Positions 1-64,000 of a stretch of DNA of 64,000 nucleotides are shown here, in pieces; the stretch's first letter is position 1, and each line of letters begins with the position of its first letter. A program made the position numbers and the translations under genes. Origin of the DNA: Callorhinchus milii. Taxonomy: Eukaryota. The stretch is from the NCBI RefSeq assembly GCF_018977255.1, contig NW_024704742.1, positions 1,054,001 through 1,118,000 on the forward strand. Direction: 5' to 3'. A model generated the notes under the pieces. It was not told the DNA's origin, did no database searches, and worked only from the letters and a program-made list of their open reading frames with translations.

Positions 1-138
1 CATTGTCAAGAGTTCCCTCTTTTAGCTGAAACTTCAATGCGAGAGCCTATCTGCTTGTTAAGATGGGCGTTAACACCATTTGAAAAGGAAATCAGACATG
101 GATTCCGGATCTCTCTCTTTGGAACATGTTTCATTGCA

Positions 139-252
139 TCAAGTGCAATTGGAGCAGTTCAAGATATCCTGTATCTGAAGGATATCTTGAACTTGAAGAT
201 ATCCATCTGAAGCCAGTTTTCTAAGGCAAGTCACAATGTTTGACTTGCACTC
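139..252 (-). CDS. Candidate terminal exon, product unidentified
   Basis: Acceptor gcttctttttcctttag| followed by ECKSNIVTCLRKLASDGYLQVQDILQIQDILNCSNCT*. It lies next to an L1 relic, so it may be fortuitous. Confidence 0.2.
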   Translation of the reverse strand, partial: ECKSNIVTCLRKLASDGYLQVQDILQIQDILNCSNCT

Positions 253-329
253 CTAAAGGAAAAAGAAGCTTTTGTCCTTTACTTCTGCTGACATACTACA
301 CAAATCAATTTATGAAACAAGATTCTACC

Positions 330-1010
330 TTTGATATTTAAGTGAGTATTAATCCCCAGAAATCACAGGAACCTTCATTAATGCCTCTGACTCTGCTGGC
401 AATCGTGATCAGACAGCCCAAAGCTTCATAAAACACATTGTACTTTTCTCAAATGTTAAAATAGAGCTTGTCCACATCCACCTCTTTGTCCACATTAATC
501 TGATCCTCAAGATCGATGTTTCAGATACCTGAATTAACCTGTTCCTGATCTCTACAGAGATTAACCTGTTCCTTGATCACTGATTTGTGAATTAAGAAGT
601 TTTTAAGAAATCCCGTATCTACAAGGTCCATTTCTTCTGAAACATCGCTCGACAATCCTGAGAAGCTTTCAATTGGACCAGTTGTCTTATCCTTCAAAGA
701 TCCAATCCATAATAGATTTTAAATCTCCATTGACAACCAAGGGGGCTTTCAGTTCCTGGAACAAGACCAAACATTTGCACTGAAAACTAAGGGTCAGTGT
801 GTACACTTGGTACAGAGACATCAATCAGATCAAACATTTCTACGTCCAGTTTAACTGTGGTGACCACAAATCTGCCCTCAGGATTCCTCCATCAGGAGAT
901 TATTGTAAAATTGAATACTTTTCTGCAAAAAAAATCCCTTTGGTCTTTGAGGTACATCTGAACACCAGTATTCTGCATACCCATCCTCCTTTCAGCTTCC
1001 AAACCCCCTG
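330..1010 (-). mobile_element. Decayed L1/Tx1-type LINE ORF2 endonuclease fragment
   Basis: Broken minus-strand frames give NPEGRFVVTTVKLDVEMFDLIDVSVP, LVVNGDLKSIMD and EMDLVDTG. These resemble the L1 APE motifs DPEGR.i.v..l......liNiYaP, iigGDFN and lDLiDiwR. Confidence 0.55.
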
Positions 1011-1361
1011 AGGATAACATGTCAGATATTTAAGTATTTATAGAATTATTAACACCCAGATGTTTTAAAAAAGGATTCTATGTGGCTTGGTAGCATATGT
1101 TGTACCAAAGTAGAACGCACACACAAATAATAATTCCTTCATTACCATACCTGTCAGCACTGATATTTAATTCAGATTTATTATTTGGTTTTAGGGAAGT
1201 AGTTTCAAATCAAAGTTTACAACACTTTTCTCCCTTATACCCCACAACCATCCAAAGTGCAGAAATACTGTGATGAAAGAAAGTAAACTCTACTAGTAGA
1301 ATCTAAGGAAAAAATTGTATGGATAATTCAGAAAACATTCAGCAGCTGTAGCAATACTACT

Positions 1362-1605
1362 ACTAACCCTTGCATTTGATATAGCACCTTATTACATTGT
1401 TCAGACGTCTCAAAAAGCTTAACAAAAGATATTGGAAAGTCAATTGACTGTACATTTTGTGGGTGAATCTGGGCAGACAATTGCGCACAGCAGCATCCCA
1501 CAAACAGTCGTGGATTGAGTGACCAAAAACTTGCTTAAGGTTTTCCCTTGCCTGAGAATCAAACCCGGGTCCTCTCGCTTTCATAGTCATGTGCGCTGAG
1601 TACCA
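1362..1605 (-). mobile_element. tRNA-derived SINE, internally deleted
   Basis: ccttgcatttgatatagcaccttat...cccacaaacagtcgtggattgagtgacc...gaatcaaacccgggtcctctcgc. Confidence 0.8.
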
Positions 1606-3079
1606 CCAGAAAGCAATGGGTAGTATTGGTGCACAAAATATAATCTCCATGTAGGTTCTTGTTGTCTTTGATTTCAAATGGGGAAGAAAGGCTTCCCATC
1701 CCATAATGGTACGTGGAACGTGGATCGCGATCTGTCCAGTGAGGGATCTGTCCGTTCCCTCAACGCCACGTTTGTTAGTGGTACACGAAGAACCTATGAT
1801 GCTCAACCTCAACATAACAGAGAGGTTAAAGCAACTGTTTGGGACTAGGTTTATAGTGCTGCCCAACTATATTGCTTTCAGTCATTCCTCTCCCTTCCTT
1901 CAGCTTTGACAGTTGCTCCTGACTATCTTTACAGCAGTAGTTTTAATTTAGCAGCCCATTGAATATTTAGTGAATTGAGTGAATCTGGGTTGCGAGAGCA
2001 GTGCTCCCCTTCCTCCGTTAATGGTTACTGTTTAGCTAAAGGCTGATATCTCACGAACAAGGAATTGAAAACCACGCTCTATTTTTTTTCAAAAGAGCCC
2101 ACAGAGGATTGTGAGAACGTGAGCTGTCTAACCACAAATTGTTGTCAAAGCAGAGTCCAGAACAGGATTCCTAAGGGAATTGGATCCAATCGGAATTGGA
2201 TTATAAGGAAAAATATTAAAGTCTACATTGATATCTTTCATCTTTCACATCGGGAGGACGTCTGAAAGCTCCTGACTGGGAGCTGGAGGGCAGTGGGAGG
2301 GTAAGAAGACTGAAAGTTGGTGGAAAAGGTAAGGTGATGTTACGGGAATGTGCTGGGGAATGGGATGAGATGTCTCCAGTGCAGATGGTAGTGCTAGCTC
2401 AGACATCATGGGCAGAATGGACTCGTTCTGTGCGGTAAACCATCTTTGATTCTATAATTAAACAAAAACAAAGACTCACCCTTCACAATAGCCCGCACGT
2501 CACAGAAAGAGAAAAGAGCAATGACTCATTTTATATATTAGGCAACGGAAGCAATCCGTTGTATGGCTAACAATGCAACAAAGATCAAACAGAGAGTCTC
2601 AATGAAGCGGAACAAATACTTAAAGAAAACAATATTCTAGAATATACAACCCTCCTGTAAGAAAATGTTCAGCAGGAAAAAACTGACATCCGCTTTAAAC
2701 GACATCAAACCACTCCACACAACATAAAGGCACAGAAAGTCTATTTTTCAATAAATGAAGGGCAGCTAAAGTTTACATTGATATCTTTCATCTTTCACAT
2801 CGGGAGGATGTCCGGTATAGGCTTGACACAAAACCCGACCCAGCCTCACCTCTCTCATTGATCAATCAAAGCGATAATACACAAAACACCCATCTTTTTG
2901 TTGATGAATAGCCACTATCAGCACAATTGCCCAGCAGCTACAATGTTTGGATCCCAAATTCCACCTAGTCCTAACCTTCGAGACCAGTTTTTTTTGTACA
3001 AGGCTTCTGCTTCGAGGGTTTGTCAGTTCACATCTGTTGGCCAATTTGTAAAGGACAACTTTACCTTTTCTCGTCCTTC

Positions 3080-3440
3080 TTAACTCTGCATGCCAAAGCC
3101 CTGACACGCAGTGTGGTCCTAGTTGGATAAGCAGGAGGAAGATTGTCAGACGGTGTTTTCACCGGCAACCAGTGTAGTTTTAACTGATTAAACGCTAGCT
3201 GTGCCCCAATAAACACACTTGGGATTCCAAGCCTTGGGTCTCACCAACCCGCTCCTAATACTCTCCAGAATTAAGGAACTACGATGCATCCCTATGGGGA
3301 GATAATGCCCATTCCATTCCAGTTACAGGAAAATGTCCACCTGTGGGTCACCGACAAACACCGACAAACAAGGAACTCTGTCTGGTTTGGATACTCTTAA
3401 GCACGGTGACGGGTTTCCGCATGTGTCAGACTCCGGATCC
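3080..3440. repeat. Unclassified interspersed repeat, copy 1
   Basis: Colinear similarity to 60950-61285, e.g. ttggatac[t/c]cttaagcacggtga[c/t]gggtttccgcatgtgtcagac. Confidence 0.7.
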
Positions 3441-6400
3441 CCCAAAAATGCTTGTTTTAATGAATCTCTGAAAAAATAATGAATGCGTTAGGCCAGATCT
3501 TAAAACTTACGCTGCTATGGAGCAGGTTAAGCAATAAGAGTAATAACAGAGCCTGGACAATAGAATATCTTGAATTGATCTTGCGTCCCCAATTGATTAT
3601 TCTCACCCTGGAGCTCTGAGCACAGGAAGGAACCATTCATTCTCTTTCTTGCTTTACTTGTGCTGGCTGACAATCCCCTAAATAAAAAATGGTCATTCAC
3701 TTTGTAGGTTTCCGTGAGACATTAACGTATGGGAATTGGCTGCCAAGTTTGCCGGCAAAATACACAGCCTGCTACACTCTATTTGAGAATAATCCCGTGA
3801 GGCCCTTTGAGATGTCCTCCTGATGTGAACCATTCGGTATAAAATGCAAATATTGCGTTGCCCTCCTTCAGATGAGCCATTTAACCACGGCTCCATCTGC
3901 TTAGGTGGATGTTAAAGATCTCACGGCACCTTTTGAAAAGAGACATGGGTTGCTTCCATTGTCCTGGCCAACAATTCCCCCAAATAAAATCCGTCACTCA
4001 GGCCATGGCTATTTGTGGGACAATGCGGTGTGCAAATTGACTGCCACGTCCACCCCGTCACTGTCACTGAACTTTACAGTATATCATGCGAAACAACACA
4101 ATGCAACATCACATTTGTTTAGCGCCTTTCACGTCGGGTGCTTTGAGATGCCCACACTGTGGGCTGCACTATGGAGCATCAAAGCTGTGAGACCTGTTCT
4201 ACAACTTTGCGTGACAGCTTGTGTACAGTACTACATGACCAGCCTCGGTCTACTTTTTGTTTCACAGTTTCTGTTTGCGGTTTGTATGGGTTAATTCTTG
4301 CTGACTACTGCGTGGAGTGATATCAGTCCGTATGTAATACAAGTGCTCTGACAGAAATCAATTTCAAGTCCAGTGCATCACGTGGCCTTTCAAGGATTTT
4401 ATATTGTGTCGGTTGGGGTGATATCAAGTCGCACGCTACTTTGTATTCATCATTAAACAATAATAAATGAAGGATAAAGCCAATTCAGAATACGGCACAG
4501 GATAGCAAAGCACAAAGGGTTTCTTTCACTCCAGGCCATGCAATTTCAATGACGTTATAATGCTAAAAGAATTAAAAGCTTCCCTCTAAGTCTGTTTTCC
4601 AGCTAACACAGTAGCCACTTTTAAGTCTCTGTTCTGTCCATCTTATGTGTAAATAAAGTATGAAAACATGAAAGAGAAAGGCTTATGGGCAGCACTGCGT
4701 CCCCAACACCTTAGGCCACAAAATAATTTCCGGCTTTGTTTACTTGTCAACTACTGAGGAATGAGGAATGCTGCTGTTTCCTCATGAGCCCAGATGGTTG
4801 CCTTTATGTTTTATTCAATGGAGATGATATCATGTCTAGGCCTTCTTAATGCTTCAAGGGACCCAATACTTTTTTCAGGGGGAGGGCGACAACAGAGTGG
4901 ACAATTCTGTATTTTTTTAATGCAAACTTTAAGTGGATACCTTTCTGAAAAGAAATATAGCTTCCAGCAGTGCAAAATAGGTCAATCTATTGCCTTCCCT
5001 CAATAGAGTAAATATTAATTGATTTTCATTGTACTCCAATCCCATTCCCTGCTCTTTTTCTGTACCCTTTCATAGTTCCTTCAATTATTGACCTAGTTCC
5101 CTTATAAATGGTGTTACCTCCTTTGCTTCAGGAGCTATTTGTTAAACTTTCTGTAAATATAAATACAAACACAATAATGACAGCCTGCAGCCACACTCCC
5201 AATGTGGTTCCAACTATGTGAACTCTAGCAAGATGGTATGGCGGCAGAGTAAAGGAAAGCCAGCCCCTGTGTAACACTCGGAGCTGACAGTGTCTCAGAA
5301 TTAAAATTTGTGCTTTAATATTTTGGGGGTCTAATTTGCAATCACAAAGGGATTTGGAATTAGTTATTCCTGCACGTATCAAAGACAAACTCAGCGCCTT
5401 GGGACGTCCACCCGAACGTGAACTACACATGTAATTTTGTGAAAATGTTTGTATTGACTCGCTGGACCTCTACTCTGATATTGATCGGCCAGGCAGCAGG
5501 AACCTCGTCTGGTTGCGATACGGATTTGCTGCTTATCAATCACTGGTTATGAAACAGTTTACAAATCTTGAAACCTAAGCCCTGTCGTAAATGCACATTT
5601 TTAAGCAACATCAAGCATCGAATAGCAAGCATATCGCCAGTAATACCTTATCAGTTTGATTCAGTTGGAGGCATGCTTCTCACCGCTGGGTGAGAGGGTT
5701 TGGATTCAAGCCCCTAACAGTGCAATGCAGTGTTGGTTGGTGCTGAATTGTCTACAGTGCCATCCTCTGGATAAGAATTAAACCAAGCTCCCGGCACACA
5801 TAGAAAGAGAAGAGAATCTCTCCTGATGTCTTGGCCAATGATCCTCCAGATAAATTTGATGCTCAGTTTCGTGGCTGTTTTGGGGACCTGCCTTGCGCAA
5901 ATTGTCTGTTAGTCTGCCTACAGATACACAATCACTCCACTTGACAGCAATTACCCATGAAATAAATACTTGAAGATGTTAATATCGTAGCATTTTACAA
6001 TGTCCCGAATCCGGCAAACCATTGAATTCAGCCTCAGTAAATCTGAAGTCATTTTTCAGTCCAATTCTCACTGAAAGCCTGCTTCAAATATAAGACTTTA
6101 TTTAAGGATTTGTCAAATTCTGGGCATACTAAAGTGCTACTTTAATACGGCAAATAGAAGTCCAAGTGGAATTTCTCCCAATTTAACGTGGGAAGGCATG
6201 TGTGTGTTGAGTGGCAACACTAAGTTTAGTACGTGAAGCCTCAAAAAAAAGGATGATAATCCATCAGCCGCTGAATTAAACCTGCATGGAAACTATTCTC
6301 TTATTGTACCCACTGCTTTGTAATAATAATAATCTTTACATTTGGTGTAGTGCTGTTTACATTGGGAGAATGTCCCAAAGCACTTCATGGGTATATGCTG

Positions 6401-7416
6401 TGTGTTTTGTGGGTGAATGTGGCAGCGGATATCAGTGTCCCACAAACAACAACAAGATTACATTTGTACAGCGCCTTTCACGTCGGGAGGACATCTCAAG
6501 GCGCTGGAGCCGTGACGTGAAAGCCTACATGGAAATTATTCTCTTTTAGTACCTGCAGCTTTGTAAATGTGCACTCTACAATTCCAATTCAGATCCAATG
6601 GAGTATTTTCTTTGTAAGTTAAATAAGTTAAATAGGAATAACCCTGTGCTTTCTGGCAGCAAGTTGCAGATGACGTCTTATAAGGAAGTAGGATGTTTTA
6701 TTCAGTGTTTGGATCTCTATCGCAGAGTCCCATTGAAGTTCTGCTCAATGGAATCTAATTTTCAGATATGTAAGTAGTACGTGTTTTTTGCAAAAGGCAA
6801 TGGTGATTGTCACCATACCATAAAGTTAATCTGAGGATTAGCTGTAAACACTAAAAATAAAGACAGCACTGTATTTTCCCTGCCCTGTGGGTATTTTCTT
6901 ATCAAAGGATGTGGACATGTTTGAGGTCAAAAGAAGATTGCTGATCTGGAAATAACAAGACATTCCAGAAAGACTCAGCTGTCACCCCCAGCCTCCCACC
7001 TGCTGTCCTTGTTTATGCTGCACTGGTGAAAGGAAACATAAATACAGATTATTTTAAAATATTATTGCAACTTCAGGGCATAATCATTATGTTTGACGGT
7101 TGCAAAATGCTATTATTTAGACTGAGGTTCAGGGCCTTGCATTTACCCCCTCGCAGCAAATCCCCTGACAGAACGTAGAAATGCAACACGTTATTACGCT
7201 GGTCCAGTCATAGACCCTGCCCCTGACCAAGGCTTCCCACCTCAGGGTTCTGTCATCCTTTGCAGGGGGCAGTTACAAGGTGGGTCCGCTTTCTACTGCC
7301 TCCCTATTGTCCCCCACCCCCCCGAAACAGCACTGAAGCTTTGAACATTGGCCTGCGGGCCTTTAGCAGGTGGTCCTAGGCATCTCTTCTTGACCACTGT
7401 TGCACTGCACACATCT

Positions 7417-7710
7417 CACAACAACAACTTGAATTCACATATCGCCCTCCGCACAGGGCAGAGTCCCACAGCGCTTGACAGTGGGGGGAGCATGACGCTG
7501 AGCCTGGGGGAGGTGACTGTAGGTACGGTCGAATAGGAGGGTCTTCAGGCGCGATCCTAAGATGGGGAAGGAAGGGACAAGGCGGAGGGATGGTGAAAGA
7601 GTGTTCCAAAGTTTGGGGCATAGTGGCTGAAACCGCGACCAGCCACGGTGAAACAGAGGGTACGAGGGATATGAAGAAGGCCGGAGTCAGTCGAGTGGAG
7701 GCAGCAGGGT
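7417..7710 (-). mobile_element. L2 3' fragment
   Basis: acaacaacaacttg tail plus purine-rich 3' UTR similar to the other L2 copies. Confidence 0.7.
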
Positions 7711-7933
7711 TGTGTGTTGGTGAGTAAAATGGTCACGTGCTCACAGATCATGTACTCGCATCCTCTGATAAATCCGAAGTGTGGTATTGGTGTTACGGTG
7801 TTTATTGGAAAGCGCAAACTACACACAGCTCTTGAGAGTTCGATGGAGAAATGTGGACCAAACTGTCCAAAAGCCGGTACACTAATCCAGTTTCAGAAAT
7901 ATAAAAACACGGTCGTGCCTGTAAGCGCTCTGA

Positions 7934-7951
7934 GATGCCACCTGGCGTGGA
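7934..7951 (-). promoter_or_regulatory. Candidate CTCF site
   Basis: Minus strand tccaCGCCAGGTGGCATct. Confidence 0.4.
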
Positions 7952-8954
7952 GGGGGCTATAGAAGTGCAAGTTGTTGCTGCATGTAATTGTTTCTGACGC
8001 AGTCTTTCCAACTACTCTGCTTCCTCATCAATTGTGATGGTTCAGTTTATTGTAACCATGGATTCCCCAACCCCCAGCAATTTTCCATTTGGAACTGCTG
8101 TGAACTACTGCTTTACTCACACCACTTTTCCGGGTTTCTCGCATCCTGACGTGCGGGCACCGCCAGGCGAGGTCCTGCCTGAGAGATTGGCTCAGCAGCT
8201 GCCTTCACAACGAGGCCGAGAGTCCGAGAAGAGCCACAGACGTACTCTCGCTTTCACGCGATGCCAATCACGATCGTAACTCGCGGCCTTGAGCGATTTG
8301 TGGTTCCAGTGGAGTTCAAAATGATTCTGGTAATGCATCCCCGATGAATCAATATAATGCAGTCCCTTCACTTTCCTCGGAGAGATGATTAAACACTCTC
8401 TCTGCTTTCCCACAAAGCCTTGTAGCCACAATTGTCCTTCGACTATGAGACACGAATGTGCCCTTGACTGTCTGGTTTCAGCGAAGGGCCCAACAGTCAT
8501 CCATCCTCGCCTCTTGTTTATTACACTGGTGCACAGGTGCAGCAGGTCTAGAACCATTTCGGCAACAGATGTAAAACGATTCCCTGTCACTCTACACAAT
8601 GGCTCAGGTCTCCCCAATACGGGGAATGTACCTTTATTGTATCCAGTGAACACCCCCCACAACCGCCCCCCCACCCACCAGCCCCCCCACATCCCCCCGC
8701 CCCCCGCCCCACCTCAGTTGTACCCTTTGCCAATTGCAGTCCTGACTCAGGTCAAGGCCAAGTGAATATAAATCGAAAGCACGGACATTTTACCAGTAAT
8801 TAGCCATTACAAAACTATTAATCGCCACTTAGCGCTGTTAACACATAGAAATACCGAACTTCCGCTCAACCTGCTCTGTAAGCCAAATGACTGCTTAGAT
8901 TTTCCACTCCGTTAACCCTTTCACTGACGCACTTCAACATGTACACTCCTTTGA

Positions 8955-9581
8955 CAAAACAAATTGCTTTTATACAGCACGTTTCACATCAGGAGAACGT
9001 CCCAAGCTGCTGGGCAGTCCAGGGCTTGCACCTGAGCTGGGGTTTGGAATCGAGGGGGGTGGAAGGCGAGGGAGGTGAGGGTGAGGGGATGACTGAAGGC
9101 ACGTCAAAGAGTAAGGTCTTGAGATGGGGCTTGAAGGAAGCAAGGGAAGGGGGCGAGGTGATGGGATGGTCCAGAGGATGCGTGCAGAACGGCTGAATGT
9201 CCGACCATCAAGAGTGGGGCAGGTAGGGTGAGGGACATGGAGCAGGCTAATGCTTGCCAAGTAGAGGGAGCAGACAGGTTGGTAAAGATATAATGGATTG
9301 CAGACAAAGGGGAGAGCAAGACTGTGGAGGGGCTTCCAAGGTGAGAACAAGGATCTTGACCTCGATCCTCTGGGGGACAGGGAGCCAGTGAAGCTGGTGG
9401 TGATCAGTTCATGGAGCCTAGTGTGGGAGAGGACATGAGCTGCAGAGCTCTGAGTAATCATGCAGCTTGTGCAGGGAAGAGTTGGGAAGTCTGTCAAGCA
9501 GGGAGTTAGTATAGATGAGCCTGGATGTAATGAAAGCCTGGATGGGGGTCTCAGCAGCCTGAGGGGAGAGGCAATGGCGAA
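8955..9581 (-). mobile_element. 5'-truncated L2 LINE
   Basis: RHCLSPQAAETPIQAFITSRLIYTNSLL..LPNSSLHKL; homologous to 21640-22322 in reverse orientation. Confidence 0.88.
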
Positions 9582-9872
9582 ATGTTGGGCAAGTTTCCTT
9601 ACTCCACACGCCTCTGTTTACCGAGCATAAATAGGGACCTGATTGTTAGTCGATGGGCGGATCGCTTTCGGGGGATAATAAACCCTTCACAAAATAATAA
9701 TAATTTGGTCACTCAATCCAAACCGTTTGTGGACACTCCGCCGTGCGCAATCGACTGTCACGTTTCGCTCGCAAAACATACCGTCGATTCACTGTACAGT
9801 ATATTCTGTGAAGCGGAATTTGAGGCATCTCGACAACGTGACAAGGCGCCGATTCACACACCCGGATTATTG
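9576..9872 (+). mobile_element. 5'-truncated tRNA-derived SINE
   Basis: ggcaagtttccttactccacacgcctctg... through to the tail. Confidence 0.85.
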
Positions 9873-12111
9873 TTAGTGTTGACTGTTTATAAACGAGGAC
9901 AGAGATTATTATAAAATGGACATTCTGATTTTCACATTTCCAAAATATGCTGCCGGAGAATCTCAGGGAGCCTTCCTTGGTGGCCTTGTTGATCGCCCCC
10001 CCCTTTTGTTTGCTTGCTGTGTTGCACTCTCCCGCAGTCAGGTGTCAGGAGATCCCTGGTTTACTTGGCAGACATAGACAGCCTGTCATAAAGCCTTTCC
10101 CACCACACCTCCCCCCCCCCTCCTCGATTATAAGAGCATCCGTAACGCAGTGCATAGCGGTGCATTTGTAATTGTTCAGCAGCACAAAGCTGAATGTGTT
10201 GCTCGTTGATCGCAGCGTGCTTTTAAAAAGACACCGGGCCTTTGCATTATTTAAAAAAGAGTGATTCCCCCCCACCGCCCCAAACCTTTACAAATTGCTT
10301 TATTGGCGCAAAACGAGACTCGATAAATCACCTGAAAACGAATGGCTTGTGGGGGGGGGTGGGGCGAGGGGATTGTCATGATAAAACCACAAGTCACTTC
10401 ACGTCTCCTCCCTCTCCCAATAAAATTTTTTAAAAACGCCAAACTTTTCTTTCTTTCCCCTCCCAATGAAGAAGCTGCCCCTTTAATTGACAAAAGGCCT
10501 CCACAGTGACTTGTGTTCTTGTGTTTCCTCCTCAGTTGCTGGGAGCAATGCCTGTGGGATGCACAGTTACTCCAGACCTCCTGTCGTCAATTTTTTTAAT
10601 ATATGTTTAGAAAGAAAACGAGCTTTGAGATGAAACCGAACGTGATAAGTGAGAGGAGGGGGTCTCATTTTTCAAATTAAAAAGGTGTTTCGACTTCCAA
10701 GCCCCTCTCCCTGACTATACTCCTCCACAACACCTTCCACAATTTGTCAAAAAATCTCATTTGGGCTCCAATTCCCAATCCTAGTTATATCCTCTCATGA
10801 TAATGACCATGAAAGCCATCCTCCCCCCAGTCCCAGCCCCCCCTCCCACCACCACCCCTTGAGTCATTGTTTGAGGTCAGACTCCAGCTCCCTCTTTGAA
10901 CTTAATATACATAGAGGATTCTTTCAGAATCGGCCAGATTGTTTCCTAGCAGCAATCTTTGCCTCCTTTTATCTCCCCCCACACCCCCCCACACACCCCC
11001 CACCCCTTTTTTTTTCTTTTCTGGAACTGTTTATCCTTCACTGAGCACTGTCACTCGGAGGTCAGTACCACAGCTGCTGAACCTATTGATGGTCCCCTTT
11101 ACAAAACCAGATTTCCACAACGGAAGCTGCCCAACATGTACATATAATGCTTCAAGGCCAAATTCTGTGGCAGCAAATTAAAAAGCCAGCATGTCGTCCC
11201 GTCCCCCCCCCCGTCCCCACCCAGCCTACTTTTGATGAATTTCCAGTGCTATAGAGAGTATCAAAGCCACCCTGCCTTCCCTTTTCTGACATGTGCCCCC
11301 GCTTTCAAGGTATTTTACGTGAAAGTAGCTAAAGCCACTTTTATTAGCTGGTGAATCATTTTAATGTGTATCACTGCTTTCACTCATTTGTGCTCCCTGG
11401 GCTACTGAGTCTACTGCAGCTCGCAGAGCATGGTCTCCTTTTGAGCCGGGTTTGAAAGGGCTCACTAATCAAACTGCATTTCTATACGTTGTTGTGACAT
11501 ATAAAAATGTTGTGCCTCTTCTGCAGCAATGACGTTTTACTGAAAAGTTGAATCACCAGACCAGAAAAAAAAACACGGCTATTTTTCTTGCTTTTAAATG
11601 TCTCTCAACTTGGAATTCTACAAATGGCTGAAGTTGAAAATAAATTGCACGTGGCCGAACAGACGCTGGGGAAGGCAAAGAGCATCGGAGCAAAAAAGAT
11701 ATTCATCTTTTTCACTTATCCCTCAGTATTAGTGACTTTCCTCTTGCTTTTTGGAAGAGTAGGGGTTGTAGATCTCTACTATTTCGCCCACAAAACACAC
11801 AGTCAATTCACTTTACAGGATATTCTGGGAAGCGCTTTGAGACGTCTCGAAGATGTGACAAGGCTCTATACTTAATGCAAGGATTATTATTATTATTATT
11901 ATTATTATGGTTAGGAAACAAGCCTCCAGGGTAGGGTGTACTGTACATGTGGTGAAGGAGAAATGGTCATCTGATTTCTGATTAAAATTCCAACTTGAAC
12001 TAAAATTCTCATTGCGTCAATTCAATAAACACTAAATTGTTCCAATTTGCACACGTTGGAATTGAAGTGTCCAGCGCCTTTTTTTTGGGACACAATTGGC
12101 CCAATGTCACA

Positions 12112-12290
12112 ATTATAATTATAATAATAATAATAGTCTGTGCTTTTGATTTGGTGCTTTATCACGTTGTCGAGACGTCTCAAAGTACTTCACAAAATAT
12201 ATTGTAAAGTGGATTTTGTGGGCGAAGTGCAGTGGCTATTTACGCACAGCAGTGTCCCACAAACAGCCACGAAGTGAGTGATCAATTTTT
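12112..12290 (-). mobile_element. SINE 3' half
   Basis: Family tail and core match. Similar partial copies lie near 11780-11907, 16517-16760, 18421-18590, 20708-20830, 22450-22565, 26390-26560, 30765-30975, 31510-31625, 32930-33095, 45295-45550, 47050-47200, 48560-48750, 52990-53085 and 56785-56882. Confidence 0.8.
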
Positions 12291-14203
12291 TTTGGAGGGT
12301 TTATTACGCAGGTTCTATTCATTTATTATGCTAAAGCACAGTAACTAAATAAAACGCTACAAATAAAATAACCTCCTGTAAATGAACACGACTGAGCCTA
12401 CAATTCTGTATACATTTTATGGTTCATCCATTATAATTGCCACACTGCAACTAAATCACAGGGAGCTGAGTGAGTATTCAGCATTTACTAGTCTTCTGAG
12501 TGTCCTGTTTCAGTGATTGCCCTTTCCCTGTGTCTTTAAAGCAAAACAACATTCTTGTTACCCCGAGTCACGCTTTATTAAACACCTTCATCTGAAACGA
12601 GCCTCACTAATAAACTGTAACGGAGTTATTGCCTTTATCGTCAGAGCGGAATTTTTACTGTTGACGTTTTTACTGCACCTGGTAAGAGGCTGCGATTCTT
12701 TTTGAGACAAATATGCTGAAATGACTGTGTTCCCCGGCTCGTCTTGTCACTCTGTGGTGCGGCAGAAATCATTAGTCCTGAGAGTATCCTGCATCAGCAT
12801 TCATGACTTGTATTCTCAAAACTATGGCACCAGATACGATGCAGCCCGGACGGGCATTCTAACTATAAAAATAATCCCTACATTTCATATCCGTAGTACC
12901 TTTCAAGTTGGGAGGACGTCTCAAAGAACTTCAGAGGATTTAGTGTGTAGTGCAGCGTGTAGTGGCTGCTTATTTTGTAGGTGAAATAAACAGCCAATTT
13001 GCACACAGCAATGTCCCATAAACACCCATGAAGTGAGTGGTCGTGTTTTTTTGGGATGGAGATTTTGGCCAGGACACTGGGAGAAACTCTCTTCTCTTTT
13101 TGAATCGTGCCATGGGATCTTCAACGTCCAGTTCAACAGGCGGACGGGACCTTGGTTTAACGTCTCATCTGAAGGATGGCACCTCCAACAACAGACCTGC
13201 TCCCCCCCCAGCACTGTATTGGAGTTTCAGCCAAGACTCCGAGTTCAAATACTTATTGATAATACTCATTGATGTAAAGAGCGTTCCATATCGGGGAACT
13301 AAGAAAACAACATTTTTTTGTGTTTGTACCACCTTGTATCTACCATTGAGCACACATTAAAGGGTCCTTCTGGCTGGAACAGCTGTGGGGAATACAGAGG
13401 AGGGACAGGAGAGGAACAGGGAAGCCAAAGTCAAGCTAACCGCCTCGCGCAACTTAATTTGTCGTTCTTCTGTGGGATACACCATGATAAAACATATCGT
13501 TTTCCTATCCTGATGGCTCTCTTTTTATTTCGAGTACCTCAAGTTGCTTTTTGGAAGCATTGGACAGTAATGTATACACACAGTGTACGGTCGCACTCCA
13601 TTCCAATGGGTTGATAAGCTGAGACCCTGAGTTCTATTGAGCCGCAATAAAAAACAAACAGCTGCTGGTCAGTGCTTCCAAGTTGTCAGGTCACCGCTGC
13701 TGTCATTGTTTTTGTGCAGGAAGCTGACAGCCCATCTCACAAATGTTTCCAGTGGGGGTTTGGGTACCATTCAATAGCACTCAATGATGGGCCACCTCTA
13801 AGCCTGCAAAGTCAGCCAATTAGCACTGAAAGCTGGAAGGGTACTGGACTTCCAGAATACCGCTGATCGATAGGGTAACCACAATAAGCGTGGGCCCACG
13901 CTATACTGGGGCGTGTTGTGATTGAGTCTGGCTGTACATGGGTGCAATAGAAAATCATTTTTGTTCACCGGATTTCCGAGCATCTGTGACAGGTTCATCA
14001 CCATCTTGCTGCGTGCTAAATTTACAACTCTAAGGGCCGGAATAATTTCAAAACAAGCATTTGCGCCTCTGTCAAATCTTTGGAAAGTGCATAGAAGAGG
14101 AGCGGGAATTACAATGTGACGTATCCTCCACATACTGCTCCATTACAAAGAATGGGGAAGCTGAGCTTTTACAAATATTCCTCCTGAGCCTGCAGTTGCT
14201 TAC

Positions 14204-14450
14204 AGAAAATTGGCATACGCACAGAGACCCAAACTCTTAACAATAATCAGTTTGTACTGGATACATAAAGATCTTTCAGTACGTGTGGAGACCGCTTCTG
14301 GTTTTGATAGGACTTGCCCAAAAGTGTCCTTCACTGTACGCCAAGAATAGGATTGGTTTGAGCATGACAAATGTTCCTTCTGTGACAGAATTATTTCTCG
14401 AACATCCACAACATTTTTCAGCCATTTAGTAAACAATGTCTCAATGGAAT
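14204..14450 (-). CDS. Candidate internal exon, product unidentified
   Basis: ttcattctttatttgcag| ... |GTAAGC; 247 bp fully open in phase 1 to 2 (SIETLFTKWLKNVVDVREIIL...CIQYKLIIVKSLGLCAYANF). Non-repetitive sequence. Confidence 0.3.
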
Positions 14451-15426
14451 CTGCAAATAAAGAATGAAGATCTTTTATTTTCGTTTCAGTGCCTGGCTTT
14501 CTGCAAAGAAGGCTTGGAAATAATATAGTTGGGCTAGTTCCCTGTTCTCTCTGTGGCCACTTTCCTCAGCTATGCAGGTTGTTGCCAAACCATCTTTTCC
14601 ACATCTCTCACACCTTCCATTTCCTGCTGTGTACTGTCAACACAAGAGACAAATCCTCCGTCGGAAGCAGGGGAACATGTGTTAACTGCGTAAACTCAAC
14701 CGGGTCTCCGTTTGCACACCAAGCAAACGGAATGACTCCTTCCACCCTGAAAGCCCAATAAAGGTATAGCCTTGCTTGATGCAAAAAACAGAAGCACAAT
14801 AGAACGAAGGTGTCTGTAATTCTAAATAGTAATTGAAAGAGAGCCAGATCTGTCTGGTGCTGCCACTTCAATAGGAAAGAAATCAGAAACCAGCAATTAG
14901 TCATACACAACCTCCGGGCAAGATCGCTATGGAACATTAATAAAGGCAGTGTTTACATACAAGCAAACACAGGAAGGGAACCTCAACATAATAATGAAAA
15001 AGCTGTTCCCAGGGACAAGAGAAGACATGTATTTACCAGGAATGGAAATGGACATTGTTGCTGTGACAGAATTGCCTGAGACCACGTACAGTATAATCAT
15101 CAATCATGTTCACAATTACAAAGCATGAAAACTAAACCAAGCCAAATATCCATGACACACTGGCTCTGCTGTGTCTTTTTTTTTATGTGTAACCATTATA
15201 ACAGGGTCCAACTTGCAGGTTGGGTTAAGAACCAATGTGCAATATGTGCAGATTGTGCTAACCATGTGCAAACATGTGTACAAGAGAGAAGTGCAGATGC
15301 CCTTAATAATACACTGAACCAGTGAAGAGGACTAAGGGGGATTCAGGAATCCTTTTTATTGGTTTTAATTATATAGATGAGGTGTTAAGTTTTGTACAAT
15401 ATGTGTTTGGATATGGTTAACCTAAC

Positions 15427-15706
15427 CTGGTTGAGTTGCAAGTTGAATCTGGATATTCAGGTACTGGAGATGAATTTGCAGCTCCTGCACAAAATTCATG
15501 TGTTCCACTATTCCATGGTGCCACCTTCATCGCCTCAGGCTCTCTAAAGTTCTCCTCCAAAATATCAATTTCATCATGGTTAAAAGAGGGAGAAAAGTCA
15601 GTTCAGCACATTTCTCATGAAAAACCAATGGGATTGCATGAATGTTGCTTTTGAGAATGGAAATTTAGCCAATGAAGACATGCCTGCAGTGATGTGTTTC
15701 ACACTC
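15427..15706 (-). pseudogene. Exon-like segment with two in-frame stops
   Basis: tttcctgctttag| ... |GTTAGG; 280 bp, phase 0 to 1. Reads ECETHHCRHVFIG*ISILKSN...RRTLESLRR*RWHHGIVEHMNFVQELQIHLQYLNIQIQLATQP and is phase-compatible with the 14450 acceptor. Confidence 0.15.
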
Positions 15707-16854
15707 CTAAAGCAGGAAACCTTTAAAGACCCTTGAGCTCTGTATCATTTGAGATATCCATGAATGCAACAATAAATCTGAAAAAGCAAGATAATAAATG
15801 TGAAACAATGAACATCCTATGATGGGAGCATTAAGAGGATTTTGCACGGATGGAATCACCGTTAATTATCAGCGGTGCTATGTTCAAAAGGAATATTATT
15901 CCTGTTCAAAAGGACACTGAAGCACTCCCTCTAGTCTGTTTAGTTTGCAAGTTGTCAAAGTCCTGTGAAAATGCCTCTTTTATTGAATAATTTATTCAGC
16001 AGTTAAATATAATGGAATGCTTTCTGAGGCACTTTCCTGTTCCCTGTCCCAATGGCTTCCTGCCTGCTTATACGTAAAGATATGTCAACACAGTTCTGCT
16101 TATGAGTTCAGGAAGAACATGGCTAAGCTCCATTCAGAAGGGGACATCGCTGATCGTGATGAATCTAAGCTGTCACTATCAATCAAAACTGGTAAAAGGC
16201 AACTTTCCAGATGAGGAATCAACATGGCCAATTGAAGACATCCCACCCAGCGACCAGACTACAGAGTAGCTATCTAACCTAACAAGCCATATCATTAATC
16301 TTTGGCAGGACATTCTCATTGTTAATCTTTGGCGCATCCTGTTGCATTCCACACAGTTGTGATCATCTGTATCTATACTTATCCTTAAACCTTCAATCCT
16401 GTTATCCATTTCTTTAAAGGAGTTGATAAATACAGCATTTATTGTCTTTGCTGTACATCTGTTCCGCATCAGTCATTTACTCTATGGTTAAAATAAATTC
16501 TTCAAATCTCTAGTCTCACTGAAGGATTGTTCCTTTTGATTGGCGGTTCGCTTTTCCGGGGATAATAATCCCTTCAAGAAAAATAATAAGTTGGTCGCTT
16601 AATCTACAAATGTTTGTGGGTCACTGCTGTGTGCAATTGGCTGCTGCATTTCGTCCACAAAATATAGTCAATTCACTTTACAGTATATTCTATGGAGCGT
16701 ATAGAGACATCTCAAAGACATGATAAGGAGCTGTATCAAATGCAAGGATTATTATTATTATGTTCTCCACTTATACACTAATAATCTAAGTTACAAACAA
16801 ACTGAATACATCTCCAGTATTCCCATCTCGCTGCACATTGAAGACATGGATAAT

Positions 16855-17170
16855 GACGCTGAGGGGACCTTATAGAGTTGTACGACATTTTAAATGGGAT
16901 TGAAAAGGAACCCCAGAACAATGCTCTAGGATGCATCAGACAGTGGACCAAGAGGTCATAGGTTTAGAGTTGCATTGTTACGACAGACCCCAGGAAGGTT
17001 TTCTATATCCAGCTTGGATAATTACCAACTGGAGATGCGGTTAGGAACTGTAGTTGAGGCCAGGACACTGGATTCATTTATAAAACAGTTTGATACTGGG
17101 ATAGTAGGACAGTAGAGTGGGTGATTTGGAGAGATGAGATCAGATGGGCTGAAGAGCCTTCTTCATCTAG
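16855..17170 (+). mobile_element. CR1 LINE 3' fragment
   Basis: LRGDLIELYDILNGIEK... (typical CR1 RT C-terminus), followed by a gatgggctgaagagccttcttc tail. Confidence 0.75.
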
Positions 17171-20039
17171 GCCAGTCTTGTGAATTCCTGGATGGCCGTG
17201 AAAGTCCAACCCTGACTGGAGATTGAACACGATTATCTCTGCTTTGGTCCCATGTTTCCAGATAGGAGTTTGCAATGGCGCACCTTGTGATAATGGTGCA
17301 TTCCATCTTGGGAGAGGAACATAAAACATCATCAGCGAGACCCAGGGATCCTTTCAGAAGTACTCAGCAGTACTGTAGCCCCCCCCGACCCCACTCGTGT
17401 TAGCTAGAGAAGTGCTAGCACTAGCTTGGGAGTAAGAGGGATCCAAGCTAGAAACACAAGAAGAGGTGATTAGTTCCAAAAACATACAATTACAGTAAAA
17501 GAAAACTTTGAAGCTAAAACTTCCGATCTTCATTTTGGGATCATTTACCTTTAATACTGTATCCGTAAGAATACGTTCCAGACAATCTCGTTAGAATCAT
17601 CACAGTCTCCAGTCATTGGCACTGTAAAAGGTCCACTTGCAGGAATTAATCATAATCAATATTTATAATTGGTTATTCAAAACAATCATTGTAAATCTCC
17701 AGAAATCGATACGGGAGGACCAGCAAAGATTTATTGCTTTGATGTGTGGCTTGAATTATGCCTCCTGGAAACTAACCTTTTATGGAGTTTCATCAAATAC
17801 AACGGCAAAGAAAACGTTTAGACACAAATATATAAAGTGCAGGTACCAATCAACTATAGGTATTAGAAATGCCATATTATTTCTGGTGAGATCCGCTTGT
17901 CACTTGACAGAAGGCTTCGTGCACGTTGGAACTAAAACTAAAGCTCTCTTCATAGAGTGTGACTGCATCGCTACTTCCAATTCGTGTTTTTTTTAAAAAA
18001 AATTGACACAACACAGTACTTTGTGCATTAGTGTGAAAGGGCTTTTAGTGCTCATTGCTGCAGTCAAGTCTAGAGAGGAGGGCGTTGTCTCATTAAGAAA
18101 GAGATATAAGGATGTTTCTTGCATTAGGAAAAGCACGTGGTTTCTTAATCCACATAATAAACCATGGTTATGTCATCTGGCCAACACGTGACAACAGTAT
18201 GTTCTCTGATATTCACACAATCTCTGATTGGCCGGTTAACAAGAAAGAGGCAATAGAGGCTTATTCCTGGGTACATCAGTGTCTTTTTTCAGTTTAATTC
18301 AAAGCCATTTCATCTCAGGTTACACTGAGAGTGAAATGATGCAAAAACATCTGATAAAAGGGTTTTTCCAAATCATTCTTACTGATTAGAGGCTGGTACA
18401 ATACTTAGTGTGTTGTATAAAATAATCCTTGCATTTGATATAGCACCTTATCACGTCTGCGAGACGTCTCAAAGTGCCTCACAGGATATACTGTAAAGTG
18501 AATTGACTCTATATTTTGTGGGCGAAACGTGGCAGCAAATTGCGCACAGCAGCATCCCACAAACTGTCGTGGATTGAAGTGACCAATATTTTATTATTAA
18601 TATATTATTATTATTGTGTTGGGATCTGTGTGTATTAAATACACAGGGTTACCTGTTTACCATCGAGGATTATTTTTAGAAATAGTGATGCAGTATCACA
18701 CTGTGATAGTTTGCTGCTACTGATTTCCTTTCACAAATGTGAAAAGACTATTTAATTTCCGGCAAAATAATTATTGATTTTGTTGAGTAATGCTATTTGA
18801 AAGTCTTATCAAACAATATTTGCATTCGGAAAAAAAAAATATCCAAAGCCAACTATAATTCATCATGTCTTGTTTACTATAATTTCAGTCGTGCAGTCGA
18901 AACATCTGGACACTAAATGGCATTTGCCAAGAATCCACTTCCAACTTCAAGCCTACAAATCTCTGGTACCTTTTATCTCCAAAGATGATCAAGAGTTCCA
19001 AAAGCAACACTGCCCTCTATAGCTGAGAGCATCCACATCGCGTTGAAATATACCTCTTTGCGTAATGTCAAGCAAGTGACTGGTAAAATTTCAGCTCACC
19101 AGAACTAGAAGTGGAAACCGAGCGGAAACAATTCAGAACTAGGAGTGGCAACGGTTTCTATGATAGGACTTGAAACCTGGAAGACTTCAAGTGCGAGCGC
19201 ACGGTGATCCAAAACAATCTTTTCACGTCGCTTGGAAGGTCAAGTTAGAAGTAAAGGAAAAGCCAATGCATTTGGGCTGGGGTTTTTTTTTTCGCGCAGC
19301 TTGTGAGATGCGTCACCCCCTCAGTCCTTGTTTGTCAAACACGGTGGAGTCTGCCAGTGCGGGAGAAATGCAGGCCAGCAAATGTCTGTAATAAAAAGAG
19401 AGCCAATATCAATTTCCTGTACAGTTTTAATTGAATTTCCACACTATGTGTTTCTTCACAGCCTCTGCCACTTTAAAGCGATTGATTGCCACGACACTGA
19501 CAGGATACCAAAGCTGTTTTTAACACCACTGACACCTCTATCCCTTTAACCCTTCGTGTGATGCTGAGCACGTCGCCAGAAAAAAGCATCGATGCCAAGT
19601 AAGGATAAGAAGTGTTGTACTGTTACGGTTTTGTAAAGACCACAGTAAGTACACACTTGTCACACCTCAACTGTCTTCTTTTCAACATTGTTTGCCTCAC
19701 TATCTCCATTGATTTCAAATGGAACTTTTGCATCTCCTGCATCTCAATTTCCTCTCCCAAACCAAACATTCATTTCCTGTCAGTCTGCCTGGGTCGCCTC
19801 TAGGTCAGAGTTGTGGGTAGAGGAGGACCACATTCTCAGGAAGTGATGTTAGTGGCGACCACATGGCTTGGAAAGCAGCCAATCTGGCACATGGGAAAGG
19901 AGTGAGCCTGCTGCTCAGTGAACGGGGTCCACACCGCAACGGTGCGGTGCCTGAATTGACTCTGTACGAAAAGGGCTACATTGTCGGATGCCACCAAACC
20001 ATCCACGATTTGAATGCTGCCACACATCTGGGCAGCTCT

Positions 20040-20330
20040 TCCAGTCTGGAGCTCTATCCCCGCAACCCCTCCGCCTCACCCCCTCTCTTGCCTCCTTCAA
20101 GTCCCGTCTAAAGACCTGCCTCTTCGACCGTGCCTTTGGACACCTTCCCACTCCCACCCCAACCCCACTCTCCCCCCCCCCCCGCCCCCCCTGCTCGCCC
20201 TCCACCCCTCCTGACCCCCAACTCCCAGATCGGGTGCAAAACCCCCTGACTATCTAGAGTCCTGAAACATCTTTCCAACGTGAAGGGAGGACGCTTTTCC
20301 AAGAGTACTTTGCTGTTGTTGTTGTTGTTG
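20040..20330 (+). mobile_element. L2 3' fragment
   Basis: ctccttcaagtcccgtctaaagacctgcctcttcgaccgtgcctttgg ... (ttg)n, matching 22130-22322. Confidence 0.8.
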
Positions 20331-21639
20331 CTTCTTGAATCGATCTCACTCTTGTTTCCATTCTTGGGGCATTGCAATACCCTGGGACTTGTTGCCCTGC
20401 ACTGTGGGTCGTAGCCTTTCACCTAAGTTTATCTCAGTCTTGTATTCACTTCACTATTCCACTTCATGGCGTGTATTTATCTGTGTCTCACAAAGCAATT
20501 TTCCACTTTAAATTCTGACAAAACTCTGGAACCAAATTCTACTATCTCATTTATTAGCATCACAAAATATATAAACCTGAATTATCTTAAAAAGGCTAGA
20601 TTGTAAAATATCCTACTGCGGGAAAAGAGAGTACTAAAATAGAGAGTCCTAATACCTGATTGTGTTACAGGTCTGAAGAGCAAATGAACACAAGTCACAT
20701 TATTAGATAATAATAATAATAATAAAAATCCTTGCATTTGATATAGCGCCTTATCACGTCATTGAGATGCTTCAAAGCACTTCACCAAATATACTGTAAA
20801 GCGAATTGACACTGTATTTTGTGGGTGAAATGCTATTTATACAGATACCCGATTCCTTTCAAAATCATCGCAGAGAAATATATTATAATATTACAAAATA
20901 CTGTATCTGCCCCTAAAGTAAAATCAAAAAGCCTGAAAAGATTCTACCAGAGTGTGGTTCATTTCTACCTCTTATTAATTCATAATATGCTAACAGTTTC
21001 CACATTTTTTAATCATAAATTCAAGGGTATATTCCAGGACTTTTATTCCACCAATAGATTGCCTGTGGTCTGCATTTTCCTGCTAATTCGGTACAACTGA
21101 ACAAATCCAATATATTAAACTAACCACAATGAGAAATCCTGAAATCAAATGATGCCTGACTCAGTGAGTGGTACCATATACAAGTGATAAGTCATTGACT
21201 GATATAGAACTTGAGTGATTCATGACTTAATGATGCCGAAGTCAAATGATGTGTGACTCAGTGATGACTGATGTGTGACTGAGTGATGAAGTCTAGATGC
21301 CCAAGTCATTGAGGTTAAGACAAAGTTGACCGATGATTGACTTTGTGATTCTCAAGTAAAGGAGAAGGTCCTGAACTGCAAACTGTACAACTGAGCTCCC
21401 ATGTGTATTTTAATACGGAAAGGCGACTGTGGTAAAGACCACTGTCGCAAAATGTAATATTTTCAACAAAGTTCTCAAATTCAGCTTTAATTCAGAATTT
21501 GTAATTGCAATTAAATGAGATAAACATAATAAGAATCAAGTAACCCTTTCACTCGATGGGGCCTGACTGGGGATTGCACCCACAACAGAGGCAAGAGTAC
21601 GACAAACTGAGTCAGGCGGACAACCTAACATTTGAAAAA

Positions 21640-22322
21640 TGGTGGCACTGCCTACCACCACCTCCGCAACATTGCCAGACTCCGCCACTGCCTCACCCCT
21701 CAGGCTGCCCAAACCCTCAACCACACATTCGTCACCTCAAGGCTCGATTACGAGAACTCCCTCCTCATCGGCCTTCCCAACTCTTCCCTTCACAAGCTGC
21801 AGATCATCCAAAACTCTGCAACTCGTGTACTCTCACGCACCAGTCTCCGTGACCCCATCACTCCCACCCTCACCCGACTCCACTGGCTCCCCATCCCCCA
21901 GAGGATCGAGTTCAAGATCTTCGTCCTCACTTTTAAGCCAACCATGGCCTTGCCCCCTCCTACCTCTCTGACTGCTGACTCCCTACCAACCTGCCTGCTC
22001 CCTCCGTTCAGCGGGCTCCGGGCTGCTCCATGTCTCCCGACCGACCCGCCCTACCATCGGTGGATGGGCTTTCAGCCTTTCTCACACTCTGGAACTCCAT
22101 CCCACGGTCCCTTCGCGTCGCTTCCTTCCTCGCCTCCTTCAAGGCCGGTCTCAAGACCCTTCTCTTTGACCGTGCCTTTGGTCTCCCTCCCACCTCTCTG
22201 CCTTCCCTCACCCCTACCCCAACCCTCCCCCAACCTCGGGCCCCGACACCTGACTGTTCAGCGCTTTGGGACGTCCTCCTGATGTGAAAGGCGCTCTATA
22301 AATGTAATTTTGTTGTTGTTGT
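21640..22322 (+). mobile_element. 5'-truncated L2 LINE (RT C-terminus and 3' UTR)
   Basis: AYHHLRNIARLRHCLTPQAAQTL.HTFVTSRLDY.NSLLIGLP...LQIIQNSA.R...HWLPIPQRIEFKI. Ends gcgctttgggacgtcctcctgatgtgaaaggcgct...(ttg)n. Confidence 0.92.
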
Positions 22323-24199
22323 AAAAGCGTGCACAGAAAGGGCCCGAGAATGGGACTAAGTTGATAGCTCTGTCAGAAAGCCAGCACGTCATGAATAGCC
22401 TCATTCTGTGCTACAAATTTCTATGATTCATATAGTACGATAATCCCCTAATAATCCTTGCATTTGATCCTTGCATTTTAATAATCCTTGCCTTATCACG
22501 TCTTTCGAGACATCTCAAAGCGCTTCACAAGATATACTGTAAAATGAATTGACTATATATTTTATTTGGGAAACAAATGCTTCTTGAACTGAAGAAAATT
22601 AACTTTTATCCCCCTAATCTGCAACCTTATCCATAGTTTTTAATTGGAATCTTTTTAGTTACTTCTGTGTCTCTAGTCTCCCTAGGGCGCAGTGATGTCT
22701 CTAAGACAGGATCCAATAAGAAGATAGGTCAGGATACCAGCCTGTGGTAATGACAACATGTCCCAGGGCATTGGAATGAGTCGAATAACAACAGCATCAG
22801 CCAGCTTTAACTCTGCTACTGGTATTTTTGCCACACAAACATGGAGCATCGGAGGTTGAGTGTGGAGTGATTGCTCCCTTTGGCAAGCCCCAACCACTTG
22901 GCAGCAGAGAGAAGAATGAATGCTGGTGTTGCTTTCATTACTGTTACATGTAACTGCAGGTTAATGTCAGCAGCGTGGAAATTTTATCCCTCAATTCTAA
23001 AGGACAACCGGTGTTGCCTTGTGCTAAATGGGCAGGTGGACTGCCCCGAAAAACAATAAATTAATTCTAAGGGCAGTATTTGTTCCGAGGCACTTGTCTC
23101 GGGACGTGGAAATAAACTCAACCCATACAAAACAGGAACAGATGTACTTAGTTACGTTATATTGTTAAACCGATTACTGTTTAATAAGTCTATTGACGGA
23201 CAAAGATTTTTTTTGGCAAGAAATAAGCAAGCTAAAATGTACTGGAAATCCATGTAATTCCAGCCAGACTTCTGGGAATATTTTTTTTCAGTTCTTGACT
23301 GTCTCATTCATTTCTTAAATAGTTGCGACTACTGGCTTGTAGGGACATCGATCTTTGTTTTTCCTTGTTTAAATGACCATAATTGGAACAACGTAACCTC
23401 TGATTTACAGAAGAATAGCCTTTGGATATTTGATTTCAACCATATGTGTCTGCCTTTGAACTTTTTACTAGATTCTTGATCCATATAATAACTGGGTCAC
23501 ATATGGGTGACCTTTGGTGGTTTCTCTGCATTGCTCTAGATTTAAAAATACAGTATATTCGCTGCTCCCACAGGATTCCAAGTGGCAGAATTCCTCTTGC
23601 TGCTACGTGTAGTGACTTTGACTTTGTGGCCTCCTAATTTTGATAATTGCACGTCCTCAAAGTTGCTAAATTTGTACGCAAGAGGAATTCCTCTCTCTCT
23701 AAATGACCCAAGACTCTGTTTAAAAAAGAGAGTTGAATAAATATCTGAAAAGGAACAAAGATTAAAGACTTTGGGAAAACAGCAGCGAACGGGGATTAAA
23801 GTGAATAGGTTCAGTGGAAGAGCTAGTATCAGTAGATCTCAGTAGGCTCAAATGCCTCTTTCTATGCTGTAATTTCTATAATTATATAACTCTTATAGTG
23901 CCATTGAAATTGGTAGCTCTAATTCTTACACTAACCAAAAAGAGATTCCAATCCAATGAACATACAGTCCACAGTAAATGATGGTGACCTGATGATTCAT
24001 TGTAGAAGATCAGCTTCCGCAAAGTTTATGCTGCGCGAGGATCCTAAATATTAAGTACACGTCATATAGAGGGCTATCTGTCAAGTGAATGCAAAGCGCC
24101 TACCACTGCACTTCTGAAAAATTAATCCCCAGTTCCTCCCACATGCTTGTTGGCACACATCCTAGGTGGCATTGGCTGACAGGCAGAGTCAACACTAAC

Positions 24200-24510
24200 A
24201 ATAACAGTAACATGTATTTATATTACGCTCTTCACATCCAATAACATCTCAGAGGCCTTCACACTCACGAAGCAGATAGAGGGATGATGGGAAAGGGGTG
24301 GAAGGAGGTGACCACAGGCATGGTCAAAGAGGTTTGTATGGGGCCATTTGGAATAGATAGTAAGGGGGCAAGGTGAAGGGGTCAGGGGAGGGAGTTCCAG
24401 ACATTAGGAGCATAGAATTGGAATGCTCGGCCACCAATGGTCGGGGACGGGTAAGGCAGCAAACATGCAGGAAGCCTGAGTTAGCCATAAACTGGACACA
24501 GACTGAGGAC
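24200..24510 (-). mobile_element. Old L2 3' fragment
   Basis: Diverged match to the L2 3' ends at 27050 and 35128. Confidence 0.6.
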
Positions 24511-25327
24511 AACTCGTTACAGTGACCACTCTGGAAATCACCACTCTAGGAGTCACCATTTGAGGGTCACCAGCCCAAGGGCAACAGTCCAGGGTCACCA
24601 GTCTGGTCAAAAACAATGTCCACCAGGCAACTGTTACCAGCTAAAGACCATCGAGGCAGGGCCACTACCTACACACTCCAATCTGGGATCACCAGTCTAT
24701 GCAGTATATGTTTTAAAGAGAAGATAAGGGCTTACTTTCTCATATTTTCAGCCAAATCAAACCAATTTTGATGAGTAACATACGTCAGTGATGTAAATCG
24801 TGTGGAAATGCATCGTGGGGAAGATCTAAAAGATGATATTTTTAACAGGAAGTTATAAATAGTGACTCCAGCCAGTAACTAACTACCACAACTTATAAGA
24901 TCTTAAAACCAATCCTTTAAGGTACTGGGAACCAATGGAGTTGGCAAGGAGAATGATAACAGATGTAGATCGTCTGTCCAAAAAACTCAGATCAGTTAAA
25001 GCTCCTGAGAATGACTCCATGGTGTTTGGCAAGGAACACATTGGAAAAATCTATTTGTGAGATAACTGACATATGAATAAGGGATTTAGGAGCAATGGGA
25101 GTGAGTTAAGGCCATTTGTAGATAATAACCAGCTGTGCATCACCAAGTTTCTGAACATAAAAACATTCCAGGCAATACCTTCTGGTCTTCAAACTCTGGT
25201 TCATGGATCACTCCTCACTTCCCTCACTGGAAATAAAATTGATCATTTGCTTTGTGGTTGTTTGTGGGACATTGCAGCGCAAATATTGACTATTGTGTTC
25301 TTCCACAAAACACACGCAGACACTGCT

Positions 25328-25630
25328 ACTACAACAGCAATTTGCATTTATATAGCAACCTTCATGTAGGTAGTGTCTTCGAGCTTTAACAGTGGTGTGG
25401 TTGACGCTGAGTTGAAAAGAGAGTGGGGGGGGGAGTGGGGGGCGACTGGAGGCACGGCCAAAGAGGAAAGCCTTCAAGTGTGATTTGAAAACTGGCAAAG
25501 AGAGGACAAGACAGAGGATTGAGAGGAAGGGATTTCCAGAGATTTGGGGCTTAGTGGCTGAAAGCACAGCTACCAATGGTAGAGTGGAGGGGAAGAGAGA
25601 CTTGCAGAAGTCCGCAGCTCGCTGAACAAA
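25328..25630 (-). mobile_element. Old L2 3' fragment
   Basis: acaacagcaatttgcatttatatagc tail; FKSHLKAFLF reading in ORF 25208-25636. Confidence 0.65.
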
Positions 25631-26569
25631 GGCCAAGACTGCTTAAGTACTCCGAGACACTAACTTGCATGAAGGATGCTATATAAATGCAAGTTGTTGT
25701 TGTTAATCTTCAGCATGTACTTTGGCTGAATATATTTCAATCCCCCCTTCCCTTTCTTTCTATTCAATATGGTAAATGATAGCATTACAAAAAAAAGGTG
25801 TTTTCTACAGATTTGAAGCTTCTTTGCTGATGAAGCATGTACGAAAATATTGGATAAAAAACTATTCCATTCTTTTATGGGTGGAGCAAGTGAACAAGAG
25901 AGCAATCTTAATTATTACAGCTCTGTATACGTTTGCAGTGGGGAACAATACCAGAGCAGGAGAGTGGCAATTACTACATTTTATAATTCATGCTTTTAAA
26001 AAACAGCTGTCACAGGCCAAGTCTTCGAACTAAGATATTCATTAGAATGTAAAGTGTAAATATCCAGAGTGTGCGAGACCTGACAGAACAGCAATAATTT
26101 AAAGTCTTCCTGAGGCTAGCGAAAGGGAAGCACTCAGTTCCTGCGAGCAACTTGCAGAAATACAGACGCAAGGAAAATGTCCACTCATTTCCAATAATAT
26201 CATGGATCATTTAACGCTCCACTGAACAGGCAGACAGGGCCTTGGTTATAGTCTCATTTGAAGGAAGAGTAATTCTGACAATGCAGCGCACCCCGGGAAT
26301 GGAGTTAAAAAGAATTACATAGAGTGGTAAGGCATTGGAAATGGCCACTTGGCCCAACTAGTCCATGGCAATGTTTATGCTCCACATAAGCATGCTGTGA
26401 AGCATTTTGAGTTGTTTCAACAGTGTGGTAAGACGCTATAAAATGCTGCCGCATTTTGCCCAAAAAATATACAGTCAATTCACTTTACAGTGTATTCTGT
26501 GAAGCCTTTTGAGACGTCTCGAAGACATGAAGTTCCATATCAAATGCAAGGATTATTATAATATGACCC

Positions 26570-26870
26570 TACTTTATTCTCTCTCATGTCTCCATCAAGT
26601 TTTCTGTGAAATACATGTCTCCTAAACTCCCTATTAGATCTACCAGCAGCTATCTGATATTTATGTCCTCTTGTTTTGGACTCAAGTGAGCAAATGGAAA
26701 CAATCCATCAACAGACACCTTATCAAATCCTTTTGTAATCTTAAGCATCTCTATCAGGTCTCTTCTGAATTGTCATACCTCTGGAGAGAACTATGTCCAA
26801 TCTTTTTTGATATCAACATGCACTCATCCCTGATAACATCCTTGTAAACCTACACTGTTCTCTCTCTTTA
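26570..26870 (-). mobile_element. CR1 LINE fragment
   Basis: Minus strand gaagacctgatagagatgcttaagattacaaaaggatttgataaggtg, i.e. DLIEMLKITKGFDKV. Confidence 0.65.
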
Positions 26871-27049
26871 ATGTTACAATATATTTCCTACTGAGTGTGA
26901 GTGTGTGGGATGTGGTGGAAGATCCTATATTGTTTCAGAGGTGAGAGCACTACTAACTGAGTCAAGGTGACCCTGGAACGTTGATGCCTATATTAATGTT
27001 GTTGGAATAGGAAATCATTCACAGTTTAATCTTGGAAGTTATTCTGTGT

Positions 27050-27365
27050 CAACAACAACAACAAAACCAACTTGCTTTTGTATAGCATCCATCACGGAGG
27101 ATAAGGTGTCTGGATACTTTCAAAAGATGGGGTCGGACAGCAAATGGGGAAGAGGGGAGAGTAGGGGGAGGGGGCAGTGATCATAGGCATGGTTGAAGAG
27201 GTAGGCTATAAGATTGGACCTAAAGAGAGATAGGAGAGAGATGAGATGTCGAGAGTTCCAGAGGTTAGGAGGCATCGAACCTGAAGTTTTGGCCACTGAT
27301 GGTGACCGGAGGGGATGGGAGACATGCAGAAGCCCGAGTTAGCCGAGCAGAAGGGGCAAACGGGC
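27050..27365 (-). mobile_element. Old L2 3' fragment
   Basis: (aac)n tail plus homology to the other L2 3' UTRs. Confidence 0.65.
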
Positions 27366-29721
27366 AGCTCTCATATCAATAGCGCTCACAAACCAGTACG
27401 TCTACAAAATCGTCAAAAAATTAAATGTCACCGCAAAATATTCAGCACAGTGGAGTAGGGCAGTGACAAACAGTTGTCATCAATGGAAGGTTACTATTAG
27501 CAAAAAACAAAGGATGTCCCTGTGTTGCATCATCATTGAGTGCATTCAAGGTACAAAGGTTAATTCGTTGCCGCAGCATTTGGACCAATGAGTGACAGAG
27601 TGTTATATTGCTCCACAGGCCGGGGAAATACACTTGAGGCATTTCTCCAGCCGATTGAGCCTCGTAAATCTGAAAGCTTCTTAAAATTAATCACTCGGCC
27701 TCACTCCACACCCCCGCGCACGCACACGGTCCCATAACTTCTGATCACGCTGTTTCCAAGAGAAAGCTGTAACACGCAGAGCACACAGGAGCGTCAATCT
27801 TCCCATAAAGTTTAGCAACAAACTGGATGGAAAAGATGTATTACCGTCAGTAAATAAAACGGAACCTGGATCGTTTCAAGGTGGCGATCTTGGCAGCCAT
27901 CTTCTCCGTACCTTGGCATAATTGATGAAGCCTCTTGTGAAGAGCAAGATTCCTGCAGGGGGATGGAAAACAGTGACACACGCAGTTAATGACTTCAACG
28001 CCACAGTCACTGTAGTTTGCCACACCCGTGACTTTCGCACTGCGTTGAGCGCTGTGGTTAACGTTTACGAAGACAGTTCTGGCGTGTCTTTTTTTTCAAA
28101 TAAACTGGAAAGGATGGACTGCAGGCACACTGCTGATCGTAATCTTTCCATTAGTTCTAGTGCCTTTCACATCAGGAGGACATCTCAAAGAGCTTCACAG
28201 AATTTAGTGTCAAGTAAATTTTGTGTATTTGTAGGCAAATTTTGCAGCCCTACTGCAGTTACCTTGTTATTTGTTTTTACACCATTGGATATTTCATGTA
28301 ACAACTAGAAATGATTTAACTTCTAAATCAAGTGAAAATATAGCAAATGTTTGGATGAGTGAGCAGAAGTTGATACATAAATAGGCCTTTGATGTTTATT
28401 GCTTGGGTGACCTTAATCCCAACATTCTCCTTCTCAAGAATAACAGAGGAGAGTATGTTTATCGACAATGTTAATGACACGTTAAGAAAAATAGGTGAGA
28501 GCCCTGTATGACTTAAATATCAATTGGAAAACAAACAGATTATTTCTGCATTAACAAAACAAAAAGCAGCAGTTAATGACCGCACAGGAGCAATATTGAG
28601 CATTTCTCACAAGATCGGGAATATAAAATAATGAATGCCCTTCAGTCCATTTGATCTCATCCTTCCAATATACGCACTCCACCATCTTCACATCACAGCA
28701 TCAAGTTATTTCTTAATGTCTGAAGCAGCTAAACCGGTGGAGATCCCTAGAACATATACAGATAAAGTTTGTGTGGAACTGTGGGCAATATATTGATTGG
28801 AATGTGAAGATGGTAGAGGAAAATTTTCAGAAATGTCACTGAAAATCCTTGTGACGACTTCAGGGATTGACACTCGCGCAATTTTGGTGGAGGAGGGAAT
28901 ATAGCAATGCACGATATTGACTCCGTGGTCCTCATAATTCAGAAGACCTAGCAAAAATAGTTGGAAGAAAGTTTATAACCTAAAGATAACCACCAAGATG
29001 AAGTAGTGAGACTGAAGTATAGAGAGACCACAGACATCTAGGCACACCAGAGAGATAGCAACAACAACCGGCAAGAAAAACATTCACTGTTTGTTCAAGA
29101 GCTCTGAGACACTACACCAGGTGAAGAGAAATATATAAATGTAAGTTCTTGTCGCTTGCATCTTCTTTCAGAAATCTCACAAACTAGAAGTCCACATGTC
29201 CAAACGTTGCACTTTTAAAAATTAGTAAATGATAATAATCCTTACATTGGATATAGGCCATTTGGCCATTTGATTTGGTTTGATTTGGCCATCCGCCAAA
29301 CGACTAACAACCGTGTGGACTAAGGAAACTTGCCTAACATTTCGCCCTTCCCGGGAATCGAACCCGAGTCCTCTTGTTTGCAAGGCGAGTTCTCTAACCA
29401 ATAAAAAACAGGACTCCACAAATGTAAAAATAGCATGGGAATAAACATAATCCAATGGTAGAGGGAGAGTGAGTGCTAAAAAAAATACGTTTTCATTAGG
29501 AAGAAGGTGTGAATTGCCTTCCCTGTTGCCTAGAAGACATATGAATGTATATGTGCATAAGATGCATAATCCTCCCCCATTGTATTTTAATTTTTACTGG
29601 TGATCATCTTCAAAGAGAAATCACTGTAGATCAAAAAAACTTTTCAACTTATAAACTCGAGCCGGATAGAAGTTTTTCAGGTGTGTTGTGTGCCGAGTCT
29701 ACTGCAGGATTTCATCATCCA

Positions 29722-29808
29722 TCACAGTGTGTGGCCAACAGAGTAATCTTTTTTGTTCAGTCTTTGAAGAACAAAAACTGCGAATCCACAGAGGAAAAAG
29801 AAGCAAGC
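29722..29808 (-). pseudogene. Probable terminal NDFIP-like exon carrying a +1 frameshift
   Basis: Phase-1 acceptor gtgtctctgcag|GC TTG CTT CTT TTT C CTC TGT GGA TTC. Removing one base from the T5 run gives GLLLFLCGFAVFVLQRLNKKDYSVGHTL*, compared with NDFIP2 GLLLFFRGFVNY and NDFIP1 GFLLFLRGFINY. Confidence 0.45.
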
Positions 29809-32800
29809 CTGCAGAGACACTCTTAGTGCTGAAAGGCCTGTGAGTATGGAACACTCTGAAGGCTTTGTACCATACAATTATGCTCAACCAGTTGTAAATT
29901 GGGTCCCAGTGATAGAAGTGGCTGCAAGTAAAACGCGTCTCAGTTTTCCTGTGCAGACTGCAGTACAATACGTCTTTGGAAAGAATTAGGGGTGTGTAAG
30001 TAGTATTGTACACGCCTCAGTAAAACACGGTCGCTGTTCGCCGGGGTCATGATCAGCTTGTGTTATCAGAGGGCATACGCACATTAGATCAGTCCTGCTA
30101 CGGTCATGTGTCGTTTCAAAGCACTTCACAAGATTTTATTGTGTATCTTTGGACACAGCAACGTCCCATAACAGCCGTAAAGCAAATGACCAATTTTATT
30201 TGGGGGATTGCTGGCCAGGACACCGGGAGAAACTCTTCGCTTTTCAAGCCATGGGCTGTTTTACTGTCCACCTGAAATGCCAGACTTAACATCTCGTCCA
30301 AAGCACGACCCCCTCCAATGCAGCTCACCACGAGCACCGTAATTCAGCATCAGCCTAGACTGTGAGTTCAAAGTCCCCAGTGTGAGGATTGAACCCATAA
30401 CCCAGCGGCAGCGACAATTGTGTCTCCAATGTGTCTCCGATCGCTGCTAGGTGGAGTCTTGCGCACGCTCGAGAAAAACAAGAGGCAGCACTGATATTTA
30501 CCGCAGTTTTGACGGTTTTGAATTGATAGTTTTATTTCCAGACGCGAAAAAAAAGAATACTCTGCGCATCCGGCTTTGTTTTCAATTGGATTCAATAAGG
30601 ACGGAGTTCTATCACTCCCTCCTCTTGTCCTTTTTGATCACGAGCCACATGTCACCTGGTGGCAATCGACTGGTTCGAGACCCCCCGGTGTAGGGGAGCG
30701 AGAGATGCAGATGAAGGATCCAGAGCTTGCTGGGTGGATGGCCTCGCGGGGGAAAAAAATAAAAACATAATAATAATAATAATTTGGTCACTTCAATCCA
30801 CAACTGTTTGTGGGGACGCTGCTGTGCTCATCGGCTGCCGCGTTTCGCCCACAAAATATACAGTCAGTTCACTTTATAGTTTATTCTGTGAAGCGCTTTG
30901 AGTCGACTTGAAGGCGTGATAAGGCGCTGTATCAACTGTAAGGATTACTATTTTACTGTTATTATTATTATTATTGATGGTAAGTGGGGTGTACCGGGAG
31001 CTGAGCTGAACTGGCTCCAAGTTGACAAGCTTGACTACAGAGGCAGAGGATAGTTATTAAGGAATAAAGGAAAATGTGAAAGCAAATCTTACGCTTGCAG
31101 CAATCTATTGGTGAGGACTGTATTAGGGCATTCTCGCTAGTTACTCCCATCTGGTTTGGTGAAATCGAAAGTTATATACATTGTAAGGAAAAATATACTT
31201 ATTTCTCGAATCCTTTAATATTTTCTGAGCAAATATTAAACGAATCGCGAGGAATAATTTCCCTGAATGTCCCCACCATGACCATATTTTAGTGCCCAGA
31301 ATTATTCCTCGTCTCCTGTTATTCATAAAAGGAAACAAAGTACTTTTCTGTATACAGTAAAATAACTATTCCACATTCACATCACTGCACCTTATGTCTT
31401 GTAAGGTCATGTTATTAAAATCTCTGTATGGAAGGCTTGTCTCTGTAACCCAAAATGAATTGTTGCAACGTAAAGGCATGAAATTCAGTGAATCCTTATT
31501 ATTATTCAATTATAACAATAATAATCTTTGCATTTTATATAGCGCCTTATCACGTCTTTGAGACGTCTCAAAGCGCTTCACAGAATATACTGTGAAGTGA
31601 ATTGATTGTGCATTTTGTGGGCAACAATTAACATTAGCAGTTGGCAAAGCCAAATAATTTTAGGATGGAGCCTTTATGATAAAACACAAAACTGCACCGC
31701 AACACAGGATTGAGGATTTTTGGTCTGATGAGCCTTGAAGGAGATTTTGCAGAGTTCCAACGGGTTGTGTTATGCACGTCAGGTTAATGGCAAGACTCAA
31801 TATGAGCACATCGTTTGTGAATGCAGAGGCCTCAAATCCCACCTTGTCTTAGATTGTAAGACTGCTTTGGCTTGACATTTAAAATCACACAGATCTATGG
31901 AAAGAAAATTCATCAATTCATGCTTAATTTGGGAGCTGGTTTTCAGCAGATCTCAGAAAGAATTGCTTCCCAAATTAAGACGGAATTAAGGAATTTTCCA
32001 CCATTCAACACCATCTTAAGGTGGGTGCCAAAATGGTTTCGCAAGCCAAAAAATTCTGTTACGACTGCTGCATTTTAGATTTTTGACCCAGCTCAACAAC
32101 AGACTGGAAGCCTCACCATGAACTGGCAGTGGACCAGATTGCTTAATCAACTCCAGTGTGTTTTAAGTATATAATGAGCAGCACATCCATTAAACACATG
32201 AGTCAGCCAACCAACTGCTTGCTACCTGACTGCTTGCCAAAAGACACCACAAGATGTGTCATCTAGGAAACTCCAAATCAAATCCAGTCAGAAAGGGAAG
32301 AATCCACAACCCGACTGTTTGCGAACACAGCCCGAAGTTAGCGAGCAGTCACCACAACAATATTACCAATCACCTCCATTGAATCAAAACAGGTTATACC
32401 AGAGCCAGCCGCACCTTTTAAAAAAAAACAAGCATTATCGCAGGGTTATTTTTTTTCCCCCTACCGATTGTTGCCAGTTTTGCTCAGACCTTTGCCAACA
32501 CTCTTGCTTTCTCAACAAGCACATTTGCTTAATATCGAGATGAAAATATGGCTATTGCCAGCATTAGTAAATGATACGATGACACAGCAAGTCGTGCCTG
32601 TGAGTTGGCCTGCGGTGATATTGTTGTAGCTACCAACAGGAATGCTTTATGGAGAAGCAGTCAGGGAGACAACTATTTATTTTGGAATACAGTATTATGG
32701 TCCTAACTACTACTAAAAATAAATAAATAAAATAAAAATAAAAATAATAATCCTTGCATTTGATATAACAACTCATTGAATCACTGAAAAATTCATCTTC

Positions 32801-33649
32801 AATTTTCAACAGGAGTATTGGCATGTCATAGCGTTGCGATGTAGAAAGAACTGTACAGTAAGAATCCATTATAGTGGAAAGAATAATAATTCATTACAAC
32901 AACAACTTTCATTTGTATAGTGCCCTTCACGCAATCCTTGTGTTCGGCATAGCACCTTATCATGTTGAGATGCCTCAAAGCGTCTTCACAGAATATATTG
33001 TAAATATATTGGCTGTGTGTATTTGTGGGCAAAACTTGGTAGCCAATTGCACACAAGAATAGCCCACAAACAGTCATGGATTGAGTGACCAATTTTTAAA
33101 TATACTGTACACATTTAGAGAAAGAGAGAGTCCCAGTACTAGAGCTGCATGTATACTACCACAGTGATTATAGGAACACCCATGATTCGCACAGGGTGAC
33201 CAAAAAGTTGTGATACCATTACAATGCCTAATAAGTCTAAACGAAATGATGATATATAAATTTTTAAATTGAAATAATGGGGTAGATATCATAAATTTTT
33301 GGTCACCCTGTACTAAAGCAAATATTGCATTGAAGTACAACTAGTAAAGCTTCATTTATAATTGCTTTGGTGCTCAGCTCTAGTTATGACTTATTCTTTC
33401 AAGATGTGAACGTTCAGATTAATTTACACTCTGGACTGAGTTTCAAAATCAGGAAATTCCAAGTGACGACATTTTTAATCCAACCTCACAGTGTACAGAA
33501 TAGCACTCTACTGAAGTATACCCATTCCTGTCATACAACTGTCTCTCACTGAATCTCTCTACCCTTATATCAATTCGTCTCTCTTTTCTAAGAATACCTT
33601 CAGGCATTTTTCTGATCTAATATTGGATGCTTATTACTCAAAGGAATCT

Positions 33650-34355
33650 CTCATCCACTTACTCACTCCCTCACCATCTCAACCACTTGCTCACACCCAT
33701 ACACTCACCATCTTGCCCATTCACCTACTCACACTCATACACTCACCCTCTTGCCCACTCACCCACTCACCATCTCACCTATTCACCCACTCACACCCAT
33801 ATACTCACCAACTTCCCCATTCACCTACTCACGCCCATACACTCACCCTCTCGCTCACTCACCCACTCACGCCCATACACTCACCCTCTTGCCCACTCAC
33901 CCACTCACACCTATACACTCACACTCTCGCCTCTCGCCCACTCACACCCACACACTCACCCTCTCGCCCACTCACTCACCATCTCACCCAATCGCTTACA
34001 CACCCACACACTTTTCATCTCACCCACTCACTCATACACCTACTCACCCACATACCCAGTCACCCAATTGTTCAGTAACTCACTCATCCAGTGACAGTGA
34101 CTCACTCATTAACACACCTATATACCCACTCATTAACACATTCACTCAGTCAAGGATACCTGCACTCACTGACTCACTCATTGACATATCCATCCACACA
34201 CCCACTCAGTCGCGCACACTCTCATCTACATACCTGCTCACCCACACACTCTCATACATTCGCTTGCTCGTCCACTCACTGACACGTTCGCTCACGCAGT
34301 CACCCCCACCCACTCTATCATTACATCCCCACTCATCCCACTCACGCACACCCAC
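33650..34355. repeat. Degenerate (CACT/CACC)n low-complexity satellite
   Basis: Recurring actcacccactcac and cccatacactcaccctc units. Explains the His/Thr/Pro-rich ORFs at 33623-34584. Confidence 0.9.
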
Positions 34356-35127
34356 ACACGCTTTATCATTTAGGAAAATGGATGTTCCACATTGCCAGCA
34401 ATCTGATTCAGACATCCTGTCTCAGGCTAAGCAGCTTGACCAAAGCCAGCAAGGAAAACATGGATCACTAGGGTTTTCATGCATTCTCCATTCCTCTCCA
34501 CACCCAATAAAGCTCCAGAGGCATTGGCACTCACGCAAGCCACAGACAGCATTCACTTGCCCGACAACAACTCTCAACAACTAATGGCTTAATACAGACA
34601 ATGGCAATATGCGTGTTCCAAGCAGCATTTTGTCTCGCTGCCAAAGTGCTATAATTTTTAAGAGGAACAGACAAACCCAAACATGAAATTGCTCAAATTG
34701 AGAAAATGATGAGTATTCATGCATCAACCTGAAAATAGCCAGCTTGAGGTAAACGCAGGATGTATAGTTAGTTCATTTCACATCTAAAGATTTAGCCTTG
34801 CTATTATATGCTGCAAGGATAATCTGTTTCTGACAATTATACTAGTTCCTGTTACTGCCTCTGCTTTGGACCATTGTAAGCACAGCTGTATCTATTTACA
34901 TGATTGTATGGATCAAGTAAAGTATTACAAAACATGGATACAGAAAGGATCTTTATTCCTATATACCTGCCTGTACTTGTTCAACTTAAAATAAAAGCAA
35001 AGATTAAAAGTCTTTATAAAACACAGAGGAGCATTGAGCTTGGAGACTGTCTCTACCTCTTCCCATTCGATTAGGCAGCCACCCCAACCCCCACCTACAA
35101 GACTAGCAAAAAACTCAGACAACAAAA

Positions 35128-36990
35128 ACAACTTGCATTTATATGGCGCCCTTCATGCAGGGTAGCATTTCGGAGAACTGATCAATGGCAGAGTTTTACA
35201 CTGAGTTGGGGTGAAAGGGCAGGTGACCATAGGCTCAGTCGAAGAGGAAAGTCTTCAGGCGTGGTCAGAAGATGGGCAAAGAGGGGACAAGGTGGAGGGA
35301 TTGAGGCAGGGAGTTCTGGAGGTTAAGGACATAGTGGTTGAAAGCATGGCTGGAGTGGATTGGTAGAGGGACGTGAAGAAGGCCTGAGCCAGCCAAGCAA
35401 AAGGGGCAGGCAGTGGAGGTAGAGGAGTGGAGAGGGAGCAGGTTGGAGAGGTAGGCAGGTTCTCTGTCATAGAGTGATTTGCAGGTGAGTATGAGGAACT
35501 TGAAATTGATCCATTCTGTGAAAGAGAGCAAATGGAGCTTGGCAGGGACTGGGGTGATGGGGCTGCAGAGTTTGATAAGGGTGAGGAACCAAGCAGCAGA
35601 GCATTGAATCAATTGGACTTTCAATGAATGGTGAAGCTGGGGAGACCCACAAGGTGGTCATCAGAGAAATCGAGGCAGGAGGTAACAAAGCGGTGGGTGA
35701 GGGTTTCAGCAGTGTTGGTGGTGAGGCATGGTTGAAGGCAGGTGGATATGGCAGAGGTGGAGGAAAGCAGTGCTGGTCAGTGCGCCAGAACTGGAGTAGG
35801 AAAGAGAACTAAGGATTCGACTAGACACCTGGTTTCACCCAAATTTGGAGAGTCTGAGAGACAGGCCGGGGCGGTTAGGAGCCCCGAGCCTCAAGTGAGA
35901 AGGCCTTGATGGGAGCCAAGGAGGGGGAGTTTCTGCCTTGTCCATGTTTAGTGCAGAAAGTTGGCGCTCATCAAAGACCTCATCACTACTGAAGTAGCAG
36001 CGATACGTCCAGAGAATGGAAATTCCTCTTTTGTTGTCCACTTGCTGAGGTCGGAAATGTCAAGGCCGTGGGTGATGATGAGGTCAAGTGCCTGACCATG
36101 GTTGTGGGTCGGTGAGTTTATATGAAGGGTAAGGTTTAGGGAGGAGAGGAGGGCAGTGAAATCAGCAGAAGTGGTACAAGGGGAGTTTAGGTGGAGGTTG
36201 AAATCGCCCATTATGAGCAGGCGCTCGGAGCAGAGGGACAGGGAGGAGAGGAGAGTAGAGATGTCTGTGTGGAAGGAGCCGGGGAGCTTGGGGGGGGGGG
36301 CGGTAGACAAAGAGGATTTTCGAAGGGAGAGAGGGGTGGAAGAGGGGAGGTGCTCGAAGGAGGGGAAGCAGCCAGAGGAGCCGGGGGTGAGACCAAGTGA
36401 GGCTTTGGAAATGAAGGTCACCCCGCCACCACGTTGGTTTGGACGGGGGGTGCGGTGGAAGGTGTAGCCTGGAGAGGAGGCTTCCACTAGGGGGACGGGG
36501 TCATTGGGGAAGAGCCAGGTTTCGGTGAGCCCAAGAATGTCAAGGTGCTCGTCCAGGATGAGGTCGTGGATGGTGAGGGCTTTATTTGAGAAGGAACGGA
36601 CATTTTGGAGGGAAATGCGGGTGGGTTTGCTGGAGGGAGGGGAGGGAGGAGAGTGTGATGTGAAGAGTTGGGGAGGATACGTATGAGAGAAAGGGGAGTT
36701 GGGCTTGCCTTAAGGAAGCGGTTTGAGCGGAGGGAGTGAATGATGGGACACGTGGGGTTGCTGCTCTGGGACAGCCAGTGCCAGCGGAAGATGTCCAGGC
36801 TGGAGCAGAGGGAAGTGGTGATGGGGTCGAGGGAAGAGAGAGAGAAGGCGGGGAGGGCGGTGGGAGAGAAGGACAGAGGAGGAGTAATGGATAAAGGGGG
36901 TGGGAGGAGAGACATAGAAGGGGGCGGGAGGAGAGACATTTAGAGCGGAGGGGGAGGGGGAGGCTCGAGTCGGGGCAGCAGCCAAAATGT
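35128..36990 (-). mobile_element. Internally deleted L2 LINE (APE endonuclease, RT C-terminus and 3' tail)
   Basis: QNVRSFSNK...LGLTETWL...PGYTFHRTPRPNQRGGGV...IMGDFNLH...SPTHNHGQALDLII (ORF 35948-36487). Then KVQLIQCSAAWFLT...PITPVPAKLH...FKFLILT, ending in an aaatgcaagttgtt tail. Confidence 0.9.
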
Positions 36991-37109
36991 GCATACAGAG
37001 ACCGGGAGAGAGCGATCAGTGGGACGACATCAGCCCTCAGGCTCAGCCTCCCAGGTCATGGCCGGTTTATCATCTCATCTGAACGACGGCATCTCCGACA
37101 TTGCAAATC

Positions 37110-37192
37110 TCCACCACCCCACCCCACCCCATCCCATCCCACCCCATCCCACCCCAACCCACTCCACATCACCCCACCCCAATCCACCCCAC
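37110..37192. repeat. (CCCCA)n-like pentamer repeat
   Basis: ccaccaccccaccccaccccatcccatcccaccccatcccacccc. Confidence 0.85.
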
Positions 37193-38150
37193 TGCAGCAC
37201 TGCACTGGAGGGTCAGCTTAGACTCTGTGAGTTCAAGTTCTGTTATTAAACAATATGCTGTGTACTCAGCGAAGCATTTCGGTGCCTAAAACCCTTTCTA
37301 GAGAACTGTATAACCTACTCTCTGCAAACACTGACCTTCTTCAGTATAATTAACAGATGATCGTTCAGCCCAAAGCAGGATTACTTTGCTGAAACCGAGG
37401 AGAAGAAGGTGACATATTCAAACTGCTAACTATGGCTCACGCTGCACACGTTCATCTGCTTGAGGAGATCTGCTCGTTGTTTAGTCACTGCACACTCATG
37501 GGCCTTTATCAGATGGTGATCATCCTCCACCTCCCCCTTTTTCCAACCCAAGCAAAACTTTCGCTGGGCCATTTGAGATGATTTAAAAGGTGATTGTTTT
37601 TAAAGCCAGCAGCAGAGTAACCTTTCCTTCCCGCGCTGCCCTGGGCTCATTCCACTTTGTTTGCAAATTATCCATAATGCATAGGTACAAATAATTCCTT
37701 CGTAAATCAGCCAGGAAACCCTACTGTTCAAATCCCACCACCACCCACCCCCCACCCCCGACCACCCCTCACCCACACCCTCAATACGCAATGAGCACAG
37801 CCGCCCTTTTCAGAACGGGCTAAAAGGAGCAAAATGTAGAAGACTCCCATTATCATCAATGTCATCACCAAACTAGGTTTAACGCGGATCAAATTAGTGA
37901 AGAATTTTGTGACATAATCGAGCAGTAATTGCTCTGAGCGCCCAGTGCTCGCCAGAACCTGAACAGATTGATAATGTAGGCAGTGATATAGGAAACATCA
38001 ATCAGCTATAGTTACTCAGGCTGGTTTAACCTAAGCACATGCTAAATCACAAGTCTTTGCTTTGATCTCGAGTTAAGGGAACTGCAAATCATATCAATAA
38101 CAGATGTTAATGGGTGGAGGAAGGTGCACGAGGCTGAAGGGGACACTTAC

Positions 38151-38272
38151 TACTGTAACCACAGGATCTGTTGTATCATAGACTGGTTTTTTCTTACTTC
38201 CCTTTGGCATAAATACACACATCAAACTGTCAATCTTCTCGCATGCACAAAGAAAGTATTGGAGCCAAAGAC
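38151..38272 (-). CDS. Candidate internal exon, product unidentified
   Basis: Strong acceptor ccctttgcctttgtcatctgcag| and donor |GTAAGT; 122 bp, phase 1 to 0. Open reading: (G)LWLQYFLCACEKIDSLMCVFMPKGSKKKPVYDTTDPVVTV. No family recognised. Confidence 0.3.
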
Positions 38273-38597
38273 CTGCAGATGACAAAGGCAAAGGGCAACA
38301 AATATTCATGTGAAACAACACCTGTTGCCAAAAACCGGGTGAGTAGAAAACGAGAATAAATGTGGACGTGCACTGGTTTCCCGAGCACTATATTGCTCAG
38401 AAGACACATTCTAAAACATACCTGCCATCTGTAATTATGAGTAAGTAATGGCGATGACAGGAGCATACCAGACTGTACCTCACCCTTAAGATACAGTTGG
38501 GAAGCAGTGTTATTTTATTTGAATTGATCTGAAAAAAAATTCGGAAGCCAATTTTTCTCCCGGTTGCTAACTTCAGTGACAATTGTGATGTGCACAA

Positions 38598-38987
38598 ATA
38601 ATAATAATACTATAATAATAATTATCCTTGCATTTGATATAGCACCTTATCACGTCTTCGGGATGTTTCAAAGCGCTTCACAGGATATTGTAAAGTGTAG
38701 TGACTGTGCATTTTGCAGGTGAAATGTGGCAACCAATTGCGCACAAAGGTGCTCCACAAACAGTCGTGGATTGAATGACCAAATTATTATTTTTTGTTGG
38801 AAGGAATTATTTTCCCTGGAAAGCGATCCACCAATCGACTGACAAGCGGGTTCCTACTCACTGCTAGGTAAACAGAGACATGTGGAGTAAGGAAACTTGC
38901 CTAAGGTTTCCCCCTGTCCGGGAAGTGAACCCATGTTTCTCGCTTGCGATGCAAGAAAACTCTAACCACTGAGCTACAGGGGACTCC
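38598..38987 (-). mobile_element. Full-length tRNA-derived SINE, long subfamily
   Basis: From the (aat)n tail to the accactgagctacagg head. Confidence 0.88.
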
Positions 38988-39249
38988 AAATGGGGAGATG
39001 GTGTGTAATACTGAACAATTTGTCCAATTTTACTCCTGGCATTCCTGCTATCCTCTGCAATGAGTTAAAGCAGTCAAAATTGTGGTATTTCTAAACACAT
39101 TCCGTTCCACTATTGAGTTAGTTGGGTTGTTATTCAGTGGATCTGCGCAGCATGACCTGAAAACAAAGTGCTTGTGAATTCTATTTGACATTCTGGTTTA
39201 TATTTCTCGTGCATCTTTTGCTTGGTTCCTGTACAGCTGAATATCTCCT

Positions 39250-39500
39250 CCACCCTCCCATTTTTCTCCCGCTCTCTGGACTTCCACTCCTGGAGTCTCT
39301 CTGACTCGCTCCCTCCCTCCCTTCTTTTCAAGGCACGTCAAGACCTAACTCTTCGACCCCTCCTTTGGTCATCTTTTCCCCTCTCCATCTGTCACCATCC
39401 CACCCAACCTCTCTGGGCTCCCACCCCCAGTTCAGGTGCCCAGCCAGTAGTGTCAAGCACTTTGAGATGTCCTCCCAATGTGAATAAGGTGCTGGGCAAA
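39250..39500 (+). mobile_element. L2 3' fragment
   Basis: ttcaaggcacgtcaagacc...cttcgacc...tttggtca...agcactttgagatgtcctcccaatgtgaa. Confidence 0.65.
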
Positions 39501-40747
39501 TGTTATGTTTCTGGAAGGGAAACACACATATTTTGCTTATACAGCCAAAAGGTTGGACAACCCTGGTCTAGGCTCACACACAAATTCAGTGCTGGGGGAA
39601 CACTGTGTTGTTGGAGGTGCTTTCTTTCAGATGATCCATTAACCAAGGTCCCGTCTGTCTGTGCAGATGAAGGATAAAGATCCCATGGCACTATTCAAAG
39701 GAAGGAGGGAAGCTCTCGGTGTTTCTGCAACAATCCCCCTCCCACAAACAAACTGGTCACTCACTTTACGGTTGTTTGTGGGACATTGCTGTGCGCAAAT
39801 TGGCTGCTGCATTTGCCTACAAACTGCGTAGTCACTACACTTTACAGTAATCGTGTGAAGTGCTTGGAGATACTCCCTCGCCCCCACACACGTATGTGAA
39901 AGGACCATGGTACCCATCAATAATGTTTTTCTCTTCTCCAACATCAATAGTATCTAAAATCTCACAGAGAAGTGGCCTATTGCCTGCTCACGTGCTGGGA
40001 ATTCTTTCAAAGCTGGTTTCCATCACATGTCTTCTGTACCCCTCTGCTGTGTGTTAGTTTTGTCTTTGAACTTAGGAGCAGTAGTGACTGAGCCGCGGTG
40101 ATGTATCCCATGAAAACTGCTTCCTGCAGTCCATTAACATTGTGGCATGTTCGCTTTATTGTGCATAACCCTGCTGTTTGCACCATTATTATCTTGTTGA
40201 GTATATTATTGCTATCGTTTCTCTGTCGGTGCAGCTTTTAAACACATACTTACAACTTCGGCTTTCCCTAATGTGCATAGTCCTCTGATGCTCCTGCACC
40301 TGAGCAATTAACTTCTGCACCACATTCAGGTTGCTTGAAGAGTGAAGAGACAGCACTCACACTGCTGCCAAGAGTAGCTCATTCTTCATGGTTTGGAGTG
40401 ATGACCTCCACCAAACCAAATGCAAGTTGTTGCTGTTGTTGTTGTACCTGTAATAGCATGCCTGGGGCCTCATCTGCAAAAAGGATTTCCTTTATTTGCC
40501 ACCGAGCCAGTGTGGCAAATAAAGGGCTCCAGGACTTCTGTTCACCACAGCTGGATTCCGAGGACTTTCTCTTTCAACCTTTGAATCTTTTTTGCGGAGT
40601 GAGAATCTCATCACAGGGCCACTTCATCTTTGCGTGATGTGATTTTGTAAACACACAATGACGAAGGAATCTATCGTAAGTAAATCGTCCAAAATCTCAA
40701 CTTAAAGACCACCCCATGTATTTGTAACTCATGCTACAAATAACACT

Positions 40748-41095
40748 AATCCTTGCATTTGGTACAGCGCCTAATCACGTCTTTGAGACATCTCAAAGCG
40801 CTTCAAAGAATACACTGTAAAGTGAATTGACTGTATATTTTGTGGGGAAACGCAGCAGCCAATTGCACACAGCAGCGTCCCCACGTGGATTGAGTGACAA
40901 TTTTTTTAAAGGAATTATTACCCCTGGAAAAGCTATCCGCCAATCGTGTAACAACTGGGTTCCTAGTTACCGTTAGGTAAACACAGGCGTGTGGTGTAAG
41001 GAAACTTGCCTAAGGTTTCGCCCTACCCAGGAATCGAACCCAGGTTCTCTCGCTTGCGAGGCGAGCCCTCTCTAACCACTGAGCTGCAGGACTCC
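40748..41095 (-). mobile_element. Full-length tRNA-derived SINE, long subfamily
   Basis: Reverse complement of the 43898 family from head to tail. Confidence 0.88.
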
Positions 41096-42333
41096 AAGTT
41101 GTGTGATAGACCCTAACATTTCTCCTGAACGCCAGGCACTCGCACCATTTCCCTTGCATTTACTCAAAAGTTTCCTGAATGGGTTTTCATACCCACCTTT
41201 ACTGAATGAACAGCAGCCCCAGTGCCCCATGCGTCGTATCAAAGGAAAACAAAATGATTGGAGTCATCAGCAGGCAACTTTTCAACCTCGCTGCTCCGCT
41301 GGAAACAACCTGCTCCTTAAGTTTGCCTGTAGTGACCCCATGTGGACCTTTTTTCCAGTGCGGCAAACTCTTTCTCTGCTAATGCGACAATGTGGGCTTA
41401 TTGGTGTTTGAAGGTTTTTTTCTCTCTCTCCCCCCTCCCTCTCTCTCTCTCTCTCTCTCCCTCAGCTACTTTCTAACATCTTCCGCTCTTCGCAAGATAC
41501 GTGACTTATTCGTACAGCGCCTTTCACTTCAGGAGGACGTCCCGAAGGCCTGGACAGTCAGAGATCCGCACCTGAGCTGGTGGTTGTTCCACGTGCAACA
41601 TACTCTTCTGGCAAAGCAACTGGATCATGATCATCAGCGGGAACACTGCCCGATTCCCTAGTAGCCGGGGCTGTGGGGGCTGTGGGGTGGGGGTGGGGGA
41701 GCGGAGGTGAAGCTAGGTTTGGTGTCTCTACAGTTGCCCCCGCTGAGTACAGGGTGTTTGTGTTTATATTCCACATCTGAAGATCATTTAGATACAATCT
41801 CCTCTGTATATAAAGTGTCCAGGAAGAGGCCGTGTTAGTAGTGTGAGCAGGAGGGAATGCCTTGTGAGATTGGATAATCATCACATCAGATACCACATTT
41901 ACGCTGCCAGCCCCACCAGCCTACCTCCCAATCCCCCACTCCGCCCCCCCCCCCACCGCCGCTTCCCCATTCACAAAACAAGTCAGTCCCTAATTGAGAG
42001 GGTATAATTTTGTTTCACTTCCTCTTCTTACTCATTACGAGTAATCAAACCACGTCATTATGGAGGAAAAATGATCTTGTTACGGCCGAGATGTTGGGAT
42101 TCTTTCCTGTCATTACACTGATTGGCGTTGCTGGGGTCTTGTTGTGAAAGGCTTGTATCCTCCCTGGGGCTGCGGAGTCAATTAGTGCTTTGTCGCCTCG
42201 CTTCAATTCCAGACTCAGCACAAGTACCTGATAACAGTATGGACAGACACTGCTCATTAGCTCGGCAAACCAGCGTACAAACATACCAGTTGTCTCCCTC
42301 CCATTCCTGCCACACTGGCGACCATAGCAGCGT

Positions 42334-42500
42334 AACAATCCTTGCATCCGATATAAGGTTCCTGATCAAGCGGCCGAGACGTCGCGAAAACGTTTCGCGG
42401 AACACAAAGCGGATTCGTGGTGCATTTCATTCGCGGCCGAACCGCGGCAGCCGATTGCGCTCGGCGACATCCCACAAACAGTCGTGGATTGAGTCACCGC
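42334..42500 (-). mobile_element. SINE 3' half, unusually CpG-rich copy
   Basis: Aligns to the family (aatccttgcat...cgcggcagccgattgcgc...cccacaaacagtcgtggattgagt), with many A/T to C/G changes. Confidence 0.8.
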
Positions 42501-43312
42501 GTGTTTTTTTTCCCCCCCACATCTTCCCTTCGCTTCACTTCATTTTCATGTCCGCATCTGGAACGCTGGGCCGGCGTCAGGAGAAAGGAGACGGGAGGAA
42601 GTTTATTTCCTTTCCGTTGAAAATGTGTGAATCCTCTGCGGTGAAGTGACCCCGTCTGCAGTCAATACCTGTTTACCGCTGTGGGTGAATACTCTTTACT
42701 CGCAATAAGCCCCCGTTCTGTATCAAACTACTGCACACGTGAACTCGGATAATTATCCCGTCTCAAAAAAAGGCCAAGCAGAATATTTGGACGTCTCTGC
42801 GGCAAACGTACACCTATTTGAACATCTTTGCAAATCAGAATAAAAGCAGAGAAACAAAGATTGCGGCCGCCTTTCGATGAGGAACCGAATCATTCTTCTT
42901 CCTCCCGCCCAGTCCAGTCTCAGCACAACGCTATCAGCGGAGTGAATCCCTGTGCTATAGATCAATTAATTCGGTTACTTAAGTGCTGTCTCCAGGCGCT
43001 AATTATCACTTCGATCCCATTCTGAAACGTTGCAACATTTACTCCGTAGTGGGTAGATTTTGGTGGGGGGGGGGGTCTGATTTGCGCTATTTTTTTGAAC
43101 AATGTTTAAGGAATGCTTTAAATGGGATTTCCTTCACAGTGACCAGTCGTGGGTCACACTGACTCGCGGGAGAAACCCTTTCTGATCTGATGCGATCTAC
43201 CTCCGCCGTGGGAGATCTCGCAACGTGGTTGGGAATTTTAAACCTCTTCCTTTCCGTTACGAAGTAACACAAATTAGACCCCGGAGTTTTTTTTCAATCT
43301 GGGGACCAGGCA

Positions 43313-43348
43313 GATTGATTGATTGATTGATTGAATGATTGATTGATT
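43313..43348. repeat. (GATT)n microsatellite
   Basis: gattgattgattgattgattgaatgattgattgattg. Confidence 0.9.
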
Positions 43349-43897
43349 GCAATGGTCCTTCCAGTTCCTTACAAAAAAATTGGCTGCCGCGTTTAGCTAC
43401 AAAATGCACACTCTTTCCAGTAAATTGTGTGAAGTACTTTGAGGCGTCTTTCCGACATGAAAGAGCGCTGTACCACACACAAAAAATAACATTTGTAATA
43501 AACAAAGAAGTGTCGGTTAACCACTTAACTTCAAACATTTTTAATGATCAGTCACGCAGCAGATTCCATCCATATGAAGTATACAGTGCGGTATAAAATG
43601 TAGCTGCAGGTTTTTATTTTTTTTCGGCTGGAAAGCTGACTGTGTTCAAAGCCAGGCATTCAGGCTTTGCTCTTCCACAACCATACAGATGATTTACAAA
43701 CATCAAAGCCCATTTTGGAAAACACCCAGAAAGACATCGTTGCAGTCTCAAATGGGGAGGATGACTCTTAACGTCCAGGGAAGCAGTCCACCAACTGAGC
43801 CTTTCTGTAAAGCCTTAGAACGGAAAATGAAACAGGAACATACTGTGCTGCCAGAACCCACTGCCGTAAAAGGACATTAATGTATGATGTGGAGGCA

Positions 43898-44257
43898 GTG
43901 GAGCCCTGTAGCTCAGTGCTTAGAGCACTTGCCTCGCAAGCGAGAGGACCTGGGCTCGATTCCCGGGCAGGGCAAAAACTTAGGCAATGTTCCTTACTCC
44001 ACACGCCTCTGTTTATCTTCAGTAATTTGGAACCCGGTTGTTTGTCGATTGGCGGATCGCTTTTCCAAGGATAATAATCCTTTCAAAAAAAAATATTAAT
44101 AATAATTTGGTCACTCAATCCACGACTGTTTGTGGGGACGCTGCTGTGCGCAATCGGCTGCCGCGTTTCACCCACAAAATATACAGTCAAGTCACTTTAC
44201 AGTATATTCTGTGAAGGCGCTATATCAAATGCAAGGATTATTATTATTATTATTATT
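43898..44257 (+). mobile_element. Full-length tRNA-Ala-derived SINE, long subfamily
   Basis: A and B boxes, anticodon loop ctCGCaa, body, and aaatgcaagg(att)n tail. Confidence 0.9.
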
Positions 44258-45889
44258 AAAACTGCTTTGTTGCTAACTGATGGTTGAATCCACAATAAAT
44301 GACCCACAGACATCAGCATTGAGAACAGTGTTTACCATAAAATTATACAATATACAGGATGAGGGCTTACATCCCATTCCGTGTTGACTGTTTTAAAGAG
44401 TAAACCTGACAGTCGAGTTCACCTGCCTTTTCCCCGTACCCCTGAAATTGACTCATTTTTAGAAATCTATCTACTTCGCTTTTGAAAGCTAATATGGGTT
44501 CTGCCTCAGTCACTGCTCCCGGGCAGAGGATTCCTCTTGCGCTTAAAAAAAAGTCTCCTAATCTTCCCGTTGCTCATTTGCTAGCTATCCTAAACTGATG
44601 CCGTGCACTATTTCCAATATGTCTGGTTATTCCTCGTGGAATTTCAAGGTTAAACCGGTACGTTTGAGGTCTGTGTTAGGTTTGAAGTTCGGGCAGTTTA
44701 GAGACCGAATATCGAATGTGTAAATTTCTATCATATTCCCGTTTGACTATAAATATATAGTTGCTGTATCTAACAGAAAAACTCTGTGAAGCACTTTGGA
44801 ATATGTTGATGTGATAGGATTGTTACTACTATTAAAACTCAGTTAAAGGCACTTTCCTCAACGCTGCAGGAAATGGGATCCCTCTATGGCTTGGCCTGTT
44901 AAGATGATGCCTGAATCCCTTGTGATGGAGCCCTTCTCTACAGCTTGCTGGCATATGCTTATTTTCCAATGCGAAATATGGTTAATTCTCTCAAGATAAT
45001 TAGCGCCCAGGGAAAAAGAATTTCAAAAGCCTCCGATTTCAGCACATCGTGTTTTATTTGGGTTATAATTGTAGCCTGAAACAGGTCTCTTTTCAATTGG
45101 GCTTAAACTGAAGTTTTTGGTACAGTAGTGATGAGCTGCGTTAGAGACCATTGTGTGTGTGCTGCCTCAATGATCGGAAGGATATAGGTTGGCAGCCATG
45201 GACTCCCCCGTGGTGAATTCTGGAGGCGGAAAAGCACTTCCTCCAGGAAGATCTGGCAGAACTGCTAGCTGGAGGCTCACCGTGGTGATATCACTTCAGT
45301 AATTTGGAACCCGGTTGCTAGTCGATTGGCGGATCGCTTTTCCGGGGGTAATAAACCCTTCCAAAAAAAAAAAAAACTACTAATAATTTGGTCACTCAAT
45401 CCACGGCTGTTTGTGGGGACGCTGCTGTGTGCCATTGGCTTCCGCGTCTCGCCCACGAATATACAGTCAATTCATTTTACAGTATATTCTGTGAAGTGCT
45501 TTGAGACGTCGCAAAGACATGATAAGAGGGTAGGTCAAATGCAAGGGTTGTATAAGATAAGTGTTGCCATCGCTGATATCTGGCCATGGCAGGTGTGGGA
45601 GTGGGAATGGGTGGGGAGAGAGACAGAAGAAGATGCAAAAGTATCTGCAAATTAAAGCAAGGAACAATTTCACCGAAGAACAGGAAGATATCTGTTGCAC
45701 TCCTAAACCGCTCAACAAAGTTTCTTTCCCGGAAGCAATACTTGGAGTCAGTACTGTATATACCTGCAGGTCATAGTGATGTGCGTGAATCCAGTCGAGT
45801 GTGCAATTGGTGTCGAATACTTTGTTGACAGATGTGTTGAGCAATAGTCTTTAAATTTTGATTTCTCGTTCAGCTAGGTGTCATCCTAT

Positions 45890-46212
45890 GTGGAGTCCTG
45901 TAGCTCAGTGGTTAGAGCACTCGCTTTGTAAGTGAGAGACCTGAGTTCAATTCCAGGCAGAGGGCGAAACCTTGGGCAAGTTTCCTTACTCCACACAGAG
46001 CCTAATAATAATCCCTCCAAAACCAAAAACAATAATAAAATTGGTCATTTTCAATCCACGACTGTTTGTGGGACATTGCTGTGTGCAATTGGCTGCCGCG
46101 TTCGCCCACAAATATACAGTCAATTCACTTTACAGTGTGTTCTGTGAAGCGCTTTGGGACGTCCTCCTGACGTGAAAAGCGCTGTATCAAATGCAAGGAT
46201 TATTATTATTAT
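45890..46212 (+). mobile_element. Full-length tRNA-Ala-derived SINE, short young subfamily
   Basis: Pol III A box tagctcagtgg and B box gagttcaattcc; partial Deu-like core gtttgtgggacattgctgtgtgcaattggctgccgcg; L2-like tail and (att)n. Confidence 0.9.
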
Positions 46213-46644
46213 GCAGTTGACACCCATGAATTTAATATGAACCGAAGCTGGCTTCCCTTTCGGTTTTCAACATACACAAGAAAGAAGACTCCTGATTTAC
46301 GGCCCAAAATAGGATTCCTATTTGTGCTTGCGAGACAGACCATAACTCATTCCTTTGTTGGCCCTGCCTTGCTCGTGGTATTGAGATCATATTTCTACGA
46401 ACCTCGTAGAATTAAATTAAATGTTATTATTTCCAGTAAGCCATACCCAGTATCGACTCACCGGAGACGGAATAGCAATGACTAATACATTAAGGTACGA
46501 AAATGAGAAACCATCATTTTTGCCTCTGGTGAATCTAGTTATATGAGAAGTGGGTCTGAGTCTTATAATGAAGTAGTGAGCAATGCGTATGAATGGTGGA
46601 GAGGCAGCCGAAAGCATAAAGGGTATAGTGGTTACAGTCCCTTC

Positions 46645-46862
46645 TCCTCACTCCCTCCCTCGCTTCCTTCAAGGCACGCCTCAAGACCCTCCTTTTCGAC
46701 TACGCCTTCGGTAACCCTCCTACCCCCTACCCTCCCTTCCCTCCACCCCTCCTGAATTCCAACCCCTGCTTGGGTCCAAATCCCTGACTGTCCAGTGCCT
46801 TGAGATGTCCTCCCAATGTGAAATGCGCTATAGAAATGTAAGTTGCTGTTGTTATTGTTGTC
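46645..46862 (+). mobile_element. L2 3' fragment
   Basis: ccttcaaggcacgcctcaagaccctccttttcgac...gagatgtcctcccaatgtgaaatgcgctatagaaatgtaagttg. Confidence 0.75.
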
Positions 46863-47959
46863 GTAAACTGGGGATTTATTCCCTGGAATTGGGAAAGTGG
46901 TGCAGGGGATTTAATTGAGGTGACCAGGATTGTGAAAGGCATCAATCAAATGAAACAGTGAACAACTTTCATCTTTATAAGGCCAATGACCCTCTCGGGT
47001 CAATCAGTCTGTAGAGGATGTAAGCTCAAGTTGAGGCTACATGGGTTATAATAATAATAATTATAATAATAACAACAATAATAATCCTTGCATTTGATAT
47101 AGCACTTTATCACATCTTTGAAATGACTCAAAACCTTCACAGAATACATTGTACATTGTGTGCATTTTGCTTTTTGTATTTTGTGACTGTGTATTTTGTG
47201 AGCGAAAGGCGTAGGTTTTGGAGAGCCACGGATGAAATCTTGACTGAGGGCCTAGAGAAGAAAATGGATAGACACTTAAACTAGTAACTAGTTAGAACTA
47301 TTAAAGGTATGATGAAGAGACATGAGAGAAGCGAGATTAGGGGAGTGGGGCCTCTGGGACAAGAAGCCTTCTCCTGTTTCTAAATTTCCATGTAATCCTA
47401 TGTAAAGAAATGCTTTCATCTGCCAGCTTTGAAGAACAACTAATACCCAACTTGCTGATACTCAGTGCACTGTGATTGATTGAACCTCTGTTGAGGCAAC
47501 AAAGGAATCTTTCATGAAGAAGCATCGTACCCGAGCAGGCAGATTATTAGCAAGTGCCAAGGAGCAGGGACGGAGGATTTTTCACACTGAATCACAGCAC
47601 GCTGTTCCTTTCCAAGATGACCTAAGATCTTACAACTGACAAGTACTGTGGGAATGTTATCTCCATGATCCTCTTCACAAGTGAGAATACAAACAGGAGT
47701 TTTCGCTGTTTCAATACTCCTATGATACGTACTTTCTGTACATCCGATAAAAGATTTTCCAGCAGGGAAAAGATGGTGACATTTTCTCGTCTCTTCGGTT
47801 CCTTTACAGGATTGCCTTATCTTTTTTTAAAAAAAGCAGTTTTATAACCTCGTGTATGGGACAATAACACTAGCATCTTATAGTTATCTCTCAGTGTCAC
47901 CTGAGTAGTCTGTTTAATTGAGATTATGATACATATTACATTGATTTTACAACTTTCAA

Positions 47960-48430
47960 TCCCACTGCCCTACCTTATCCCCAAACCTTTTCAAGCCTTT
48001 AATCTTCATACTACTGTCTTCTTCCCTCTCGAAACCCACAATTGTTTTTGCCACCTCACTTGGCAGGGCATTCCGCATCCCAGCAACTCTCTGCGTAAAA
48101 AAGAATTCTTCTAAATTTCCTTTTCACTCTTCTTGTGACTATCTTATATCTATGCTCCCAGTATCACCCCCATCAGTGGAAATAGCTGCTCCCTGTTCAC
48201 CTTGTCAATACCACTCATAATTCTGTACATCTCTATCAGATTCCCTCTCAACCTACCTGCTCCTTCTCCCTCGTGTACGTATCAAGTTTCCTCTTAAGTA
48301 TGTTGATGCTTTTTTTTGCTTCAACCCCACAGCTACTGGTGCGTATTATCACCACCCTCTAAATAAAGAAGTTTCTCCTGAACTGTTACTAGCTATCTCA
48401 TATCGATGCCCCTCATTTTGGACTCACAAA
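47960..48430 (-). mobile_element. CR1 LINE 3' fragments
   Basis: Minus strand RGNLIEMYRIMSGIDKVNREQLFP...FFLRRELLGCGMP-type CR1 tail. Confidence 0.7.
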
Positions 48431-48758
48431 CAAACGATGTCAGGGTCCCAGCCTGGCTCAGTTGGTGATGCCCTCACCTCTGAGTCAGAATGTTGTGGGT
48501 TTGAGGCCCACGTCAGGGGCGGTGGCGGTGGGTGGGGGGGGGTGGGTTTAAGAAGGGTCTATAGCGCCTTATCATGTCATCGAGACGTCTCAAAGTGCTT
48601 CACATGATACACTGTAAAGTGTGTAATACTGTGTATTTTGTAAGCGAAATGCAACAGCCAATTGGGCACAGCAGCAGTGTCCCACGAACGGTCGTGGTCT
48701 GAATGACCAAATAATGATTATTTTTTGAAGCAGCTATTACCCCCGGAAAGCGAGGCTC

Positions 48759-48759
<1 letters not shown>

Positions 48760-48791
<32 letters not shown>
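48760..48791. repeat. (TG)n microsatellite
   Basis: Perfect GT run. Confidence 0.95.
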
Positions 48792-48796
<5 letters not shown>

Positions 48797-50101
48797 GCAC
48801 CTTTTGGCCCACGTGTGGCAATTGAGGCTACTGCCCGTAGAATGTACATCACGTCACACACATGGTATGTCAAACACACAGAAGCCTCTGGTTAACAGTC
48901 ACAACTAAGCAGCTCCAGTTATCCCTTTGAGTGCTGGCAGGGTGATCCTTTTTGCAGTCCGCAAACAAGCATATGGAAGGGAAGGGTCGTCAAATAGTTC
49001 GTCAAATGGTTTTAAGAATAGGTTCTGTGGAAATACAGCTAAGCGAGTCTTCACTAATTAATATATTTTTTATTGGGTTGAACTTCCCATAACGCCTTAC
49101 TCACTGCCCCTGTGGGGAGAGTTATATAAACGTACATTATCGTGGTTCTTCAGGCATCCATTTTCCTGTTAGCCATCATTTCTTCCCCATCTTCTCCGTG
49201 CCCCAACCCCACCCACCCACTCCCCCGAATTGATATGCAAACACTTATAAAAGATCATAACTGGTAGAAAGAGAGAAGGTCGTAATTTGTAATCACAGTT
49301 AACCATCAGGTTCAAGATGTAAAACATCCATCTCAGTGAGGATTGTCACCCACAGTAGTGATTGGCTCTTTTGCACAGGGTCTTTTGAGTAGAAAAATTA
49401 TTCCGCGTTACACACAGTGCCTTTGATGATACACGACTACAATGGGAAATCCCATCAGAGGCCGACGTTGCCAAAGGCATTGTGAGTAATGCTGGATGAA
49501 TTTTTTACCCATTTGGATGGAACTGGAGGCTGTGATATGGTGGAACTATGACTGATTCTTTTAAGTGTCCCAACGGTTTTCTTTGAAACTTTACAGCTCG
49601 CTAAGAATATTCTTCTGGACTTGTTGTAATATATCATGTTGCAATGATCAAGAAGTGATGAATATTTCAATGGCATCGTCAATGAAAGCATTGCATGTAC
49701 GGATCATTCCTATCACATATGCAACAAACATTCCATTAACTGCACCACTGGCTACATACATACAGTGAAATTCCTCACCTCCAAAGGAAATAACTCAAAT
49801 GACTACTGAGAGTTGACTGGTTATCCAGAGTGCAGTAACCCAAAAGTACAAAGTACTTGAACCAGCGCGGGAAAGAAGTTTCTAAATTTCTTTACTTCTT
49901 TTTAATTCAAAATGCTCGCATAAGTGTTCAAGACATTGACAGTGGCACACGCACAATGCAAAAACCGAATGGTAAACCTGTCACTGCATGGATACACGAA
50001 CTGCAAGCAAACTGATAACACAGCGCAGAGCAAAAATGACCACAGACACAGGAATGTTAGCTGATTAGAATTCTGTAACTGATCAGAAGTACAAAACTCA
50101 C

Positions 50102-50431
50102 AATAATAATAATAATAATAATAATCCTTGCATTTGATATAGCGCTTTTCACGTCGGGAGGACATCCCAAAGCGCTTCACAGAACACACTATAAAGTGAA
50201 TTGACTGTATATTTGTGGGCGAACGCGGCAGCCAATTGCGCACAGCAATGTCCCACAAACAGTCGTAGATTGAAAATGACCAATTTATTATTGTTTTGTT
50301 TTGGAGGGATTATTATTAGGCTCTGTGTGGAGTAAGGAAACTTGCCCAATGTTTCGCCCTCTGCCTGGAATTGAACTCAGGTCTCTCACTTGCAAAGCGA
50401 GTGCTCTAACCACTGAGCTACAGGACTCCAC
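50102..50431 (-). mobile_element. Full-length tRNA-Ala-derived SINE, short young subfamily
   Basis: Near-identical reverse complement of 45890-46212, including the same internal deletion. Confidence 0.9.
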
Positions 50432-51544
50432 AAACACAGCTCAAGCTAGGTGACAGGAAAGGGAATCTGTTACCCTCACGCCAGACTGCGTGGGGAGATG
50501 AAGTTAGCGGAAGGAGGAAGATGGGGAAGTACAGTACCCAACCAGCCTGACACTAATCCGTTTTCGCGCCTTTTTAATTCCTGAATTGTTTAGCAATTTG
50601 AAGGGTAAATAAAATCATGAGTTTCAGAGGTATGTAACATGGAAGCACCGTCTCAAATGTGTGAAATCCTGACTAGTTATGAGATATCCAGGGTGACTAG
50701 TTATCAGAGGATCATAATTTTAAAAAAAATGTATGGGGAAACAGCCAAGATATTGAGTGAGTGACAAGTAATGTGAGGTCGACTACTTATCCCAGGGGCG
50801 GGTTATCAGAGTATCGCTCTGCATGCACCCAAAGACTGCCTAAAGTCACAATTTGGGAGCACAGGGAAGTGCCGCAGAGTAGAGTGGTGCATCAGTCATT
50901 TCACACTCCCCCTGTCCTCAGACGGCCTCTATGAGGAAATCTGATACGTGGAAAGGCGCTAAAGGGCTAATGGCCCAGAAACCTTTGGAGCACAGCTTCC
51001 GAAATTTGGTGAGTTTTGTAGCAAAGCCACTTTTACAAAAGTCAAGCCTAGAAATCAGGCAAAGTGACCTGGCTCCTGGTTTCACCTTTCAGACTTGTAT
51101 TGTGAAATGGCCGTGATTTTGTTCACACATTCAGGTGGTGTCTCGCTGTCCCTGATATCTCTTATCGCCGATAAAGCACATAGCCTCTACGCTTTACAGT
51201 ATACCATGTGAAGAGCTTCACGACGTCTTGACAATGTGATCAGCAAGGATTATTATTATGATTATTATTATTATCTTGGATGAAGTGAGCTACGCATAAA
51301 TATGAAAACTGTGAAATACTGACTTTGGTTTGTTGCCGGATAGGGAAGGACGTCATTTGCATTTTGTGTGTGTATGTAACTCAGTCTGTTATAGGGTATA
51401 ATTGTGACGGGGTAGGGAGGTGGCGAGGGGAGAGAGAGAGAGGAAACATCATACGTTATGTCATTTGGGGGAATTCTTCCCCAGGACAACCAGAGGAATT
51501 TGTTTAAATTCAGCTGTTGTGTATTGGAGCAAAAGGACTATACA

Positions 51545-51670
51545 GGTGTGAGTGTGTATGTATGCATGAGTGTGCAAATATGTGTGTACGTGGATTGGAT
51601 GTGTGTGTGTGTGTGCATGTACGTGTATGTATGTGTGGATGTGTATGTGTGTGTGTATGTACTCATATAC
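51545..51670. repeat. Degenerate (TG/TATG)n microsatellite
   Basis: Visible directly in the sequence. Confidence 0.85.
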
Positions 51671-53507
51671 ACACATATCTACCCCCCCCCATCCCGATCC
51701 CCTCCGCCACCACCGCTGGGGTCTGAAATACTGACTGTTCAGGGTCTTGGGATGTCCTCCCGACATGAAAGGCGCTTTACACATGTAAGTTTGTTGTTGT
51801 TATAACGCATGTGTCTGAATGTGTGTGTGTATATATATATGTATAAATATGTGTGTGTACGTGTACGAGTGGGTAAATAGTTTTGACATGATTAATGAGG
51901 GATACATTAGCTCTGACAGCAAGAGTTGTTTGCATTGGAACATCAATAAAGGGCTCCATTGCCAGCAGCCAAAGATTTAATTTAGTTTCTCTCTTAAAAA
52001 ATGTAAAAGGTGTCACGAAATTCTTAGTCTTCGGACGAACGCGAAGCTTGAGTTATTGTTCTCCAAACAACCAAAAAGACCACAGAATCTCTCTATTGGT
52101 ACCTACCCATTCAATGTTTAAAGAGGCATCTTGCCATCTGCAGTGGAGTTTTTGCTCTCCCGCTCAGTGGTTCAGATTAGGACATTAAGTAGAAGACTTG
52201 TTTTAATTCTGGCTGCAGAATAGGCCCTTGAGAGTCTTGGCAGTTTCTGTAGCTCTGCGTGACATGCTGAGTGGCAAGGCTGTAATTAAACCCCTATAAT
52301 CAACTGCTTCCCCACTGGCATAATGTCTGCTATAAATCTGCCTACTTCAATTGCTCATTCAGTACCTCAGGGCAATCTAGAACCACAAACCACCAACTTG
52401 TCAGCTGTAGTTACTTATGCTACTCAGGACAGCCTATTAAAGGTGCCATGGCAGATCACAAGCTGGTTGAGACCTCAAGCCTATAAACCGTAGTTACACA
52501 ATAATGGCCTATTTCTTTGTTACTAAGAATGATTTTACCATTGTCTGATACACATCGATGGATCAAACGGCCTCCTTCTGTGCTGTAAATTTCTATGATT
52601 CATTTACAACTACGTATATCCTCGAAGCTTCTTTGCATCTGAATCTACGATGATATGTTTTAACTCCATCAGGAGCAGCCGCTCAGCTAGTATCAGGCCT
52701 TGAAATTTGCAAAGTGTATATTGGATACCTTGGCGGCTAATTCACCATATTCGCAAAATTTCAGCTTCTGTTTTGCAACAGCAACACGTTGCCCTTCACT
52801 CGGGTAGAGTCTCGGAGCGCTCAACAGCTGAGTGGTTTGCATTCCAATCTGCGGCATTTACAGGATGCTTTGGGATGTCCTCCCAACATCAAAGGCACTC
52901 TACTAATGTAGATTTGTATTGCATTGTATTGTCTTCACGCCCGATTCCACAAAACAAAAGTGTTGAAAAAGGCTGGAGAACAAAGTCCATTTTCCATTCA
53001 AACGTACTTTCAGCGCTTTGAGGCTTCTCGAAGACGTGATAAGGCGCTATATCAAATGCAAGAATTATTATTATTATTATGATTATTTTCCTCTCCAGCT
53101 GCACTTTGGTGGCTTTTAGAAACTGCAGTTTGCAGGCATCATAAATTAGAACCAAGTGAGGTTTCTTTTGGCATAAAGGTCAATAATGTTTCTGCTCATG
53201 TCCACTCCCCCCCACCCCATGATCTAATAGCAACGACAACTTCCACTTATATGATGCCTCCCACATAGAATAATGTTTCGGAGCATTTTTTAATTTTTTA
53301 TGGTTATTTTTAACCAGGTTAAAAATTCTTGTTACTGATATTTGTCCAGCTGCCTACAGCGCCCTCTCACTGTAATAGTCTGCCTTATCCTCTATTGCAG
53401 GTTCTCAGTCACCCCGTCATTATGTTGCCCAAACTGGCTTCACAACCACTGATTTTCATGGCAGCGGCAACAAGTCTAGAATTGAGCTACGTGATAAGTA
53501 AGGTTAG

Positions 53508-53903
53508 ATAATAATAATAATAATAACAATAATAATAATCGTTGCATTTGATGTAGCGCCTTATCACGTCTTCAAGACGTTTACAAAGCGCTTCACAGAA
53601 TATACTATAAAGTGAATTGACTGTGTATTTTGTGGGCGAAACGCGGCAGCCGATTGCGCACAGCAGCGTCCCCACGAACAGACTTGGATTGAGTGACCAA
53701 ATTATTATTTATTTATTTATTTTTTGAAGGGATTATTAGCCCTGGAAAAGCAATCCGCCAATCGACTAACAACCGGGTTCCTACTTACTGCTAAGTAAAC
53801 GGGAGCGTGTGGAGTAAGGAAACTTGCCTAATGTTTCGCCCAGCCAAACACAGGTCCTCTCGCTTGCGAGGCGAGTGCTCTAACCAGTAAGATGCAGGAG
53901 TCC
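53508..53903 (-). mobile_element. tRNA-derived SINE, long subfamily
   Basis: Head-to-tail match to the family, with a small deletion at the B box. Confidence 0.88.
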
Positions 53904-54356
53904 TCAATTATTGTCACTGTCTCTTAACTGGTAGCTATCTTCCAGTCTTTAATCTACACTACGTGATAAGTGCTATACAAGTTGTTTTTGTTTTGCAAGA
54001 GGGCAGCAATGCTTATATTATCCTATCATTGTTTGAGACTTTCTGTGCATCATGTCTGATGCTAGTTTTGCAGATGAACCAATGCATGGATGACTTGACG
54101 GCTGGTTATTTACTGTTGTGTGCGCTCGTAGGATGACAGCCACTGTCTTATGCTTGTCATGTATGTAGGCTCAGTGTGCCTTCAAAGGTCTCATGATACG
54201 ACTTTCAGAAGACGTCAGACCAGAATTTACTTTTGCAATTGCTAAGTAGGAGCAACAGTGTCCATCATTACTAACTTCAGGCAGAGGATAACTTATTAAC
54301 TTTCACTAATGACTGGTTATAAGGTAAACACAAAAATGCACTGTGTACAGTATTGT

Positions 54357-54737
54357 AATAATAATACTAATAATAAGGCTAATCCTTGCATTTGATATAG
54401 CGTCTCATCACCTCATTGAGATGTCTCAAAGCGCTTCACAGAATATACTGTGAAGTGGATTGACCGTGTAATTTATGGGTGAAGCACAGCAGCCAATTGC
54501 GCACAGCAATCTTCTACAAACAGTCGTGGATTGAGTGACCAGATTTTTTTTCTGAGGGATTATTACCGCCGGAAAAATGATCCGTCAATCGACTAACAAC
54601 CGGGTTTCTACTCACTGCTAAGTAAACAGAGGAGAGTGGAGTGAGGAAACCTGCCTAAGGTTTTGCCCGGCCCAGGGATTGAACCCGGGTCTTCTTGCTT
54701 GCGAGGCGAGCGTGTTAACCACTACGCTTGGGACTCC
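54357..54737 (-). mobile_element. Full-length tRNA-derived SINE, long subfamily
   Basis: Head-to-tail match to the family. Confidence 0.88.
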
Positions 54738-54972
54738 TTGGAAATGGTTTCAAAGGGAAGTATTGAAAACACAGGAGACAGTTAGAAACCATCTTGGATA
54801 ATTATGACCATTCAGTTTTGAGGGAGGTTTAGCTCACAAATTTAGTCAGGACTCTGCAATGATTTTAATTGCAACACAAGTTCACATTGACATTTTCTAT
54901 ATTATCAGGAGATCAGAGCAGTTACGAACAAAGTAAACCTGTCAAAAGGTACGACAAGAGAATGTCACTCAC

Positions 54973-55039
54973 CAAGAGCAAAGAAAATCCACCAGAGCCA
55001 AACATTTTCTTCAAAATAGCTGATAAAATAGTCAGAGAA
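54973..55039 (-). CDS. NDFIP-like exon, luminal loop plus TM3
   Basis: ttcttttatttacag| ... |GTGAGT; 67 bp, phase 0 to 1. FSDYFISYFEENVWLWWIFFAL(G) vs NDFIP2 FSDYFTGYFNGQYWLWWIFLVL(G). Confidence 0.92.
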
Positions 55040-55107
55040 CTGTAAATAAAAGAATGCTTATATAAACTGCAATCCAATTGCAATATAAATTGAAATCCAT
55101 CCCAAAT

Positions 55108-55300
55108 ACAACAACAACAAAACTACACATGTAAAGCTCCTTTCATGTCGGGAGGACATCCCAAGGCGCTGGACAGTCAGAGTTTCGGACCCGAGCTGGG
55201 GGTTGGGATCGGGGAGGGTGGGTGGAGGGCAGGGGGGGTGAAGCAGGGTGATCGAACGTACGATCAAAGAGGAGGGTCTTGAGATGGATCTTGAAGGAGG
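55108..55300 (-). mobile_element. L2 3' fragment in the NDFIP-like intron
   Basis: acaacaacaac...tttcatgtcgggaggacatcccaaggcgctggacagtcag. Confidence 0.75.
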
Positions 55301-55883
55301 TGAGGATTATTATATTATGATGATGATTATTATTATCTGGAATTTTTTTCTACATGGGGTTTGAACCCACAATTTTCGGACTCGGAAGCCACAATGCTAC
55401 AAACCGAGCCGGGCTTGACACCCAAGTCTCACATGTCTCCAAGCGCTTAACAAGTATGATAGACAGGACCAACCAGGGAAAAGTGAATGTTTGGTTGGCT
55501 GGGAGCACAGGAGAAACTCCCTTCATTTTTCAAATAATACCATGGGATCTTTAATGTCCACTTGAAGGGCCCTCCAAAGCACAGGATCTCTGACAAGGCA
55601 GTGCTCTTTCAGCGAAAAATGTCAGCCTAGTCTATGAGCTCACAGTCCTTCTTGAAACTACAACCTTTTGATTCACAGGCGAGAGTGCTATTAACTGAGG
55701 CCCGGCTGACACCTATGTTTCACGTGTTCTCACACTTAACAAATACGATAAAAACAAGCAGAGAAAAGTGAACGTCTGGTTGTGATGCAACAAATCCAGT
55801 TTGAGAATGAATTGCATTAGGCAGGATGGCAATGTGGGAACCGCAGCACGTATCAAGGCAGTAACGAAGACATGTCCACTTAC

Positions 55884-56008
55884 CCTCACGATAAGGATCC
55901 ACTTAAGAAGTGAAAGGCCAAACCCAGAGATGGCACCATATCTGCCCGCAATGGTATTGGTTGAGCAGAAGGACAAAAAAAATCCAATCCAGTTGAAGAC
56001 GAAAGCAA
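55884..56008 (-). CDS. NDFIP-like exon, TM1-TM2
   Basis: ttcctttggtttttag| ... |GTAAGT; 125 bp, phase 1 to 0. AFVFNWIGFFLSFCSTNTIAGRYGAISGFGLSLLKWILIVR is near-identical to the NDFIP1/NDFIP2 core. Confidence 0.95.
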
Positions 56009-58324
56009 CTAAAAACCAAAGGAAGTGAAATGAATCATTAGTTTCGGGAAGGGTTTAAGCGGCTTTGAGAGGTAAAAAAAACAAGATTACATTTGTATCG
56101 TGCGTTTCACGAAACGTGGAATAGTGCACTGCAATGTGCGATGAGATCAGAAGATAATCACATTCAATAACAAGGACGTCTCCTCCGAGATCTACAAGGT
56201 GTCCACCAAGTCCTGTTATCTTTTTTATCCCCCTACACCGCACTGACCGACAACTGAAACACACGTGGAAGAATAATGATACTTGTACTTAGAAGTTCTT
56301 AATTCGGCACAAGTGTTTAACTGTACTTAGACGTCCAGAGGATCAGTGTGAGTGCCATCATTTTTATGGCAGATAATAATTTGTCACCGTGTTCATTGTG
56401 ACACTTCCATAACATGGATAGAGTGACGAGGGAAATGCATCGCTGACAACTTGTTTCAGCTCCTCCCTGGTCTCAAAGCACTGTTTTATAACGGGGGGGT
56501 AAGTAGGACTTTGTGGGCACCCTGTATTGTAGGACGGTTGCACAATTGTTTGACGTTCATTCCGTTCATTCCAGGTGCTTGGGAAGAGGAGGTACAGGCC
56601 ACACAACTGGCTCAACATTCAGCCAACCCACAGCATCATGGTGAACTGCATCTCTGGAGGAGTGTTTACATCGAGGTTGTTCACGGCATCTTATTTACCT
56701 TTACAGCCCCGTTGTATACTCCATGTGCCTTCTGCTTGTGCTAGCTTCCCCAACAGAGCTACCTACACTAATCCCACCATTGTCCCACAGTCAATTCACT
56801 TGACAGTCTATTCTGTGAAGCGCTTTGAAACGTCTCGAAGACGTGATAAGGCGCTGTATCCGATGCAAGGATTACTATTATTGATAGCTGAGCCTTCAGC
56901 AACTATTCCCCACCCATTAAAATACCCTCCGCCTGCGCCTACATCTCACCTCCTTCTCTATCTGTCTTTAAATCTCTTTCACTCTGTCTATGGTCACCTG
57001 CTCCCTCCTTCCCTGCTCCGAAACTGACATTGTCCTTGTGAAACGTGCCGAGAGATGATCCCACGTGAAGGCTGGTATATAATGTAAGTTGCTATTGTAC
57101 TGCTCCTTTGGATATCGTTCACGCTTCATCGACTGCACCCAATGGAGAGTGAGCCTGGTCAAACTCCTCTGATTTACAATCCGCTGGCATTGTTAAGTAA
57201 ATAGACACTGGATATGGCTGCCGTAATAAAATACTGCGACAGGTATTTGCTTTTAATAGTTAACAGAAAGAGGAGACGGTCATCTCAACTCTCTGGGCCC
57301 AATGCAGACTGATCTTATCTAAGCAAAGTTAGTGTTTTAATCCCCAAACCTATCCAATCTTCTTGCAAACAAAAGACTTTCCCTCTAGCCTCCAGCAATC
57401 GTGTTCTGTGCTCTCTTTCTCAGTCCTCCCTTTCCCCTGGTCTCTCAGCGTAGATTTACGCTGCTCTCAAATATCTGGCAGCCTTCTGTCTTAGAAGCAG
57501 ACACATAATAGATTCAGTTCAAGAATGGCTGTGAAAAATAATCTTAAATTATTCAAATATTGGGGTGAGAAAAGCTTGCATCTTTTTAAAAATGCCATGG
57601 CAACCTTGTCCTAAAGCAGGCGAGAGGGAAAAAAACATTCTCTAGAAGTCAGATTGATATTCAGCTCCAACCAGTCTGGAACCACTGTACACAAAGGTTC
57701 AGAAAATCCGTCCTTATGATAATGATAACGCTATTCACTGCAACTCTCCTTCCAATCATAGGCAAAACACGCAACAATTTCTAACCAGATTCCTTAATAA
57801 TGACTCTGAGCTGCAAATAAGGACTAAGGTGAATTATGTCACACAGACTCTGAAGGAGATCAGGTCAGAGTGGAGTTCCCGCAGCAGGTTGGTGTGACAT
57901 ATTTATGTTCCCTTCGGTGACTCGGATTCCTTATGAAAGAAACCCATTGGAGATTGGTATGTTTGAGGTTTCATTGTCTTAACATGTCAATGAATAAAAT
58001 TGAAGGTAACCACAGCATCGAAGCCCATTGCACAGTGTGAGGCAATAATGATAATAATAATAATAATGTTTGCGCCTGTTGTAGAGTTTATCACGTCAGC
58101 TCACCACTTTACAGTCTATCCTGAGATGCGTCTCAAGTGCATCACAGGATAGACTGTAAAGTGGTATGGTTGTGGAATGCACTTGACAGCAAGTGACGCC
58201 AAGGACATTATAACTGGATGTTTTGTTTTCCGAGGGAAAGCCGGCTCCCTTCTGAAATGACATGGATCAAAATCGGATTGTTTCATGGGTTCCTGTGAGA
58301 CAAACGACAGCAGGGTGAACTCAC

Positions 58325-58412
58325 TGAAAAAGGTCAGTAGAAACATGCAATCGTCTCCTAGGCTGAGCTGATCCTCTTCATCGGACCCATCTTCTACTAG
58401 GAAATCATCGTC
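58325..58412 (-). CDS. NDFIP-like (NEDD4 family-interacting protein) exon, acidic linker plus start of TM1
   Basis: caacag| ... |GTGAGT; 88 bp, phase 0 to 1. DDDFLVEDGSDEEDQLSLGDDCMFLLTFF(I) matches NDFIP1 DEDFVGRDDFDDADQLRIGNDGIFMLTFF(M). Confidence 0.88.
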
Positions 58413-59639
58413 CTGTTGTATTGAACAAAAATGACAAGCACATTAAATAGGACACATTAACTGACGAGGTCTTAAATAGCATGTGTGTCACAGTCTGCCT
58501 AGCTGCCCATTACTGCACAGCCATACTGTATATGTTAGTACCCCCGGCTTGCCTCTCCCTCCCTCCCTCCCTCCCTCCCTCCCACACCCGTTTAAATAGC
58601 AGTCAATTTAGAATTCGCTATGTATTAGAATTCACTGTGCTATGTGCCCAGGCAGACGGCATAGTAGAAATGAGATCTGGCTGAAGGTGCACTCACGTAT
58701 TCGCAGAAGATAATTGGCTTGCCATTAAACTCCATCACCTAAAAGTCACCTTGTCAAGTTTCACATCGTTTTTGTTCGGTGGAGGCAGACAGCCATGTTG
58801 GGTCAAACTAAGCTACAGTACAACAGAGGGTGGCAAGCAGAGAAACCAATAACAATCATGCCACCCCCTCCACGTAACTCGCTGGGTTAAGACTTGCTGC
58901 CTCCAGTTTTGAACACAGGAAAACATGCCTGACATCAATCTATGTTGTGCGATGCATCCATGTCCTGCTTGGAATGCAGCGTTGCCGCAAGCAACCTATT
59001 TCTGATTCTCGGTGATGGATGAGCACATCTACTCTTAACATTCTGGATTCGGTCCATATCTTTAACGTTGATATTTTTCTAACACATAGCACTGCTACTT
59101 GAGGCTGAAGTAACACAGGGACAACATTTGCTGAGCGTATCAACTTCCCTGTTCCGTGCCGCCTGGGTTTCACAGCAAAGGATTAAACTGGGAGTGAAAA
59201 TAAACTGGGAGTGTAAATAAATCCAACACAAAGTTTGATTCAATTATACTGTATTCAATTATACTGAAATTATAGCCTATTTAATACTAGTGTTGGAGCT
59301 GCCACCTCTGTGCTAATACAAAGCCTCTTAGGATTGCATCAGATTTTCGCTGGAGGAACACATTAATCACACGAAGTGAACGGTGGGATGAAACAAAATG
59401 ATTTAGGAGGAACCAATCCTGGTTTCTATTTGCAGTAAGGTAGGCATTCGGGGGAAGTAACAAAGATGTTTTCACTGGCTGAGTTCCAGTGGCTAATAAT
59501 GAGATCCCACTTTAGGACCGTGTATTTAGAGAGACAGGATTTGTAAAGTGGCTATTAAATTGCAGCTGAAGTGTACACTGTGTATATGGAATGTAAAACC
59601 TGCAGAATTAAATAAAAACGGCACAGTCACAAACAGTTG

Positions 59640-59976
59640 CCTCATCAGGAGGAGCATTCCTAATGCTCCCACCCATTGGAGTGGATGTTGCTGACTTGCC
59701 ATCTTTTGGATAAGGTGTTAAGCCAAAGTCGCGTCTGCCTGTTCAGGTGGATGTTAAAGATCCCATGGCACTATTCGAAAAGAGAGAGTTTTTTCCCGGT
59801 GTCCCGGTCAACCAATTGGTTATTCACTTCATGGCTGTTTGTGGGACATTGCTGAGTGCAAATTGGCTGCTGGGTTCACCCAAAAGTCTACACTACGCTT
59901 TACAGTATATTCTGCAAAGTGTTTGAGATGGGTTGATAATGTGGTAAGGTGCTTATATCAAGTGAAAGGATTATTA
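59640..59976 (+). mobile_element. Older Deu-domain SINE (DeuSINE/SacSINE-like)
   Basis: ggtggatgttaaagatcccatggcactattcg...cccggtgtcc...gctgtttgtgggacattgctg...aaattggctgc is the Deu core. Other copies lie near 3880-4060, 5650-5960, 12880-13245, 26120-26290, 30110-30400, 39560-39870 and 55480-55710. Confidence 0.75.
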
Positions 59977-60009
59977 CACATTATAAACTAGGGTTCTTCA
60001 ATCTTGAAA

Positions 60010-60245
60010 GTAGACATCTCAAACCTATGATATATATTTAAATGGGTTGAAAAGTAAACCCAGAACAATACTTTAGGACGCACTGAGACAGTGGAATAAG
60101 AAGGCACAGGTTTCGAGTTGGAAAGGGCAGATAAAAATAAGTATTTATTTATCCAGAAGGTAATTAATGAATGGAACAGGGTTGCCAGGAAGGGTGGTGG
60201 AGACCTGGACACTGGAGTCATTTATAAAATAGCTTGATGCAGTGG
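60010..60245 (+). mobile_element. CR1 LINE fragment
   Basis: Homologous to the 16855 and 62905 copies (aaatgggttgaaaagtaaacccaga...). Confidence 0.65.
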
Positions 60246-60681
60246 TGAGAACAACTTGTATTTATATAGTGTCCTTCACATAGGAGAATGTCTTGGAGTG
60301 TTTCACAGGGATGAGATTGGACAGAGAGCAAGAGAGGAAGTGGGAGGTGACCTTAGGCTCCGACTAAGAAGTAAGTTTTGAGGTGGGATTTGAAGATAGA
60401 GAAAGAGGGAGCGAAGCAGAGGGATAAAGACAGGGAGTTCGCCCCGGCTCAGGAATGAGATTGCCGAGACGTAGAGGATTGAATCGGTTTTGACGCATCA
60501 GTTGCCAAGCACATGACAAGAGTACAGAAAAAGTGTGTCTGACCAGAGAGCGCGTCTGAACGGAGAGAAGGAAAGAGATGCGAGCAACGACTTTTTACAA
60601 TAGAATCAAAAATCGAACAACTTAGGAAACGGGAAAAATTTAATGAGCAGGTTGTGGCTCAACCTGGTTTATTTGCTCCTG

Positions 60682-60701
60682 TGCGGCACCAGATGGCGCT
60701 G
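60682..60701 (+). promoter_or_regulatory. Candidate CTCF site between the HERC 3' end and the NDFIP-like exons
   Basis: tgcggCACCAGATGGCGCTg closely fits the CTCF core CCASYAGRKGGCRS. Confidence 0.55.
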
Positions 60702-60949
60702 AGTGACTAGTGTTCAGTTGCTTCATTGCACAGAGTGTCCACAAAGACCTGTTACCACCTAACCCCCCACCACCCCATCCCGTTACAAAACAACGATACG
60801 AGACCTATCTTCTGGACGTCTGAACATCTAAATACAGCTAAACGCTTGAATACAATTAAGTACTTCTGAATACAATTATCAGCAGTCTTGAGTATGACTT
60901 CAGGTACTGTTCTTGGTTCCAATGTCCCCTTCTAATGTCTTCGACCGTG

Positions 60950-61285
60950 TCGTTAACCCCACAAGTCAAAGCCCTGAGGGGTAGAGTGATCCTAGCTGGA
61001 CAAACAGTGATATCAATGGCAAGCTGTGTGGTTTTAGCTGGTCAGACTCCAGCAGTTACCCCAACGCACACTCTGGAGTCCCCAAGCCTTGAGTCTTGCC
61101 TAATGCTTTCAGGAATTAGGTCAGCAGGATGCGTCCCTCCGGGGAGAGAGAGAGGGGGCTCATTGCATTCCGACAATCTATCTCTGCAATTTCCATGTGT
61201 AGGTGGGAGGCCTGGAAGTCTCAGCTTGGCTTGGATACCCTTAAGCACGGTGATGGGTTTCCGCATGTGTCAGACACCCGGCTGT
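60950..61285. repeat. Unclassified interspersed repeat, copy 2
   Basis: Colinear similarity to 3080-3440. Confidence 0.7.
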
Positions 61286-61354
61286 CGATTTTTTTTTTTT
61301 ACAGGATCTACCATGTAATCCTCAATATTTCATTGCGTAATCTCCAATATGCGG

Positions 61355-61505
61355 TTTATTTCTATTGGAAGATATTACAATCTAACACAGGTTTACCAAT
61401 TAACTGCAAATAAGTTTATTTACAGACAGAAAAGTAATATAATAATCAGGCACACAGGGCCACATTCTCAACACCTCCTGTGCAAACGTCCTTTTTAGAT
61501 TTATT
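61355..61505 (-). other. Candidate polyadenylation signals of the HERC gene
   Basis: Three AATAAA hexamers on the minus strand (61355-60, 61415-20, 61500-05), 0.65-0.8 kb after the stop codon. Confidence 0.35.
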
Positions 61506-62162
61506 ACTAACTAATCCGGTATTTATGGAGTCAGCGGTGAGCAATCCAGTACCATAACCTTGCACAATTTCCAAAAGTAAAACAAAAAAAGGTGGCTCAT
61601 GTGTAGCCATTGAGCACATTGCACTTATCCCACTCGGCTTTATGCTTCAAAGCAGAGGGTTCAGAAAAATACAGCAATTGTCAGGAATCATTACGGCATT
61701 ACTATAGAGACTAGAAGAATACAAATTACTACCACAGTCATCAGCCCACACAAGTAAGATAGAAGAAAAACAGCAGTTTTTGTCCATTGACCAGGTGCCT
61801 CCCGACATGAAAGGCGTTATACAAATGTAATTTTGTTGGTGATGGTGGTGTTGTTGTTGTTGCAGAATTAACAAGAGGTGAGTAGGAAGAGTCCTGTGCA
61901 TAAGTCATATGTCTTTATATCAATTCCCATTTATGCTTTGCAGTAGTGTGGGCAATTGATCACAAAATTCACTCTGCCTTAGCCAAGTGTGTTAGCATTG
62001 AAAATTGATAACTAACTGAGAATCATTCCTTTGTAAATGTATATACAACAGTTTGTGTGCTAAAAAGAAATGAGGCTTGTGCCGGCTCCTCTACATAATA
62101 TTTCGATTGCAAATTCTTCGAATGGTTTAAATGTTTGAAGAAACAATCTCCGGTTACAGGTA

Positions 62163-62377
62163 TTACTGAATACCAAATACTTCGTATGACTCAATTGCAC
62201 GAAGGAACCTTTTTCTTAGTTTCCGAATATTGCTGTATCTGGGCAGATCCAAGGTCTTGTTGCAGGTGTGGCCAATAGGATAGTATAAATCCGGGTTAAA
62301 TATTCTTAACTCGTTAATGACGATTTTGAGGGTTCCCATTCCTCCTACTGGAATCCTATCGCATCCCGTCAGGAAGG
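62163..62377 (-). CDS. Terminal coding exon of a small HERC-family HECT E3 ligase (catalytic C-lobe)
   Basis: Pyrimidine-rich acceptor tctctttctcatccttag|. Translates (A)FLTGCDRIPVGGMGTLKIVINELRIFNPDLYYPIGHTCNKTLDLPRYSNIRKLRKRFLRAIESYEVFGIQ*, which has FLTG.DRIP, the catalytic HTC..LDLP.Y and Phe at -4. The exact paralog cannot be resolved. Confidence 0.92.
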
Positions 62378-62904
62378 CTAAGGATGAGAAAGAGACATAG
62401 ACATTAATAATCCAAGATATGAATGTATCCAAGGTAAAGTATTGTTCGGTTATGCATCTATTCACTATTCTTTTTTCTTGGCGTAATTCCCCCCCGTTTT
62501 CCTTCCCCCCCACTGACTGTGTTGATAGTTACCAGGCTGTAGTTCCATTGACACAAACAGCCTTTGCTGACAGTGGGAGAGAGGGGCTATCAAATTCCAT
62601 TTTGCTTCTTAAATAATTATTTCTGTACAACTAGATTCCACAGTACAAAGACGTCGCGCAAAGACTGCATTGCTTATTGATTGACGTATAAGGTCCCAGC
62701 GAATGTTGCCAAGCTATTTGACCGTAAAGTGGGACTGTATAATTCTGTCCCCGCCCAACAGTCACACTCAGAAACTTACATTTCTATGGCTTGCATTTCC
62801 TTCATATGAAAGGAACATCTCGCAGTACTTTCCAAAATGTGATTGATTTGAAATAGAGCGAGTGCTGTAATTGAGGCAAACGCTACAGTTCAGCGATCAG
62901 TCTC

Positions 62905-63230
62905 GAGAGAAGATGACTCAAAGGGGGAACCTCATAAAAGTGCATCAAATTTCAAATGGGATTAAAAGAGTAAACCCATATCAATACTTTAGGATGTATC
63001 AAGACAGGAGAATAAGTGAACATGGGTTTAGAGATGTAAAAGGGAATTTCAGGACGGACACAGGATGTTTTTCTTTATGAATAAGGGTAAGCAACAACTG
63101 GAACTCATTTCTTGGAAAGGTGGTAGAGACCAGACCACTGGACTCATTTCAAAAGCAGCTTGACACAGTGATGGGGATTGTGAGGATAAGGCTTCTGAGG
63201 GATGAGATCAGTTGGGCCAAACAGCCTTCG
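62905..63230 (+). mobile_element. CR1 LINE 3' fragment in the last HERC intron
   Basis: RGNLIKVHQISNGIKRVNP.QYF...KGNFRTD. Confidence 0.75.
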
Positions 63231-63667
63231 AAGAACAAAATGTGTAGCTGATTCATTTGATTGCGGTGAGTTTAGATTGGGACTGAATGTAAAACTGAAC
63301 AACCGGGTGAAGGACTCCACATTTCTTTCAAATAGCAGCAGGACATCCCTTAAGGTGCACCTGATTTACAAGGCAGACAGCACCAAAATTACTGATGCAA
63401 ACAAAATAAAATCCTGATAAACTTGTGTTCATGGCTATATTTATCTGTGTGGTGATTCTACATAGGTGAACGTTAAGTAAAAAATTCCACAAAAATATAC
63501 TTTACGGAGCATCAGAAATTTCACTCAAATATTTATTTTTTTTGTTGACAACACAGCTGTATTCCTGCCACTTTCAAATGAAATATGCATCTGAGAATAA
63601 ACAGCTCTCCATGAAAGCACTACATACATATCAGCTCTACATAGTTCAAAAATGTAAGACAACTTAC

Positions 63668-63767
63668 CAAGAAAATTCTTCTTCTTTTTCTTTGGCAGCT
63701 GATGAAACATGGTCCAAAAATCCACGATGTATTGGTCACTTTTTGTGTACCCTGTGTAACTTGCTTG
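63668..63767 (-). CDS. Penultimate coding exon of a small HERC-family (HERC3/4/5/6-like) HECT E3 ubiquitin ligase
   Basis: Acceptor ...tgctaacag| and donor |GTAAGT; 100 bp, phase 0 to 1. Translates QASYTGYTKSDQYIVDFWTMFHQLPKKKKKNFL, matching the HECT C-lobe pattern Y.gY....p.I..FW.vF..l..ekKk.FL. Splices in frame to the 62377 exon. Confidence 0.9.
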
Positions 63768-63994
63768 CTGTTAGCAAACAATAATTTATAATTGACATGA
63801 AATACAAATGTCTTATGTTGAAATATCTCAGTTTTAAAATTAAAACAAATGTTGTCAAAACAAATCTAAACCAGATTTGAGGACTAACTACGGTATGTGT
63901 GTTTTGGGATCCTCGTTAAGCCACACTTGAAGTGTGCTGTGTTTTGTCCTTACAGCTTCTTACTCTCAGAGTTTAGTCTCTGGATCCAACTCAC

Positions 63995-64000
63995 TTTCAC
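63995..64000 (-). CDS. Possible 3' end of the preceding HERC exon (truncated by the window edge)
   Basis: GTGAAA|GTGAGT consensus donor. Would be phase-0 compatible with the 63767 acceptor (227-bp intron). Only 6 bp are visible. Confidence 0.35.

Follow-up and report, generated by a model that had tools for sequence, protein, structure and literature searches.

Results

Organization of the locus

The window analysed in the current work is a stretch of 64,000 nucleotides of the Callorhinchus milii genome (C1:1054001-1118000; genome of 991.5 Mb), and positions are given as window coordinates unless preceded by a C number. It contains, both on the minus strand, the 3' end of a small HERC ligase gene and an NDFIP-like gene, the features of which are collected in Table 1. 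The HERC stop codon (TAA, 62165-62163) and the NDFIP acceptor (58413/58412) are separated by 3,750 bases, in agreement with the spacing of 3.7 kb given by the initial annotation, which had also placed the HERC 3' UTR in this interval, as is now supported by contigs and by three AATAAA sequences. The CTCF-like motif proposed for the same interval is indeed present, but at chance level. Pfam analysis of three exons recovered the HECT domain and the NEDD4_Bsd2 domain (PF10176), the latter in the 125-base exon with 55.5 bits against a Pfam cut-off of 24.7, the 88-base exon alone giving no match. The protein encoded by the NDFIP-like gene has three hydropathy peaks, and its low-confidence structure model (mean pLDDT 59.9) contains three long helices.

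Table 1 Features of the HERC and NDFIP-like genes in the window
Feature	Position	Strand	Evidence
Terminal coding exon with stop codon, small neighbouring HERC ligase gene (first of four in tandem)	62163..62377	-	Pfam HECT, E 2.7e-16; joint 62377-63668 in 4/4 runs; tblastn mapping
HERC 3' UTR, three AATAAA (61505, 61420, 61360)	61255..62162	-	Contigs of runs X5, X6, X7 and X8
CTCF-like motif, chance-level	60686..60699	+	1 match with 1 mismatch vs 0.65 expected
PY-less NDFIP first exon: leader of at least 43 bases, then 13 codons (58735-58697) MEFNGKPIIFCEY, phase-0 donor GTGAGT	58697..58778	-	Contig of run X5
88-base exon, coding for an acidic stretch and the beginning of the first hydrophobic helix	58325..58412	-	AG/GT ends; X5 joints on both sides; equal size in both paralogues
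125-base exon, NEDD4_Bsd2 core	55884..56008	-	Pfam PF10176, E 9e-15; joints in X5 and X6
67-base exon	54973..55039	-	Joint 55039-55884 in X5 and X6; AG/GT ends
Last coding exon after 27-kb intron, frameshifted, stop 27878-27876	27845..27952	-	No indel in runs X1, X2, X5 and X6
Start of final (3' UTR) exon, traced part only	19330..19385	-	Tails of database models P0001, P0123 and P0124 map behind AG; database models only, no reads

The sixth-equivalent intron of the NDFIP-like gene (27953-54972) measures 27 kb, the corresponding introns of the two paralogues described below being approximately 0.7 kb and 6 kb long, and alternative terminal or internal exons of database models map within it at about 48090, 43810, 42225 and 38270.

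The HERC gene of the window belongs to a set of four tandem small HERC genes at C1:1116166-1233571 (window position 62166 onward), three of which are minus-strand genes, the remaining one being encoded by the plus strand in head-to-head orientation. The last HECT exons of the other HERC genes are only 42-51% identical to that of the HERC gene in the window. In their RCC1-like halves, by contrast, the first two genes are near-identical in places (85-98%), which may reflect recent duplication or gene conversion. Between 61606 and 62119 of the HERC 3' UTR, six single-letter differences and small indels distinguish the runs from the assembly and are most simply explained as alleles. The HERC-NDFIP adjacency is known from the Callorhinchus milii genome only, the HERC search having returned the chimaera protein alone (one of 19 candidates). 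In most vertebrates HERC3/5/6 are located between FAM13A and PIGY-PYURF according to a report that also describes elephant-shark HERC copies and leaves NDFIP unmentioned in its main text (PMC6002735). Beyond the HERC cluster, none of the 140 open stretches scanned (out of 827) scored above the cut-off, and a search for the PYURF family gave no match.

The first exon of the NDFIP-like gene

Contigs from four sequencing runs of RNA type (X5-X8; their RNA status is a software guess, and none of the runs listed is registered as RNA) were aligned to positions 54900-64000. A contig of 295 bases from X5 is composed of segments of 125, 88 and 82 bases which join 55884-56008 to 58325-58412 and then to 58697 upward (CT..AC joints), so that the 58412 acceptor, at which a junction check had been proposed, is entered from 58697 by an exon that lacks a PY motif. 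Among the joints listed, the 58697-to-58412 joint was seen in one of the four RNA-type runs (X5) and the joint between the 125- and 67-base exons in two. The small candidate first exon of the initial annotation (about 58697-58738) is thus real, but its coding part begins at the ATG at 58735, the three bases in front (58738-58736) being GTG, with an in-frame TAG located further 5'. The 5' limit of this exon at 58778 corresponds to the end of the contig rather than to a mapped transcription start, and the exon occurs only once in the genome. The leader region contains two short upstream frames that begin with ATG, of one and eleven codons (58766 and 58796, respectively), which could damp translation.

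The 125-base, 67-base and last coding exons are covered by a 755-base record of X6 (depth 5.77) in two alignments, and since its positions in the record run on from one alignment to the other, it is taken to be one contig spanning three exons across 27 kb. The resulting spliced frame is identical to database protein P0002 (131 residues). Among the rows listed for X7 and X8 there is no cover of the NDFIP exons, which is evidence neither way; among the contigs listed none bridges HERC and NDFIP, the HERC contigs stopping at or above 61255.

Search for PY motifs in the gap, upstream and genome-wide

The minus strand of the gap between the two genes contains three [PL]PxY strings (PPTY at 61210, LPHY at 59947 and LPVY at 59211), a number within chance, given that 300 shuffles contained 1.2 such strings on average and that three were reached in 13% of them. 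None of them can be spliced in frame, PPTY having no GT before the stop, and LPHY and LPVY being followed by phase-2 GT only where phase 0 is needed; the absence of a spliceable PY exon from 58413..62162, noted by eye in the initial annotation, is thereby upheld. In this assessment only GT presence and phase were used, the splice-score matrix having assigned low scores (1.8 and 1.0) to two true donors.

The NDFIP homology search that had been suggested for the upstream sequence revealed no PY exon in the 200 kb upstream of the gene, either by motif scan or among the tblastn matches listed, while the same searches recover the PY exons of both paralogues. Genome-wide, the NDFIP1 PY exon used as query matched the paralogues and one weak candidate only. 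The latter, at C1:109.198 Mb (E 0.39, two stops), was considered as a stranded PY exon and rejected as a chance match: it encodes no PY motif, does not resemble the exons of the paralogues at the DNA level, and sits on the opposite strand of an apparent exon of another gene. The canonical feature of two or three N-terminal PPxY/LPxY motifs is absent from the protein encoded in the window, as it is from the N-terminus of every orthologue examined, and present in both paralogues.

These results bear on the possibility that PY exons located far upstream, on the other side of the HERC cluster, are joined to the gene by splicing and that the short form is one isoform among others. An AG at 58743/58742, before the GTG-ATG, could accept an upstream phase-0 exon; the joint evidence is confined to the joints listed, 49 further joint rows being in existence; and other N-termini are found in some ray models and one shark model (P0005, P0010, P0011, P0145 and P0146). 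However, the X5 contig runs unspliced through this AG, including the in-frame stop there, no PY exon was found in the upstream 200 kb by motif scan or among the tblastn matches listed, nor, apart from the paralogues and the one chance match, in the genome, and none of the alternative N-termini carries a PY motif, which makes such an isoform very improbable.

Conservation in cartilaginous fishes

By cluster look-ups and sequences, models starting with M[ED]FNGKPIIFCEY were found in 20 of the 21 cartilaginous-fish species examined. The model from Heterodontus starts differently, and additional isoforms with different starts exist in two Mobula species; none of these carries an N-terminal PY motif. 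Twelve of the 13 positions of this first peptide are invariant in 18 sequences (chosen for having that start), the later segments being less so (9/29, 35/42, 13/22 and 10/16 positions in 16 sequences).

A search with the 125-base exon retrieved 787 proteins, the top 12 of the 120 listed being cartilaginous-fish models of 127-172 residues. Residues 1-40 gave 13 matches among 14 candidates (restricted to lengths of 77-245), all from cartilaginous fish. A profile search of 1.84 billion representatives yielded 409 matches, and among the best 150 of these, five match from position 1 and all five belong to the PY-less family. Within the residue-1-40 search and these best 150 of 409 profile matches, no bony-vertebrate orthologue was seen. 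A PY string is also absent from 31 of 126 further representatives; on inspection these proved to be NDFIP1/2 fragments, NDFIP1/2 models with aberrant N-termini or models from invertebrates, and the peptide occurs in none of them.

The shark and ray orthologues are intact, comprise 140 residues and end in an aromatic C-terminal tail; in sharks, too, several alternative endings occur. Six shark proteins from five genera (P0007, P0128, P0131, P0133, P0135 and P0157) carry an alternative ending with LPAY, YPEY or FPEY near the C-terminus, a sequence that may represent one PY-like motif gained anew or may face the lumen. The C-terminus of NDFIP2 is described as luminal in one study (PMC5606929), and the shark tail, if likewise luminal, would be beyond the reach of a ligase.

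Searches of the ESM Atlas returned PF10176 clusters only, and no solved structural relative was found by sequence (one match, E 5.5). The low-confidence model is disordered up to residue 28 and helical thereafter (pLDDT <50 for residues 5-31); a fold search with it found generic helical bundles only (best Z 8.4), and a complex prediction for the NDFIP1 core with the PY-less protein, run without alignments and with an uncertain partner fold, scored 0.00, which speaks neither for nor against such a complex. We regard the structure and conservation of the PY-less NDFIP gene as highly probable, and the first option of the initial annotation, a PY-less membrane-only NDFIP, stands as to structure (X5 joint; conservation in chimaera, sharks and rays), its decoy part being an interpretation considered below.

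Paralogues, synteny and origin

Three NDFIP genes are present in the genome, namely the PY-less gene on C1 and those on C4 and C13, both of which carry PY exons. Core exons of 88, 125 and 67 bases are common to all three loci, and at each a Sprouty gene is located 30-260 kb downstream of them, annotated as SPRY1 on C1 and SPRY2 on C4 and taken by us to be SPRY4 on C13, a pattern indicative of paralogous blocks. On C1, the accession order is HERC3, then the NDFIP-like models, then SPRY1. A fourth Sprouty gene (C15:3042324-3042659, annotated SPRY3/2) is present on C15, where no NDFIP was detected; a fourth NDFIP duplicate seems to have been lost.

Upstream of both paralogues, in head-to-head orientation, lies a multi-exon gene with a CCCH finger; the two are mutually alike, are the only two copies found in the genome and are presumably RBM26/27. 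These RBM26/27-type genes were missed by a PWI search. On C1, their place is taken by the four small HERC genes.

The main tree was built from the 109-residue core (31 rows, tail removed); an earlier tree, for which 67 of 121 rows had been dropped for want of a full core and duplicates then removed to leave 33 rows, was set aside as the frameshifted tail had been kept in it. In the core tree the PY-less family forms one clade (100/100) outside NDFIP1 and NDFIP2, weakly sister to NDFIP1 (87/81). In an AU test from which six long or duplicate rows were omitted, nesting with chimaera NDFIP2 was rejected (p-AU 0.003) and nesting with chimaera NDFIP1 was not (0.12). The core of the PY-less chimaera protein is identical to chimaera NDFIP1 at 83 and to NDFIP2 at 79 of 109 positions, as compared to 89 of 109 between NDFIP1 and NDFIP2. 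A divergent PY-bearing protein considered as a further family type (P0220) was discarded, being a mormyrid NDFIP2-like sequence that groups with NDFIP2.

The third gene probably represents a copy left by genome duplication and since deprived of its 5' half; synteny is what carries this claim, because the tree does not reject a late NDFIP1 duplicate. Such a copy would have arisen in the early vertebrate genome duplications; a deletion or rearrangement would then have taken the 5' half together with the head-to-head RBM26/27-type neighbour before the chimaera-shark split, and a new first exon would have been recruited before chimaeras and elasmobranchs separated. It had been proposed that the 5' exons lie beyond HERC or are lost. 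The searches described above found no such exons within 200 kb or, beyond the paralogues, genome-wide, and the proposal survives as an origin story only, because the HERC genes occupy the place of the paralogues' RBM26/27-type genes.

Wear of the chimaera copy

The frameshift in the last coding exon is supported by four runs from two studies, two of genomic type and two of RNA type, none of the four showing an indel relative to the assembly. It costs the last 18 residues only, giving a product of 131 residues, and the old tail is still legible in another frame, where it is identical to two shark tails at 14 of 18 positions and to a ray tail at 11 of 18. Since this identity is similar to that of the core (90/109), the frameshift is probably recent. 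The terminal branch of the chimaera copy, tail excluded, measures 0.27 as compared to 0.017 and 0.02 for chimaera NDFIP1 and NDFIP2, i.e. it is more than 10 times longer, and the chimaera copy is less constrained than the shark and ray copies.

The frameshift, seen in all four runs examined, the long branch and at least four other endings of database models inside or across the 27-kb intron would also be expected if the family were functional in sharks and rays and the chimaera copy were becoming a pseudogene. Against this, the reading frame stays open over 131 codons and takes in every hydrophobic segment, each splice site is canonical, no change has occurred in the first exon, and alternative endings are also found in sharks. 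Moreover, transcripts whose stop codon lies within 50-55 bases of the last junction generally escape decay, and the frameshift stop, about 31 bases before it, is predicted to do so. We hold such a fate to be unlikely, and it is compatible with a decoy role at the level of the family. The decaying pseudogene of the initial annotation accordingly fails for the family as a whole, and what remains of it is the wear of the chimaera copy.

Discussion

The gene described here shares with vertebrate NDFIP1 (N4WBP5) and NDFIP2 (PF10176) the membrane core, the 88/125/67 exons, 72-76% identity over 109 residues, the SPRY linkage and, in its shark and ray forms, the aromatic tail at the C-terminus. It differs from both in lacking the N-terminal arm of about 100 residues that bears three PY motifs, for which a 13-residue peptide is substituted, and in being linked to SPRY1 without a head-to-head RBM26/27-type neighbour. 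The window gene and its orthologues correspond to RefSeq/UniRef models named 'NEDD4 family-interacting protein 1(-like)' (e.g. XP_007900732, XP_078395867 and XP_051866092), automatic names which leave the PY loss unmarked and do not separate these proteins from true NDFIP1 (C13). In the literature covered, at abstract level and mainly open-access, nothing on a PY-less or third NDFIP was found. The PY-less NDFIP is a real, conserved and apparently undescribed variant, which belongs to the NDFIP family by sequence yet fails the PY test by which this family is defined.

The simplest reading of a third NDFIP whose PY exons are replaced by a 13-codon exon is that of a stable, client-binding competitor, a decoy unable to recruit NEDD4-family ligases, which we advance tentatively and at somewhat below an even chance. 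The PY-less protein would be made and would reside in Golgi/endosome membranes, would still bind channels and transporters like NDFIP1/2, and, by occupying these clients or by thinning the local PY array, would lower client ubiquitination. Loss of NEDD4-family ligase binding and disinhibition is predicted, whereas client binding by the PY-less core and the Golgi/endosome location are what we infer by analogy with engineered proteins. The PY-free human NDFIP2 fragment 203-336, of which the natural protein is almost a copy extended by 13 residues, bound AQP2, and PY mutants neither recruited NEDD4/NEDD4L nor raised AQP2 ubiquitination (PMC5606929). PY mutants did not lower Robo1 and kept their localisation, the Ndfip1 PY mutant accumulating and PY-mutated Ndfip2 retaining some Robo1 effect (PMC6913780). 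A triple PY mutant did not disinhibit WWP2, all three motifs contributing (PMC12720080), activation requires a dense local PY array (PMC5892558), and TRESK current was unchanged by a PY mutant (PMC11355008). Such PY-mutant or N-truncated NDFIP1/2 likewise present a core without ligase recruitment, but they are laboratory constructs, while in the natural protein the core has diverged and a conserved peptide peculiar to it is added.

Several observations weigh against a decoy. In the passages covered, PY mutants were inert and none was reported as dominant-negative (e.g. PMC11355008); conservation is highest in the new peptide, which a pure decoy does not explain; the core has diverged further than the paralogues have from each other; five shark genera have an xPxY-type tail; a late NDFIP1 duplicate is not rejected; and the joint to the first exon comes from one of four runs of presumed RNA type. 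Because a mere competitor needs no invariant peptide, the constancy of 12 of its 13 positions even in the fast-evolving chimaera copy favours a rewired adaptor, in which the peptide would dock a non-WW partner (a trafficking coat, a kinase or a ligase, e.g. the small HERCs), or a co-adaptor, which would deliver clients to PY-bearing NDFIP1/2 and so promote ubiquitination. The four adjoining HERC genes are consistent with this, as are paired membrane adaptors that activate WWP2 only together, as described in one report (PMC12720080). However, the peptide had no match outside the family among the candidates of the residue-1-40 search, its region is modelled as unstructured at low confidence, its conservation could act at the DNA level (promoter overlap), and HERC adjacency comes from the chimaera genome alone, away from the usual place of HERC3/5/6. 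We therefore view an adaptor role as possible yet somewhat unlikely. Its most specific form, in which rearrangement cut off the NEDD4-recruiting arm and a newborn, near-invariant 13-residue docking peptide couples NDFIP clients to a non-WW partner, possibly the adjoining small HERCs, appears improbable.

PY motifs are what defines the NDFIPs, and null controls are made by mutating them. That a PY-less paralogue has been retained in nature since chimaeras and sharks split, more than 400 million years ago, implies that selection can act on the membrane core by itself. The PY-less NDFIP offers a ready reagent for finding partners of this core and for probing whether antagonists are built into NEDD4-family activation at membranes. 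It also provides a clean case of a duplicate that survives the loss of its 5' half by means of a new first exon, with the chimaera lineage now relaxing.
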